Assembly: GCA_014905635.1 (NCBI GenBank)
Contig: JABVCE010000008.1
Coordinates: 806,001 to 870,000, forward strand
Length of the DNA stretch: 64,000 bases
Source of the DNA: Scenedesmus sp. PABB004
Taxonomy: Eukaryota
Direction: 5' to 3'
Shown: positions 1-64,000 of the stretch, piece after piece
How the letters are laid out: every line of letters begins with the position of its first letter
Position numbering within the stretch: the first letter of the stretch is position 1
Notes under the pieces: generated by a model
What the model was told of the DNA's origin: nothing
What the model saw: only the letters and a program-made list of their open reading frames with translations
Database searches by the model: none
Position numbers and translations under genes: made by a program

Positions 1-64
1 ACGACTTCGCGAGGCTCTCTCCCGCGTCCGGCTGGCCAGGCCCGCGCAGCGCCGCCGCGGCGGT

Positions 65-508
65 TAGTGCGCGACAGCCCGCCGCAGCGGCGTGGCGTCC
101 TCTGCCGTCGCACATGCGCGAGGGGGTCCCGCGCGAGGCGCCCAAGCTCGCGCAGCTCTGCCTCGAAACGATCGCGGCGCACGCGGAGCGCCTGGTGTCG
201 CTGGCGGGCGGGCCCGAGGAGCTCATGCTGCAGCTGCTGCAGGTGCGCGCGGGCGCGCCGCACCGGCGCGGGGGAGCAGCGGGCACGTTGCGCATGCGCC
301 CCCGGGCGACCGCCGCCACCGTCGCGGCGCCCGACACCGCGGCCGCCCGCCGCGACGCGCGGCGCCGTGCACCGCCAGCTCGTGCTGGCGCAGGGCAAGC
401 TGACGCCCCGGCTCGCGGCGCTGTTCGCGGACTCCCAACACGACGCCGTGCTGGGCGCGCTGGCGGCGCTCAACCTGCGGGAGACGCCGCCGCTCGTGCC
501 CGACAGCG
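65..508 (+). repeat. Direct repeat copy 1 (about 440 bp; copy 2 at 2549-2996)
   Basis: Near-identical nucleotide sequence, including the intron, between 65-508 and 2549-2996. Confidence 0.9.
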
Positions 509-546
509 CGCGGCAGCACCGGCTGTTGCAGCAGCTCAGTGCGTGA
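114..546 (+). CDS. Small uncharacterised protein, duplicate copy with a divergent C-terminus (2 exons)
   Basis: Reads MREGVPREAPKLAQLCLETIAAHAERLVSLAGG...LLQ, then a GT-AG intron, then LVLAQGKLTPRLAALF...PLVPDS. Near-identical to 2598-3031 up to about 508. Its stop (544-546) overlaps the 3' end of AIDA on the opposite strand. Confidence 0.55.
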
Positions 547-2328
547 CGAGCCGCCGCGAGAGGTGCAGGTACAGCGGCTGCGCGCTCAGCAGCGTCGGGC
601 GGCGGCGGCGCGCAAAGTCGGCGGGCTTGCGGAACACCTCCAGCGCGGCGGTCCCGGGCACGGTCAGCTCGGGTCCCTCCATGTAGCAGTAGCACCGCAC
701 GCTCTTCTGCGCGGCCCGGGGACGGCGACGGGGCGCGCAGCAGGCGGGAGGCGGCGGAGAGAGGGCGGCGGCGTCGGACGGCGCGAGCGCGCGCCGCGCA
801 GCCTCGTTCGCAGTGCGGTCAGTGCGCAGCGCGGCGCCGCCCCCGGCCCGCGCGGCACCTTCTTCTTTGCGGGCTTGAAGTGCCGCAGCTCCAGGAACAC
901 GGCCGCGCCAGGCGGCAGGGCGTTGACCGGGCGCTGCGCGTGCCAGGTGACGCCGAGGCAGAGCTTGTTGTCGGCGCCCGCGCCGCCCGGCGGCAGCAGC
1001 ACCGGCGACTCCTGCACCGCCTCGAGCAGCCCACCCGCCGCGTCGCGCACGGTGATGACGACGTGCGGATCAACCATCGCGGCAGCGCCCTTGACGTACC
1101 ACGCGCCTGCGCGCACGCCGCGGCGGCGCGGGGGCGGGCGGGCGAGGCGCGCCACAGCGCGGTCGACCAACGCACGCGCGCCGCGCGGCGGCGGCGAGTC
1201 CGGCCAGGCGCGGCGCTGCCAGGTGCAGCGCGTGCGCAGCTGCGGCGCGCACCGAGCTCAATGCTGAGCGTGACGTCGCCCGGCTGCAGCAGCTCCGCGG
1301 CCGGCGGCGGCCGCAGCGTGCCCCCGCCCGGCGCCGGCTGCGCGGGCGGCGCGCCGCCACCGCCGCCGGTCGCGCCCCCTTGGCGCCCGTGCACGACAGC
1401 GACAGCTGCGTCGTGACCTCGGCGATGCTGTCGGCCTCGTCGTTGGGGTTTGAGATGGTCAGGCGCAGCCGTCGACCGAGCCGCGAATGCTCGCGCGCGC
1501 GGCGTGCGCGCGCGCGCGCTGCTCGCGCTGACCGCCGCCGCCTCGACCGCCACGCGCGGCGGCACCGCCGCCACGACCGCCATGAGCTCCGGCGGCAGCG
1601 CCACTGCGCCCCGCGCGGGCGGCGCGGGTCAGGGTGGGCGGGGCCCTCGTGCAGCTGCCGCGGGCGCGCGCGGCGCGCCGCCGGCCGCACCATCCGACAC
1701 GATGAGCCCCGCCACAAACGGCCGCAGCGCGCGCATGCCCGCCAGGCCCAGCCGCCCACGCGCGCCCGAGCCGAGCTCCTGCGCGCGGCGCGGGCGGCGC
1801 GCGTGATGCGGCGCGCACGTGATGCGGCGGCCGCGCCGCGCGACCGCCGGGGCGGCGGGCGGCCGCCGCCGGCGGCGCCCGCCCGCGCGCGGCCGCGGCG
1901 CGCCGTGATGCGGAGCTTGAGCAGCGTCGCGAGCCGGCCAATCGCCTCGCGCCGCGCCGGCGGCAGGTCCAGCACGTTTTCGAGGTGCTCCTGCCGCCGC
2001 CGCGCGCGCCAGAGGGGGAGGGGCACCGTGAGCAAGCCGACGCCGTGGACGAGCCGCGCGCGCGAGCTGCGGCGGCGCGCTGCCCGCGGCCGGCCGGCCG
2101 GCCGCGCGGCTCACCACCGCCGCCGCAACCTGCAGGCGCTGGTATCCGACCGCCGCCTCCTCCACCTGGCCGCGGCGGCGGCGGCCTGGCGCACCGCGCC
2201 GTGCGGCGCCGCGCCGCGCTGCAGCGCGCGCCCGCGACAGACACCGCGTGCGTGCGCGCCTGGCCCCACGTGTCATGGTCCAGAGCCTCGAGGAAGGCCC
2301 GGTTCCAGGTGACGCGCGTGTCCTCCAT
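536..2328 (-). CDS. AIDA: AIDA-like protein (axin interactor, dorsalization-associated; C-terminal Aida C2 domain), multi-exon
   Basis: N-terminus MEDTRVTWNRAFLEALDHDTWGQ|VEEAAVGYQRL. C-terminal AAVFLELRHFKPAKKK|KSVRCYCYMEGPEL...LEVFRKPADFARRR...PLYLHLSRRLVTH* matches the AIDA C2 consensus. One apparent frameshift at the C-run 1375-1379. Confidence 0.85.
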
Positions 2329-2548
2329 CGCGGCCGACGGCGGAGCCGGCGTGCGGCGGTCAACGCGCGACGGCGCCAAGCGCGTGGCGGCGCGTGCCGG
2401 CGTGGGGCAAGGGCGGCGGTGCTATCACGAAGCGCAGCAGGCCACCCGGAGCGGCCGGCCGCCGCCGGCGACGCTTCGCCGCAAAAAACCTGCGCCGCCG
2501 CCGGCCGCTGCCACGCGCAAAGGCCGGCGCCGCCGCGGTGGCCCGCTG

Positions 2549-2996
2549 TAGCGCGCGACAGCCCGCCGCAGCGGCGTGGCGTCCTCTGGCGTCGCACATG
2601 CGCGAGGGGGTCCCGCGCGAGGCGCCCAAGCTCGCGCAGCTCTGCCTCGAAACGATCGCGGCGCACGCGGAGCACCTGGTGTCGCTGGCGGGCGTGCCCG
2701 AGGAGCTCACGCTGCAGCTGCTGCAGGTGCGCGCGGGCGCGCCGCACCGGCGCGGGGGAGCGGCGGGCACGTTGCGCATGCGCCCCCGGGCGGCCGCCCG
2801 CCACCGCCGCGGCGCCCGACACCGCGGCCGCCCGCCGCTGCGACGCGCGGCGCCGTGCACCGCCAGCTCGTGCTGGCGCAGGGCAAGCTGACGCCCCGGC
2901 TCGCGGCGCTGTTCGCGGACTCCCAACACGACGCCGTGCTGGGCGCGCTGGCGGCGCTCAACCTGCGGGAGACGCCGCCGCTCGTCCCCGACAGCG
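2549..2996 (+). repeat. Direct repeat copy 2 (copy 1 at 65-508)
   Basis: Near-identical to 65-508. Confidence 0.9.
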
Positions 2997-3031
2997 AGCG
3001 GCCGTGGCTGGGCTGGGCGCGGCGCTTCTGA
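2598..3031 (+). CDS. Small uncharacterised protein (BC-box/F-box-like L..LCL..I N-terminal motif), 2 exons
   Basis: ATG at 2598, GT-AG intron after LQLLQ, ends PDSERPWLGWARRF*. Codon usage is host-like. Confidence 0.7.
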
Positions 3032-3287
3032 GGTGCGCGGCGATGCGCCGTGGGCCCGCAGCGCGCCACACGCCCGGCCGCGCAGCGGGTGGCCGGGCGC
3101 ACGGGGGGCCGGCCACTGCCGTCGGCTACGCGTGGGCGGCGCGGCAGGGCCGCCCGTGGCGGGGGCGCGCCAGATCTAGGCCCGAGCCGCCCGCCGCTGC
3201 TGCTCGCCGCCGCCGCCGCAGGAGAGCCGCCCGCGCGCGGCTCCCGCCCGTTCAGACGCAGCCGGAGGCGCCACGGCGGCAGCGGCG

Positions 3288-4766
3288 ATGCTGGCCACGC
3301 TGGCGGGCCCCGCCCCCGTGACCGCCGTGCTGGCGGGCCTCTGGAACGCCAGCAACGACGACCGCGGCGCCGCGCCGCAGCCCGCGGCGGCGCTCGCCGC
3401 GGTCGCCGCGCTGCCCGGCCTCGCACACGCGGCCCGGGCGCCGCTGGCGCAGGCGCAGCCCGGCCCCGCGGCCCCCACCCCCGCGGGCGCGGCCGGCTCG
3501 CCGCGCGGCGCCGGCGCCGCCGCGCCGCGCGCGGCGGGCTACTCGACCGACGCCTACTGGAACGGGCGCTACGCAGAGAAGTCGACCCACTTTGACTGGT
3601 TCTACAACTACGGCGCGCTCGCGGGGCTCATCGGCGCGACGTGCGACGCCGGCGCGGGGCCGGTGCTGCACGTCGGCTGCGGCAACAGCGGCCTCAGCGA
3701 GGGCATGGTCCAGGACGGCTACACGGTGCGCGCCGCGGCCGGCCGCGGCGGCGGGCGGCGCGCGTGCGCTGCGGGCGGCTGGCCGCCGGCGGCGCCGCCC
3801 GGCGCGCGCGCGCCCACGCGCCACCCTGCGCCCGCCAGGTCGTCAACGTGGACATCTCGGACGTTGTCATCGCGCAGATGCGGCGCATGCACGCGCTGCC
3901 GGGGCAGTCGTGGGAGGTGGCCGACTGCCGGTCGATGCCGCAGTACGGCGACGCCAGCTTTGGCGCGGTGCTGGACAAGGGCACGCTCGACGCGGTGCTC
4001 TGCAGCAGGTGCGCGCCCGCCTGCGCGCCCGCGTGCCGCGCGCCCGCGCGCCCCCGCGCCCGCGCGCCGCGCGCGCGCCGCGCGCCCCTGCACCGGCCGC
4101 CGCCCACGCGACCACGCGACCCCGCCGCCCACGCACCGCCGCCCGCGCGCGCGCAGCCACGGCGCGGCCGACACGGCGGCCTACCTGGGCGAGGTGCACC
4201 GCCTGCTGGCGCCGGGCGGGGTCTTCCTGCTGATCAGCCTCGGCCAGCCCGGCGCGCGCCTGGCCGCGCTGCACGCGCCCAGCGCCGCCGCGGCGCCGCC
4301 GCCGCCGCCCTACCTGTCGCCCGCGTACGCGGCGCGCCACGCCGACGAGGCCGCGGCGGCCGCGGGCGCCGCGGCGGCCGCGCCCGGCGCGCCGCCCGCG
4401 TGGGCGTGGGGCAGCGTGGCGGTGTACCTGCTGCCCAAGCCCAGCCTCTACCTCGCGAGCGAGCTCAGCCTGTCGGCGCGCGGCGCGCCCGTGGCCGCGC
4501 CCGCGCCGCCGGCGCCTGGGCGCGCCGCGCCGCCGTGCACGGACAAGGACAGCCCCGTGGCGTGGCTCGGGCCGTTCGCGCCGGGCGCGGAGCTCGACGC
4601 CGCCGTCGCGGAGCGGGGCCTGCAGCTGCGCGAGTACTTCACCGCGTTTGTCTGCCGCAAGGCAGCGGACGCCGCGGGCGCCGCCCCCGCCGCGCGCGAC
4701 GCCCCGCCGCCGCCGCCGCCGCCGCCGCCGGGCGGGGCCGGCGCCCCCGCCGGCGACGCGGCGTAG
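3288..4766 (+). CDS. SAM-dependent methyltransferase, EEF1AKMT4/METTL13-N-like, multi-exon
   Basis: Motifs YWNGRY..FDWF, VLHVGCGNS, VVNVDIS, DKGTLDA and EVHRLLAPGGVFLLISLG, spread across two introns. Confidence 0.85.
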   Translation: MLATLAGPAPVTAVLAGLWNASNDDRGAAPQPAAALAAVAALPGLAHAARAPLAQAQPGPAAPTPAGAAGSPRGAGAAAPRAAGYSTDAYWNGRYAEKSTHFDWFYNYGALAGLIGATCDAGAGPVLHVGCGNSGLSEGMVQDGYTVRAAAGRGGGRRACAAGGWPPAAPPGARAPTRHPAPARSSTWTSRTLSSRRCGACTRCRGSRGRWPTAGRCRSTATPALARCWTRARSTRCSAAGARPPARPRAARPRAPAPARRARAARPCTGRRPRDHATPPPTHRRPRARSHGAADTAAYLGEVHRLLAPGGVFLLISLGQPGARLAALHAPSAAAAPPPPPYLSPAYAARHADEAAAAAGAAAAAPGAPPAWAWGSVAVYLLPKPSLYLASELSLSARGAPVAAPAPPAPGRAAPPCTDKDSPVAWLGPFAPGAELDAAVAERGLQLREYFTAFVCRKAADAAGAAPAARDAPPPPPPPPPGGAGAPAGDAA

Positions 4767-5820
4767 CGGCGGTTTGTGCGGGGGAGGAGGGGGGGGGCCG
4801 TTTGCACCACCACAATGCCACTTGCGTCATCTCTCGGGCCGGACGGCGGGGCGGATCGGCGCCCGGCGCCGCGCGGCGCGCTATTGCGGCCGCGGGGCGC
4901 CCGGCGTCCCCCCCTCGCCGCCGCGCGCCGGGCCGCAGCACTGCGCTGCGTGTGGGCCATCCCCTACTACCGGGGCTCCGCCTTGCCAGCACTCCTCGCG
5001 TGTCGCATGCCGCTCGCCGCCGTGTGTACATCAGGCGCCGCGCCGCGCCGCCCCGCGCCGGCGGCGCCCCGCCGCCGCGGGGCCGGCGTCGGCGCCGCGC
5101 GCGCGCGCGCGCGCGTACGATATCGTGCCGCCGTCACGCAAACAAACAAGCTGGCCGCCCCGCGGCCAGCGCTCCCAACCCTCGCTTCACGCACTTTGGC
5201 GGCACCCAAATCAACGGCGGCCCCGCGCGGCGGGCTACGGCGCCCGGGCGCGTCGTTCTCAGACGGCCGCGTGCGGCGCCAGCGTTTTCACGGTTCCTTC
5301 TGCGTGCGTGAGAGCTGCAGCGCTAGCGAGTGCTCGCGCCGCTGCACGGCCCTCAGTTTTGCTCGGCCCGCGGGCGCGGTGTGGGACGCGTGTGCGTCGG
5401 CGCGCGCACGGCAGGGGCGGCGCGCGGGAGCAGCACCGCCGCGCGGCGCCCCTCCCTTCGCCTCCCTGCTCTCGGCCGCTGCCCACCCGCGAGCGCGCCC
5501 CCTCGCTCTCTCCCGCGCCGCCGCTCGCGCGGCGGCCGGGCGCCACGCCTCTGGCCCTGGCTTTGACCCGGATCGCGTTCCGTTGCCCGTCTCTGTTTCT
5601 GTTCGCCGCCAAGCGTTCGTCCGTTCGTTCGCGTGTGGGTTGCTCGGTGCAGTCGCGCGCGTTGGAGCACGCCGAGCTGTGCGTTGGTGGCGGTGGTGGT
5701 CGTGGTCGTCGTGGTGGCGTCGGTCAGTTGGTCTCATGGATCATCGCGAGCGTCACAGAGCTAGCCAGCGACTGTTTCACGAACGAGCTCGTCGTCGTTG
5801 TAACCACCCGTCACTCGCGC

Positions 5821-6762
5821 TCACGCGTCGCCCCAGCCATCGCTGCTGCTGCCGCTCGCCCCGTGCTCGCCCGCTCCCCGCCGCCGCCGCCGCCCGCCGG
5901 GGCGCGCGCAGACCGGCGCGTCGCCGTCCAGCTTGCACAGCGCGTCGCGCAGCTGCCGCGTCTGCCTCCGCAGCGCCGCGATGTCCTGCTGCGCCTGCAG
6001 CAGCGCCCGCGCGAGCACCGGGTCGGGCTGCTGCGGCGCCGCGCCCGCCGGCGCGGCCGGCGGCGGGCGCGCCGGCTGCGGCTGCGGCGCCTGCGCCTGC
6101 TGCGCGCCGCCGCCGCGCGGCCCAAGCTGCGGCGCGCCCACTGCCGCCTGCGGCTGCAGCCCGCCGGGGAGCGAGCCTGCGGCGGCGGCGGGGGCCGCGG
6201 GGCGCGGTCGGGCGGCGCAGCTCGCGCGCAGAGCCCTGCCGGCAGCCGCGCGCGCCCGCACGCACCGAGCCGCGCCAGCAGCGCCGCGCCCGCGTCGGCC
6301 GCCTGCGCCAGCGCGGAGGGCTTCAGCATCAGCCCCGCGCCGAAGCCATAGCCGACGCCCACGCCGCAGCCGGCGCCCACGTCGAGGCCGCGCACGCCGA
6401 GGCCGCGCACCGCGGCGCGCGCGGCCGCCGCGCCGCCGCCGAGCGCGCCGCCCACGCCGCCGAGCCCCGCCGCCACGCCCTGCGCCGCCTGGCCCAGCGC
6501 GGGGACGGCGGCGGCCAGGTTGAGCGGGCCGCCGAAGCCGAGCCCCACGCCGCACCCGACGCCCAGGCCTGCGGGGGCAGCGCGCGGCGCGCGCGTCGGC
6601 TCGCCCGCCGACCGCGCTGTGGGCGCCCGGCGGCGGCGCGGCCCGCCGCTCACCCAGGCCCACGCTGCCGATCTGGAGCGTGAAGGGCAGCCCGAAGCTG
6701 ACGGCTGGAGCCGGCTGCCAGGCCTCGTCGCCGGGCGACTGCGCCGCCGGCGCTGCTGCCAT
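5821..6762 (-). CDS. Glycine-rich membrane protein of a plant-conserved GxGCGxGxG type, with a C-terminal coiled coil
   Basis: PFTLQIGSVGL|GLGVGCGVGLGFGGPLNL...GAGCGVGVGYGFGAGLMLKP, then the coiled coil LLQAQQDIAALRRQTRQLRDALC. Canonical introns. Confidence 0.7.
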   Translation of the reverse strand: MAAAPAAQSPGDEAWQPAPAVSFGLPFTLQIGSVGLGERRAAPPPGAHSAVGGRADARAARCPRRPGRRVRRGARLRRPAQPGRRRPRAGPGGAGRGGGARRRGRRARRRRGGRARRGARPRRARPRRGRRLRRGRRLWLRRGADAEALRAGAGGRRGRGAAGAARCVRARAAAGRALRASCAARPRPAAPAAAAGSLPGGLQPQAAVGAPQLGPRGGGAQQAQAPQPQPARPPPAAPAGAAPQQPDPVLARALLQAQQDIAALRRQTRQLRDALCKLDGDAPVCARPGGRRRRRGAGEHGASGSSSDGWGDA

Positions 6763-7370
6763 CCGGCCGCGCCCGGCTGGCCGCCTCGCGCCAGACCCCG
6801 CGCAGCCGGCTGTGCGGAGGCCTGCGCAACTCGAGCCCGCTCCACGCAGAGGATGGGGCGTAAGGCTCGCGCCGGCACCAGCCGCGCGCTGCTGCCGCCG
6901 CTGCTGCACCGCTGCTGTGCCGCTGCCCGCGGTGGCTGCCGCTCAGGGCGTCGGGGTGCGCTGCCAGGAGCAGCGCTCGACGTCGGCAGCGTCTCCACGC
7001 GCGCAGCCCGAGCGCCGCGCCCTCAACCGCAGCCCTGCGCCGCCGCCCGCGGCCGGCCGACCGCGCGGCGTCGCGGAGCGCAGGCGGTTGCTTACACGCG
7101 AGCGCAGGCGCGCGGCATGCCCCCAGCCCCGGCGCGCGCCCATGTCACAGGGCGCGCGCGCGCAGTGGAAAAAAAGGTCTTTTTTTGTTTTGTACACATC
7201 AACTCGCCGGCCCGCTGCGCTGCTGCTGCTGCTGCTACCCCACCGGCGCGCGCCGACATCCGACGACGGGTTTTTTTGGGCTTTTTTTCGTACACGTGCA
7301 GTACAGTGATCGGCGGCCGGCCGGCGGGCGCCGCGGCGGGCGCGCCGCGCCCGCGCGCGGGCGCGCGCGC

Positions 7371-8083
7371 TCAGCAGCCCTTGGCCGCGAGCGCCTTGCC
7401 GAAGCGCTCCTGGACCTCCGACGCCTCGGCCTCCTCCATCTCGGCCATCGTCGCGACCCAGAGCTCGGCGGCCTCCAGCTCCTCGAGCTCCGCCTCGCTG
7501 ATGCCGTGCTCCTGCTGCGCGCGGGCGCGTGCGGCGCGGCGCGGCGCGGCGCGGAGCGGCGGCGCGTGAGCAGCAGGGGCGCCAGCCTGGCGCCGGCGGG
7601 GCTGCCGGCGGGGCGCCTCGCCGGCGGGCGCGCGGGTACTTGTGCTCGGGCGTGCGTGTGCTGCCGGGGTGCATGCGGAATCAACGCCGGGCCTTCCCGG
7701 CCGCTGGCGCCCCCGCCGGCCCGGCGCGCCCGCGCCCTGCGCTGTGAGCACGCAGAGCATGCCCTAGGGCGCAGCAGGGGCCGTCCCGCAGCGTCCAGCG
7801 GGGGCAGCCTCGCCGAGGGCTGCCCAAGGGCTCTCCCGGGCCGCGCGGGGGCGTCCGAGGCGGGCCAGGGCGCGGCCCCGGCCACGCGCCGGTGTCCGGG
7901 CGGCCCGCCGGCCCGCTGCGGGCGCTGCGCGCGCGGGGGGGAGGGCCGCAAGTCCGCGCATCCGTGGCACTGCCTCCAGGCGCCCACCTCGACCTCCGCC
8001 TCGTCGCCGTGCGAGCCGAAGGAGACGTCGGACTTGAAGGAGGACGGCACAAACTCGGCAGCGGCGGGATTGAGCGAGGCCAT
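7371..8083 (-). CDS. Small acidic PAM2-motif protein (PABP-interacting, ERD15/CID-like), 2 exons
   Basis: MASLNPAAAEFVPSS is a PAM2 motif. The acidic second exon reads EHGISEAELEELEAAELWVATMAEMEEAE...KGC*. Confidence 0.7.
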
Positions 8084-8406
8084 GTTGGTCTGGTCGAGCG
8101 AGCTGCTGCGGAGGTGGCGGTGGAAGCGGTGAGCGTGGTGGCGCTGGTAATGTTGCTGAGCGTGGTGTGGCGGAGCGGCGGGCGGGCGCATCGGAGCAGG
8201 CCGGAACAGCAGCAGAAGGCTCGCGGTCGAATGACGCCCCTGGTCGCGAAGCACCGCGCGTGAGCGCCCGCACGCCGCAGGGACTCCCGGGACGCACCCA
8301 CGAACCGCAGCACGCGCGCCGCACCGGACCCGCGCGCGCCGCTGCTCGCGCCGCTTGACCGCGCCGCGCCGCGCCGCGCCCGCACGGCGGCGCCCGCACG
8401 GCGACG

Positions 8407-11400
8407 ATGAGCGGCGGCGGCCGGCGGGCCCCGGGCCCGCCCTCGGCGGACGGCTCCGCCAGGGGCGTCCTGCACAGTGGCGGCGGCGGCGGCGGCAGCG
8501 CGTCGAGGGGCGCCGCGCCGCCGGCGCAGCGCACGACCGCCAGCAACTGGGGCGGCCCCAACCGCGCCAGCGGCGTGCCGAGTGCGCGCGGCGCGGCGGC
8601 GCACGCCGGCGGCGGCCAGCGCCGCGCAGCGCCGCCGCCCGACAATGCTGCGCGACGCGCCGCCGCGCCGCGCCGCGCAGGCCGGCATAGCTACCGGCAG
8701 TCCAATGTGCGCCGCAGCGCCGGCAGCCGCCGCACCGGCGACACGGCCGACGGCGGCGCGCCCATCAAGGTGCGGCGCCGCGCCGCGCCGCGCCGCGCCG
8801 CGCCGCGCCGCGCCGCACCCCGCGCCGCGCCGCACCCCGCTGCGCCACACCCTGCCGCACCGCGTGGCGTGCGCGGCGCGGCAGCTCATCGACGAGGCGG
8901 GCGTCAACCGCACGCCCAAGCCGCTCGTGGCGATCGTGGGCTCGCCGGCGCTGCGCGCGGCGCGGGGGCTGGGCACCGAGGAGAGCGTGCTCGGCAGCGA
9001 GGCGAGCGACGCGCTGCTCGGCGACCGTCCGAGCTCCGCGGGCTTCAGCCGCGGCTGGTTTGACAGCGGCGCGGCAACGCCGGGCGGGGACGCGGAACCG
9101 GAGCCGCCGGGTGCGCGCGCGCGCGGGCGGCGCGCGGCAGCGCGCGCCCCGCGCCGGGGCCGCGCCCCGGCGGCCCGCCGCCGCCCTCCTCCGACCCCCT
9201 GGCCTCTCCCCGCCCGGCCGCGGCAGGCGCGCGGCTCCTGGTTCCCTCAAACACGGCGCTGTTCGCGCGCCGCGGCGACGCCGGGGCGAGCTGCTGCTCC
9301 GTGGGCTCGAGCGCGCGGCCGACGCGCTCGCCGCCGGCGGGCGCGGCGCGGCCGGCGGCGGCGCCGCCGCGGCGGCCGCTGAGTGAGGCGGAGCTGGCCC
9401 GGCCCGTGCACGTGCTGCTGCAGGTCAGCGGCGACCTCGTCGCGCTGGAGGTGCCGGGTGCGCGAGCGGGCGGCGGGTGGGCGGGCGGGCGGGCGGCGGC
9501 GGCGGCCGCAGCGCGCGCCGAGCGGCCTGGCCTGCGCGCATGCGCCGCCCGCGCGCAGGCCTGGCACTCGCGGCCGACACGGCCGAGGGCGCGGCCGTGG
9601 CGGCGGCCAACGCGGCGTATGCGCAGGCGCAGCTCGCCGGCCGCGACGCGAGTGACCACTTCGCGGCGTCGTCGGCGCAGACGCTCGCGCCGCTGCGCAA
9701 GGCGCGCGAGGTGCAGAGCGCGCCGGCGAGCGCGGCCGACGCCGCGTGCCAGGCGAGCGGGTGGGACCTGGCGGACAGCTACGCGGCGCTGGACGCGGCG
9801 GCCGACGCCGACGCCGAGGAGGCGCTGGGCAGCGTGCTGCCCTCGGGCGCGGCGGTCGCGACGGGTGCGGCGGCGGCGAGGGCGCACGGCGAGGATGTGG
9901 CAGTGCACCTCCCGCGGCGCACGTGCGCGCCCGACCGCGGCGCCCGCCCCCGCAGGCGCGCCCGGCGGCGGCCACCCCTCGTCCTCGAGGGTGTCGTTCA
10001 TGCGCAGCAGCCAGCAGAACTGGGGCCGGGCCAGCAACCTGGGCTGGTCGGCCAGCGGCGGCGGGCCCGGCGGCAGCGCGGCGAGCAGCCGGCGCACCAC
10101 CGCCCTCGACAGCAGCGCCGCGGCGGCGTGGGGCCGGCCCAGCAGCAGCGCTGGCGGCGGCAGGGGTGCGTTCGGGGCGGCGCGGTCCGCGGCTGCGGCC
10201 GCGGCGGTGCCCGTGCACCCGGCCCGCGCCGCCCTGACCAGCCGCCCCGTCTGTCCGTCACCGCGCCGCCGCCGCGCCGCAGCCAAGGGCAGCACCAGCG
10301 GCTTCAGCAGCAGCGGCGGGGGCGCCGCGAGCGGCAGCAGCGCGACGGCCGCGGCGCTGCTGGCCGCGGCGGCGGCCGTGCCGCAGGCGGAGCCCTGGAC
10401 GCGGCTGCCGGGGCTGGCGGCGGCGCTCGCGCTGGCCGAGGCGGCCATCTCGCAGGCCGCCCACCTGCCGCAGCTGCTGCTCTACCGGTGCGCTTGGGGG
10501 AGGGCGGCGGGCTCTTTGCTGCGCGGCGCGCGGCCGGCGCCGGCACTGAGCAGTGGCGCGCGCGCGGCGCCGCGCCCACGGCGCACGCCGCGCGCCGCGC
10601 GCCCTGCGCCCGCACGCAGGGACATCAAGCTGCCGCCGCCGGCGGCGCTGCCGTCGGCCTGCGGCGGCGCCGCGGCGCCGGACCCGCTGGACGACGGCCT
10701 GTCGGCGTGCGGCAGCGCTGTGAGCGCAGGCGGCGCCAGCCAGCGCGGAGGCCTCGCCGTCGTGCCCCCGACGCCGACGAGCGCGCGGCCGTCCCTCGCG
10801 TCGTCCCGCGGCGCGGCGGCCGACGCATGGGCGGCGGCGGGCGGGCCCGGCGGCGGCCTGGCCGGCGGCGGCCCCGGCAGCGTGACGGGGCTGGCGATGG
10901 GCCGGCGGCCGTCGTCGCAGCTCGCGCCCGAGGTGGCTGCAGGCAGCCGGCAGTCCAGCTTCATGGTGCGCGTGCTGGGAGGGTTCTGGCGGCCGCGCCG
11001 CAGCTCGCGCGCACCCGCCCGTTGTCATGCACGCGCACACGAAACCGCGCAGGGCTCGTCGCGGCTGCTGCGTGGCGGCCGGCCGCCGCCGGGGCTGCAG
11101 CTGCTGTGGACGTGGAGCTGCACGGCGACGGCCGGAATGGCGGTCACCAGCCTCGCCTGGAACGGCACCAACACCAACCTCGTGGCGGCGGGCTACCGCC
11201 CAAACCCCGCCGCCGCAGCCACTGCCGCCGCCACGGACGCCGCGCGGCCCAAGAGCGGCGCCGCAGCCGCCAGGCAGGGCACGGACAGCTCGAGCTCGCG
11301 CGGCAGCTCCGCTGGCGGCCGGGCGCGCGGCGCCGGCGACGGGGCGCCGCCGCCGGGCGCGCCGGGCTGCGAGCCGGGCGGGCGCGTGGCGGTGTGGTCT

Positions 11401-12922
11401 CTCAAAAACCAGTTCCACCCCGTCTGGGCGTTTGGCACCAAGTCGGGTGCAGCGGCGGGCCCGCGGCGCAAGGGCGCCAGCGCCGGCAGCCGCGCGCCGC
11501 GCGCCGCGCCAGCCGCCGCGCGCGTTGCGCTGAGCTCGACCCGCGCCTCGCACGCTGCGCGGCGCGCGCGCAGCCGTGACGGCGCTCGACTGGTCGCGCC
11601 GCAGCCCCGCCATCCTCGGCGTGGGCCTCCACGACGGCACGGTCGCCATCTACGACGCCGCCTCGCGCGCGCCCGAGCCGCTGCTGGCCAGCAGCGCGGC
11701 GGGCGGCAAGCACAGCGACCCCGTGTGGCGGGTGCGCGCGCGGCACGTGGCGCGGCGCGCGCGCGGCCGCAGCCCCCGGCCGCCCGAGCCGCGGCTGCCG
11801 CCGCCGCCACCGCCAGGTGCGCTGGCTCGACCGCGGCCCCGAGCGCGAGGAGCTGCTGGTCTCCATCTCCACCGACGGCTGCGTCAAGGCGTGGACCATC
11901 GCCAAGGGCCTGGACCACGCGACCATCATGACGCTCAAACGCCTCCCACGCCGCACGCCCAGCGCGAGCGCGGCGCCGCGCGCCGCTGGCGCCGCCGCGG
12001 TTGTGGCGGCGCCGCGCCCGGGCAGCGGCGGCGGCGGCAGCGGCAGCAGCGCCGGCGGCGCGCTGCCGGCGGGGTCGGGCGCGCGCGCGGCGGCCACGGT
12101 GGGCGCGCTGCGCAGCGGCGCCGGCGGCGAGCGCGACGCGCTGATCAGCCGCACGACCGGCGGCATGGCGCTCGACTTCAGCGCCGCCGACCCGCGCATC
12201 TACCTCGCGGGTGTGTGTCGCACGCGCGACTTGATTGCGTGCGCGTGTGTGCCTGCACGCGCGCGCCGGGGCCCACGGGCGGGTGGCTGACCGCCGCGCC
12301 GCGCCGCGCCGCGCGCGCCCTGTGGACCCCCCCTGCGGGTCCGTCACAGGCACGGAGGACGGCCACATCCACAAGTGCTCCACCAGCTACAGCGAGGCGT
12401 ACCTGGAGACGTACGCGGGGCACATCGGCCCCGTCTACGCGCTCGCGTGGTGCCCGACCACGCCCGGCCGCTTCCTCTCCGCGAGCGGCGACTGGACGGT
12501 CCGCCTCTGGCAGGAGGGCCGGCCCGCGCCGCTGCTGACCTTCCAGAGCGGCAGCGAGGAGGTGCTGGACGCGGCGTGGTGCCCCGGCGCCCCGGGGGGC
12601 ACGGCGTTTGGCGCCGTCACCGGCGGCGGCCGGCTGGAGCTGTGGGACTACGCCGCGAGCACACTGCGCCCCGTCGCGCAGCACGTGGCGCCCAAGTGCG
12701 CCCTCACCGCGCTGCTGTTCGCCCCGGTGCGCGCGCGCCGGGCTGGGGCGGGGCGAGTGGGGCGCGGCCGGCGGGGTGCGCGCGCGCCGGCGCTCGCGCC
12801 CGCCGCCCACCGGTCGACCGGCGCGCCTCGCGCAGGACGCGCCGGTCGTGGTCGCGGCGAGCGACGCGGGCGGCGTGCTGGTCTTCCGCCTGCACAACGT
12901 GGCGGGTGGGGGCGTGGGCTGA
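8407..12922 (+). CDS. DNAI4: Axonemal inner-arm dynein I1/f intermediate chain IC138 (WDR78/DNAI4 orthologue), multi-exon WD40
   Basis: Segments LIDEAGVNRTPKPL, LLWTWSC..AVTSLAWN, VAVWSLKN, KHSDPVWRVRW, LLVSISTDG and ALISRTTGGMALDF..RIYLAGTEDGHIHKCSTSYSEAYLETYAGH match WDR78/IC138. Confidence 0.85.
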
Positions 12923-13496
12923 GCCGCGGCCGGCGCGCGCGGCTGACCGCGCGCGGGCGCGTGCTGGGCCGGCGGCGCTGGGCCACCGGGGCACGGCGGC
13001 GGGGTCTGTTGTTGTGCGGGACACGAGGCCTGGCACTGAACGCCCGGCAGCGAGGCCGCCACCGCTGCCGTCGGCTGCCCCGTGCCGCCGCCGCCGCCGC
13101 CGCCGGTGCCGCCGTCCGCCGCCTGCGCTGCCGCCGCCGCTGCGCCGAGACCAGTCGGATGCTGCTCTCAACGACAGCAGCGGCAGGGGCGATCGGCGGA
13201 GGGCCGTGTTAGTCTGCACAGACTGGTCGGGGTCTCTCGGTCTCCCGGGCCCAGCGTGCCCCGCCGCGCAGCTCCGCGCGACGCCCAAGCTCGTCCAGAC
13301 TCGCCGCCGCACCGTCAGGCGCTCTCGTGGCGCCCCCGCCGGGCAACCGCCACTTGTCAAACGCAGTTTTTCCTGCGCACACGGGCCTCGCCGAAGCGTT
13401 CCCCGCCGCTCCGGAGCTTCCCCCGCTCGCGTTCGCGTCAAGCGCAGCGTGCCGCAGCCTCTCGGCCTCCAGCGGCGCGAGGGCAGCACCACCAAG

Positions 13497-14301
13497 ATGC
13501 CGGCGCTCCCAGGCCTGGCAGCGCAGGTGCGGCGCCCGCCCGGCTCGGCGGCGTCCGCCCCGAGGCGCGGCCGGGGCCCCGCCGTCCGCCCACGCCGCCC
13601 GCGCCGCCGCCGCCGCCGCCGGGCCGCGCGCCGCGCAGGCGCGCGCCAGCAGCGCTGCTCGCGCCGGCGGCGCGCCCGCGGCGGCGGCGCGGCCCGCGGC
13701 CGCCGCCGGCTGCCGCCGCCTCACGCCGGCGGCGGCGGGCAAGCAGTCGGCCGTGAGCAGCGAGCCGCGCGCGGCGCGGCGCGGCAGCCCGGAGCTCGCG
13801 GAGATGCCGGCGCGCAACACGACCGCGATCGGCAGCACCATCAAGTACCGCATCCGCCCCGCGCCGCGCCCCGTCGCGCCGGGCGCGCCCGACGCCGCGG
13901 TCGCGGACTTTATGACCAAGCTCAAGCTGGCGTGGAACATCTTCTTCCCCGACGCGCCGGCGGTCGTGCGGCCCAAGGAGGAGGCGAAGCAGCGGCTGCG
14001 CATGATCCTCGTCGCCGACCGGTGCGGCATGTCGCCCGCGGGGCTGACCGAGATGAAGCGCAACATCCTCAAGTCGATCGGCGACTTTGTCGACATCGAC
14101 TCAGAGGAGCAGATTGACGTGAGCATCACGTCCGACCCCGACGTCGGCACCGTCTACTCGGTCGCGGTGCCCATCCGCCGCGTCAAGCCCGAGGCGCGGC
14201 TCGCGCTCAACGCGGACGGCGACATCGAGGACCTCACGTTTGAGTACAACCCGGAGGACGTCGACAGCGACCCCTCCGCGCGCTTCCCGTACGGCACGTG
14301 A
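13497..14301 (+). CDS. MINE1: Plastid division site determinant MinE (transit peptide, 1 intron)
   Basis: KLKLAWNIFFP...AKQRLRMILVADRC...DFVDIDSEEQIDVSITSDPDVGTVYSVAVPIRRVKPE is the plant/algal MinE signature. Confidence 0.93.
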
Positions 14302-15065
14302 GCCCGCCCGCGCGCGGCGCGGCGCGGCGAACGGCGGCCGCGCGTCGCCGGGGGGAGGGGTGCCTGTACAACACCCGCCGTGCGCGCGCGGCGCACGCGG
14401 CGCGGCGGCGGGGCTCCGCGCGGCCCTGAGCCCGGGCAGCGGGCCGCCCCGCCGCCGCGGGCGAGGTCGGGGGGCGCGCTAGTCTGTCTCGGGGCAGCAC
14501 CGCCGCGCGCGCGGCGCACCCGCCCCGCGCGGCGCTCGTGCCACGGGCGCCGCCTGAGCGTGCCGCCAGGCGGCGCATTGATTCCAGCGCGGCGCGCTCG
14601 TGTGGGCTGGCGCGCGCGCGCCAGCAGCCCGGCAGCGGCGGCCGGGCGGGCCCGCGAACCCGCCCTCTCTGACTCACTGATTCACCACACGACTGGGGGC
14701 GCACTTGCTGACGTGACCGGTTGGGGCGATGACAGCGTGCGCGGGGTAAGCACTAACAACCGCCGCCGGGGGGCTGGGCTGAACCCGGGCAGGCTGCGTG
14801 CCCGCCGCCCCGGCCCGTCACCGCAAAAGAGCTGCCCTGCCGCAAACGGGCAGCGCGCTCACCGCTCTCGGCCTGAGCGCCCGGCACTGCTGCGTCCGGC
14901 GCCTCACATCTGTGTGCCCCTCCCACACCTGGCCAGCGTCGCCAGTGCCCGCGAGGTGCCAGAGCGGTCACGGCGCGTCAGTGAGTGCGTCACGCGCCTG
15001 GACGCACCTCTCGCGCGCGGTGTCACCAGCAGCGGCGGCAGCAGCAGGAGCAGCGGCACCCTGCG

Positions 15066-16570
15066 ATGGGCACCGAGGCGGCGCCGCCGGTCAAGGTGTT
15101 CGTGTCCGGATGCTACGACGTGCTGCACGGCGGCCACGTGGAGTTCTTCCGCCAGGCCCGGGCGCTCGGCGACCACCTGACCGTCTCGTTCGCGTCCGAC
15201 GCGGTGCGGCGGCCGGCGCCCCCAGCGCGGGTGGCGTGCCGCGCCGCGCGCCGCACAGGGCCAGGCCACGACGCCGGCGCCGGCGCGCGACCGCCGGCGC
15301 GCAGGTGCTCGCGGCGCACAAGGGCGGCCGGCGCAGCAGCATCCCGCAGGCGCACAAGGCGTCGCTCATCGGCGCGCTGCGCATGGTGGACGCGGTGGTC
15401 ATCGGCGACGGCGCCACGCCGGGGCTGGACTTCCAGGACCACTTCCTCCGCATCCGCCCGCAGCTGCTGGTGGTCACCGAGGCGCGGCGCGGGGGCCCGG
15501 GGCGGGGGCAGCGCGCAGCGCGGGGCGGGGCGGGGCGGGGGCGGCGCCGCGCGGGGCGAGAGGGGGGCGGCGCCGCGCCGGGCGCGGGGAGCGCTGCGTG
15601 CGACGACGCGCGCCCAGCGTGACGCCCGCCGCCGCCGCGCGCAGGACGACAAGTATGGCGACGCGAAGCGGGCGCTCTGCGCGCAGGTCGGCGCGCGGTA
15701 CGTGGTGCTGCCCAAGGACCTCGACTACGTGCCCACGAGCACGACGCAGATCCTGGCCAACATCCGCGCGCCGACGCGGTGCCCGCTGCGCGTCGACTTT
15801 GGGGGCGGCTGGCTCGACGTCCCCCGCCACGCGCGGCCGGGCGGCTTTGTCGTGAACTGCACCTTCTCGCCGCTCGTGTCGCTGTCGGACTGGCCGTTCC
15901 ACGTCGGCGGCGGCCTCGGCGGCTCGGCGGCGCACGCGCTTCTCACCGGGCGCGACAGCCTCGCGTCGGAGCTCGAGCTCGGCGTGGGCTGGCAGGACCC
16001 CGCAGTGATCCAGGAGACGGGGCTCTGCGTGTGGCGCAGCGGGCCGCGGCCGGCGCTCGAGTTCAAGACCAGCGGCGACTGGCTGCGCGGACGCATGGCC
16101 CTGCTCTGGTGCGGCGCCGCGCGCGCTGCCACGCCGGCCGCACGCGCGAGGCTGCGGCCGCCGCGCGCCGCGCGCCGCGCGCCGCCGACCCGCCGCGCGC
16201 GGCCGCCGGCGCCGCGCGCCCTGCTCGCAGGACCGGCGCGGCGCACGACACGCCCTCGCACGCCGACCGGGACCGCGACTACGCCGCCATCGAGGCGGCG
16301 GGCCGGCTCGCGCGCGACGCGGTCGCGCCGGGCGTGGAGAGCCTCGCGGGCCTCGCCGCCGCGGTCGCCGCGTCGCACGCGGCGCAGCGGGCCGAGGGCA
16401 TGGCAGAGCTGCCGTTGCACGGCGAGGCGGCGAAGAAGTACTGCGGCGGAGGGCACGGCGGCTACGCTCTCTACCTGTTTGACTGTGCGGACGCGCGCGC
16501 GGCCTTCCTGGAGCTGCCAGGCACGGTCGCGATCGAGCCGTACGTGGCGACGCGCTGCGCAGCATGCTGA
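15066..16570 (+). CDS. Cytidylyltransferase-like (HxGH) domain fused to a GHMP-kinase-like domain, 4 exons
   Basis: The N-terminal part has [18 protein letters not shown] and TSTTQIL (CTP_transf_like). The C-terminal part has [26 protein letters not shown] and [10 protein letters not shown] (GHMP sugar-kinase motifs). Confidence 0.85.
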
Positions 16571-16624
16571 CACGGCGGACCCGGGTGCCCGGCGGTTGCT
16601 GTTCAAAGCTCCCCCCGCCTCCCG

Positions 16625-18336
16625 CTACGCCCGCTTCGCCCGGACCCGCGCGCGCAGCAGCTCGCCGTCGGCCGGCTGCGGCGGCGCCGCCGGATCCGTC
16701 GCAGCCGCCCCGGCGCCGCCGCCCTCGCTGCTGCCGCGCCGCCGGCCGCCGCCGGCGAGCACCGTGGCGCCGCCAGCGAGCAGCAGGACCAGGACGAGCG
16801 CGGGCGCGCGCCAGTCGAGGCCGCCGGCGGCCAGGCGTGGCGGCGGCGCCGCCGGCGAGTCGCAGTCGCGCTGCACCAGGGGCGGCGCCTGCACCGCGAC
16901 GTCCGCGCCGCGCACCACCACCTCCACGCCGTCGTCCGGCGCCCAGCACCAGCCCGGCCGCGCGGCAGCGAGGCGGTACGTCCCTGCGGGCACGCGCGAC
17001 AGCGCAAACGCCACGGTGCCGCCTGCGGGGGGCGGGCGCGGGGTTTGCGGGCGGCAAACGGCGGCGCTGGGCGTGGCACGCCCGAGCCGCGCGGTGGCCC
17101 CGGGCGCGCGTGCCCCCCCCCCCCCAAAGAAGACAGCAGCCCGCACACCGGTCGCCTGGCGGTCCCGCAGCGCGACGTCGCCCAGGCGCGCGCCCGCCGC
17201 GAGCGCGCCGCCGGGGCGCCGCAGCTCCAGCGCGACGTCGCCGGGGCACGGCCCCCCGAGGCACACGACCGCGCCCGACAGCGCCGCCAGGCCGTGCGTG
17301 AAGGCCGTGCCGAGCAGCACCGGCTCGCCGCGCACCTCGACGTCGAGATGCGGCGGCGTGAACGCCAGGCCCGCCGCCGCCTCGGCAGGCGAGAGCACGG
17401 GCGCGAGCCTGTGTGGCCCGGGCGGGGCCATGAAGCAAAACGCGCCCGCCGCGTCGGTGCGCGCCTCCTGCTGCTCCCCGCCCGCGCCGGTGAGCGTGAC
17501 GGCGCGCCCCGCGGCGCCGAGCCGCGCGGCGTCGCCCGACGCGACCGCGCCGCAGAGCGCGACCGCGGTGGCGACGATGTCGGGCAGCTCGGCGTCGCCC
17601 GGCGCGGGCCGCGCGCCGGTCAGCCAAGTGAAGGCGTAGTGCCGGCGCGCCGCGGTGACGTCGACCGGCCCGTCCGGCACGCGCGGCAGCACGTACCTGC
17701 GGCGCGCGCGGGGGCCTGTGTGCGCGGGCCGCGGCGCGCGCGCCTGTCCTCGCGCGCGTGCAGCCCTGCTGCTGCGCAGCGTGTGGTGCGGCGCGGCGCG
17801 GCGCGCGCGCACCGGCCGTTGAGGTCGGTCGCAGCCACCTCCTCGCCCGCGAGGCTGATGGCCACGCCCCCGACGCCCGCCCCCTCGGCGTCCACAACGC
17901 GGCCCGCCACGCTGAAGCCGGTCACCACAAACGGCCGCGGCGCGGCGGCGGCGCCGCTGGCGCCCACGGTGACCGCGACGCTCGCCGGCTCGACCGCGCA
18001 GCCGTCGCGCGCGGCCTGCAGGGTAAACTCGCCGGACGGCACTCCCGGGAGCTCCCACCGCCCGTCGGCGCCGGTCGTCGCGGTGCAGAGGGCGGTGGTG
18101 GTCATGGCGGCCTCCAGGGACAGCGCCGCGACGCTGCCGGGCGGGTGGCTCGCGCTGCAGCCGGCGGCGGCGTGCTCGGTCGAGAGCAGCGTGACCGCCA
18201 CGTCGGCCACGGGGCCGCCCGCGCCGTCCACCACGTGGCCGCTGAGCGTGGAGGCTGCTGCGGCTGCTGCTGGCGCTGCGCAGCAGGCCAGGCAGATGGC
18301 CCACGCCGCGAGCGGCGGTTGGCGGCGGCGCGCCAT
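16625..18336 (-). CDS. Nodal modulator (NOMO)-like type I membrane protein, shortened
   Basis: Signal peptide, repeated prealbumin-like beta-sandwich motifs ([46 protein letters not shown]) and a C-terminal TM segment, [15 protein letters not shown]. Confidence 0.75.
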
Positions 18337-18697
18337 CGCGCGCGGGCAGCGGCGCAGTGCGCGCCGTGCCGGGAGTGAAGCAGGACGGCGGCTGTGGCAG
18401 GGCGATGGCGGGGGCGTGCTGTGGGGCGCCGGCGGAGTCGCGGCGGCAGCTCCGGCGGCGCAGCAGCACGAAACCGCTGCCGTCGACGCACCGGGAACAA
18501 ACTGCGCGGGCTCGGCTGCGGGCGCCAGAGCGCCCGCCACCTGAGTGAAGTCGACCCTTCACGTCGTGCACGGGTGCTGCGGCGCCAACCAGAGGAGGCA
18601 GCCCGCGGCCGAGCTCGGCCGCCGCCACCCGCGTCGTCGACACCACCAACCAGCCCACAGCCACAGCCGCGGCGGCCCTTGGCGCGGCCAGGGCGAC

Positions 18698-19783
18698 ATG
18701 GCGTCGCTGCTGGGCCAGCGCGGCGCGAGCGGCCCGCGCGCACTGCCGGCGCGGGAGAGCGCGCGCCCCGGGCCGACGAGGAGCCTGGCGATGCCCTGCG
18801 GCTGCCCTGCGCGACAGGTGAGTCGGTGTGGCCATGCACGGCCGCGCGTGGCGGCCAACCGGGTGTCCCACGAGCGGCAGCGAGCGATGCCAGGCTGCGG
18901 GCGCGCCTGCCGCCCCGCCCTCGGCCCCGCCGGCCCGCCGGCGCGCTCTGGCTTGGGCCGTGGCGGTCGCGGTCCAAACCCTGAGGCGCACGCACACACA
19001 CGCGCGGCCGCGACACGCAGCCCCGCCGCCGCCGCCACGCGCAGGCACCGCCGCAGCGGCGGTCCCTGACCATCGTGGCCGGAGAGCGGCAGTCCAGCAA
19101 CACCTCCACCAAGCGCCGGCTCGGCGGAGGCACCGGCCTGCCGCCAATCGACGGCGGGGTGAGCCGCGCGACCGCCGCGCTGCGCTCCGCCCGCGTGCCC
19201 GCCGCCGTGCGCGCCGCCCGCGCGCCCGCCGCGCTGCGCTCCGCCCGCGCGCCCTCCTCCGCGCGCCCTCCTCCGCGCCCCCGTGCGCCCCCAACCCCCA
19301 CCGCGCCGCGCGCGCAGGACGACGGCGGCGGCGGCGGCGGCGACGGCTGGGGCTGGGAGCGCACCGCGCGCAACGTGCTGCCAAACCTGGCCTTCATCTC
19401 GCTCTACTTTGCGATCACGTCCTGGGGCGGCGACGGCTGGGGCGGCGGCTTCTTCGGTGAGGGCGGCGCGCCGCGGCGGGACGTGGGGGACGTGGGCCGC
19501 GGCGCAGCGCGGCGGCCGGCGGGGCCCGACCCGTGCGCCCGCCGCACGCGCAGGCGGCGGCGGCGGCGGCGGAGGCGGCGGAGGCGGCGGCGACGGCCAC
19601 GGCGGCGGCGGCGGCGGCGGGGATGTCGGCCGCGACGGCGGCTCCAGCCTGCGCGACGACGCCAACCGCGAGCGCGCGGCCGGCGACGGCAGCAGCGAGG
19701 AGGAGGGCGAGAGCGAAGAGAGCGAGGCGGCGCCGGTCTACCACAGCAGCCCCGGCTACAACAGGCGCGACAGCTACCGCTGA
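18698..19783 (+). CDS. Hypothetical glycine-rich single-TM protein with a putative plastid transit peptide, 4 exons
   Basis: ATG at 18698 and GTGAG donors. Exons join to ...TIVAGERQSS..., DDGGGGGGDGWGWERTARNVLPNLAFISLYFAITSWGG..., and end YNRRDSYR*. Confidence 0.6.
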
Positions 19784-20167
19784 GCTCGGGCGCGCCGCGC
19801 CGCGGGGGGGCAGCAGGCGCTGCCGCTGGCGCTGCGCCGCTTGTGTCGGTCCCATTGGCCGGCGCGCATCTTGGTCGCACCGCCTTTTCCATTCTCATGC
19901 TTTCCGGGGTGCACCGCATTCGTCGTGCGCAGCGAGGTTCCATTGACCGCACAGCGCCGGGGCCTCTGCACGCGCATTGCGGCAGCAGCTTTGTAATGAA
20001 CACTTGCGCGTGACGCCGCCGAGTGACGCGGTTCAGCGTTCAATGCGCAGGGCTCCTATCCAGGCGCTCTCCCCTCTCCCCGACGCTCTCCACACACTCT
20101 GCCAGCTGAGAGCCGCAGCGCCGCAGCGCCGGCCGTCCGCTGCGCCAGGCGGGGCGCGCAGCAGCAG

Positions 20168-21880
20168 ATGCGCGCCACCGCCGCCGCCGCCGCGCGCCGC
20201 TGGCCCGCCGCCCGGGCGGCGCGCCTCGTCGCCATGGCTTTTCACTCGCCCGCGCGCCCGGTGGTCGAGCTGGAGCGGTCGCAGCTGCTCCCTGAGCACA
20301 GCGGGAGGCCACTGCCGGCGCTGCTGCAGAAGCTCTGGCCCGGCCGGCTCGCCACGAGCAGCGCCGCGAAAAAGGCGATACGGCGCAAGGAGGTCCTGCT
20401 CAACGGCGCCCCGGCGCGAACCGACGACGTCGCCGCGGCCGGCGACGTGCTGAGCCTACAAGCTCGAGTCGGCGCAGGGGCGCTCTGGCCGGGCGCCGCG
20501 GGCAAGCCCGGGCTGGCGGCGGCGGCCGAGGACGAGCATTTTGCCGCCGTCGTCAAGCCCCAGGGCCTCCCGACACAGGGCGGCGGCGACAGCCTGCAAG
20601 CGCGCGTCAAGTTCTGCCTGACGCCCTCGCCCCTCCCGGGCGCGCTCCACCGGCCCCACCACGTGAGCGCGGCCGCGGCTCGCGGCCGCCGCGCGGCCCG
20701 CGCAGCCCGGCGCCGAGCGCGCCGCCGCCGCGCACCGCAGGCGCACCGCCTCGACATCGGCACCGGCGGCCTCGTGCTCGTCGCAAAGACGCGCGCCGCC
20801 GCCGCCGCGCTGGCGGCCGACCTGGCGACGCACAACCTGCAGAAGCGGTGCGCGCCGCCGCCAGCCACGCGGCCGCGCGCACACAGCCGCCGCCCGCCCG
20901 TGCGGCGTGGCCGTCGGTGCCGCCGGGCCGAGCGGACGCGCCGCCCGCTGCGCTGCAGGTACCTGGCGCTCGTGATCGGCCGGCTGGAGGGCGCGGGGGT
21001 CGTGGACTTTGCGCTCCAGGGCAAGCCCGCGGTCAGCCTCTTTGCCGCGCACGGCAGCGTGCCGTCAGGTGCGCCGCCGGCGCCGGGGCGGGGGCGCCGA
21101 CGCGCGCGGCCCCGCGCGCGCCCTGACGCGCGCGGCGCACCGTCGCGCGCCGCCGCAGCCTCGTTCGGCTGGCTGACCTGGGTGTCGCTGTGGCCCAAGA
21201 CGGGGCGCACCCACCAGCTGCGCAAGCACCTCGCCTATCTGGGGCACCCCATCCTCGGCGATCTGCAATACCGTTGGCACCGCAAGGCAGACTGCGTGGC
21301 CACGCCCCTGCCCCTGCGCGACGTCGGCGCCGCGCTGCCACAGCCGGGCGGCGCGCAGGCGCAACAGGTGCAGGCGCAGCCGGTGCAGGCTCAGGCGGTG
21401 CAGCGGCAGGCGCAGCAGCAGGCAGCGCAGCTGGCAGCGCAGCTGGCGGCGCAGCAGGCGCAGGGACAGCCGCCAGCAGCGGACGCCCCGCAGCGTGCCG
21501 GCGCATCGGGCGCAGCGGGCGGCACCGCGCCAGGCGGCGACGCGCTCAGCGACGATGGCGGCGCAGCAGGCAGCGGCAGCGATGAGGCCGCCGGCGACGG
21601 CGGGGCCGTGCCCGGCCCCGGCTGCCGGCAGGCGCGGCAATCGCTGGCAAACGGCAGCAGCGTCGGCACGTGCCTGTGGGCGGTGCAGCTGCGCATGCTG
21701 CACCCCGCCAGCCGGCAGCTGCTGGACGTGGTGAGTGACGCCGAGACGATCGCGGCGTACGAGCGCGTGTGCGCGGCCGAGGCGCCCGGCGGGGGCGAGG
21801 GCGAGCTGCAGCTGGCGGCAGCGGTCGCTGCGGCGCGGGCGGCGGCCGCGGGGGAGTTTGCGCGGGGAGGCGGAGCGTGA
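20168..21880 (+). CDS. RluA/RluD-family RNA pseudouridine synthase with an S4-like domain (organelle-targeted), multi-exon
   Basis: Motifs VVKPQGLPTQ, the catalytic HRLD(IGTGG), and GRTHQLRKHLAYLGHPILGD..Y. Confidence 0.92.
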   Translation: MRATAAAAARRWPAARAARLVAMAFHSPARPVVELERSQLLPEHSGRPLPALLQKLWPGRLATSSAAKKAIRRKEVLLNGAPARTDDVAAAGDVLSLQARVGAGALWPGAAGKPGLAAAAEDEHFAAVVKPQGLPTQGGGDSLQARVKFCLTPSPLPGALHRPHHVSAAAARGRRAARAARRRARRRRAPQAHRLDIGTGGLVLVAKTRAAAAALAADLATHNLQKRCAPPPATRPRAHSRRPPVRRGRRCRRAERTRRPLRCRYLALVIGRLEGAGVVDFALQGKPAVSLFAAHGSVPSGAPPAPGRGRRRARPRARPDARGAPSRAAAASFGWLTWVSLWPKTGRTHQLRKHLAYLGHPILGDLQYRWHRKADCVATPLPLRDVGAALPQPGGAQAQQVQAQPVQAQAVQRQAQQQAAQLAAQLAAQQAQGQPPAADAPQRAGASGAAGGTAPGGDALSDDGGAAGSGSDEAAGDGGAVPGPGCRQARQSLANGSSVGTCLWAVQLRMLHPASRQLLDVVSDAETIAAYERVCAAEAPGGGEGELQLAAAVAAARAAAAGEFARGGGA

Positions 21881-21999
21881 CGGGGCGTTGCGGCCCTGTC
21901 ATTGCCGTCGCCGCGGTGCCGGGTCAATCAATCAATCGGCCGCGCAGCGCGATGCAGTCAACCCAGCCCCTCGCCCAGCCCTAGCGCCGGCGCCGGGGC

Positions 22000-22854
22000 T
22001 CAGCCCCTGCCCGCGGGCGCCGCCGGCGCGCCGGGCGCGCGGGCGTTGCCGTAGCTGGTCATCAGGTGCATGCTGGTGCCCGCGGGGCAGCTCGTGCGCC
22101 CGCTGATGTGGGTCTCGGGCTTGCGCGCTGCGCTCGGGTGCACCGTGAGGCTGTACACGCCCGCGTAGCTGCACTCGTAGCCGTGCACCAGGCGGCGCAG
22201 CGTCGCCTCGACGCCCGCGCGGTCGGTCGCGGACTTGAAGCTCTGCGGCAGCTCCTCGCCGCAGCACAGGATGCCCGCGCGCGCGACGCCGGGGCCCCAC
22301 GTGCGCAGCACGTCGCGCAGGTACGGGAGGCGCCCGCAGCCGTCCTTGCGCGACAGCGCGCAGCGGATCGTGACCACCTCCATCAGGCCGCCGCCGCCCG
22401 GCGCGGACGGGCGCGCCTTGAGCGCGTTGGCACGGTGCATCAGCACCGCCTTGACCGCGGCGGCCTGGTTGGTGTGGTGCGCCGCCTTGGGCGCGGCCTT
22501 GGCCTTGCCGCCGGCGGACCTGGGCGCGGCCTTGGCCTTGCCGCCGGCGGCCTTGGGCCCGTCGCGCATGGCGCCGGCGACCGTGTCGGAGAGGGCATTG
22601 AGCGCGAGCGTCACGCTGCGCACCGCGTCGGCGGGCAGCGCGTCGCGGCGCTTCTCCGCGGCCGCGCCGCCCTTGGTCCCCGGCCGCGCGGTGAGCGCCG
22701 CGACCGCAACGTCGGGCGACATCGCGGCGGGCCGCGTCACGGCGCTGCGCTCGTGCTTCGCAGGCGCAGACGGCGCCGCGGGCGCCGAGGGCGGCTTGAC
22801 GCCCGCCCGCGCCGCGGCGGCGGCCGTGTCTGCCCTGCGCCAGGCCCACAGCAT
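22000..22854 (-). CDS. Hypothetical protein (probably a terminal exon; start uncertain)
   Basis: A 284-aa frame with host-like codon usage, preceded by a cgcgcag acceptor. No family recognised. Confidence 0.45.
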   Translation of the reverse strand: MLWAWRRADTAAAAARAGVKPPSAPAAPSAPAKHERSAVTRPAAMSPDVAVAALTARPGTKGGAAAEKRRDALPADAVRSVTLALNALSDTVAGAMRDGPKAAGGKAKAAPRSAGGKAKAAPKAAHHTNQAAAVKAVLMHRANALKARPSAPGGGGLMEVVTIRCALSRKDGCGRLPYLRDVLRTWGPGVARAGILCCGEELPQSFKSATDRAGVEATLRRLVHGYECSYAGVYSLTVHPSAARKPETHISGRTSCPAGTSMHLMTSYGNARAPGAPAAPAGRG

Positions 22855-23749
22855 CCTGCGCGCGGGGCGTGCGGCGCCAGGTCAGACCAGGTCATGCCAG
22901 GCCGGCGCGGCCGGCCGCCCCGCGCGCGCTTGAGCGACGAGCCTGCCAGCGCCTGGGCGCTGGCTGCCGCACGCTCACTGGTTGATCGCCGCCCGCGAGT
23001 TGCCCGCCGGCGCGGGCTCGGCGTGAGCGGTACAGGCCAGGCAGGCGACCAGGGCGAGCGCCCACGCGCAGGCGTGGGAGCGCGGCATCGCGGCGGCCGA
23101 CGCGCCTGCGGACACCGGCAGCGGCGACGGCGTCGGGCCCTCGCCGCAGCGCTGCGAGCTCGTCGCTGCTCGTAAACGAGTTCCGCATCCACTTTCCGCA
23201 CGCAGTGGCTGCTACGCGAGGCCATTGCGTGAGCCCCTGGCCGCGGTGGCCCCCAACCAACCCAGCGGTGATGTCTGGCGGCGCCGCGCACCGAGCAAGC
23301 GCCGGCGACTGGCGCGGCTCGCCGTGGAGCTCGACGGCAGTACACAGAAGCTATGCACTCGGCAGCGTTCCACGCCGACAGCTATCCACGCGGCGAGCTG
23401 CTCAAACTCCCGCCCCGCCGGCGGCTGTTTCGGCGGTGTGGCGACGAGTTGCGGCCGAGCGGAGCCGCGTGCGCAGGGTCTTCTGGCCGCGGCCGCGCGC
23501 AAGCCTGGGCGCTGCGCCGTCGCTGCGCAGCGGGGTTTTGTGCGCCGCCGCCGCTCGGGCGACCAGCGCGGCTGCCAGCTGCACGCGCTCGCGGGTCGCC
23601 GCGATCAGCCCCCATTTCACCCCCAGCAGCGGCCTGGAGCACCCCCAGCCAGGCCCGCCGCATCCGAACATACCGCCGGCACCAGCACTTGGTGCCGCCC
23701 GCGCGCCGCTTCCGCCGCCGCCGCCGCCGCCGCGGCCGCCCGCCGCCGC

Positions 23750-26700
23750 TCAGTGCTTGAAGTGCCGCACGCCGGTCGTGAGCAGCACGACGCCGTACTT
23801 GTTGCAGCAGTCCACCGCGTCCTGGTCGCGCATGCTGCCGCCGGGGTGCGCGATCGCGGCCACGCCCGCCTGGCAGGCCATCTCCACGCTGTCGCCCCAG
23901 GAGAAGGGGAAGAACGCGTCGCTCGCGAGCACCGCGCCCTTGACCTCGCCGCCCGCCTTCTCCATCGCGATCTGCGTGCTCTTCACGCTGCGCGGCGCCG
24001 CGCGGCGGCGGCGGGGCGGCAAGGGGGCGGGGTGAGGCGTCGGCGAGCGCTGCGACGCGCGCGTGCGCCGGGGGCTCCGCGGCGGCGCCCGCGCCGCGCG
24101 CGCGCGCGGCGGCGGCGGCGCACCGGTTGGGCTGGCCGCTGCCCATGCCGAGCAGCTTGCCGTCCTTGGCGACTGTGATGGCGTTGGACTTGACGTGCTT
24201 CACGCAGCGCCACGCAAACTTGAGGTCTGCGAGCTGCTCCGCCGTGGGCTGCGCCTCGCTGACCACGGTAAAGGTGATCTCCTCAGGCGACAGCTCGTCC
24301 GCGCCCTGCGCGCACCCCCGCGCGTGTGCGGCGCGCGTGAGCGTGCGCGTGAGTGTGAGCGTGCACGTGCGTGGTTAGTTGGGTGGTGGTGGCACTGGTG
24401 GTAGTGGTGGTGGCGCGTTGGGCGCGGGCGGGCGCGCCGCGGTGCCGCCGCCGCGCCTGCATGAGCCACCCGCTCGCGATCTGGCGCAGGCTGCGCCCGC
24501 TCGGCGGTCGCGGCGGGGCCTCGAGGATGCGCAGCGTCTTGGACTTGCCCTTGAGCACCTCGAGGCCCTCGGGCGTGTAGCCGGGCGCGATGACGATCTC
24601 ATAGAACATGCGCGTCTCGCCGTCGCCCGGCGACCTGGCGGGGGCCGCGCGGAGGCACAGGGCGGCGCGCGGAGGCAGAGGGTGGCGGGCGGGCGGGGCG
24701 TGAGCGCGCGCGCGCGGGTCGCCCCGGTGACGTGCGCGTGTGGGTGTGTGGGGCGTGTGGGTGTGTGTGTGCCTCGGGGCCGCCGGCGCGTCCGCGGGCG
24801 GGAGGGCGCCGCGCCGCGGGCCGGCGCCCGAGCCTCCGCCCGCGCGCCGGCGGGGCCGGTGGGCGCGGGCGGGGTGCTTCGCTGTCGGCGCCCAACGGAA
24901 CCAGCAGCTACGGGGTGGGGAGCTGCTGCTTCTTACAAGCGCCGCACGTGTGCCGCTGCCGCTGCCGCTGCCGCCGCGCGGGCGCTGGCCCCGGGCGCGA
25001 GCGGGGGCCGGCGACCAAGCCCACCCACAACCATGCCCGAGCCCAGCCCACGAACGAGCGCCTGAACAAGCCCAGGGCCCACCTGAACTCCCGGATCTCC
25101 TTGGCCAGCTCAGCGTCCACGGGGCGGTTGAACGCGACGATGCCGCCAAACGCGCTCACCGCGTCCGCGCGCACCGCCAGCCTGCGCGCCGCCGCGGCGG
25201 ACCGGGCTGGGGCATGAGCGCGGCGGTGCGGGGCAGGAGGGCCGCCGCCGCCGCAGCTGTCCGCGCGCCGCGCCGCGCCCCCTGCCGTGCGCGCCCCGCC
25301 GTGCCCCCCTGTCCCGCGCCGCGCCTGTACGCCTCCAGCAGGTCGTCCCGCGTCGCGACGCCGCAGGGGTTGGTGTGCTTGACGATCACGCACGTCGGCT
25401 CCTGCGCGTGCCGCGCGACGCCGCGGCGACGCGCGCCGTCGCGCCGCCGCGCGCCGCCCGCGCGCCCCCGCCCCCCCCCCCCCCCCCCCAAACCCTGCGC
25501 CGCGGCCCCTCCCGTGCGCGTGCCTTGAAGTCGCACGCGCACGCGTACGCTGCGTCAGCGTCGAGGTAGTTGTTGTAGCTCATCTCCTTGCCGTGGTGCT
25601 GCACCGCCGCCGCGACGCCGCCCGCGCCCGCCTCGGCGAGCGAGAGGTCGCGGTAAAAGGCGGCCGCCTGGTGCGGGTTCTCGCCGTAGCGCAGCGCCTC
25701 GCCAAGCACCATCGGCACGCACAGCTCCGGCGGCGGGCCGCCGCCGCCGACCTGGCCCCACAGCCACTCGGCGACCTGCGGCGCGGCCGGCGGCGGGCGA
25801 CGCGCGGCGCTCGCACGCGCCCGCTGCGCGCGACCGCAGCGCGCGGCTCCGGGCGCCGGCGCGTGGCGCCGCGCGCCGGCGCGCCTGCGCGTCGTAGCTC
25901 GCGGTGTGCTGGTACGCCTTCCAGGCCATGCGGCGCCTGAAGTCGGCGCTCACGCCGCCGCCCTGGATCTGGTCCAGCAGCTCGGCATAGTCGGCGGGGT
26001 CCACCACGACCGCGACGTCGCCGTGGTTCTTGGCCGCCGCGCGGATCATCGCGGGGCCGCCGATGTCAATGTTCTCGACGCCCTCAGCAAACGGTGGGGC
26101 CGGGCTGCGCGTGACGGTCGCGCGGAAGGGGTACAGGTTGACCACGACCTGCGCGGCCGAGCGCGGCGCGGCGGCGGCATGGCGGGCGGCGGCGGCACGG
26201 CGGACGGCGCGGGGGCGCGGGCGTCTGAGGAGGAGGGAAGGAGTGCGCGCCCGCGGCGGTGCGGGCGGCTGGCGGCGTGCAGCGGCGCGCGGCGCACCAC
26301 GTCGATGGTGCTGATGCCGTGCGCCTCGATGGCGGCCATGTGCTCCGCGTTGCCCCGGATCGCGAGGATGCCGCCGTGCACGCCCGGGTGCAGCGTCTTC
26401 ACGCGCCCTGCGCCGCGGGCGTGGGCCGGCCGGCCGCGCTCGGGCGAGGGCCGCGCGCGCGCGCGGCTGCGCGGCGGCTGCGCGGCGGCTGCACGGCCGC
26501 GCGTGGCAGTCGCGCGCACCGTCGAGCATCTCAGGGAAGCCGGTGAGGTCTTCGACCTTGCGCACGGGCACGCCCGCGGCGTCGATCGCCTTGGCGCTGC
26601 CGCCGGTCGACACGAGCTCGTAGCCCGCGGCCGCGAGGCCCTGCGGCACGCGCGGCGCGCCGCCGGCGCGGGCGTGGGCGCTCGCGGCGCGGGCCAGCGC

Positions 26701-27233
26701 CCGCTGGCGGTGGCCGCGGCGCCGCCCCCGCGTCGCCGCACCTTGGCGAGCTCGTCCAGCCCGGCCTTGTCGCTCACCGACACCAGCGCGCGGCCCTTGG
26801 GCGCGCCGCCTGCGGGGCAGCGGCGGCGGGTGAGCGTGCTGCCGCCGGGGCAGGCGGCCGGGCCGGGGCGCGCGGGCGCGCGCCGCCACGCGCGGCACCT
26901 GCGGCGGCCATCGCTGCCACGCGCCGCGCGCGCACGCCGACGGCGCCGGGGCGGGCCAGGGGGGCCGAGTGGGTCCTGTGGGCGCGGGGGCGGCGGGTCG
27001 GGCCCTGGCCCCGGCCCTGGCTGCGCGGGCCGCCGGCGCGCGAGCCGCCGCTGCTGCCGCCGGCGGCTGGCCGCCGCCGCCGCTCACGGCGCGGCCCCGC
27101 AGGCGCTCCGGGAAGGCGACTGCACGGCGAGAGCGGAGGTGCTGCGCACGGAGCGCGCCGGCAGGGGGCGCACGACCGCGCGCAGCAGGAGGCGGGCAGT
27201 GGGCTGCGCCACGGCGCGGGTGTGGAGCGCCAT
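23750..27233 (-). CDS. purH: Bifunctional AICAR transformylase / IMP cyclohydrolase, plastid-targeted, multi-exon
   Basis: Motifs [89 protein letters not shown] and TGVRHFKH*. Confidence 0.97.
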
Positions 27234-27627
27234 GGTGGGAGCGACGGAGCTTGGGCGGAGAGTGCGTGGCGGGGAGCGCGGCGCGCCGCCTGGAGAGCGA
27301 TCGGCACCACCGGGCAGCAGGATCGTCGCACGCATCAACGTGCAGGAGCACGCCGCGCCGCAACGTGCGCGGCCGCGTGCGGGTGCGATCGCGCCGGCAG
27401 CTTGCAGACCGGACGCGTCGCCGCTGCAGCTCCGCGCTTCCGCGTTGGCGGCGGCGCGAGCGGCGTGGGCGGGACCCGCGCCGGCGCTGCCGCAGCTGCG
27501 CCGGCAGCTCCAGCCGCTCAGCTCCGCAGCTCGCGGGCGGTTGCCAGGGCACACCAGCCCGACGGCCGCGCGCCGCGACGCCCACAACGCAACGCAACTC
27601 CCAACTCGTGCAACGCCTGCGCCGGCC

Positions 27628-28994
27628 TCACAGCGTGAACACGCTGGTCGTGCTGGCCATGGCGTTGTAAACGAGGCTGCCGGCGAGGGGCACAAACTGG
27701 CGCGTCAGCAGCTTGATCGCCTCCTGCGCGGCCATGCCGCCCATCACCGCGGCGACGACGTGCAGCTCCGCCGCGCCCAGCCTGCGGGCGCGGCGCGGCG
27801 CGCGGGCGCGGGCGCGGCTCGGCGCGCGGCGCGACGCGGCGCGCGGCGCGGCACGCCGGGCGTCCCCAGCCGGGCGCCGGCGCGCGGCGCGCCTGCACAT
27901 CTCGACCACGCAGTCGTCCGACACCTGGCCCTGCGTGGGGCTGCCCGCGGTCACCTCCGCGACCAGCGCCGCCGCGAGGCCGCGCAGCAGCGGCACGTCG
28001 TCCTCGAGGCTCGCGTCATACGACCCCGGGTAGCGCCCGTGCGCGGCCGCAAACCTGCGGGGGGCGCACGGGGGCGCCGCCGCGCGGCGGGGCGGGGCGC
28101 GGCGCGTCGGCGCGCGCTCCCTCCCCCCGCAGGCCGCCGCCGCGAGCGGTGCGGTGCGGCGCGCGCGTCGCCCGCCGCGCCTGTCTGCCGCGCGCAGCAG
28201 CACGTAGAGGCTCGCGTTGGCGGCGGTGGCCTCGTCGCCCAGCGCCGCCGCGAGCTGGCCGCCGCGCGCGACCGCGGGGTCGCTGCTGAACTCCTCGGCC
28301 AGCGTGCGGTACCTGCCAGGTCGGCGCGGCGCGGCGGGCGGGTTGCGTGGTCGGCCTGCGCCGCCGCGCCGCGCGGCGGTTGGGCGGCAGCGTGCGCGCG
28401 GGCTGCGGCCGCACCGCACGACCCGGATGTTGCGCGCGTTGCGGCAAAAGTGCTTGACGCCGGCGCTCGGCACGCTGCGCCCGGGGCTGCCCAGGCCGGC
28501 GGTGATCGCTGCCAGGTGCGCCTCCAGCGCGGCGACGTGCGTGTCAGCCTGCTCGCGGTAGATCCGCTGCAGCGACAGGTACAGGCTGCGCGCGGCGGCG
28601 GCGCGGCGGCGCGCCGGCGGCGGCGCGGTCGGCGGGCCGCCCCGGCGCGCGGCGCCAGGCGGCGGACCCAGCGGCGTGGCGCGGTGCTGCGTGGTGCCGG
28701 CGCTCACTCCGTGGTGGAGTGCATGTCCGGGATGCTGCCGTCCAGCGGCAGCAGGCCGCCGCCCTCGGCGGCCACGAAGCGGCGCAGCGCCGCGACGAGC
28801 AGCCAAAAGTCGGGCGCGGCGGGGTCGGGGTTCAGCGCGGCCTCGTCCTCCATGACCGCCCGAACCTCGGACGCTGCCCCGGCGTGCGCGGGCGGGCGGG
28901 CGGGCGGGCGGGCGGGCGGGCGGGCGGGCGGGCGGGCGGGCGGGCGAGCAGGCGAGTGCTCTGTCTTTGGCGAGGCCCGCGGCGGGAGCGCGGC

Positions 28995-29025
<31 letters not shown>

Positions 29026-30613
29026 TCACGAATCGTCGGCGGCGTCCATGCGTGGAACGCTGCCTTCAGCGCCTCGTCAAAGTTCTCCTCCTGGCCGCAG
29101 CGGCGCGGCGGCGCGGCGCGGCGGCGGTGATGGGGGGCCCGCGGCGAGCAGCGCGGCGCGCGCACAAACAAACCGCTCACGTCCAGGGGCAGCCCGTCCT
29201 CTCCCTGCGTGCGGCGCAGGTCGTTAAGGACGGCCTTGAACGCCGAACGCTCCGCCGCGTTGGCCGGCAACCGCCCCCGCGCCGCGCCCGGGCCGAGCGA
29301 CGCGCGCCACGCCGACAGCGCCTGCAGCAGCAGCACCACTGCAGACGGGCGGGGGCACGGCGGAGTCGGCTGGCCGGCCCCTCGCTGCGCCGCGCTGCTC
29401 GTGCAGCCGCCGGCGCCCGTGCAAGCGCCGCCAAGCCCCGTGCGGGCGCCGCACCATACGGCAGGTGCTGATGCGTGTGCTTGTCCACCGTCGACAGGTC
29501 AAACGAGCCCGCCCACTCGACCAGCGCCGGCCAGGGGCAGGTCAGCCTGCGTGGCGTGCGCGCAGCGCGCGTTGGGGGCCCGGGCCGGCAGCTGCGCGCC
29601 GCTGCGGCGGGGGCGGGAGCGCCCGCCGCAGCGCGGCCGGCGTGCGCGCGCGCGCGGGGCACGCACCGCAGGTCGTCCACCTGCGAGTCCGGCTTGGACT
29701 CGATCACCGTGTGCTCGGGCAGGCTCGCCTGCGCGGCGCGGGCGCGGCCGCGTGGCGTGGGGCTGCCGCGCGGCCGCAGCGGGCCCTGCCACGCCCTGCG
29801 CCCGGCCCCATCACACACCCCTCTCACACACCCTCACACACACCCCTCTCACTCACTCACCCGCATGTACCCCATGAGGCCATACGACCGCACCGCCAGC
29901 AGCTTCACGCCCTTGGACCGGCACAGCGTGTCGAGCTTCACCAGCGCCGCCTCGGGCATCTGCGCGCGCGGCGCGGCGCCAGCAGACAGACGACGCACGC
30001 GTTGGCAATGCTGCTGCCGCCGCCGCCGCCGCCACTGCTGCTCCTCCCCGCGCGCGGCCTGCCGCCGCTGCGGCGCGCCCCGCCGCCTCCATGCCGCCGC
30101 CGCCGCCGCCGCGCGTCGCGCCGCCGCGCGCCGCGCCGCCGCGCGCCGCGCCGCCGCGCGCCGCGCCGCCGCGCGCCGCGCCGCGTCTGCCCGCACCTGC
30201 GTGGCGACGACGAGGTCGAAGGCGTCAAGGAAGTCGGGGTTGCGGCTCAGCAGCTCCTCCGGCGCCTCCTCGACGAACGACCCGCGCACGGCGTCGTTGA
30301 GCTCCTGCAGCAGCTCCGCGACGACCGCCGCGCGCGGCGCGCCGAGGCGGCCCGCGTCCACGAGGAAGTTGTTCCCCGTGTCGCGCGCGCCCAGCGCCGC
30401 GCCGTCCACGACGGTGAAGCTCGCGATGCCGCCGAGGACGAGGTTTTTGAGCGTCTCGCTCCCCGTCGGCGAGGCGTTGAGCAGCGCGACGCTCGCCGCC
30501 TCGAGCCGCGCCTGCCCGTCGGCGCCCCAGATGCGGATCTGGCGGTCGTAGCGCTTCGCCTTGGCCGCGTCCACCGCCGGCGACGCGCGCGCGGCGCCGC
30601 TGACGTCCGACAT
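27628..30613 (-). CDS. AXR1: NEDD8/RUB-activating enzyme E1 regulatory subunit (AXR1/NAE1/APPBP1), multi-exon
   Basis: Segments KRYDRQIRIWGADGQARLE, SETLKNLVLGGI, GLLPLDGSIPDMHSTT and ELHVVAAVMGGMAAQEAIKLLTRQFVPL. Confidence 0.95.
28890..28946. repeat. (GGGC)n microsatellite inside an AXR1 intron
   Basis: Run of about 14 GGGC units. Confidence 0.85.
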
Positions 30614-31060
30614 GGGCGGCCGCCGCCGCACACGCGGGCGGGCGCCGCTGCTGCGCGCGCGTGCGCTGCCGCGCGGGCCGCCGCCGCTGCCGCCGCCGGG
30701 CCCGACGGTCGCTGGGCCGCCGCGGTGCGACCGGCCGCGATCGAGGCGCGCGCGGGCGCCGCCCTGCTCGGCAGCAAGCCGGGTCGCGCCCACTGCTGAT
30801 GCCGCGCTTTTGCGGCGCCAGGCGCGCGCGCTGCCGGCGCTGCGAGCGTGAAGCGGGCGCGGGGCGAGCGTGCGAGTGGCCACGAAGGGGCGGGCGGGCC
30901 GCACGCGCCCTGCGGCGGGCGGCGGCGCAGCGCGCCTGCAAAAAGCGCGGAGGTTCGGCTGCAGCCGCGCCGCCGCTGCACTTGTTTACACTGGTTTGCA
31001 CTGGTTTGCACAATTGCAGTGCGCCCCAGAGAGAGGCTGCCGCGGAAGCGCCGCGGCGGT

Positions 31061-31160
31061 GGCAGCACCGCGGTGGCAGCACCGCGGTGGGGCAGCACCG
31101 CGCCGCGGCGGCAGCACCGCGGTGGGGCAGCACCGCGCCGCGGCGGCAGCACCGCGGTGG
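31061..31160. repeat. Minisatellite of six GGCAGCACCGCG-core units, four containing the palindrome CACCGCGGTG
   Basis: Units start at about 31061, 31075, 31091, 31110, 31126 and 31145. Confidence 0.85.
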
Positions 31161-31194
31161 CGTGCCGCGCGGTTCGGTTCAGTGCCGCCGACGT

Positions 31195-32002
31195 TCACTC
31201 TGCGTCGTCCATGTCGGCGTCGCCGTCTTCTTGCTGCTGCTCCTGCTCGCTGGCGTCGCCGGCGCCGTCCGCGTCGGCGTCGGCGTCGGCGCCGCCGGCA
31301 GCGCCTGCAGCCGCGCCCGCCGCGCCCGTGTCGGCCGGCGCGGCCGCGGTGTCGGCGCGCTCCTCCCCGCCGTCGCCCTCCTCCGCTGCCGCCGACTTGC
31401 GCTTGCGCGTCGACTCGGCGCGCTTCGCCGCCTTCTCCTTGGCGCTCGCCTTGTACGCTGCGCAGCGCCAGGGCGCGCCCGGCCGCGCGCGGCGCGAGAT
31501 CGGCGCCCGCCCGAGCGCCGCCGCCGCGGCCGCGGCCCGCCGCCGGTGCAGGCCGCCCGTGCCCGTGCCGCGTGCGCGCGCTGGCGCAGCGCGTGTCCGC
31601 ACCCGCGAGCGCGCCGCGCAGGTCTGGCAGCAGCTCGCCAAAGTCGAGGTCGTCGAGCGCAGCAAAGACGTCGTCCGCGGCCAGCGTCGCGCGCTTCTTC
31701 TCCTTGCACACATCGTTGGCGGCGGAGGTGATGTAGCTCACAAACACCTGCGGGCGGGCGGCGGGCGGCGGCGCTCGGCGGGCAGCGGCGCAGGGCCCGC
31801 GCCACGCGCGCGGCGCCGCTCGCAGCTGGCGCGCTGCTGCGCCCGAGCTCCCGGTCCCTCGCACCTTGGCGGCCTCGCCGAACGCCAGCAGCGCCTCCTT
31901 GTTTAGCCCCACGTCCTTGCCGCCGTCGCTCGCGAGCTTCTCCTTGATGATGCGCTTAATCGCGCCCTTCGGCAGGTCCAGGGCGCCCTCCGCCGACGCC
32001 AT
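31195..32002 (-). CDS. DPB4: Histone-fold protein DPB4/POLE3/CHRAC17 (NF-YB-like), 3 exons
   Basis: LDLPKGAIKRIIK...NKEALLAFGEAAK|VFVSYITSAANDVCKEKKRATLAADDVFAALDDLDF, followed by an acidic tail. Confidence 0.88.
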
Positions 32003-32876
32003 GGCGCCCTGCGGCCGCTGCCCCGGCTGCGTGCGCGCGGGAGCGCTGGGCTGCGTGCGCGCGGGCGCGCTGGGGGCGGCGCTGCTGGTCGAACGGCGCG
32101 GCGCGGCGCCTGGGCTGTCAGCTGTGCCGCTGCACGAGGTGGGCGGCGCGGCGGCAGCGTGGCGAGCGTGTGGGGTGCGGCTGTGCGGCGGGGCGGCGGC
32201 TGCTCAGCAGCAGTGCAGCGGCGCACGGGCGGGCGGCGGCGGTTCGAAGCCGCGGCGGTTCGACGTGGCGCGGCGAACAGCCGCGCCGATCTCCCGCACG
32301 CTCGTTGGATCGTTCGTGCGTTATCAATGCCCCAGGCTGATATCGCGGCGGCGCCCGCGCCCGCGGGCGCGCCGCGCCTGCCTGCAGTGCGTGCCGCCGC
32401 GTGCCCGCCGCGTGCCCGATGAGTGAATTGGTGATTCTCATGCGAAAGCAGACACAGAGGCAACACGGGAGTCTCTGCCTCGCACGCGCCAAGGGGAGTG
32501 AGCGAAACCGGCGCGGATCCCGCGGCGGGCGCGCGTAGCAAGTGCAGCCCCCCTGTGGCGGAGCCCGCGCGGGTCGTTCAAATGCCGCCGGCCGCGCCCG
32601 GCCGGCGCGGCGCGGCCGGCGGCGGCCGTGTTCCTGCCACGCCTCCCCTCCCGTGACCACCCGCGTGCCCAGCAGCCTGGTGCACAAAGGCCAGCCGCGT
32701 GCGGCGACAGGCAAGCAGGGCGAAGGGGCGCGGCGCCAAGCGGCGGCCCCGCCGACGACGAGCGCGCCCCAGCGCCTAGCAGCAAGCAAGAGTCACGCCC
32801 CGCCTGCCCCGCCGCCGGCCGTTGTACAAGCCGCGCCACCGCCTGGGGGTGCGCGGCTCAGCGCGAGCCCGCCTGC

Positions 32877-35800
32877 TCATGCGGGGCCGGCCTCCGGCTG
32901 CGGCGGCAGCTCCCCGCTCGACTTGCTGCGGACGAGCGCCACGCCGCCGCCGGCGCCCAGCGTCGGCAGCGGCCCGCTGTCCGCGAGGTTGCTGAAGCTG
33001 TTGCTGCGCCGACCCTCCCAGTACTGCCCGCCGCCGGGGGCGATGAAGCTGCGCTGCGTCGTGCTGCCCTGCCGGCTGGGCATGTCGCTGCCGCTTGACG
33101 CGACCGCCGCCGAGCCGCCCCAGTCGGGCGCGGCCGCCCACATCGCGAGGTCGTCGTCGGCCTCGCCGCCGCCGTCCCCGCCGCGGGGGCTGCCGCCGCC
33201 GCCGTACGGGTCGCCGCGCCCGCCGTGCTGCCAGCCCGCGGCGCCAGGGTGCTGCGCCGGGAAGCCCGGCCGCGCCATCTGCGGCGCCGGGAAGCCGCCG
33301 CCGGCCACCAGCGCCTGCCGCGCCGCCAGCGACGCGCCCGCCATCGGGAAGCTGCCCCAGCCGGCCTGCGCGTAGCCGGCCTGCGGCGCGTAGCCGCCCG
33401 CCTGCATCGGCGGCGGCGCCGCGAAGCTGGCAGCGCCGCGCGCGCTGGGCGGCCCGCCGCGCCAGCCGGGCTGCTGCGGCGCGTAGCCCGGGCCCTGCAG
33501 CGCCACGCCGCCGGGCCCGTAGGGCCCGCGCGCGAAGCTGCCCCCTGCCTGGCCCATGCGCGCCAGCATCGCCTGCTGCTGCTGCAGCTGCGCCGCCGCC
33601 TGCATCTGGGCCTGCATCTGCGCGTGCTGCTGCATCTGCGCGTGCTGCTGCATCTGCGCGTGCTGCGCTTGCTGCGCCTGCGCCTGTGCCTGTGCCTGCG
33701 CCTGCGCCTGCGCCTGCGCATGCGCCTGCGCATGCGCCTGCGCATGCGCCTGCTGCAGCGCGAGCGCCGCCTGCTGCCCCTGCCACGTGAGGCCCTGCGC
33801 GGCGAGGCCGTGCGGCGTGAGCGCCGCGCTCCCCGCCGGGTGGCCGGGCTCCGCCACCTCGTCGTAGCTGTTGTCGCGCTGCAGCCGGTGTGGCTGGCGG
33901 CCCGCGGCGGCGGCCGCGGCCGCGGCGGCGCTGCCGGTGCTGGACGGCCCCGAGGGGCCGGCGCTGCCGGCGCGCTGCGCCTGCTGGAGCTGGTGGTGCG
34001 CCTTGGCCGACGCCGTGCGGTGCATGGCGCCTGCCGCCGTGGCCGCCGCGACCTGGGCCTCCTGGTTGTCCGACGTGCCGCGCGACAGCGCCGGCCGGCT
34101 CGACAGGCTGCTCGACGCCGAGGGGCTGCTGGGCACGTGGTTGCTGCCGGCGGTGTGCATGCTCGACTGCGGCGACGCGCCCAGCCCCGCGAGCTGCTGC
34201 AGCGTCGCGCCGCCGCCCGGTGCGCCGCCCACGGGCGGCGCGCTCGAGTCGAGCGCCGCCTCCAGCACGGCGCCGCGCTGCGCCTGCGCCTGCGCGCGCG
34301 GGCTGGCCGGCGTGCTGATGCTGGAGCTGCTCGCGCCGCTCGTCGCGGGGCCGAGCCCGCCGCGGTGCGCGCCGGCCGGGAAGCCGGAGCCGCTCGGGCT
34401 CAGCACCGCCACGGGCGGCGGCAGCGACGTCTGCGGCGGCCAGCCCGCCATGTGCTGCTGCGCCGCCGCGGCCGCCTGCTGCTGCTGCTGCTGCTGCTGC
34501 AGCGCCACGTGCGCGGCGTGCGCCTGCTGCTGCTGGTGCTGCTCGTTCAGCAGTGCCTCAATCTCGAGCTGCTGCTGCTGCAGCTCCAGCCGCGCCGCCT
34601 GCACCTGCAGCACCTGGTGCTGCAGCAGCAGCTGGTGCGCCATGCGCGGGTCCGCCGGCCCGCCGCCGCCGGTGCCGCCGCTGTCCCAGCCGACGCTGCT
34701 GGCCACGCTGTTGAAGCTGCGGTTGCGCGCCGCCGACGGCGGGCCGCGCTGGCCCGGCAGCCGCGCCGGGGCGCCGCCGCGGCCGGGCAGCGGCGCGCCG
34801 TAGCCCGCGCCGGGGGAGCGCAGGTCGCCGTAGTACCCCTCCAGCCCCTCGCCGTCGTGGCCGGGGCCGTACTCGCCAAACAGGTTGCCCGAGTGCGCCG
34901 ACGCAAAGCTCGCGTGCGGCGAGGCCTGCGCGCCCAGGTAGAGTGGGTGCGGCACGCCGCCCTCGCCGTCCAGGCCCAGCCCCGTCGCGGCCATGAACGG
35001 CGAGCGCGGGCGCAGCGCGCCCGCGCCGCTCGCGACCGAGCGCGAGGAGCCCGGCTGGTCGCCGCCGCCGTGGTCGCCCGGCTCGCCGCCGTGCTGCGCC
35101 TTGAACGAGACGTTGCGCCGCGGCCGGCCGCCGCGCGCCGCGCCGCCGCCGCCGCCGGCGACGGCGGCCGGCGGCGGCGCCAGCTGCTCGCCGCCCGGCG
35201 CGGCGGCCGAGCCCTGCCGCGCGACCACGCCGCGCGCGCGCGCCGCCACGCTCGGCTGCTCCTGCAGGCCGCCGGCCTCGGCCGCGCCCGCCGGCGGGCC
35301 GCCGGCCTCGCTGAGCTCGGCCTGCAGCGAGCGCGCCGAGCCGGCCGAGTAGTTGGACATGCCGCTGGGGTATTTGGGCAGCGTGCCGGCGGGCCCGCCG
35401 CCGGACAGGGCGAGCGGGCTGTACTGCGCGGGCCCGGCGCTGCGCTGGCCGTGCAGCGCGCCGCCGCCGCCGGGCGCGGCGCCGTGGGCGTAGCCGCCGG
35501 CGACGCTGCCGCCGCGGCTGCCGCCGCTGCCGGGCAGGCCGCCGCTGCCGGGCGCGAGCGCGCCCGACGCGCTCGTCTGCAGCGGCGCGAGGCTGGCCGC
35601 GTACTCCTGCGCGGTCATCGCGCCGCCGGGGCCGCCGCCGCCGCCCCAGGGCGGCAGCGGGCCGCCGCTGTGCTGCGGCATGAGCTGCGGCGCGTAGCCG
35701 CTCAGGTCGCCAGAGTAGGCGCCGGCCTGCTGCGGCATGGGCGGGCCGTCCCACGAGTCGCGCCGCCGCCGGCCGTGGCCTTGCTGCTGCTGCTGCTGCT

Positions 35801-38800
35801 GCTGCTGCATCGCCTGCCCCCAGCCCATCGCCGCCGCCGCCTCGTCGTCGGCGGCGTGCAGGTGCTCCGCCGTGTACTGCTGGCGCAGCTGCATCAGCCG
35901 CTGCGCGAGCTCCACGTTGCTCATCGTCACGCCGCCGCCGCCGGCGGCGCCGCCGCCCGCAAACGCGCTGCGCGCGCGCATCGCCGCCTGCTGCTGCATG
36001 ACCCAGCTCTGCTCCGCGCGCAGCCGCGCGACCGCAGCCTCCGCCTCGGCGGCGGCGAGCGACTGATAGTACAGGTCCTCCGCCTCCGCCGCATCGGCGT
36101 CGTCGTCGCCGAGCACGTCGGCCTGCTGCTGGCTCCAGTGCGACCACGGCATCTCCGGCAGGCTCTGCTGCTGCGCCGCCTGCTGCGCCGCGACGAGCGC
36201 CGCGAGGCGCGCCTGCTGCGCCGCGTCGAGCTGCAGGCCGCCGAGCTGGCCCGGAAAGCCGGGGATGGGGCCGCTCTGCATGCCCGGGGCGCCGCGCGCG
36301 CGCGGCATGCTCGACGGCGCCTCGCGCACCGCCTCCAGGCGGCCGGCGCTGCTGCTCTGAATGAAGCTGAAGTGCCGCGCCGGCGGGCGCCGCTCGCCCG
36401 CGCGCCCTGCAGCGGCGACAGCCGGTCGCCGCTGGAGCCCGCGCTCGGGGGCTGCGAGGCGGGGCCGCCCGCGGCGCCGGCGGCGCCGCCGACCTGCAGC
36501 GCGCGCAGCGCGCTCGCGGCCTGCCCCAGCGCGGCGTCGTCGGAGAGGCGGCTGAGCTGCCAGCCGTGCTCGCGCAGGAACGAGCGCAGCTGCTCGATGT
36601 CGCCCACGCCGTGCAGCTTGGCCAGCTTGTCGTCCTCCTCCGCCGTCGCCGCCGCCTCGGCCGCCGCCTCGGCCGCGGCCGCGGCGTCGCGGCCCGCGTC
36701 GCCCGGCACGCCTGCAGACGCCGCGCGCGCCGGCGCCGCGGGCGGCGCCGCGGGCGGCACGCGCGCCGCCGCCGCCGCCGCCGCCGCCGGCGCGCCGCCC
36801 GCCGCGGCCGCCGCGGCCGCGGCCGCCGCCGTGGCGGACGCCGCCTCGGACGTGGCCGACAGCAGCGCGCCGGCGCCGTCCTGGGAGCCAAAGCTGGTGC
36901 GGCGCGTGAGCTCGTGCAAGACCTTGTTGTACGCGCGCGCGCCGGCATCGTCGTCGAGCGCCTCGCCGGGCGCGAGCGCGGCGGGCTGCCCGAACTGGCG
37001 CCCCAGCTCCCACTCCGACGGGTCGCTCGGCGCGACCGCGTCCTCGCCGGCCGCCGCCGCGCCGCCGGCGCTGGCGCTGCTGCCGCCGAGCAGGGGCGCC
37101 TGGTGCAGCGAGAGCTCCGCCAGCTCCTCCTCCTCCACGCGCGCCACGCGCGGCAGGCTCTGGCTGGTGCTGCTGTCGCTCGGGCCCAGCGCGATGTAGC
37201 CGCCGTAGCCACCGCCCGGCGCGCCGCCGGGCGGGCGTTGATGCGCAACGCGATGCTCACCGCCGCCCCGCCGGTCGCGCCCGCCGTGGCGGCGGACCGC
37301 CCCGACAGCAGCTCGCCGTCCGGCGCCCGCAGCGTGCCGCCGCTCGTGCGCGCCAGCTCGGTGTCGTTCGTCTCGGGCACGACCACCTGCGGCTCCGCCT
37401 CGGCCGCCGCGGCGCCGCCCGGCGCCGCGCCAGGCGCGCCGCCGCCGCCGCCGCCGCCCGCGCCGCGCGGCGAGCCGACGACCGACGACGGCAGCTCGTC
37501 CGACGTCGACAGCAGGCGCATGCCCGACAGGCTCACGCTCGCGCTGGAGCTGCGCGGGTTGGTGGCCTGCTTGAGCAGCATGTGCGCGCGCTGCGTCGCG
37601 GGGTGGCTGCTGCCGAGCTGCGCGATGAACGTCTGCACCGCGTGCGACAGCAGCGGCTCCGCCTCGCCGTGCTTGCCCTGCGTCAGCAGCACCTCGCTCA
37701 CCACTGCGCGGCAGAGGCGGCGGCGGCGGCGGCACGCGTTGGTCGGCGCGCAGTGCTGCTGCGGTGGCTCCGACGCCCCCGCCGCGGCCCCCGCCGCGTG
37801 CGGCGGGGTTTAGGCCTCAACCCCCGCGGCGCACCCATGAGGCTGTGTGCCAGGTCGGGGTGCTCGTTGCCGAGGACCTTCTGCCGGATGGCCAGCGCCG
37901 CCTGGCCCTGCGCGAGCGCCTCCGCGAGCTTGCCCTGATCCAGGTAGATCAGCGCCTGGCCGGGCGGCGCGGCGCGCGCCGGGCGTCAAGAGGGCACAGG
38001 GCGCCGCCGGCTGCCGCGGCGGCCCCGCGGCGGCCCCGCAGCACACAGAGGCCCCGCGCGCGCGCGCGCGCCGCGCCGCGCGCCGCGCCTGCAGGTGCAG
38101 CGCCGACGCCATCTGCGGCCCCTGCGGCAGCGCCGCGCGCAGCGCCTCGCAGCGCTTGGCCGCCTCCAGCGCATCGGGCAGCTGCTGCCGCATGCGCAGG
38201 ATGTGGCCGAGCGTCTGCAGGCTGATCGCCACGATGGGGTGCTGCGGCCCCAGGTCCTGGCGGCGGCGCGCGGCGCGCGCGCACGGGTGCAGCGGCGCGC
38301 CGTCAGCCCCGGGGCCACGCGCGGCCCGGCGCGGCCGCCGCGGCGCCGCGCGCGTGGCGCACCTTCTCCCGCATGGCCAGGCCCTCGCGCGCGGCCGCCT
38401 CGGCGTCCGTGACGCGCCCCATCTCGCGCAGCACCTCGCCGAGGCAGTTGTAGCAGCTCGCGACAAAGCTCTGCCGCTCCGCGGCCGGCCCCGGCATCGC
38501 CTTGGCCGCCTCGAGGCAGCCCGTCGCGAGCTGCTCCGCCTCGTTCGCGCGGCCGAGCAGCACGAGCGCGAGCGCCTGCATCGTCGTGGCCACGATGACC
38601 GGCTTGCTGCTCGCGGGCTGGTTGAGCTGCTGGTACACCCAGACCGCGCGGCTGCAGTGGGACTCCACCTCGGCGTACCTGCGCGCCCGGCGTGCGTGCG
38701 TGGGCGCGCGCCGCGCGCCGCGGCGCACGGCGCGCGGGGCCGCCGCGCCGGCGCGCCGCCGCCGTCGCCGCGGGCAGAGCCGCGCGCGGCGCGGCGCGGC

Positions 38801-41286
38801 GCCGCACCTGCCCAGGTCGAGCATGACGTCGGCGACGACCTGCATCGACGCGGCGGTGTCCGGGTGCAGCTCGCCGAGGCTCTTCTTCTTGACCGCCATG
38901 CAGCGCTGCGCCAGCGGCAGCGCGTGCCCCGCCTTGCCCGCGCCGCGCAGCAGCGACACGAGCGAGGTGAGGCAGTTGAAGGTGTCGGGGTGGTGCAGCC
39001 CCGACACGCTCTGGCAGACCTGCGTGCGGGTCCGGCGCGCCGGACGCGCCGGCGGGCGTCGGCAGGCAGCGCCGGCGCCTGCCTGCCCGCAGAGCTCGCC
39101 CACCGCCCGCGCCGCCGGCGCCCTCGCCCCGCCCCGCCCGGCCGCGCCGCGCCTGCAGGGCCTTGCGGTACGCTTGCTCCGCCGACGCCTGCTTGCCCTG
39201 CTGCGCCGCGAGCTGCCCCAGCAGCATGAGCTGCGCCGCCACGCGCGGGTGCTCGCCGCCCAGCTGGCCCTGCAGCAGCGCGAGCGCCTCCTGCGCGAGG
39301 CTCTGCGCCTCCACGAGGCGCCCCGCCTGGCGCACGACCTGCGCGGCGGCGGCGACGGCGGCGGCGCGGGGCCAGCGCGTCAGCCAGGGCGCCCAGTCAG
39401 CTCTGCGCCCGCGCCCCCCGGCCCTGCTGCGGCGCACCTGGGCGAGCTGGTTCTTCCACACCGCCACCTGGACGTCTGCGGGGCCGAACGCGGCGCCGCA
39501 GATGCCGAGCGCGCGCTGGCACACCGCCTCCGCCTCGGCGTACTTGCGGCTGCGGCGCAGCAGCTCGACCTGCAGCTGCAGCACGGGCAGCAGCTCCGAC
39601 GACGCGCCGCCGTAGAGCTGCTCCAGCATGTCCAGCGCCTGCTGCAGGTGCTTGCCCGCCTCGGCTGGCTTGCCCGCCTTGAGCATGACCGCGCCCAGCT
39701 CCTGCGGTGCGCGCGCAGCAGGGACGCGGGCGGCGGCGGGCGGGCGGGCGGGCGGCGGCCACGCTCGCTGGGCGGGCGGCCGCGCGGGCGCCGCCGCGGG
39801 CGCTGCTGCCGCCGCGGGCGCCGCCGCCGCAGCGGGCGCAAGCAACGCGCCTTGTAGCAGCGCGCAACCGCGGGGTGTGGGCCCTTCAGCTCGCGCCAGA
39901 AGAACTCGAGCGCCTGGCGCAGCATCCCGTCGGCCCGCTTGAGCGTGCCGCCCTCGGCGAGCAGGCCGCCAAGCACCGTCATGACCTGCGCGCTCTCGAG
40001 GGTCATGTCGAGGAACTGGCTGCGCTCGACCACGATCTGGCAGAAGCCTGGCGGGCGGGAGGAGGGGCGGGACGGACGGGAGGGACGGGACGGACAGAGG
40101 GGACGTGAGGGGCCGGGGCCGCGTGAGAGTGGCGCGGGCGCGGCGCGCGCGCGGCGGCGGCGGCAGTGGCGGGGCGCGGGGTGTCGAGCGCCGCGAGCAG
40201 GGCCGCGCGCGCACCCTGGCGCATGTGCGAGCTGCAGCTGCTCGCGAGCAGGGGCATGAGGTCCCACGCGAGGGAGACGTAGATGCCCAGCATGTCCTGG
40301 CGGACCTCGGTGAACGCCCACGCGAGCAGCTGCACCGCGTGCACGCTCAGCCGGCACCACGCGAGCCGCGCGGCGAGCATGCGGTTCTTGGACATTAGCG
40401 GCAGCACCAGGCGCCGCGCCGAGCTCACGAGCAGCTCCGCGAAGCGCCGCCGCGTCTCCACGTACGGCAGGCCTGCGACGCGCGCGCGGTCGCGCGCAGC
40501 CGTGGGCGGCCGCGGGCAGCCGCGGGCGCGCGGCACCGCGCGCCGCCGACCCCGCGCGCGCGTGCGCGCGCCGTGCGGGCGCGCACCGAGGTTGTGCACG
40601 AGCAGGCGCGCCGCGTCGCGGACGAGCTTGTGCATGGAGTAGAGCTGCAGGCTCGCGTTGTAGGAGAGCAGGCCGAGGTTGACCAGGCGCCGCATGACGG
40701 CGCGGCGCTCGTTGTTGGTCGCCGGCAGCGCGAGCAGCGGCGCGGCCATCTCGAACGAAAACGGCGCGGGCAGCAGCGCGAGCACGAGCAGGCTCGTCAC
40801 GAGGTCGTCCGGCAGCGCGACCGCGGCCGCGACGAGCACGCTGCGGCGGCGCGCGGCGCGGCACGCAGCGGGGGAGCGGAGGGCAGCGTGAGCGCGGGGC
40901 GGCGTGAGAGCGGGGCGGCGCCGCACGGGGCGCAGAGCGCGCGCCGCAGGGGCGGGGCTGGCGGGTGCGGGCGGCGCGCGCGTGCGCGCGCACCGCTGCA
41001 GGCGCTCGTTTGTGAAGCGGCTCTCAAACGGCAGGTAGCTGCTGGTCGCGGTGTCGCTCGGCTCGATGGGCAGCCCCGGGTCGGCGTAGATGCGGGCAAA
41101 CTCGGCGCCGCTCGCGTAGCCGTAGCGCAGCAGGCCGCACACGACCGCGAGCGCGACCGGCGCGCCCTGGCACGCCTCGACGATCGCGTCGCTCACGTCC
41201 TGCGCGGCGCGGCGCGCGGCCGGGCGCGTCACGCGGCGCGCAGCCGGGCGTGTCGCGCAGCACAGCCGGCCGCGTCGGCGCGCCCC

Positions 41287-41318
<32 letters not shown>

Positions 41319-44300
41319 TCCGCCGCCGCCGCCGCCGCCGGCGCGCGCGCGTCCCCGCGCGCACCTTGGTCACGCTCGGCTGCGCGGCCTGCACCATGCT
41401 CGTCGCGGCCTCGGCCGAGAGCGGCTCGACCTCCACGGTGCGCGCGAGGTAGGTGATGCGCGCGAGCGGCTCCTCGCACACCACGACGACCTGCAGCTTG
41501 TGCGACGACTGCGGCGGCGCCGGCAGCGGCGGGCGCGCGTCGGCGGCGGGCGCGCGCGTCGGCGGCGGCCCCCGGGCCGGGCCGCGCGGCCCGCTCGCGC
41601 CCTGCAGAGCCCTCGCGCGCGTGCCCGCGTGTGCGTGCGTGTGCGCGGCGGCGCACGTGCAGTATGTTGTCCAGCAAGTCCCGGAAGCCCTGCTGCTCCT
41701 CCGCCGGCGCGCTGAGCAGCTCGCCGACGTGCGTTATGACGATGCCAAAGCGCTCGCGCGGCCGGCCCTCCAGCCACGCGAGCAGCTGCTGCGTGTCGGG
41801 CACGTCGCTCGTGAGCCCCAGGCCGCACATCAGCTGCTGGCCTGCGCGCGCGCGCGGACGCGGGCGTGGGCGGGCGGCGGCGGCGGGCGCGTCAGCCCCC
41901 GCGCGGCCCCCGCAGGCGCCCGGCCGCTCCCCGCTCCGCGTGCGCGCGCCGCCTCACGGCCGCGCACCCGCGAGCACCACGTTTGTCACGCCGGCGAGAT
42001 CGATCCAGTAGGCGTCAGTCCAATGGTGGCTCACGACCAGCTCCTGCGCGAGCGCGGCGGCGAGCATGCTGCGCCCCACGCCCGGCGCGCCGGTGAGCAT
42101 GACGAGGTTGGTCGACACGTCCGCCATGCCCAGCACCAGCTCCGCGACCTCGTCGTCGCGCGGCAGGAAGCACGGCGGGAACTGGCGCGTGGCGGGCAGT
42201 GGCCGCGGCGAACGGCGCGGCGCGGGTGGGTTGGTCGGACGCGCGGCGCGGCGCGGCGTCGGGCGGCGGCGCGGCGCGGCGCGGTGCGGCGTGGCGCGAG
42301 CGGCGCCGCACCTCGGGGAAGTTGTGCAGGCGCGGGATGGGCTCCTGCAGCACGCGCATGTCGCGCAGCCAGCCCGCCGCGCCGGCGGCGGCGCCGATCG
42401 GCCGCGCCGCGCGGAACGCGGCGCCCGCGGCCGAGCCGAACGCGAGGTTGACGCCCGGCAGCGTCGCGCTCGAGTTGGAGTGCTCCTTGAGCTTCGCCTG
42501 GATGATCATGGCGGGGCTGGAGTTGGGCGGGAACGCAAAGTCGAGCTCCGCGAGCGTGAGCAGGCCGTGGCTGCCGCGCTGCAGGTGGTGCTGGATGAAG
42601 TCGGTCGTGAACTTGTCCAGCTGCTGGTCGAGGCCCCAGATGTGCGCCTGCCGCGGGGCGGGCGAGGCGGGGCGGGGCGGGGCAGGGCGGGGGCGGGGCA
42701 GGGCGGGGCGGGGCAGGGCGGGCAGGGCGGGTGAGGCGGCGCCGGCGCGCAGTGGGCAGAGCCGCGCGCGGCGCGGCGCGGCGCGGCGCGGCGCGGCGCG
42801 GCGCGGGCGGCGCGCGGCGCGCGGCGCACCTGCGGCTGCACCAGCTTGTACCAGAACTCCTTCCACGTCACGCGCTCGCGCCCGCCAAACGCCGCGCGCC
42901 ACTCGGAGCGCACGATGTCGTTGCGCAGGACCATGAACGGCTCGACGACGCTCAGCGCCGCGGCGCGGCGCCCGCCGGGCCCAAGCGACGACGTGCGCCG
43001 CAGCGCGCCGCCGCCGTGCACGCTGCCGCCGCTGTTGGCGCGCGCCATGCCGTTGCTGCCGCTGCTGCCGCTGCTGTTGGCGCGGTTGAAGCTGTTCTCG
43101 CGGCTGCCCGACCGCGACCCGCCGGCGCCGCCGCCGCCGCTGCCGCCGCCGCCGCTGTCGGCAAACCAGAGCTGGCTGCTGAGGTAGTGGTCGATTTCCT
43201 GCTGCAGCAGCGTGTCGATGTTTGACCCCGACGGCAGGTGGTGCAGCAGGCTCTGCAGCCGGATCGTCGCGCTGAGCGGGTCGCGCAGGAGCTTGGCGAT
43301 GCCGCCGAGGTGCTTCAGCGCCGCCTCGAGCTGCTGCTGCTGCGGCGCGTAGAGCCGCGGCTTGCGCAGCTCCGCGAGCGGCGGCTCGCGCGCGTCCACG
43401 CCCGCGCCCTCCAGCGCCGCGACGAGCAGGCCGTCGAGGCGGTTGAAGTCCTCCTGGTCGCGCACCGCGTTGAGCAGGCGCAGCAGCCAGCCGCGCTCGC
43501 TGAACTGCGCAAACACGTCGTACGCGTCCTGCACGAGCAGCGACAGCTGCGCCAGCATCGCCGTGTGCCGCGCGAGCTGGCGGTGCGGCAGCGCGAGCAG
43601 GTACTCCTGCACCAGCACGCAGCGCTGCAGCAGCGCGTGGCAGTTGTCGTAGTGGTAGTGCGCGCCGCGCCGCAGGTCGTGCAGCAGGCACAGCGCCTGG
43701 CAGTACGGCACGAGCGACGCCGGCACGGGCCGGCTGTGCCTGCGCGCGCGCGGCGGCGGGCGCGGCGCGCGCGACGCGCGCGGCGGGCGCCGGGCGTCGG
43801 CGGCGGCCGCAGCGGCGGCGGCGGCGACGGCGCCTGCTGCTGCGCCCGCTGCTGCGCCTGCTGCTGCCGCCGCGCCCGCGCTCGCGCCTGCGCCGCCTCT
43901 GCTGCGTGCGCGCGCGCGCCAGCACCGCGCCGGCCGGCCCGCCCGCCCGCCGCGGCGCGGCGCGGCGCACCTGAAGAGCCGGCCGTTGGCGGTGATGCGC
44001 AGCACCTGCATGTCGCGCATCGGCTCCAGCAGCTCCGCGCTGGCGTCTGAGAACGACGCCCGCGACGGCAGCACAAACGAGTCGCAGCGGCCCGTGGAGG
44101 AGGGCGCCGACGCCTGCACGCCCAGCGCGCCATCCAAGCTGGGGTGGCCCTGCGACTGCAGGCGCGGCAGCTTGACAAACCTGCGGCGGCGCACGGGGGG
44201 TGAGGGAGGGGGAGGGGTGTGTCAGCGCCCGCCCGCCGCCCGCCCCCGCCGCGGCGTGCTTGCAGGACGGCGCCGCGCCGCGTCGACGCCCGCGCGCGGC

Positions 44301-45083
44301 GGCCGCACCGCGACAGGCTCTTGCTGCCCGTGGGGGTGTCGGGCACGGCGTCCGCCGTCAGCCCCGCTCCCTCCGACGGCGGCCCCGCCGTGCCCGGCCG
44401 CGGCTGCGCGGCGTCGGGCGTGGCCTCGGCGCCGGCCGGGCCGCCGCCGCCCGGGTCACCGGGCTGCTCGCCCGGCGGCGCGCCGCCCTGCTGCTGCTGC
44501 AGCGTCGCGCGCGCGCCAGCAGGATGTGGCGCTCGGCCGCGTCCTGCACGCCCAGCTGCAGCAGGCGCTGGTCCGTGAGCTGCAGCAGCTGCGCGCCCGT
44601 GACGCCCTGCGGCGGCGCGGCACACGCGGCGCCGGCGGGGCGTGGGCGCGCGAGCGGCAGCAGCGGCGGCGCCGCCCGCGCCCGCCGTGTCGCGCTGCCG
44701 CGCCGCCGCGGCCCCGCGCGCCGGCGCCTCGCCGCCCGTGAACGTGGCCCCGCCCGGCAGGCGCTGCCGTGGGGCCGCTGCGGCCGCACCTGCAGCGCAG
44801 CCAGCGAGGCCTTTGGCAGGCCCAGGTTTGCTGCCCAGGCGCCGACATCCCGCGCCTGCCAGGCGCCCAGGTCGGACGAGAGGCTGGAGGTGCCCTCCCC
44901 CGGCGCCTCAGGCGCGTGCTGGGGGCGACCTGCGCGCGCGGCGCGTCAGGGGGCCGGCCTGCAGCAGATTGCATGCTGCCACGGCCCGCCCGGCGCACCT
45001 GGCGGCCCGGGTGCCGGCCCGAGCTTGCCGGTGGGCGCCTGATCGGCGCCTCCATCGGCCGGCTTGGACAGGCACGAGCCCAT
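32877..45083 (-). CDS. NLR-like STAND protein: N-myristoylation motif, SAM, MLKL-like 4-helix bundle, EF-hand-like region, degenerate NB-ARC, TPR repeats, long low-complexity tail; multi-exon
   Basis: Starts MGSCLSK. SAM-like WQARDVGAWAANLGL...GVTGAQLLQLTDQRLLQLGV. MLKL-like NCHALLQRC...FSERGWLLRLLNAVRDQEDFNRLD. NB-ARC motifs GAPGVGRS, CQGAPVAL and YSMHKLVR. Kinesin-light-chain-type TPRs (LGGEHPRVA, LGELHPDTA, LGPQHPIVA). About three apparent frameshifts. Confidence 0.75.
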
Positions 45084-47370
45084 GGCTCGGCCGGCGGGCC
45101 CGCGCGGCCTTCACCGCCTCACGGGCTGGTCGCCGTCCCTTGCAGGCCCGGCCATCCCGAACGCGCGCCGAGCGCCGCGCTGCGCGGCCGCTGGTGGTGC
45201 TGCGCGGGCGTGTGTGCGGGAGTGGGTGCGTTTGCCGAGCTCGCCGCTGGACGCCTGCGCGGCCTGCGTGTTCGCTCGAGCGCGGACTCACTGGCGCGGC
45301 ACGCGCGCCGCGCGGCAGATCGGCGCCAGCACCGGCGAGACCGGCTGGACGCCTGCCCGCCTCTCTCTCTCGCGTCGCCAGGCCCCGGGGCGCGGCCTCC
45401 CGCGAGGCCCGGCACTCTCCCAGCGAGCGCGGCTGGCTGGGCGCCGCCGCGCTGCTGCGGGCCGCAACTCTGGACGCCCGCGGCGCGCTGGCTGCGACGC
45501 GCCGGAGGCCTTCCCTCTCTGGAGGGAACGGAACGGAATGCGAGAGCGTTAGAGTTACTCCGTGGTGGGCCTCGCTGTTGCTGTTCATGCGTGAGCGCCA
45601 GGCAAAGGTCGTGCTGCGTGCTGCGGCGCGGCGGCCGTGCTGGCCGGCCGCTGCGTGCGTTTGATGCAAGTCTGTGCTGCTGCCGCGGCGCGGCGGCAAC
45701 GGATGTGGTTGTCGCCGGCACGGGCGCGCGCGCCGCCGCCTGCTGGGGCAGGGCGGCGGCGCGCATCGTGTCAGCGACACGATGCCATGCGCGGCGGGGG
45801 CGGCTGATGCCCGCCCCGCCCGCGTATGGAAGAAGTAGAAGAAGCAAGCGGGCCTGCGCGCCAACGCGCCAACGCCCGCCAGGCCAGCGACGGGAGCAAT
45901 GCACCCCCGCCCACAACGCGCTGCCGCGGCGCCTCCGCGATCAGAGCGAAGCGCCGCGGCGCTCCTTGTCGTCCTTGGGACAAAAGCAGGCAAAGCACGC
46001 CGGGCGTGACCGGCCGCCGCCCCATTCCCCCCAGCCGCCGGTGTCGAGTCGACCGGCAGGCTCCCGCCGCACAGTCGTTAGCGCGGCGCAGCGCGGTGCG
46101 GCACGCGTGCCGCCAAGGCAGCCCCGAGCTGTTCTCCAATCAAGTGCGTGCGTAAGATAGTCCACCCCCTCCTCCTCGCGCCCCCCGCCGCACGGCCTGC
46201 GCCGGCGGCCGCGGCGGCCGTTGCCGCCGCCACCACCATACTCATCATACGCAACATACACGTCCGCTCATCAACAAAAGGGCACACTGGCGGGGTCCGA
46301 AGGCGCGTGTGTGGGGACGCAGGCAAGCGTGTGACGTGCGCGTGTGGCGGAAAGGGCCGGCCAGCAGCTGCGTCCAAAGGAATCATGCAAGTACTCTGCC
46401 GCGCACGCGCGTGCCCGGCAACGGCGTGGCCGCCGCCAACGCCGCGCGCGCGCTGCGGCCGAGCCACCGGGCCCTCTGGATGCATGCAGCACAACCGGAA
46501 ACACACAGCGACAGGGGCAAGGCAGGGCAGTGTCGCTCTCGTGGCTTGCGCGCTGCTGCTGGCGGGCGCACCAGCGCGCCCGCAGCGTAGGACGGCGCGG
46601 CGGCGGGCAGCAGGCGTATCCCTGCTGCGCCGCCGCCGCCGCATGGTGAGGGCCGCGGCGGGCAGCGCCGCCGGGCGGCCCCCTGGGCGAGCGCGGCGTG
46701 CCATCGCTGGCACGCGCGCGCGTGGTGACGCGTGGTCTCAGTGTGTCGCGCAGCAGCGCGGTGCAGCTCGTGGTATCAAGGCAGCGAAAGGGCATGCAGT
46801 GCGTCTGCGCGCGCGCGCCGGCGGGGAAGGGCCCGCGGACGCGCGCGCGCGCCTCGCGGCACCCGGCGGGCGCAGCTTGCAGCTCGCCTCGCGCGCCGCG
46901 GGGGCGTCGACCGACCTCAAACTGTGCCGCAACACCGTACTCGCGACCGCACACGCGCTGGGTGATGTGAAGATGAAGGACAGGCTTCTTGTCCGCGGGC
47001 GCCCGGCCCCGCGGCCGGGCGCGCCGCCTCGGCGCCACACACCACTCGTCCTAGAAGGGGCGCGGCGCGCACGCCGCCGGCCTCCTCGGCCGGCCCGCGG
47101 CGCAGCGCCGGGCCGAATTTTGTTGTCTGGCCAGACGGCTCAACGGCCGAGCGGCCCTCTCGCCGAAATGCCGGCCGGCGCGCGCGCGGGCGCGGCATGA
47201 ACGCCCGCGCGGCGCGGCCGAGCGTCGGAGCCCCCGTGCCCTCTCGCCGCGCCGGCGCTCCAAAGCGGGGCCCCGGCGCGCGCGTGGACCCTCTCCTCCC
47301 TCCTCCCTGCCTGCCCCCCCCCCTCTTCCCCCTCCGCCCCTCGCCCTGCCCGCGCCGCCGCGGGGCGGCA

Positions 47371-49754
47371 TCACGCCACGAGCTGCTGCTGCTGCAGCTG
47401 CGCCATGAGCAGCCCGATCACGCCCGTGAGCACGCTGTTGCCGCAGTCACCCATCTCGCCGCGGTTCACGCTGTCGACCAGCTCCGCGACGTCGCCCAGG
47501 TTGAGCGGCGCGTCGCCGCCCGCCGCCGCCGACGGCGGCGGCGGCAGCGCGTACGCCGGCGGCGGGCCGCCGCCGCCGCGCAGCAGCGCGTCGAGCCGCG
47601 CCGCGTCGGACGCGGAGCCCGGCAGCGCGCTGGCCTTGGCGGCCGCGTCGATGGCCGCGCTATCGAGGCTCTGGTAGCGCAGCGCCGCAGGCGCCAGCCC
47701 GCCGCCTGGGCTGGGCGCGCCGCCGGCGGGGCCCGACAGCGTGCGCGGCAGCGCCTGCGGCCACCACAGCGCCGCGCCGCCGGCGTAGCAGGGCGATGCG
47801 TGCGAGCCGAGCGGCGTGAAGGCGCTGCCGGCGCCACCGTCGTCGGGCGCCCACGACGCGCCCGAGCCCAGCACGCTGCTGGGCGTGGGCGAGAGCGGCG
47901 GGCTGCCGCTGCCGGACGCGCCGCCGCCGTCGCCGAGGCTGCCGCTGCCGGCAAAGCCCCCGGCGCCCAGCCCGCCGCAGCCCCAGGCCGCAGCCTTGAG
48001 CTGCTGCGCCTGGTGCGCCTGTTGCGCGGCGAGCATCGCGGCCTGGTGCGCCTCAAACTGCTGCTGCTCGCTGGCCTGGTGCGCCTCAAACTGCTGCTGC
48101 TCGCTGGCCCGCTGCGTGTGCATCACGCGCTGCTCGTGCATGAGCAGCGCGCGCTGCAGCTGCGCGTGCTGCACGGCCGCCTGCGCCGCGGCGGCGCGCG
48201 CGCGCGCCGCCGCGGCGGCCATGGGCGAGTTGGTCGGGTCGGGCACCTCCACGTCGGACGTGCTGAACAGGCAGCTGCCCGCGGCCAGCGCCGCGCCCGC
48301 GCCCGGGGGCGGCAGGTCGAGCGACGTCGCGCGGCGCGGCGGCAGCGGCGCGCGGCCCGCAGAGGGCGCGAAGCCGCCGCCGCCGGCGCCGCCGCCGAGC
48401 AGCGCCTGCTGGTCCACCGAAAAGCGGCGGAAGCCGCCGCCGCCGCGGGGCGCCGCGCTGTTTGGGCTGTGCAGCCGCGCCAGGCCGCCCGCGCCGGGCG
48501 AGGCCGCCGGCGAGGCGCAGCGCAGCTCCGGCAGCGCGCCGGACGTCGTCGCGAGGCCGGCCGCGAGGCCGGGCGCGTCCCTGCGCGCGCCGCCGGCCCT
48601 GCCGCCGCGCCGGCCGCCGCGCGCGCGCGGGCTGCCGGCGCCGGCGCCGGCGCCGGCGCCGCCGCCGTTCTGCGCGGCGCGCGGGCTGCTCGCGGCGCTG
48701 CCGGCGCTCGCGCTGCTGGCCGCGGCGCTGCCGCCGCCGGCGTGCTTCAGCTCGTCGGGGATGTTGAGGTGGCTGTGGTCGGGCACGCGCAGCTCGTCGA
48801 TGCTGTGCGCGAAGAAGCAGATCTGGCGCTTGCAGTGGCTGCCGTCGTTGTTGCGGCAGAGCTGGGTGCGGTACCTGCGAGCGCGCGCGCAGGAGGCGTG
48901 AGCGCGCGCGCAGGAGGCGTGAGCGCGGGCGGCGGCAGCGCGCGCTGGCTGCGCCGCCGCGCCGCCGCGCCGCCGCGCCCGCGCCGCCCGCACCTGCTGG
49001 GGTGCAGCCAGTACTCAAACAGCGAGTGGCAGTTGGGGCAGTCGTCCCCACGCGGGCACTCCTTGCCCTGCGGGGCACGCGCGCGGCCGAGGCGGACGTG
49101 GGCGGCGCGCAGGGGCGGCGCTGTCTACGCGTGCGCCGCGCAGGCCGCTGGCGGGTCTCTCGCCGCGCTGAGCTGGCACTCCCGCCGGCCGGCCGCCCCC
49201 GCGGGCGGTGCGCGCCGCACCTCCTTGGTGTCGGGGCAGGGGATGGCGAGGTAGGTGTAGACGCGCGGGTCGCGGCGGCGCGCCTTCTCGCCTGTGTCGT
49301 CAGCGGGACGGAGGCGGTGGCGGTGAGCGGGCGCCGGGCAGCCACGTCGTCGGCGTCGGCGGGGGGCGGGCGCGATGCGCACGTCGCCGCCCGCTCCGCA
49401 CCTGGGTGCGCCCAGGGGCAGTACGTCCACTCGTGCGGCGCGCGCTTGGCGCACGGCAGCACCTGACCAGGCGGCGAGGGCGGGGGCGGCCGGCGCGGCG
49501 CGGCGGGGGCGGTCGACGGATGCCCCAGGGTGCCGGCGCAGGCGGGGCCCCGCAGGCCGCGGCGGGCACACCTTGTAGCAGTACATGCGGAAGGCGTCGC
49601 TCTCGAACAGCTCCGCCGGCCCGTCCTCCAGGCCGCGCGCGGCCAGGCTCGCCAGCGCCTCGGGCGCGAGCTCGCCCGCCGCCGCGGCGCGGGCCAGGGC
49701 CTCGTGCGGCCCCGCATCGGGCCCCCAGGGGGCGCCCGGGAGCTGCGCCTCCAT
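47371..49754 (-). CDS. CCCH tandem zinc-finger RNA-binding protein (plant RR-TZF / Unkempt-like), multi-exon
   Basis: SDAFRMYCYK|VLPCAKRAPHEWTYCPWAHP|GEKARRRDP...CPRGDDCPNCHSLFEYWLHP..RYRTQLC...CFFAHS. Confidence 0.92.
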
Positions 49755-50084
49755 GGATGCGCAGAGTTGGCTGTGTCGGAACAAGGAGCTCGCTGGTGGT
49801 GCGGCGCCAATCTAGTCGCGCTGTGGCGGTGTCTCAATTGTCTGGGCTAGGTGGGATGCGGGTCAAGTCTCTCTCGGCGGGCTGCGGGGCGGTCGGCCTT
49901 CCGTCCTGCGAGGATCGGCGGTTCTGGGCGCATGGGCATGACGAGGCGATGCGGAGCACGCCGTGAGCGTGCTCAATGCAGGTGGCACGGGAAGCCGGCC
50001 GCGCAGGCTGGCACGCACCCGCGCGGGGGCGGCTCGGCGCGGCGGCTGTCCAGCGCCGCACCGATTCAGCCCTGGAATTCGTCC

Positions 50085-50210
50085 TGCGAACGTTACTCAG
50101 GGCACCTGTGTGCCCCTGTGTAACGCTAGCGCTTGTCCCTTTCGGGGGCGCCACCAAGCGCGGGGTTCCGACTCGGGGTCCCCCCTGCAGGGGTTCCCGC
50201 TTGGGGCGCG
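50085..50210 (-). ncRNA. Candidate Fanzor omegaRNA scaffold (three consecutive hairpins just 3' of the Fanzor stop)
   Basis: Stem 50154-50160/50198-50204 encloses the palindrome CCCCTGCAGGGG. A hairpin at 50129-50151 has a GAAA tetraloop on the minus strand. A third stem pairs 50091-50105 with 50110-50125. The element begins about 80 nt after the stop at 50285. Confidence 0.6.
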
Positions 50211-50284
50211 CTGGTGTTGGGCTTGGATGAAAACAAGTGCAAACAAGCGCGCAGCGACGGCCGCGCTGGCCCCTGTTGCTGCTC

Positions 50285-52440
50285 TCAGCCACTTAGAGCA
50301 GGGGCCAGCGCCGCCACGTCCGCCGCCGCCGCCGCCGCGCGCGCGCTCGCGTCACGCAGGACTGCCGCCGCCGCCGCGCGCCCCCCGCGCCCTGCCGCCG
50401 CAAGCTGCGCCGCCAGGCGTGGCAACAGCCGCTCGCACTGCCAGGCGCGCTCGCCGGCCAGCAGCGCCGCTGCGCCCGGGTCGCGCACCGCGCCAGCCGA
50501 CAGGCGCATCTGCAGCCTCGCGCGCGGCTCCCGCTCGACCGCGTAGTCCATGAGCCGCGCGTGGTCAGGGTGCACACGCGGCTCAAACACCTGCCGTGCG
50601 GTCTTCGCCGTGATGCAGCGCGCGCCGTTGACGTCGCGCTCGAGCGTGACGCCGCACGCGCCGCAGGCCCGCACCTTGTGCGGCGCTCGCCGGCCGCGCC
50701 CGCCGCACGCACCGCCACCTCCTGCACATCATCTAACCCAAAGCAACGACTGCAAGTGCGACTAGTTCTATACTCATCAACGTACACAAAGTGCGCGCGC
50801 GGGCCGGGCGCGCCGTCCGGCACGGCCGGGCGCCAGCCCCGAACGCAGCGCTCGAGCAGCCGCACGGGCGGCGACAACTTCCTACCTATGAAGCTCTGAG
50901 AGAGCTCCGCATTCCCCATCCCGACCACGACCACCTCGGGCAGCGGCAGCAGCTGCTGCCGCGCGCGCCAGCTGGGGTCGCGCTCGCGCGCGCTCCAGCG
51001 GCCGCCGACCGTGCAGCGCCCCAGCGCGAGCTGCTGCACAACACGCGCGAGCTCGTGCTGCGCGAGGCAGTGAGTGCGAAGGCTCCAGCGGCGCGCCGCC
51101 AGGCTGCCCAGCACCGCCTTGCCCTCGCACAGCAGCGCGGCGCGCGCGGCCGCGTGCGCAAGGTAGACATTGAGGTTTGCGGTGGCGGCGCGGCCGATGC
51201 CGGCCGCCCACTCGGCACGCTTGTCCCAACCCGTGCGCCGTTTCTCGCAACCAATCCTGGTGTGCAGCAAAGCCGCACGCCCGGTTAAAGTGCTCCGGGT
51301 GCAACTTGAAACAAAACTTGTCGCCATCCTTCCCGCTTCCCGACCGCCCGTGGTTGGCGGTGACCGCAACAAACAAGTGATTGAAGCCGGGATCTACCCC
51401 CACTATTCGGACCCCCGGCCCCGACCGCGCGTCCCCGAGCTCGGCCCCGCCATCGCAGAGAGCCCAAGGCACCAGGGGAGCAGCGATGGGGCGTGCACGC
51501 ACGTCCAGGTCGGCCGGCGCCGCCTGCCCCAGCCCCACGTCAATGTCCATCGGGTCGTCAACCCCCTGCCCGTGGAGAGGCTGCCCCCAGCACAGCTGCC
51601 CCCAAACGTCAGCACGCGCGGCATCCAGCGCCGCCGCCCGCTCCGCGCGCACGCGCTGCTGGCGCGCCGCCGCCTGGCCAGCCCTGCCGAGCGCGCGCCC
51701 CCCGGTGCCGGCACCCCCGCCGGCGGCAGGGGCGGCCGCGGCGCGCAGCATGCCTACGCTGACAGCGACGCCGTCGGTCGTCACGCGCTGCGCAAAGCGC
51801 AGCGCGCGCGAGCCGAGCTTATTGAGGTCAACAAAAAAACATGCAAAGGGATTGCCCTCCCACCCCTGGTCGGGCGCCGGCAGGACGGCCGCCGCCTCCT
51901 GCTGCGCCATATCGCGCCGGCCCTGTGCAGCTGCCGCGGCAGCTGCCGCCGCAGCAGCTGCCGCCGCAGCCGCGGCGGTGCTCGCTCCGGCCGCTGGTGC
52001 TGCCATCCCGGCTGGCGCCGGCGCTGCCGGCGCTGCCGGCGCTGCCGGCCCGGCTGGCGCCGGCGCAGCGGCCTGGGCGCTCGGCTCTGCCGGCGACTCC
52101 TGCCTGGCCAGTATGGCCAAGGCATGCTCTTGCAAGAGCAGCTGCAGTTGCATAGGCCGCACGGGCAAGTAGGATGCCCGGGCGGCGCGACTGCGGGGCC
52201 GCGCCGACACCGATGCCACCTCGGCCGCGTGCGCTGGCAGCGCAGCACCGCTGCCGACCGCTGCCGACCGCTGCGCCAGGCAGCCGGGCGCCGAGGCCCT
52301 CTGTCGCGGCCGCCGTCGCTGCCGCCGGTGCTGCGACCGCGCTCGCCGCGGCTCGCGCGCGTGCCGCAACGACCGCCGCCGCCTGCCGCTGCACCAGATC
52401 AGCAAGATGCAGTGGCTGCTCCTGCACCTGCTCCGTCGCC

Positions 52441-52525
<85 letters not shown>

Positions 52526-55500
52526 GCTGCTGCGCCGCCCGCTGGCTCCGCCTGGTCTGCGCTCCGGCTGCCGCCGGCTGCAGCGCCGGCGCCCCCGCCG
52601 GGGCGGCCGCCCGCTCTGCGACCGCTGCAGCTGCAGCCGCAACCGCGCTGTCAAACCGATGCTGCACGAGCTGGACAGGCTGCTGCACCGGCGCAGGTAC
52701 AGCCGCCCGTGCTGCAGCCCAGGCCTGCAGCTGCTCTTGCGTAGCCCGCATGGACACCGGCACGCGGGATGCCCCGGTGGCGCGACTGCGGGGCCACACC
52801 GACACCGGTGCCGCCGCGGCCGTGTGTGCGCTGGCAGCGAGGCCGCGTCGGCGAGGTCGACCGCCGCGCCGGGCTGCACGTACGGACGGTAGCGCGGCAC
52901 GCCGAGTCCGGTGCGCCGCGCCGGGCCGCCTGCAGCAATCCCCACTGCTGCCAGCCCGGCTGGCGCCGGCGACACCTGGGCGGCCTGCGCTGACGCCGTT
53001 CCCGAGGTCTGCGCGCCGGCTGCCGCTGGCTGCGCCGCCGGCGCCGCCGCCCGATCTGCCGCCACGCGTGTGGCGTGGCCCGCGCGCCAGCTCACCAGAT
53101 CTGCCGTGTTGACCGTGCATATGCCCTGAAGCAGCGCCTCCATCATGGCGCGCGGCAGCGGCACGTGCTCCATGTTGAAGCGCGGCTGCGGCGCCATGCA
53201 GAAGCGCGACTTGTCGCGGAGGTTGCGCAGCGCGGCGAGCTGGCGCGCCGCCTGCTGCGCGCCCGACTCTGCGGCGCGCAGGGCTGCCGTGGTGGCCGCC
53301 GCGAGCTGTGGCGGCGGGCCCTGCTCACGGGCCCTGTGGGCCGCAAGAGACAGTGGCTCGGCCCGCAGCGGCGCCGCCAACGCGAGGCCAGCGGCCAGCG
53401 CGTCCGCCGCGAGCGCCTGCCAAAGACGGACGAGCTGCACCTCCGCCGCCTTCACCGCCTCCGCGGCCACCGCGGGCGACGCGAGGGCGTCATCAGCGAC
53501 CGCCTGCCAGGCCGGGGGTGCAGCTCTGGGGGGCCCGGCCGCCCAGGGCAGCGCCTGGGCCGCCAAGGCTGCCGCACGCAGGTGCGCCGCTGCAGCGGCA
53601 CCCGCGGTGCGCACGGTGTGCAGGGTTGTGCGTACGACAGCAAGCTGCAGGTACTTGACTGCTGCCGCCGTTGCTGCCTCTGCCCACGCTGCTCGTGCCG
53701 CCGCCGATGTCCCCCCAGCATCTGCCTCCGCCTCCGCCACAAACACAGCCACTGCGTGTGCCCGAGTCGCCGCTACGGCAGCTGCAAGCTGCGCCGTGGT
53801 CAGGGCGACATCCGCCGCCTGCATGCTGCATGCTGCGGCCGCCAGGTGCTGCTGCAGCTGCCCGGCGGCTGCCGCCGCCTGCGCTGCCTCGGCGGGCGCT
53901 GGCAGCGTTAGGCACTCTGCTGCCTGCATTGCAGCCATGCGCTGCTCGAGCAGGCTCAGCTCTGCGTCCTTGGCCGCCACCATGCCGCGCAGCAGGTCGG
54001 CCTTGGCGGCGGCCTCCCTGCGCCGGCTCGCGCCGTGCTTCGCGCGCGTGAGCGCGTCCGGCTCGCGCCGCTGCTCCAGCGGCGGCGGCGGCGCCGCGCC
54101 CGCCGCACGCGTTGCCGCTGCCGTGCGTGCCGCGGCACGCGTCGCCGTCGAATCTTTGTCTTTCTTGCTCTGCGCCATGCGCCGCTCCAGCTCGTCCCGC
54201 TGCTGCTGGAGGCTGCCCTTGCTCGGGTTGGCGGCGCCGCACGCCGCACGGTGCTTGCCCGCCAGCACCGCCGCGGCCAGCCGCGGGTGCTGCTGCTCCA
54301 GCCCCTCAACGGGCGGCAGCAGCTCCGCGGCAACAGCGGCGGCCGCGAGTGCCTCCAGCGCGCGCGCGAGCTCCGCAGCAACCGGCCCTGCGCCGCCCTC
54401 GGCGGCCCAAGGCGCACCCGCGGCGGCGAGGGCCGGGCCCAGCGCGGGGGCGAGCGCGGTGCCCGCCCGGCGCGCGGCGGCGCGCACCCAGCCGGCGTCG
54501 TCGTGCAGCTCCATGTGCGCCAACGCCGCGTAGGACAGCGCCTGCTGCGCGCCCCACTCGCCGGGCGCAGCGGCTGGCAGCCGCGGGTGCGCGGGCACGC
54601 TGCCCGTAGCGACGACGCGAGCCGCCGGGCCGCCGGCAGGCGTCTGCTCGTCATCGTCCTCCTCGTTCTGGCGCCGGGGCGCCCTGGCCCGCTTGAAGCT
54701 GGGCGGCGCCTGCTGCTGCTGCTGCTGGCGCTGCCCCCCCCCCCCCCCCGCCGCTGCCTGCCGCTGCCAGTAGGGCTCGAAGGCCCACTCCTTGACCGTC
54801 TGCTCCCCCCTGCCTGGCACGGGCTGCAGCAGGCTGCCCAGCAGCGCCAAAAAGCCGTCGTGCAGCAGCTGCTCCGCCAGCGCCGCCTGCGCCCGGCTGG
54901 CCGCCGACGCGCCGGCCGGCGCGTCGACGGCGATGCCCAAGCAGACGCGCTCGTACAGCGGCTGCATGCAGGCCGACGCGAGTTGGTCGGCCGCCGTGCG
55001 GGGCGGGCGGGGCAGGCCGGCGCGCAGGTGCGCGGCGTCCACGAGCAGGCGCGCCCAGGATTCTAGCCGCGGCTCCCAGTCCATCACGTGTTGGACGTGA
55101 TTGACTGCCAGCAGCGTTGCAATGTCCCGGAACCACGCGCCAATCGCGTCGCCGTTGAGGTACGGCGGCAGCGCCCAGGGCTCGCCAGCGGCGCCGAGCC
55201 GCGGCAGGTACAGCTGCTCGTACACCCAGCGCAGGGCGGCAAACTCCTGGCTGTCCTGGGGGGGCCGCGCCGCGTAGGCGGTGGGCCGCAGCAGCAGCCG
55301 CAGCGCCCACACGAACAGCCAGCGGCCGGCGGTCAGGGACGCCGCCGCGGTCGCCGTGGAACGCGGCGGCGATGAACGCCTCCGGCGGCGGGCGGCCGGC
55401 TGGCGGCGGGTCAGCGTCGCCCTCAAAGATGATCTGGTTGGTGTCAAGCATGAAGGTGGTCACCAGCTGCCGCGCGTGGAAGAGGCCGTAGTTGCCGACC

Positions 55501-57512
55501 TCCACCAGCTCGCGCAGCACCGCCATGGACGCAGCGTGCTGCGCCGAGTCGGCACCGCCGCGCACCACGCCCGACAGGCTCGCTTTGATGGTTGTTTGCT
55601 CGCCGCTGCCGTCAGTCGCCGGCGCGGCCGCCTCGGCCGCGGCGGCGGCCTCGCCGCCCGGCGGCTGGGCGGCGGCGCCAGGCGCGCCGCGCTGCGGGCC
55701 GGCGTCGCCGCCCGCTGCGCGCGAGCGCTTGCCACCGCCGCCGTCTGCTCCGCGCGAGCGCTTGCCGGTGCCGCCGCTGCCGTCGCCAGCCGCCGAGCCA
55801 GGTCGTGCCCCGGCCGTGCCGTGCTGCCGCGAGCAGCAGCAGCTGCCGCCGCTGGGCGCGTCGCCGACGTCTGGCGCCTCGCGCGCAGCGCTGCGGCTGC
55901 CGTGGCTCCCGCCAGCAGGCTTGCCGGAAGCGGGAACGAAGACAGCTGCGTTGGGGTTCAATGCTGAGCAGGCGGCGACGCGCCGCCGCCCAACGGCTCC
56001 AGCGGGGGGCGCCGCGCCGCCGGCTGCCACAGCAGCGCCTGCGACCTGGCCGGCGCGCGACGCCGCGGTCGAGCCGGCGCCGCGGCCGGCGGCGCAGGCG
56101 CACGCGAGCCATGCGCACACCGCCCATACGCTGAGGATCCAACTCAGGATGCGTGCGACTGCGCCCTGCGCCCACCGCCGCGCGCTCTTCGCCGCCGCCG
56201 CCGCCGCCGCCGCGGCAGCGTCTGGCGTGCCGACCGGCGGCAGCGGCAGGGCCGCGCCGGCCTGCCCCAGCGGCCGCGCCGGGCGGCCGCGCGGCGCGAG
56301 GCCTGCCGCCGGCGCCGGCGCGCCGCCGGCGCAGCGCGCGGCGACCGCGGCCGCGCCGGCGGTGGGGAGCACCCCGCGCTGCGCGGCGCCACGCCGCGCT
56401 CGGGGGCCCCGGGCCTCGCCGACTGGTGCGGGGCCGCGCCGCGCCGCCGGGCAGCGCTTGGGCTGGGCGCCGCTCGCTGCGGCGCCGGCGCAGCCCCGTC
56501 CTGCTGCCCTGCCCCCGCCAGCCGCGATGGGCCGCGGCGACGCGCCGCCGACGGCGCAGGCGGCGGCCCGCGCCCCCGCGCGCGCATGCTTGTTGGCGCG
56601 CTCCGCGCAGGCGCGCTGCTTGGCCTCCCGCCGGCAGCGCGCGGCAGCGTGCTTGCGCCGCTGCTCGCTCACCAGCTGCTCGCGCTCGACGGCAGCGTCG
56701 CGCTGCGTCCCGAGCTTGCGCGCAAACGCTGGCAGCGCAAACGGCGCGTGCTCCTGCGGCTGGCGCCGCCGCCGCCAGCGCCCCGAGGCGCGGCGCGGTC
56801 GCCTGGCGCCGCCCCTGCCGGGCTGCTGCAGCTCCCGCTGCTGCTCCTGCTGCCGCTGCTGCTCCTGCTGCCGCTGCAGCTCCTGCCGCTCCTGCTGCCG
56901 CTGCTCCTGCGCCCGCTGCCGCAGCCGGCTGTCGGCCGCGGCGGCCGCCGCGGCGGCGGCGGCGGCGCGCGCCTGCGCGCCGCTCGCGCCCAGCTCCAGC
57001 AGCTCGCGCACGCGCTGCAGCACGCTCGCAACGAGCGTACAGGCCTCGCGCGGGCTGCAGCGCGACGCCTGCAGCAGCGCGATGCGCGCGAGCACGCAGT
57101 CGGCGCCGCGTTGCCGCAGCAGGTGCTGCGGCGCCTGTGCCTGCGCCGCCTGCAGCTCCGCCAGCAGCCGCTGCAGCTCAGCGACGGCGCCGGATGTGAC
57201 GCACGCGCTGGCAGCCGCCACCTGTGCCGGGAGGGTCGCGTCGTCCCCGCCGGCCAGCAGCGCGCCGAGCTCCCCAGCCAGCTGCAGCGGGGCGAGCGGG
57301 AGGTCCACCAGCTTGCTGCAGATGGCCGCCGCCGCCGCCACGCGCTCGCCGGCGGTGACCGCGGTGGGCCGCCGCAGCACGGGCGGTGCCTTGGCCGGGC
57401 AGCGCGGCTGGCTGCCGGCGGGGCGCGCCTTGGAGCCGTCGTTGCAGCCGCGCTGCGACGCGGCGTCGATCACCAGCCTCCGCTCGCCGGCGAGCGCCCG
57501 CCCGGAAGTCAT
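50285..57512 (-). CDS. Giant Fanzor1-type RNA-guided endonuclease (TnpB/Cas12 superfamily) with about five apparent frameshifts (assembly errors or a recent pseudogene)
   Basis: RuvC-I IVGVDPG (D at 51392-51394), RuvC-II YVDEYRTSRTCSRC (E at 50773-50775) and RuvC-III/Zn CGAC..LERDVNGARCI (D at 50633-50635). Fanzor1-like motifs TTIKASL, RFCMAP..HVPLP, FAQRVTTDGVAVSV and VVVGMGNA. Confidence 0.85.
52442..52523 (-). repeat. (CAG)n trinucleotide repeat, about 27 units, inside the Fanzor insertion
   Basis: Uninterrupted ctg run on the + strand. Confidence 0.95.
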
Positions 57513-58278
57513 CGCTGCGCGGCGATGCGAGCAGCAGCGAGCCGCACACGGTGTGAGCCGCCGGCGGGCGCTCTCGGGCGCGCCCGCGGCGGCCGCGCAG
57601 GCGGCGGCGCCGCACACCTGCCGCGGCGGCCGCCTCAGCCTACCACCGGAGGAAACCCGGGCGACGAGGCGGGCATGACGCCTGGCGGCACGGCGGCGCG
57701 GGGCGGATGAGTTGCCGCGCGCGGCGCCGGTGCGGGAAGGCCGCGCGCCCCCGGGGCGCCGCGCCGTGAACGGATCAGGCCCGGAGTGTGGCTGAGAGCG
57801 CGCTGCTAGCGCCGCAGGCGCGCTGCCGAGCGCGCGCCGGGCCTGCGGGCGTTGCGCACCCGCCTACTCCGCGCGTGCGGGCCTCGGCGGGGCGCCGCGC
57901 CGCCCTTCTGCACCCGCCTTGAGCGCAAGATCGCGGGTAGCGAGGGATCAGGGCCGTTCGCCGGCGGTGGCGGGCAAAAAAATTTGCTCGCTCGCCCGGC
58001 CGTGGGCGCGAGCGGGCGCCGCCGGCGCCGCTCGCTCGCCAGGGATTCGGCAGACCTCGAGCGCGCGGGCTCATCTGTGCGGGCAGAGTCGGCAGGGCGA
58101 CGTGGCGCTGGCGCGGCACGGTGGCGCGGTGACGGCGGCGGTTCTGGCACGTATAAACGCGTCGCGCGGCAACGTTTGCCAGCCGTCGGCGTGCCCACGT
58201 CGTCGCTCGCGACCGCCCCACGCCTCCAGGCGGGCTCACGCCGCCTGGCGCCGGCCCGCCGCCGGCCGCGCGTCAGGC

Positions 58279-59404
58279 TCACCCATTTGCCGCCGCGTTG
58301 ACGCGCCGCGCGGCCGCGCGGTAGTGGTCCACCAGGTGCGGCTGCTCAAAGCGCTGCGCCACCGCCTCAACGGCGGCCTCCGGCAGCAGCGACGATGGCG
58401 CCCTGCGGGCCGCGACGGGCGGCCGCCGGCTCGGCGGCGCGCGGGGGAGCGACGCCCCGCGTGGGCGCGGGGCCGCCGCGGCGCGGGCCCGCACCTCGCG
58501 GCGTGCTGCGCCAGCTGCCCCAGCTGCTCGTCCGGCACCCACGTCGGCAGCGGCAGCCCCGACCGCTGCTCCAGCGCCGCGTCGAGCGCCTGCTGCAGCC
58601 GCGGCGCGTCCGCCGCCAGCGCCGCGGCCCAGCTGCCCGGCCGCAGCGCGCCCGCTGGCAGCGCCGCAAACTGCGCGGCCAGCCGCGCACGCTGCGCGTC
58701 GCTGGCCAGCTGCATCGCCTCGCCCAGCGCGCGCGCGCCTGCGGGCACAGGGCGCGGGCAGGGTCAGGTCGCCGTCCGGTCGGCCCCCGGCGCAGCCGCC
58801 GCGCCGCCGCCGCACCCCTGCCGGCCGAGTAGTTTGCGGCGACGCGCCAGAGCGTGTAGTAGATGGTCACGTTCGGCAGGGGCAGCGGGATGAGCGGGAC
58901 CTGCTCGCCGCGGCGCGGCGCGGAGCGGCGCTCAGGGCGCGGTCTCCGGCGTGGACCGGCCGCGTCGGTCTTCGGCGCGCCGCGCGGCGCGCGCACCTGC
59001 GGCAGCATGGCCAGCGCCCAGACGCGCAGGCGGCTCGCGTGGAACGGCGCCGCCCGGGCGGCCAGCAGGCGCAGGCGCCGCCGCACGAGGCGCTCGGGGG
59101 CGGACGCGGCGAACGTGACCACCAGCGCGTCTGCGCTCTGCGGCAGCGCCTTGAGAAAGGTCTCTGCAGGGTCCACGCGCGCCTGCGCGGCCTGCGCCAG
59201 CTTGAAGATGCGGCCGTTGATGCTGCCCGGCGGCGCGGTCTCGAAGCGCCGCCACGCCTTGTGGACCTGCTCGCTCAGCAGCCGCTGCGCGGCGGCGCGC
59301 AGGCCGCCGCTCTGCGCCGGCTGCGGCGGCGCCGTCGTCCACGCGTGCCAGAGCCAGGGGCCGCGCCGCTGCAGGGGCAGCGCGAGGATGCGCGCGCAGG
59401 ACAT
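58279..59404 (-). CDS. Mitochondrial K+/H+ exchange-related (Mit_KHE1-like) family protein, multi-exon
   Basis: Segments MSCARILALPL, KAWRRFETAPPGSINGRIFKL..RVDPAETFLKALP and PLIPLPLPNVTIYYTLWR match this family's pattern. Confidence 0.7.
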
Positions 59405-59752
59405 GGTTGGGCGGGCGCCCGAGCGCACGACAGGTGGCGCGTGCCAGCAGCGGCGCGGCAGCGGCGTCGCGTGCGCCCGGCAGCGGCGTGGCGGGGGCAG
59501 CGGCTCCACCGTGCGGTTGTGGGGCCGCTGCGCGGAGGGCGCGGCCTGGCATTGAGGCTCGACTCGTTGAGCCCTCGCCGCCGCTGCGCCCGGCAAACTG
59601 CCGCCTTCTCGCCCCCCTGCAGCCGCTCCGCCCTCATTGCTCCTGATCGCGCCGCTGCTTGCCCTGCCACCGCTCCGCCCGCCTGCGACGAGCAGCGCAC
59701 GCCAGGGCAGCGCGCCGGCCGCTGCTGCGCAGCCGCGCTGCCGCCGGGCGGC

Positions 59753-60392
59753 ATGGCGCACCAGCGCCCCCACCACAACCCGCACCCCGCGGTCAAGGGC
59801 TACCTGGTCCTCTACAACCTCGCCCAGGCCGCGGGCTGGTCGCTCTGCCTCGCGGCGCTCGCCGCCGCGGCGGCGCGCGGCGAGGACGTGCGCGGGCAGT
59901 TTGCCGCGGGCGCGCCGTACGCGCGTGAGTGCGCCGGGGCCGCCGCGGCGGCGGCGGCGGCGGCGGCGGCGGCCTGGCGGCGGCCGCGCGGGGTCCGGCC
60001 GCCGCGGGCGCAGCCGCGGGCGCCGGGCCGTGCGCGGAGCGCCCGCCCGCCTGCCGCGCGGCGCGCAGGCTGGCTGCAGTTTGCGGCGTTTGCTGAGATC
60101 CTGCACGCCGGCACGGGTGAGCGCGGCCGGCCGGGGGCGCGAGCGGGGGCGCCGGCGCCGCGCACACACGCACGCCGATCGTCGCCCGCCCGCCCCGCGC
60201 GTGCGCAGGCATCGTGCCCAGCAGCCCGATCAGCAACTTTTGGCAGTGGCTGGGCCGTGCCAACGCGCTGTTCAAGTTTGCGGTCGGCATCCCAGAGGTG
60301 CGGGCGCGGCGGCGGCGGCGGCGGCGGCGGCGGCGTGTGGGGCTTTGTTTGGGCGCTGCTCGAGCCAGCGGCAGGTCGCTGTCGCTTCGAAC

Positions 60393-60423
<31 letters not shown>

Positions 60424-61419
60424 GCAGCTGCAGTCGGACCCTTGCGCCGTGGTCATGCTCGCGTGCTGGTCCATCGGCGAGGTGCGCCGCCGCGCGCGCC
60501 TGGCTGGCGCTGCCGCCGCAGCGTCCGCGGCCGACGCGCCGCGCGCACGCGCGCCGCCGTCGGCGCTGCCGCATTGGCCCCTTGTGCCCCGCCCCCCCCC
60601 CCCCCTGCCGCCCTCCCAGATGATTCGCTACCCCTGGTACGCCCTCACCCTGCTCGACGCCTGCCCGCACTGGCTCACCTGGCTGCGGTGAGCGCGCCCG
60701 GCCCGGCGCCGCCCGCCGCGCCCTCCCCCGCGCCCCCGCGCTCTCCTCCGCCCCCCCCCCCCGCGCCGCGCCGCGCCCTCCCCCGCGCCGCCGCGCCCGC
60801 CCCGCGCCGCGCCGCGCCCTCCCCCGCTGCGCACGCGCGCCCGCCCGCGCCGCGCCGCGCCCTCCCCCGCGCCGCCGCGCCCGCGCCGCGCCGCGCCGCG
60901 CTCTCCCCGCGCCGCGCACGCGCGCACCGCGCACGCCCGCGCCCGCCCGCCCGCCCTGCCCGCCCGCTGGTGCTCCGCCCAGGTACACCGCCTTCCTCGC
61001 CCTCTACCCCGCGGGCGTGGTCGCGGAGATGGCGCTGCTCTGGCGCGGCGTGCCGCTCGTGCGCACGCGCGGGCTCTACTCCGTGGCCCTGCCCAACGCC
61101 TGGAACTGGGCCTGGGACTACGCGCGATTCATCGAGGCGCGACGCTTGGGGCTTGCGCTGGGGCGGCCGCGCGCCGCGCCGCGCCGCGGCTGCGTGGCGT
61201 GCTGGGCTGCCGCGCCAGGGCGGCCGCGCCAGGGCGGCCGCGCCGCCGACCGCGCCGCCGCCGTGCGCCCGCGTGTCCCCCCAGGTGATGCTGGTGCTCT
61301 ACCCTTACTTGTGGTGGGGCAACTTCAGCAGCCTGCTGCGCCAGCGCGGGAAGCGGCTCGGCCGCGGCGGCGCGGGCGCTGCCGCTGCTGCCGCCGGCGC
61401 GCGCGCCAAGGAGGAGTGA
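59753..61419 (+). CDS. PAS2: Very-long-chain 3-hydroxyacyl-CoA dehydratase (HACD/PASTICCINO2, PTPLA family), multi-exon
   Basis: Segments YLVLYNLAQAAGW, LQFAAFAEILH, WSIGE|MIRYPWY, WLTWLR|YTAFLALYPAGVVAE and a basic tail RQRGKRL. Confidence 0.9.
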
Positions 61420-61787
61420 GGTATGCCGGGGTTACCCTCGCGCCCGCGAGTGCGCGAGCTCTCTGCGTTGGTGGCGGCGAGACGCCCTGCAGGGCCACAC
61501 CGCGCGCAGGCAGCCGGTGGCGGCAAGAGAGTCGGGACCGCCGCGGCCGGACGGATCCGAGCAGCTTCAACAGCAGCGGCACGTCGTCGCCGGGAAAACC
61601 GCCGCCGCCGATCGCAAACGCTCGAAGATTGAGTTCAAGTCGCGCCCAGCCTCACACAGATGCAAATGCAGCGACACACACACGTTGGCGCGACGGGGCA
61701 CCAACTGGCGGCGGTGGCGGCGGCGGCGCTGGCCGGCAGCGCCGCGCGCGCGCCCGCGGCGGTCGCCCCTGCGCGCAGCGCAGCCGC

Positions 61788-63661
61788 CTAGGGCTCGCGG
61801 GCGGCGGCCTCCTCGGCGGCCTCCTCCTCCGCGGCGACGGCGCCGGCCAGCAGGTCCAGCGCGGCCACGGCGTCCTGCTCCGCCGCGCCCGCGGCCGGCT
61901 CCGCCGCGCCCTGCTGCGCCTGGGCGCCCGCCGCCAGCTGCGACGGGGCCAGCTGCGCCTCTCCGGCAGCGGCCGCCACCGCCGCCGCTGCCGCTGCCGC
62001 AGCCGCGGCCACGACGGCCGCGGGGTCCGCCAGCTGCTGGCTCGCGCCCGCCCCGCCCGGCGGCGGCGTCGCAGCAGCGGCGCGGCAGCGGCTGCGGCGG
62101 CGGCCACGACCAGGGGGTCAGCCGCCGCGCCGCCCGCGCCCACGGGCACGCCCAGCTCTGCCGCCGCCGCAGCTGCGGCAGCCGCGGCAGCCGCGGCGGC
62201 GGCCGCCAGCCCCGGCGTCGCGGCGCGCTCCTCCTCCGCCGCCGCGGCCGCCGCGGCGACCGCCAGCAGCGGCGTCGCCGCGCGCTGCATGCCGGCGGCC
62301 AGCCCCGGCGTCGCGGCGCGCTCCTCCTCCGCCGCCGCGGCCGCCGCGGCGACCGCCAGCAGCGGCGTCGCCGCGCGCTGCATGCCGGCGGCCATCGCGG
62401 CGGCCGCCGCTGCCGCGGCCGCGTCCCCGGCGGCGCCGCCTTGGCCCAGGAGCTCGAGCAGCGGCGGCGTGCGCGACAGCAGGCCCGCCCAGCTGCCCTG
62501 CATGTCTGACAGCGCCGCCGCGAGCTGCGCGCCGCCGAGCCCCTCCGGCGTGGCCGCCCTGAAGAGCGTCGCCAGGTCAGCGAGCCCCAGGGGCGTGGGC
62601 GGCCGCGCCTCGTGCAGCTGCAGCGCCGCGGCGATGCCCGGGTCCATGCCAGCGTCCCCCGCCCGGCTGGGCGGCTTGCCCCCGCCGCGGCTGGGCGGGC
62701 GGTGCGGGTCGGCCGGCAGCGGCGGCAGCGGCGGCGTGCCTGCGGCGCGGCGGCGGCGGCGGCGCCGGGCAGCGGGCGGGTCGGGGAGGGTTGACCGCTC
62801 GCTGCCGGCGCCGGACCCGAGGCGGGCCCGCCGCGCGAGCACCTAGCAGCGCCGCCGCTGTGCGCGCGGCGCTCACCAGAGGGCAGGCCACCAAAGAGAG
62901 GCATGAGCAGCCCGCCCAGCGCGTGCTCGCTGGCCAGGCCCTGCACGAGCGGTTGGGGCTGTCCGCGCCGACCCTGCGCCACCGCGGGTGGGCGGCGGCG
63001 GGGTCAGTGCCGTTGGGCGCAGGCGGCGCGCGAGCGCGCGCCGCAGCCCCCCCCCCCCCACCTCCCTCCCAGCGCGCCGCGCCGGCCGCGCGCACCGGTG
63101 CGCCGCCACCAGCTCCTCGCCGTCGCCCGACGCGCGGCGCGGGCCGGCGCCGCCGGCCGCCCGCGCGACGGCGGCGCGCCGCAGCATCGTGGACGGGTGG
63201 TGCTGCTGCGCCCCCGGCGCCTGCTGCTCCAGCTTGACAGCCGCCGGCTGCGGCCCCGAGCCCCAGTCCGGCGGCTGCTCGCCGCCGGCGGGCCGGGCGC
63301 TGTTCTTCCGGGCCACGCTGCGCTGCACCAGCGCCGGCGGCCCGCCGCCGTTGGCGGCGGCGTGCTCGGGCCTGCCCTCGGCGCCCTCGCCCGCCTCGCC
63401 GCCCTGCCACTTGGGGTGGCCCGGCAGCACGGCCGCGGGGTGGTGGCGCCCGGCCCCGCTCGGGCCGGCCGCCGCGCCCTCGCCGCCCTCCGGCGGCTCG
63501 CCCGCGCCCGCGCCGCCGCCCGCCAGGGCGGGCAGGCCGCGGCCCCACTTCTCGGCCGCCTCGCGCGAGCGCCGCGGCGCGCCGCCGGCGCCCCGCTGGC
63601 GCTTGTTCACCTGCAGGGAGCCCTGCAGGTACAGCAGCAGCACCGGGTCAATGTCCACCAG

Positions 63662-63694
<33 letters not shown>

Positions 63695-64000
63695 GGCGCC
63701 GCCGCCGCCGGCGGCGTGCGGCGCCAGGCCGTTGCCGAGGCCCGCCCAGCCCGCGGGCGGCGCGTGCCCGCCGGCCGCCCACGCGGGCTCGCCGCCGCCG
63801 CCGCCGCCCTGCGTGCCCTCGCCGGACAGCGCCGACGGCGGGCGCAGCCCCGCCGACATGGCCGCCAGGTTCTCCGCCGCGACGAGCGCGCCGCTGCTGC
63901 CGTGCGCGGCGGCGAGGCCCTTGCCGCCGCCGGGCCCCGGGCCGCGGCTGCTGCCCAGCTGCTCGCCCTCCGCCGGCGCGCCGCCGGGCACGTCCACGCG
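61788..64000 (-). CDS. Hypothetical low-complexity protein, 3' part only (continues beyond the window)
   Basis: Coding-like frames 62873-63997 and 61652-62842, GT-AG introns, and a final frame ending AEEAAAREP* at 61788. No domain recognised. Confidence 0.5.
62205..62390. repeat. Perfect in-frame 93-bp tandem duplication (31 aa, AGMQRAATPLLAV...EEERAATPGL)
   Basis: Copies at 62205-62297 and 62298-62390. Confidence 0.9.

Follow-up and report, generated by a model that had tools for sequence, protein, structure and literature searches.

Locus and gene content

The window analysed here, meaning the whole 64-kb stretch of DNA, has a GC content of ~79%, and the alga that hosts it is ~80% GC. That the host is a eukaryote follows from the gene content of the contig, which carries eukaryotic genes including split AICARFT/IMPCHase exons, NOMO, an NF-Y histone-fold gene, a plastid-type MinE, and a plant-type CCCH finger. 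Two freshwater DNA metagenome runs (X1 and X2) contain parts of the window; a look-up of sequencing runs for 49600-51600 found none of RNA. On the minus strand lies a Fanzor gene whose conserved blocks are distributed over two reading frames, and the next gene after it on the same strand is a CCCH zinc-finger frame (49846-48089). The end of the Fanzor gene and the non-coding sequence behind it are occupied by a series of hairpins, three of which had been proposed to encode the omegaRNA of the nuclease (Table 1).

Table 1. Coordinates of the Fanzor gene segments, the hairpins and the candidate element end, in positions of the window
Feature	Position	Strand	Evidence
N-terminal (WED-like) homology block	53212-53075	-	tblastn of P0003 residues 436-481: 39% identity, E 1e-6
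Fanzor frame 1: 'TTDG' block and RuvC-I Asp (IVGVDPGF, ~51410-51385)	51925-51248	-	P0001, P0003, P0005 and P0006 align, 30-50% identity
Fanzor frame 2: helical insert, Gly at canonical RuvC-II Glu (VVVVGMGNA), alternative Glu, first Cys pair (VYVDEYRTSRTCSRC)	51246-50728	-	homologue alignment
Fanzor frame 1 again: second Cys pair, RuvC-III (CGACGVTLERDVNGA), C-terminal tail, stop TGA 50287-50285	50689-50285	-	homologue alignment
Hairpin 0: perfect 13-bp stem (50311-50299 / 50275-50263), 23-nt loop	50311-50263	-	13/13 inverted match; in MFE and centroid of both strands
T-rich spacer closed by alternative 7-bp stem (50252-46 / 50212-06)	50252-50206	-	MFE and centroid
Hairpin 1: 7-bp outer stem, CCAAGCG (50204-50198) / CGCTTGG (50160-50154)	50204-50154	-	sequence, folding
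Hairpin 2: GCGC-C-CCC-GAAA-GGG-ACAA-GCGC, 4+3 bp	50151-50129	-	sequence; -11.0 kcal/mol folded alone
Hairpin 3: CGTTAC-A-CAGGGGCAC-ACAG-GTGCCCTG-A-GTAACG, 6+8 bp, one bulged G, loop ACAG	50125-50091	-	sequence
Mini-hairpin: TTCG-CAGGA-CGAA, 4 bp (first 13 nt of the proposed guide 50090-50071)	50090-50078	-	folding
Compositional boundary, GC ~0.55-0.70 to 0.87-0.93, with allelic 4-nt indel; candidate element end	50064-50058	.	

A divergent Fanzor gene with a rearranged RuvC site

Judged by its motifs, the minus-strand gene is a true but divergent Fanzor with the rearranged RuvC site typical of that class. The IVGVDPGF block with the RuvC-I Asp matches the T/VGVDPGC block of P0001, P0003, P0005 and P0006 in the alignment. 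At RuvC-II, VVVVGMGNA aligns to AIVGLGNAS of the homologues and has a Gly in place of the canonical Glu; an alternative Glu (VDEYR) follows 49 residues after that Gly and is near-invariant in the family alignment (E402 of P0001). This is the arrangement described for Fanzors, in which the canonical Glu gives way to an inert Gly or Pro and another conserved Glu follows ~45 residues on (PMC10530073). The Fanzor motif has further been described as a [TS][TS]-x-x-C4 zinc finger followed by RD (Bao & Jurka 2013, PMC3627910), and the gene possesses a finger of the form TSRTCSRC ... CGAC followed by ERD, with its two halves in different frames of the window copy. The WED-like block sits further upstream, inside a 1525-codon open frame (55459-50882).

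The reading frame of the window copy is not intact. It is interrupted by two frame breaks, one near 51244 and the other between 50728 and 50690, and we may therefore be looking at a relic. A GT..AG 'intron' of 23 or 38 nt would mend the second break arithmetically; both look too short, the 38-nt version deletes a conserved HK, and we consider either unlikely. A codon-position GC pattern (GC3 0.85-1.00, GC2 0.45-0.85) continues to ~50340. The periodicity of coding sequence is lost at the stop at 50287, and what follows is aperiodic and lower in GC.

The family to which the gene belongs is small and divergent. Six relatives at E <= 0.001 came from the protein library of 1.84 billion representatives, and a profile search of the library returned 12, none of them named in either case. 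Word-indexed protein searches with the window ORF found no match at near lengths or at longer ones. Against Pfam PF07282 the window piece reaches 17.8 bits, below the cut-off of 26.3. In the family alignment, which comprises 16 rows (13 library relatives, one cluster member and two pieces of the window's own gene), 12 rows match PF07282 at E <= 0.01, with a best E of 1.3e-6. PF07282 is also carried by the nearest Atlas cluster, which is from Chlorophyta. A profile search of the PDB gave five weak matches (E 0.04-0.6), namely to Cas12f, the mimivirus TnpB-like L79, SpuFz1, and a 'Transposase' chain (8hr5). An AlphaFold2 model of P0001 built from the 16-row alignment had a mean pLDDT of 39.5, too poor for a fold search.

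A five-stem module over and behind the stop codon

The original prediction had placed three back-to-back hairpins, spanning ~115 nt, just downstream of the Fanzor stop, and this core is present as described. Hairpins 1 to 3 together span 114 nt and begin 80 nt behind the TGA at 50287-50285. The CCAAGCG...CGCTTGG helix does enclose two small stems, CCCC-TGCA-GGGG and a second one, within an interior of 37 nt; the pairing of CGTTAC with GTAACG in hairpin 3 was recovered with one bulged G; and the GNRA-type GAAA loop of hairpin 2 exists, as had been stated, on the Fanzor-sense strand only, the plus strand reading UUUC. The extent of the cluster, given as 50060-50230, covers these three hairpins but is too narrow for the module as a whole, since the 13-bp stem of hairpin 0 lies outside it. 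A scaffold start at ~50210 likewise leaves out this stem over the stop codon. With hairpin 0 and the mini-hairpin added, the structured module measures ~235 nt (50311-50078) and not 115 nt; it has five stems and starts 24 nt before the stop.

The loop of hairpin 0 contains both stop codons, TAA at 50295-93 and TGA at 50287-85. Behind it, the T-rich spacer carries the region's only TTTT (50233-50230), and its 7-bp stem competes with an extension of hairpin 1 that is seen when 50230-50060 is folded. Hairpin 3 with its immediate surroundings (50126-50086) folds alone to -21.1 kcal/mol; on the plus strand it includes TGTAA, the green-algal poly(A) signal, at 50119-50123. The module as a whole occupies the only non-coding lower-GC stretch behind the Fanzor gene.

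Where the structured sequence ends bears on the proposed junction between scaffold and guide, which had been put at ~50088 with the guide in the next 15-20 nt. That position found no support: low GC continues to ~50060, and the 'guide' 50090-50071 itself contains a hairpin. In 30-nt windows, GC over 50060-50104 is 0.53-0.57, against 0.87-0.93 in the flank below ~50058. Two candidates for the junction are thus at hand, 50091/50090 at the end of hairpin 3 and ~50060 at the GC step and an allelic indel. A contig of run X2 (228 nt, 100% identical) likewise stops at 50091, which at a depth of 2.4 may be mere coverage. Low GC, the further hairpin and the allelic indel together suggest that the element runs to ~50060 instead.

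Folding strength of the module and of the window

We compared the predicted folding energies with those of dinucleotide-shuffled sequences. On the minus strand, 50230-50060 folds to -78.8 kcal/mol against -63.6 +- 4.0 for 200 shuffles, none of which was as good (z -3.76), so the proposed cluster does fold better than its shuffled controls. The plus strand of the same segment gave z -3.17. For the larger segment that includes hairpin 0, z was -4.32 on the minus strand (50320-50055) and -4.84 on the plus strand (50055-50320), and in each of these folds, too, 0 of 200 shuffles were as good. Six other low-GC segments of 266 nt from the window, folded on both strands (12 strand-folds), ranged from z -1.90 to +2.32, compared with -4.1 on both strands for the target.

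The stems are all Watson-Crick palindromes, equally able to fold on either strand, and G-U pairs make up 7 of 89 pairs for the minus strand against 7 of 94 for the plus strand, so that only the GAAA loop assigns an RNA to the Fanzor strand. That the plus strand folds as well or better, and that a comparable cluster occurs elsewhere (45701-45900), are observations that speak against an omegaRNA.

We also asked how the module ranks within the window. In a first sample of 64 positions on both strands, two of 128 folds reached z <= -3.76 and four reached z <= -3.17, one of the four overlapping the module. Two competing windows of this sample, at 19001 and 45001, which had looked structured by 25 shuffles, dropped to z -2.07 and -1.41 once they were refolded against 200 shuffles, using a 221-nt frame that began 21 nt earlier. 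A full scan then covered the 64 kb in 639 windows of 200 nt, of which the best 24 were re-scored with 50 shuffles; this direct re-scoring replaced a regression-based z-scan, which was dropped because its residual SD of 8.6 kcal/mol was twice the shuffle SD. Four other windows reached z <= -4, at 60301, 52001, 45701, and 38101. Two of these are triplet-repeat palindromes. The window at 45701-45900 contains a back-to-back three-hairpin cluster of mixed sequence (45725-45830), which does not resemble the module in sequence and has no Fanzor in its vicinity. Where the fixed-phase scan windows interrupted the stems of the module itself, they scored only z -0.65 to -2.0. The module therefore ranks with a handful of other stretches as the most structured in the 64 kb, and is not the sole one.

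Alleles of the locus in metagenome runs

An X1 allele covers 49625-50307 at 98% identity, with seven substitutions and 12 gap letters. Within the module it differs at four places, all in the interior of hairpin 1 at 50165-50179 (two substitutions, a 1-nt deletion and a 4-nt deletion). None of the outer stems is affected, and the energy of the fold stays the same (-78.5 compared with -78.8 kcal/mol). Just outside the module, the X1 contig has ATGA inserted behind 50063, which is the 4-nt indel at the candidate element end. Leaving aside the 37-nt interior of hairpin 1, the non-coding part of the module shows no differences in 170 nt, against eight events in 453 nt of the downstream flank. The flank rate predicts about three differences, and the Poisson probability of none is ~0.05, a post hoc figure that gives a weak hint of constraint on the module. 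The two indels and two substitutions by which the interior of hairpin 1 differs between alleles speak, for their part, against an omegaRNA.

A second X1 contig, 99.8% identical, bears on the broken reading frame. It has five extra bases behind 51243, after which the frame, read by hand, continues like that of the homologues (W-L-x4-R-x-G-[FW]). Intact and broken alleles thus seem to co-exist, unless the window assembly is wrong at this point. Run X2 contributed a single good piece. The many contig 'joints' that the runs appeared to give were set aside as artefacts of GC repeats, their sides being 20-24 nt long with 80% likeness.

Searches for further copies, element ends and known RNAs

The 64-kb window holds no second copy of the module, and no related locus was found in the viral, metagenome or genome contigs scanned; one match in a metagenome contig was spurious, with no likeness to the Fanzor family. 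A search for terminal inverted repeats found none. For an inverted-repeat partner of 50055-50215 in 52000-64000, we counted 36, 9, and 1 shared 9-, 10-, and 11-mers against 36.8, 10.8, and 2.85 in shuffles, so none exceeded chance. No Rep or helicase domain was present among 123 scanned reading frames of at least 300 aa, nor was a transposase domain, TnpA included, found among the scanned reading frames. An Rfam cmscan of 49000-52000 (E <= 1) gave six weak matches, which all fall at 51894-51979, outside the module, and ARAGORN found no tRNA.

Comparison with known guide-RNA systems

In the prokaryotic TnpB systems of IS200/IS605 elements such as ISDra2, the omegaRNA comes from the right end of the transposon and overlaps the 3' end of the nuclease ORF, and the guide is taken from the flank. 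The module resembles this arrangement as a candidate non-coding RNA at the 3' end of a nuclease gene that overlaps the end of the ORF. It differs in its eukaryotic host, in reaching ~200 nt past the stop, as has been noted for Fanzors, and in the lack of TnpA or defined ends at this locus. Overlap with the stop codon is optional for omegaRNAs, which arise from the transposon end region (PMC10432273), and the fRNAs of Fanzors are described as reaching further past the ORF than those of TnpB and as overlapping the right inverted repeat of the transposon (PMC10530073).

The closest algal precedent is CrFNuc-1 of Chlamydomonas reinhardtii, a Fanzor1c that is carried in Helitron2 elements and has its fRNA in the 3' UTR (Jiang et al. 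2023, PMC10530073). According to the same source, that fRNA was seen by small-RNA sequencing, is conserved in six gene copies and 20 solo copies, and stabilises the protein. Both loci have a green-algal Fanzor in a long, low-complexity, multi-exon-like gene with a candidate RNA of stable predicted fold behind the ORF. In CrFNuc-1, however, the RNA was observed, whereas the module here is a candidate template, and no Helitron2 ends were found around it.

The omegaRNAs of solved Fanzor1 structures measure 150 nt with four stem-loops (GtFz1), 90 nt (SpuFz1) and 75 nt (PpFz1), a range of 75-150 nt and two to four stem-loops overall, with an SL1 of 7 bp in each (Xu et al. 2024, PMC11423790). The module likewise places several stem-loops 5' of a proposed 3' guide and has a length of the same order, and the outer stem of hairpin 1 is 7 bp like SL1. 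This last match may be coincidence, since the stem closes a branched interior of 37 nt and not a simple loop. If hairpin 0 is included, the module is also longer than the solved RNAs (~220-235 nt).

Interpretation and alternative explanations

We tentatively read 50311-50078 as the non-coding module that closes a Fanzor-carrying mobile element at its 3' end and serves as template for an omegaRNA (fRNA) scaffold, an assignment that we regard as a good possibility, falling slightly short of probable. It rests on the Fanzor identity of the gene, the position behind its stop, a fold beyond that of shuffles, a fitting size and the allele comparison. The omegaRNA proposed in the original prediction is thus borne out as regards a real Fanzor just upstream, a low-GC non-coding site and a suitable number and length of stems; the equal folding of those stems on both strands counts against it. 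We infer that the site yields an RNA bound by the protein and that the minus strand is the one that matters. The module would be transcribed with the minus-strand Fanzor mRNA or as its 3' UTR. Hairpin 0 would fold over the stop codon, followed by hairpins 1 to 3, and the RuvC/TNB and WED surfaces of the Fanzor protein would bind the folded RNA. The guide would consist of the 15-20 nt after the last scaffold stem, drawn from the DNA just beyond the right end of the element, and might direct cleavage of copies of the site that lack the element.

The palindromes could instead be signals at the DNA level for the 3' end of the carrier transposon, for example hairpins recognised on single-stranded DNA by a Helitron2-type Rep/helicase, with no separate role as RNA. 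Green-algal Fanzor1 genes do sit in non-autonomous Helitron2 elements (PMC3627910, PMC10530073), so palindromic hairpins near the 3' end of a Fanzor1-carrying element in green algae have a ready parallel; such a role would also suit stems that are perfect Watson-Crick palindromes and fold as well on one strand as on the other, and the element may end near 50060, where GC is low and the alleles differ by a 4-nt indel. The Helitron2 3' end is described, however, as a single hairpin in the last 20-30 bp, preceded by an asymmetric terminal inverted repeat of 8-15 bp that pairs with the 5' end (PMC3627910), whereas the module has five stems over ~235 nt and no asymmetric partner above chance in 52000-64000, although a 5' end could lie outside the window. 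Together with the absence of Rep/helicase among the 123 frames of at least 300 aa, this makes a purely DNA-level function improbable in our view. It would also be compatible with an RNA made from the same sequence, given that fRNAs overlap the right inverted repeat of their transposon (PMC10530073).

Another explanation dissociates the hairpins from the nuclease altogether and takes them for intergenic or UTR sequence with structure of its own, or for a small foldback repeat, that lies between the Fanzor and the CCCH gene by accident. Such structures are not rare in the window, which contains 285 short-range inverted repeats and, among 639 windows, four at z <= -4, one of them the three-hairpin cluster at 45725-45830 without a Fanzor. 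The plus-strand TGTAA inside hairpin 3 points the same way, as does, weakly, the TTCATC that flanks hairpins 1-4 in the X1 allele, because ~9 such 6-mer repeats are expected by chance per 270 nt by our estimate. An accidental neighbour is nevertheless unlikely, if to be taken seriously: we estimate a chance of a few percent for such a cluster within ~300 nt of the single Fanzor stop, hairpin 0 straddles that very stop codon, six other low-GC non-coding-like segments are unstructured, and the module bears no sequence likeness to the cluster at 45.7 kb. Chance palindromes, for which a window of ~79% GC full of inverted repeats would seem favourable ground, are a very unlikely source of the stems, as none of the 200 dinucleotide shuffles was as good in any of the four folds, the stems are mixed in composition and not GC-only repeats, and controls of like GC were unstructured.

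Implications for algal Fanzors

For a 3'-terminal omegaRNA module, the class, the position behind a Fanzor and an algal precedent are already in print. A bolder proposal, which we put forward as a long shot, is that the five-stem module serves two uses in an undescribed, highly divergent green-algal Fanzor lineage, its DNA acting as a terminal recognition structure and its RNA as an unusually long omegaRNA scaffold, with intact and broken copies of the nuclease co-existing in a natural population, to which the 5-nt indel that restores the frame in one allele would then testify.

Should the module prove not to be an omegaRNA, the locus would be a decaying Fanzor copy beside ordinary GC-rich hairpins. 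If the omegaRNA reading is right, it would provide a guide-RNA candidate for a Fanzor lineage that lies below Pfam's own threshold, has only about a dozen uncharacterised relatives in public protein collections and comes from a eukaryote of extreme base composition. The few algal Fanzor systems, of which the one tested, CrFNuc-1, bound its RNA without cutting, would gain a further member, and the module, being compact, would lend itself to testing how one set of palindromes can be shared by an RNA scaffold and a transposon end.

Sequence context of the Fanzor locus

The window contig is of nuclear eukaryotic type, with genes split by introns and with long poly-Ala, poly-Gln and poly-Ser tracts. 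Its GC content is 73–85% in each 2-kb window and ~79% overall (1–64000), which to our knowledge exceeds that of every published algal nuclear genome. The hairpin module, a candidate omegaRNA template, sits between the stop codon of the Fanzor, an RNA-guided nuclease gene on the minus strand, and the next gene downstream, a CCCH zinc-finger gene on the same strand. Within the Fanzor gene, an open low-complexity stretch has a counterpart of ~30 residues in the protein homologue P0003, and includes a run of ~30 Ser codons and poly-Ala as well as two internal direct repeats. This stretch may represent introns or a repeat expansion.

Structured sequence was also present elsewhere in the window. Three mixed-sequence hairpins, arranged back to back and including a perfect 8-bp stem (ATCGTGTC/GACACGAT), did not resemble the Fanzor 3' module in sequence, and no Fanzor lies near them. 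Runs of the triplets (CGG)n and (GCC)n in inverted orientation, ~55 nt apart, gave a predicted 37-bp stem.

Coordinates of genes, repeats and structured features in the window (z, fold energy relative to shuffles)
Feature	Coordinates	Strand	Measure
Direct repeat at start of window, ~450 nt, spacing 2.48 kb	65–514 / 2549–3002		91–97% identity
Cluster of three hairpins	45725–45830		z −4.4 (200-nt window over cluster)
Gene with plant-type CCCH zinc finger, AtC3H23-like	48089–49846	minus	E 1.7e-8
Low-complexity stretch in Fanzor gene	51925–53075		~1.1 kb
Internal direct repeat	52160–52234 / 52755–52829		83%
Internal direct repeat	52554–52611 / 53006–53063		84%
(CGG)n/(GCC)n runs	60301–60430		z −5.1

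Possible boundaries of the Fanzor 3' module

Assembled contigs from two freshwater DNA metagenome runs, X1 and X2, were compared with the locus. One X2 contig (228 nt, 49864–50091, 0 mismatches) stops precisely at the outermost base of hairpin 3 (50091). Its depth is only 2.4, so a break in coverage, and not a branch between filled and empty alleles, may account for this end. In X1, a 4-nt insertion at 50063–50064 creates TTCATC on the 3' side, and the same hexamer occurs at 50226–50231, right after TTTT at 50233–50230. Hairpins 1–4 are therefore bracketed by a 6-bp direct repeat in the X1 allele, a match of a length for which several are expected by chance in a region of such size.

TGTAA is the poly(A) signal of green algae. 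It occurs seven times in the window, against 3.2 expected, and at least three of the seven (5799, 7092, 19992) have a listed low-GC window no more than ~100 nt away. One copy lies within hairpin 3, on the plus strand (50119–50123).

Allelic variation in the Fanzor gene

A 5-base indel at 51243–51244 separates the window from a 99.8%-identical X1 contig. The longer X1 allele leaves the Fanzor frame open and homologue-like; the window allele is frameshifted. Between a second contig from X1 and the window, 19 of 191 bases (10%) differ at 50437–50627, compared with 0.2–2% for the neighbouring X1 contigs. Six of the 14 changes listed for it are synonymous when read in the Fanzor frame; between them, the 14 produce six amino-acid changes. 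This second contig may derive from a paralogous copy or from a diverged haplotype.
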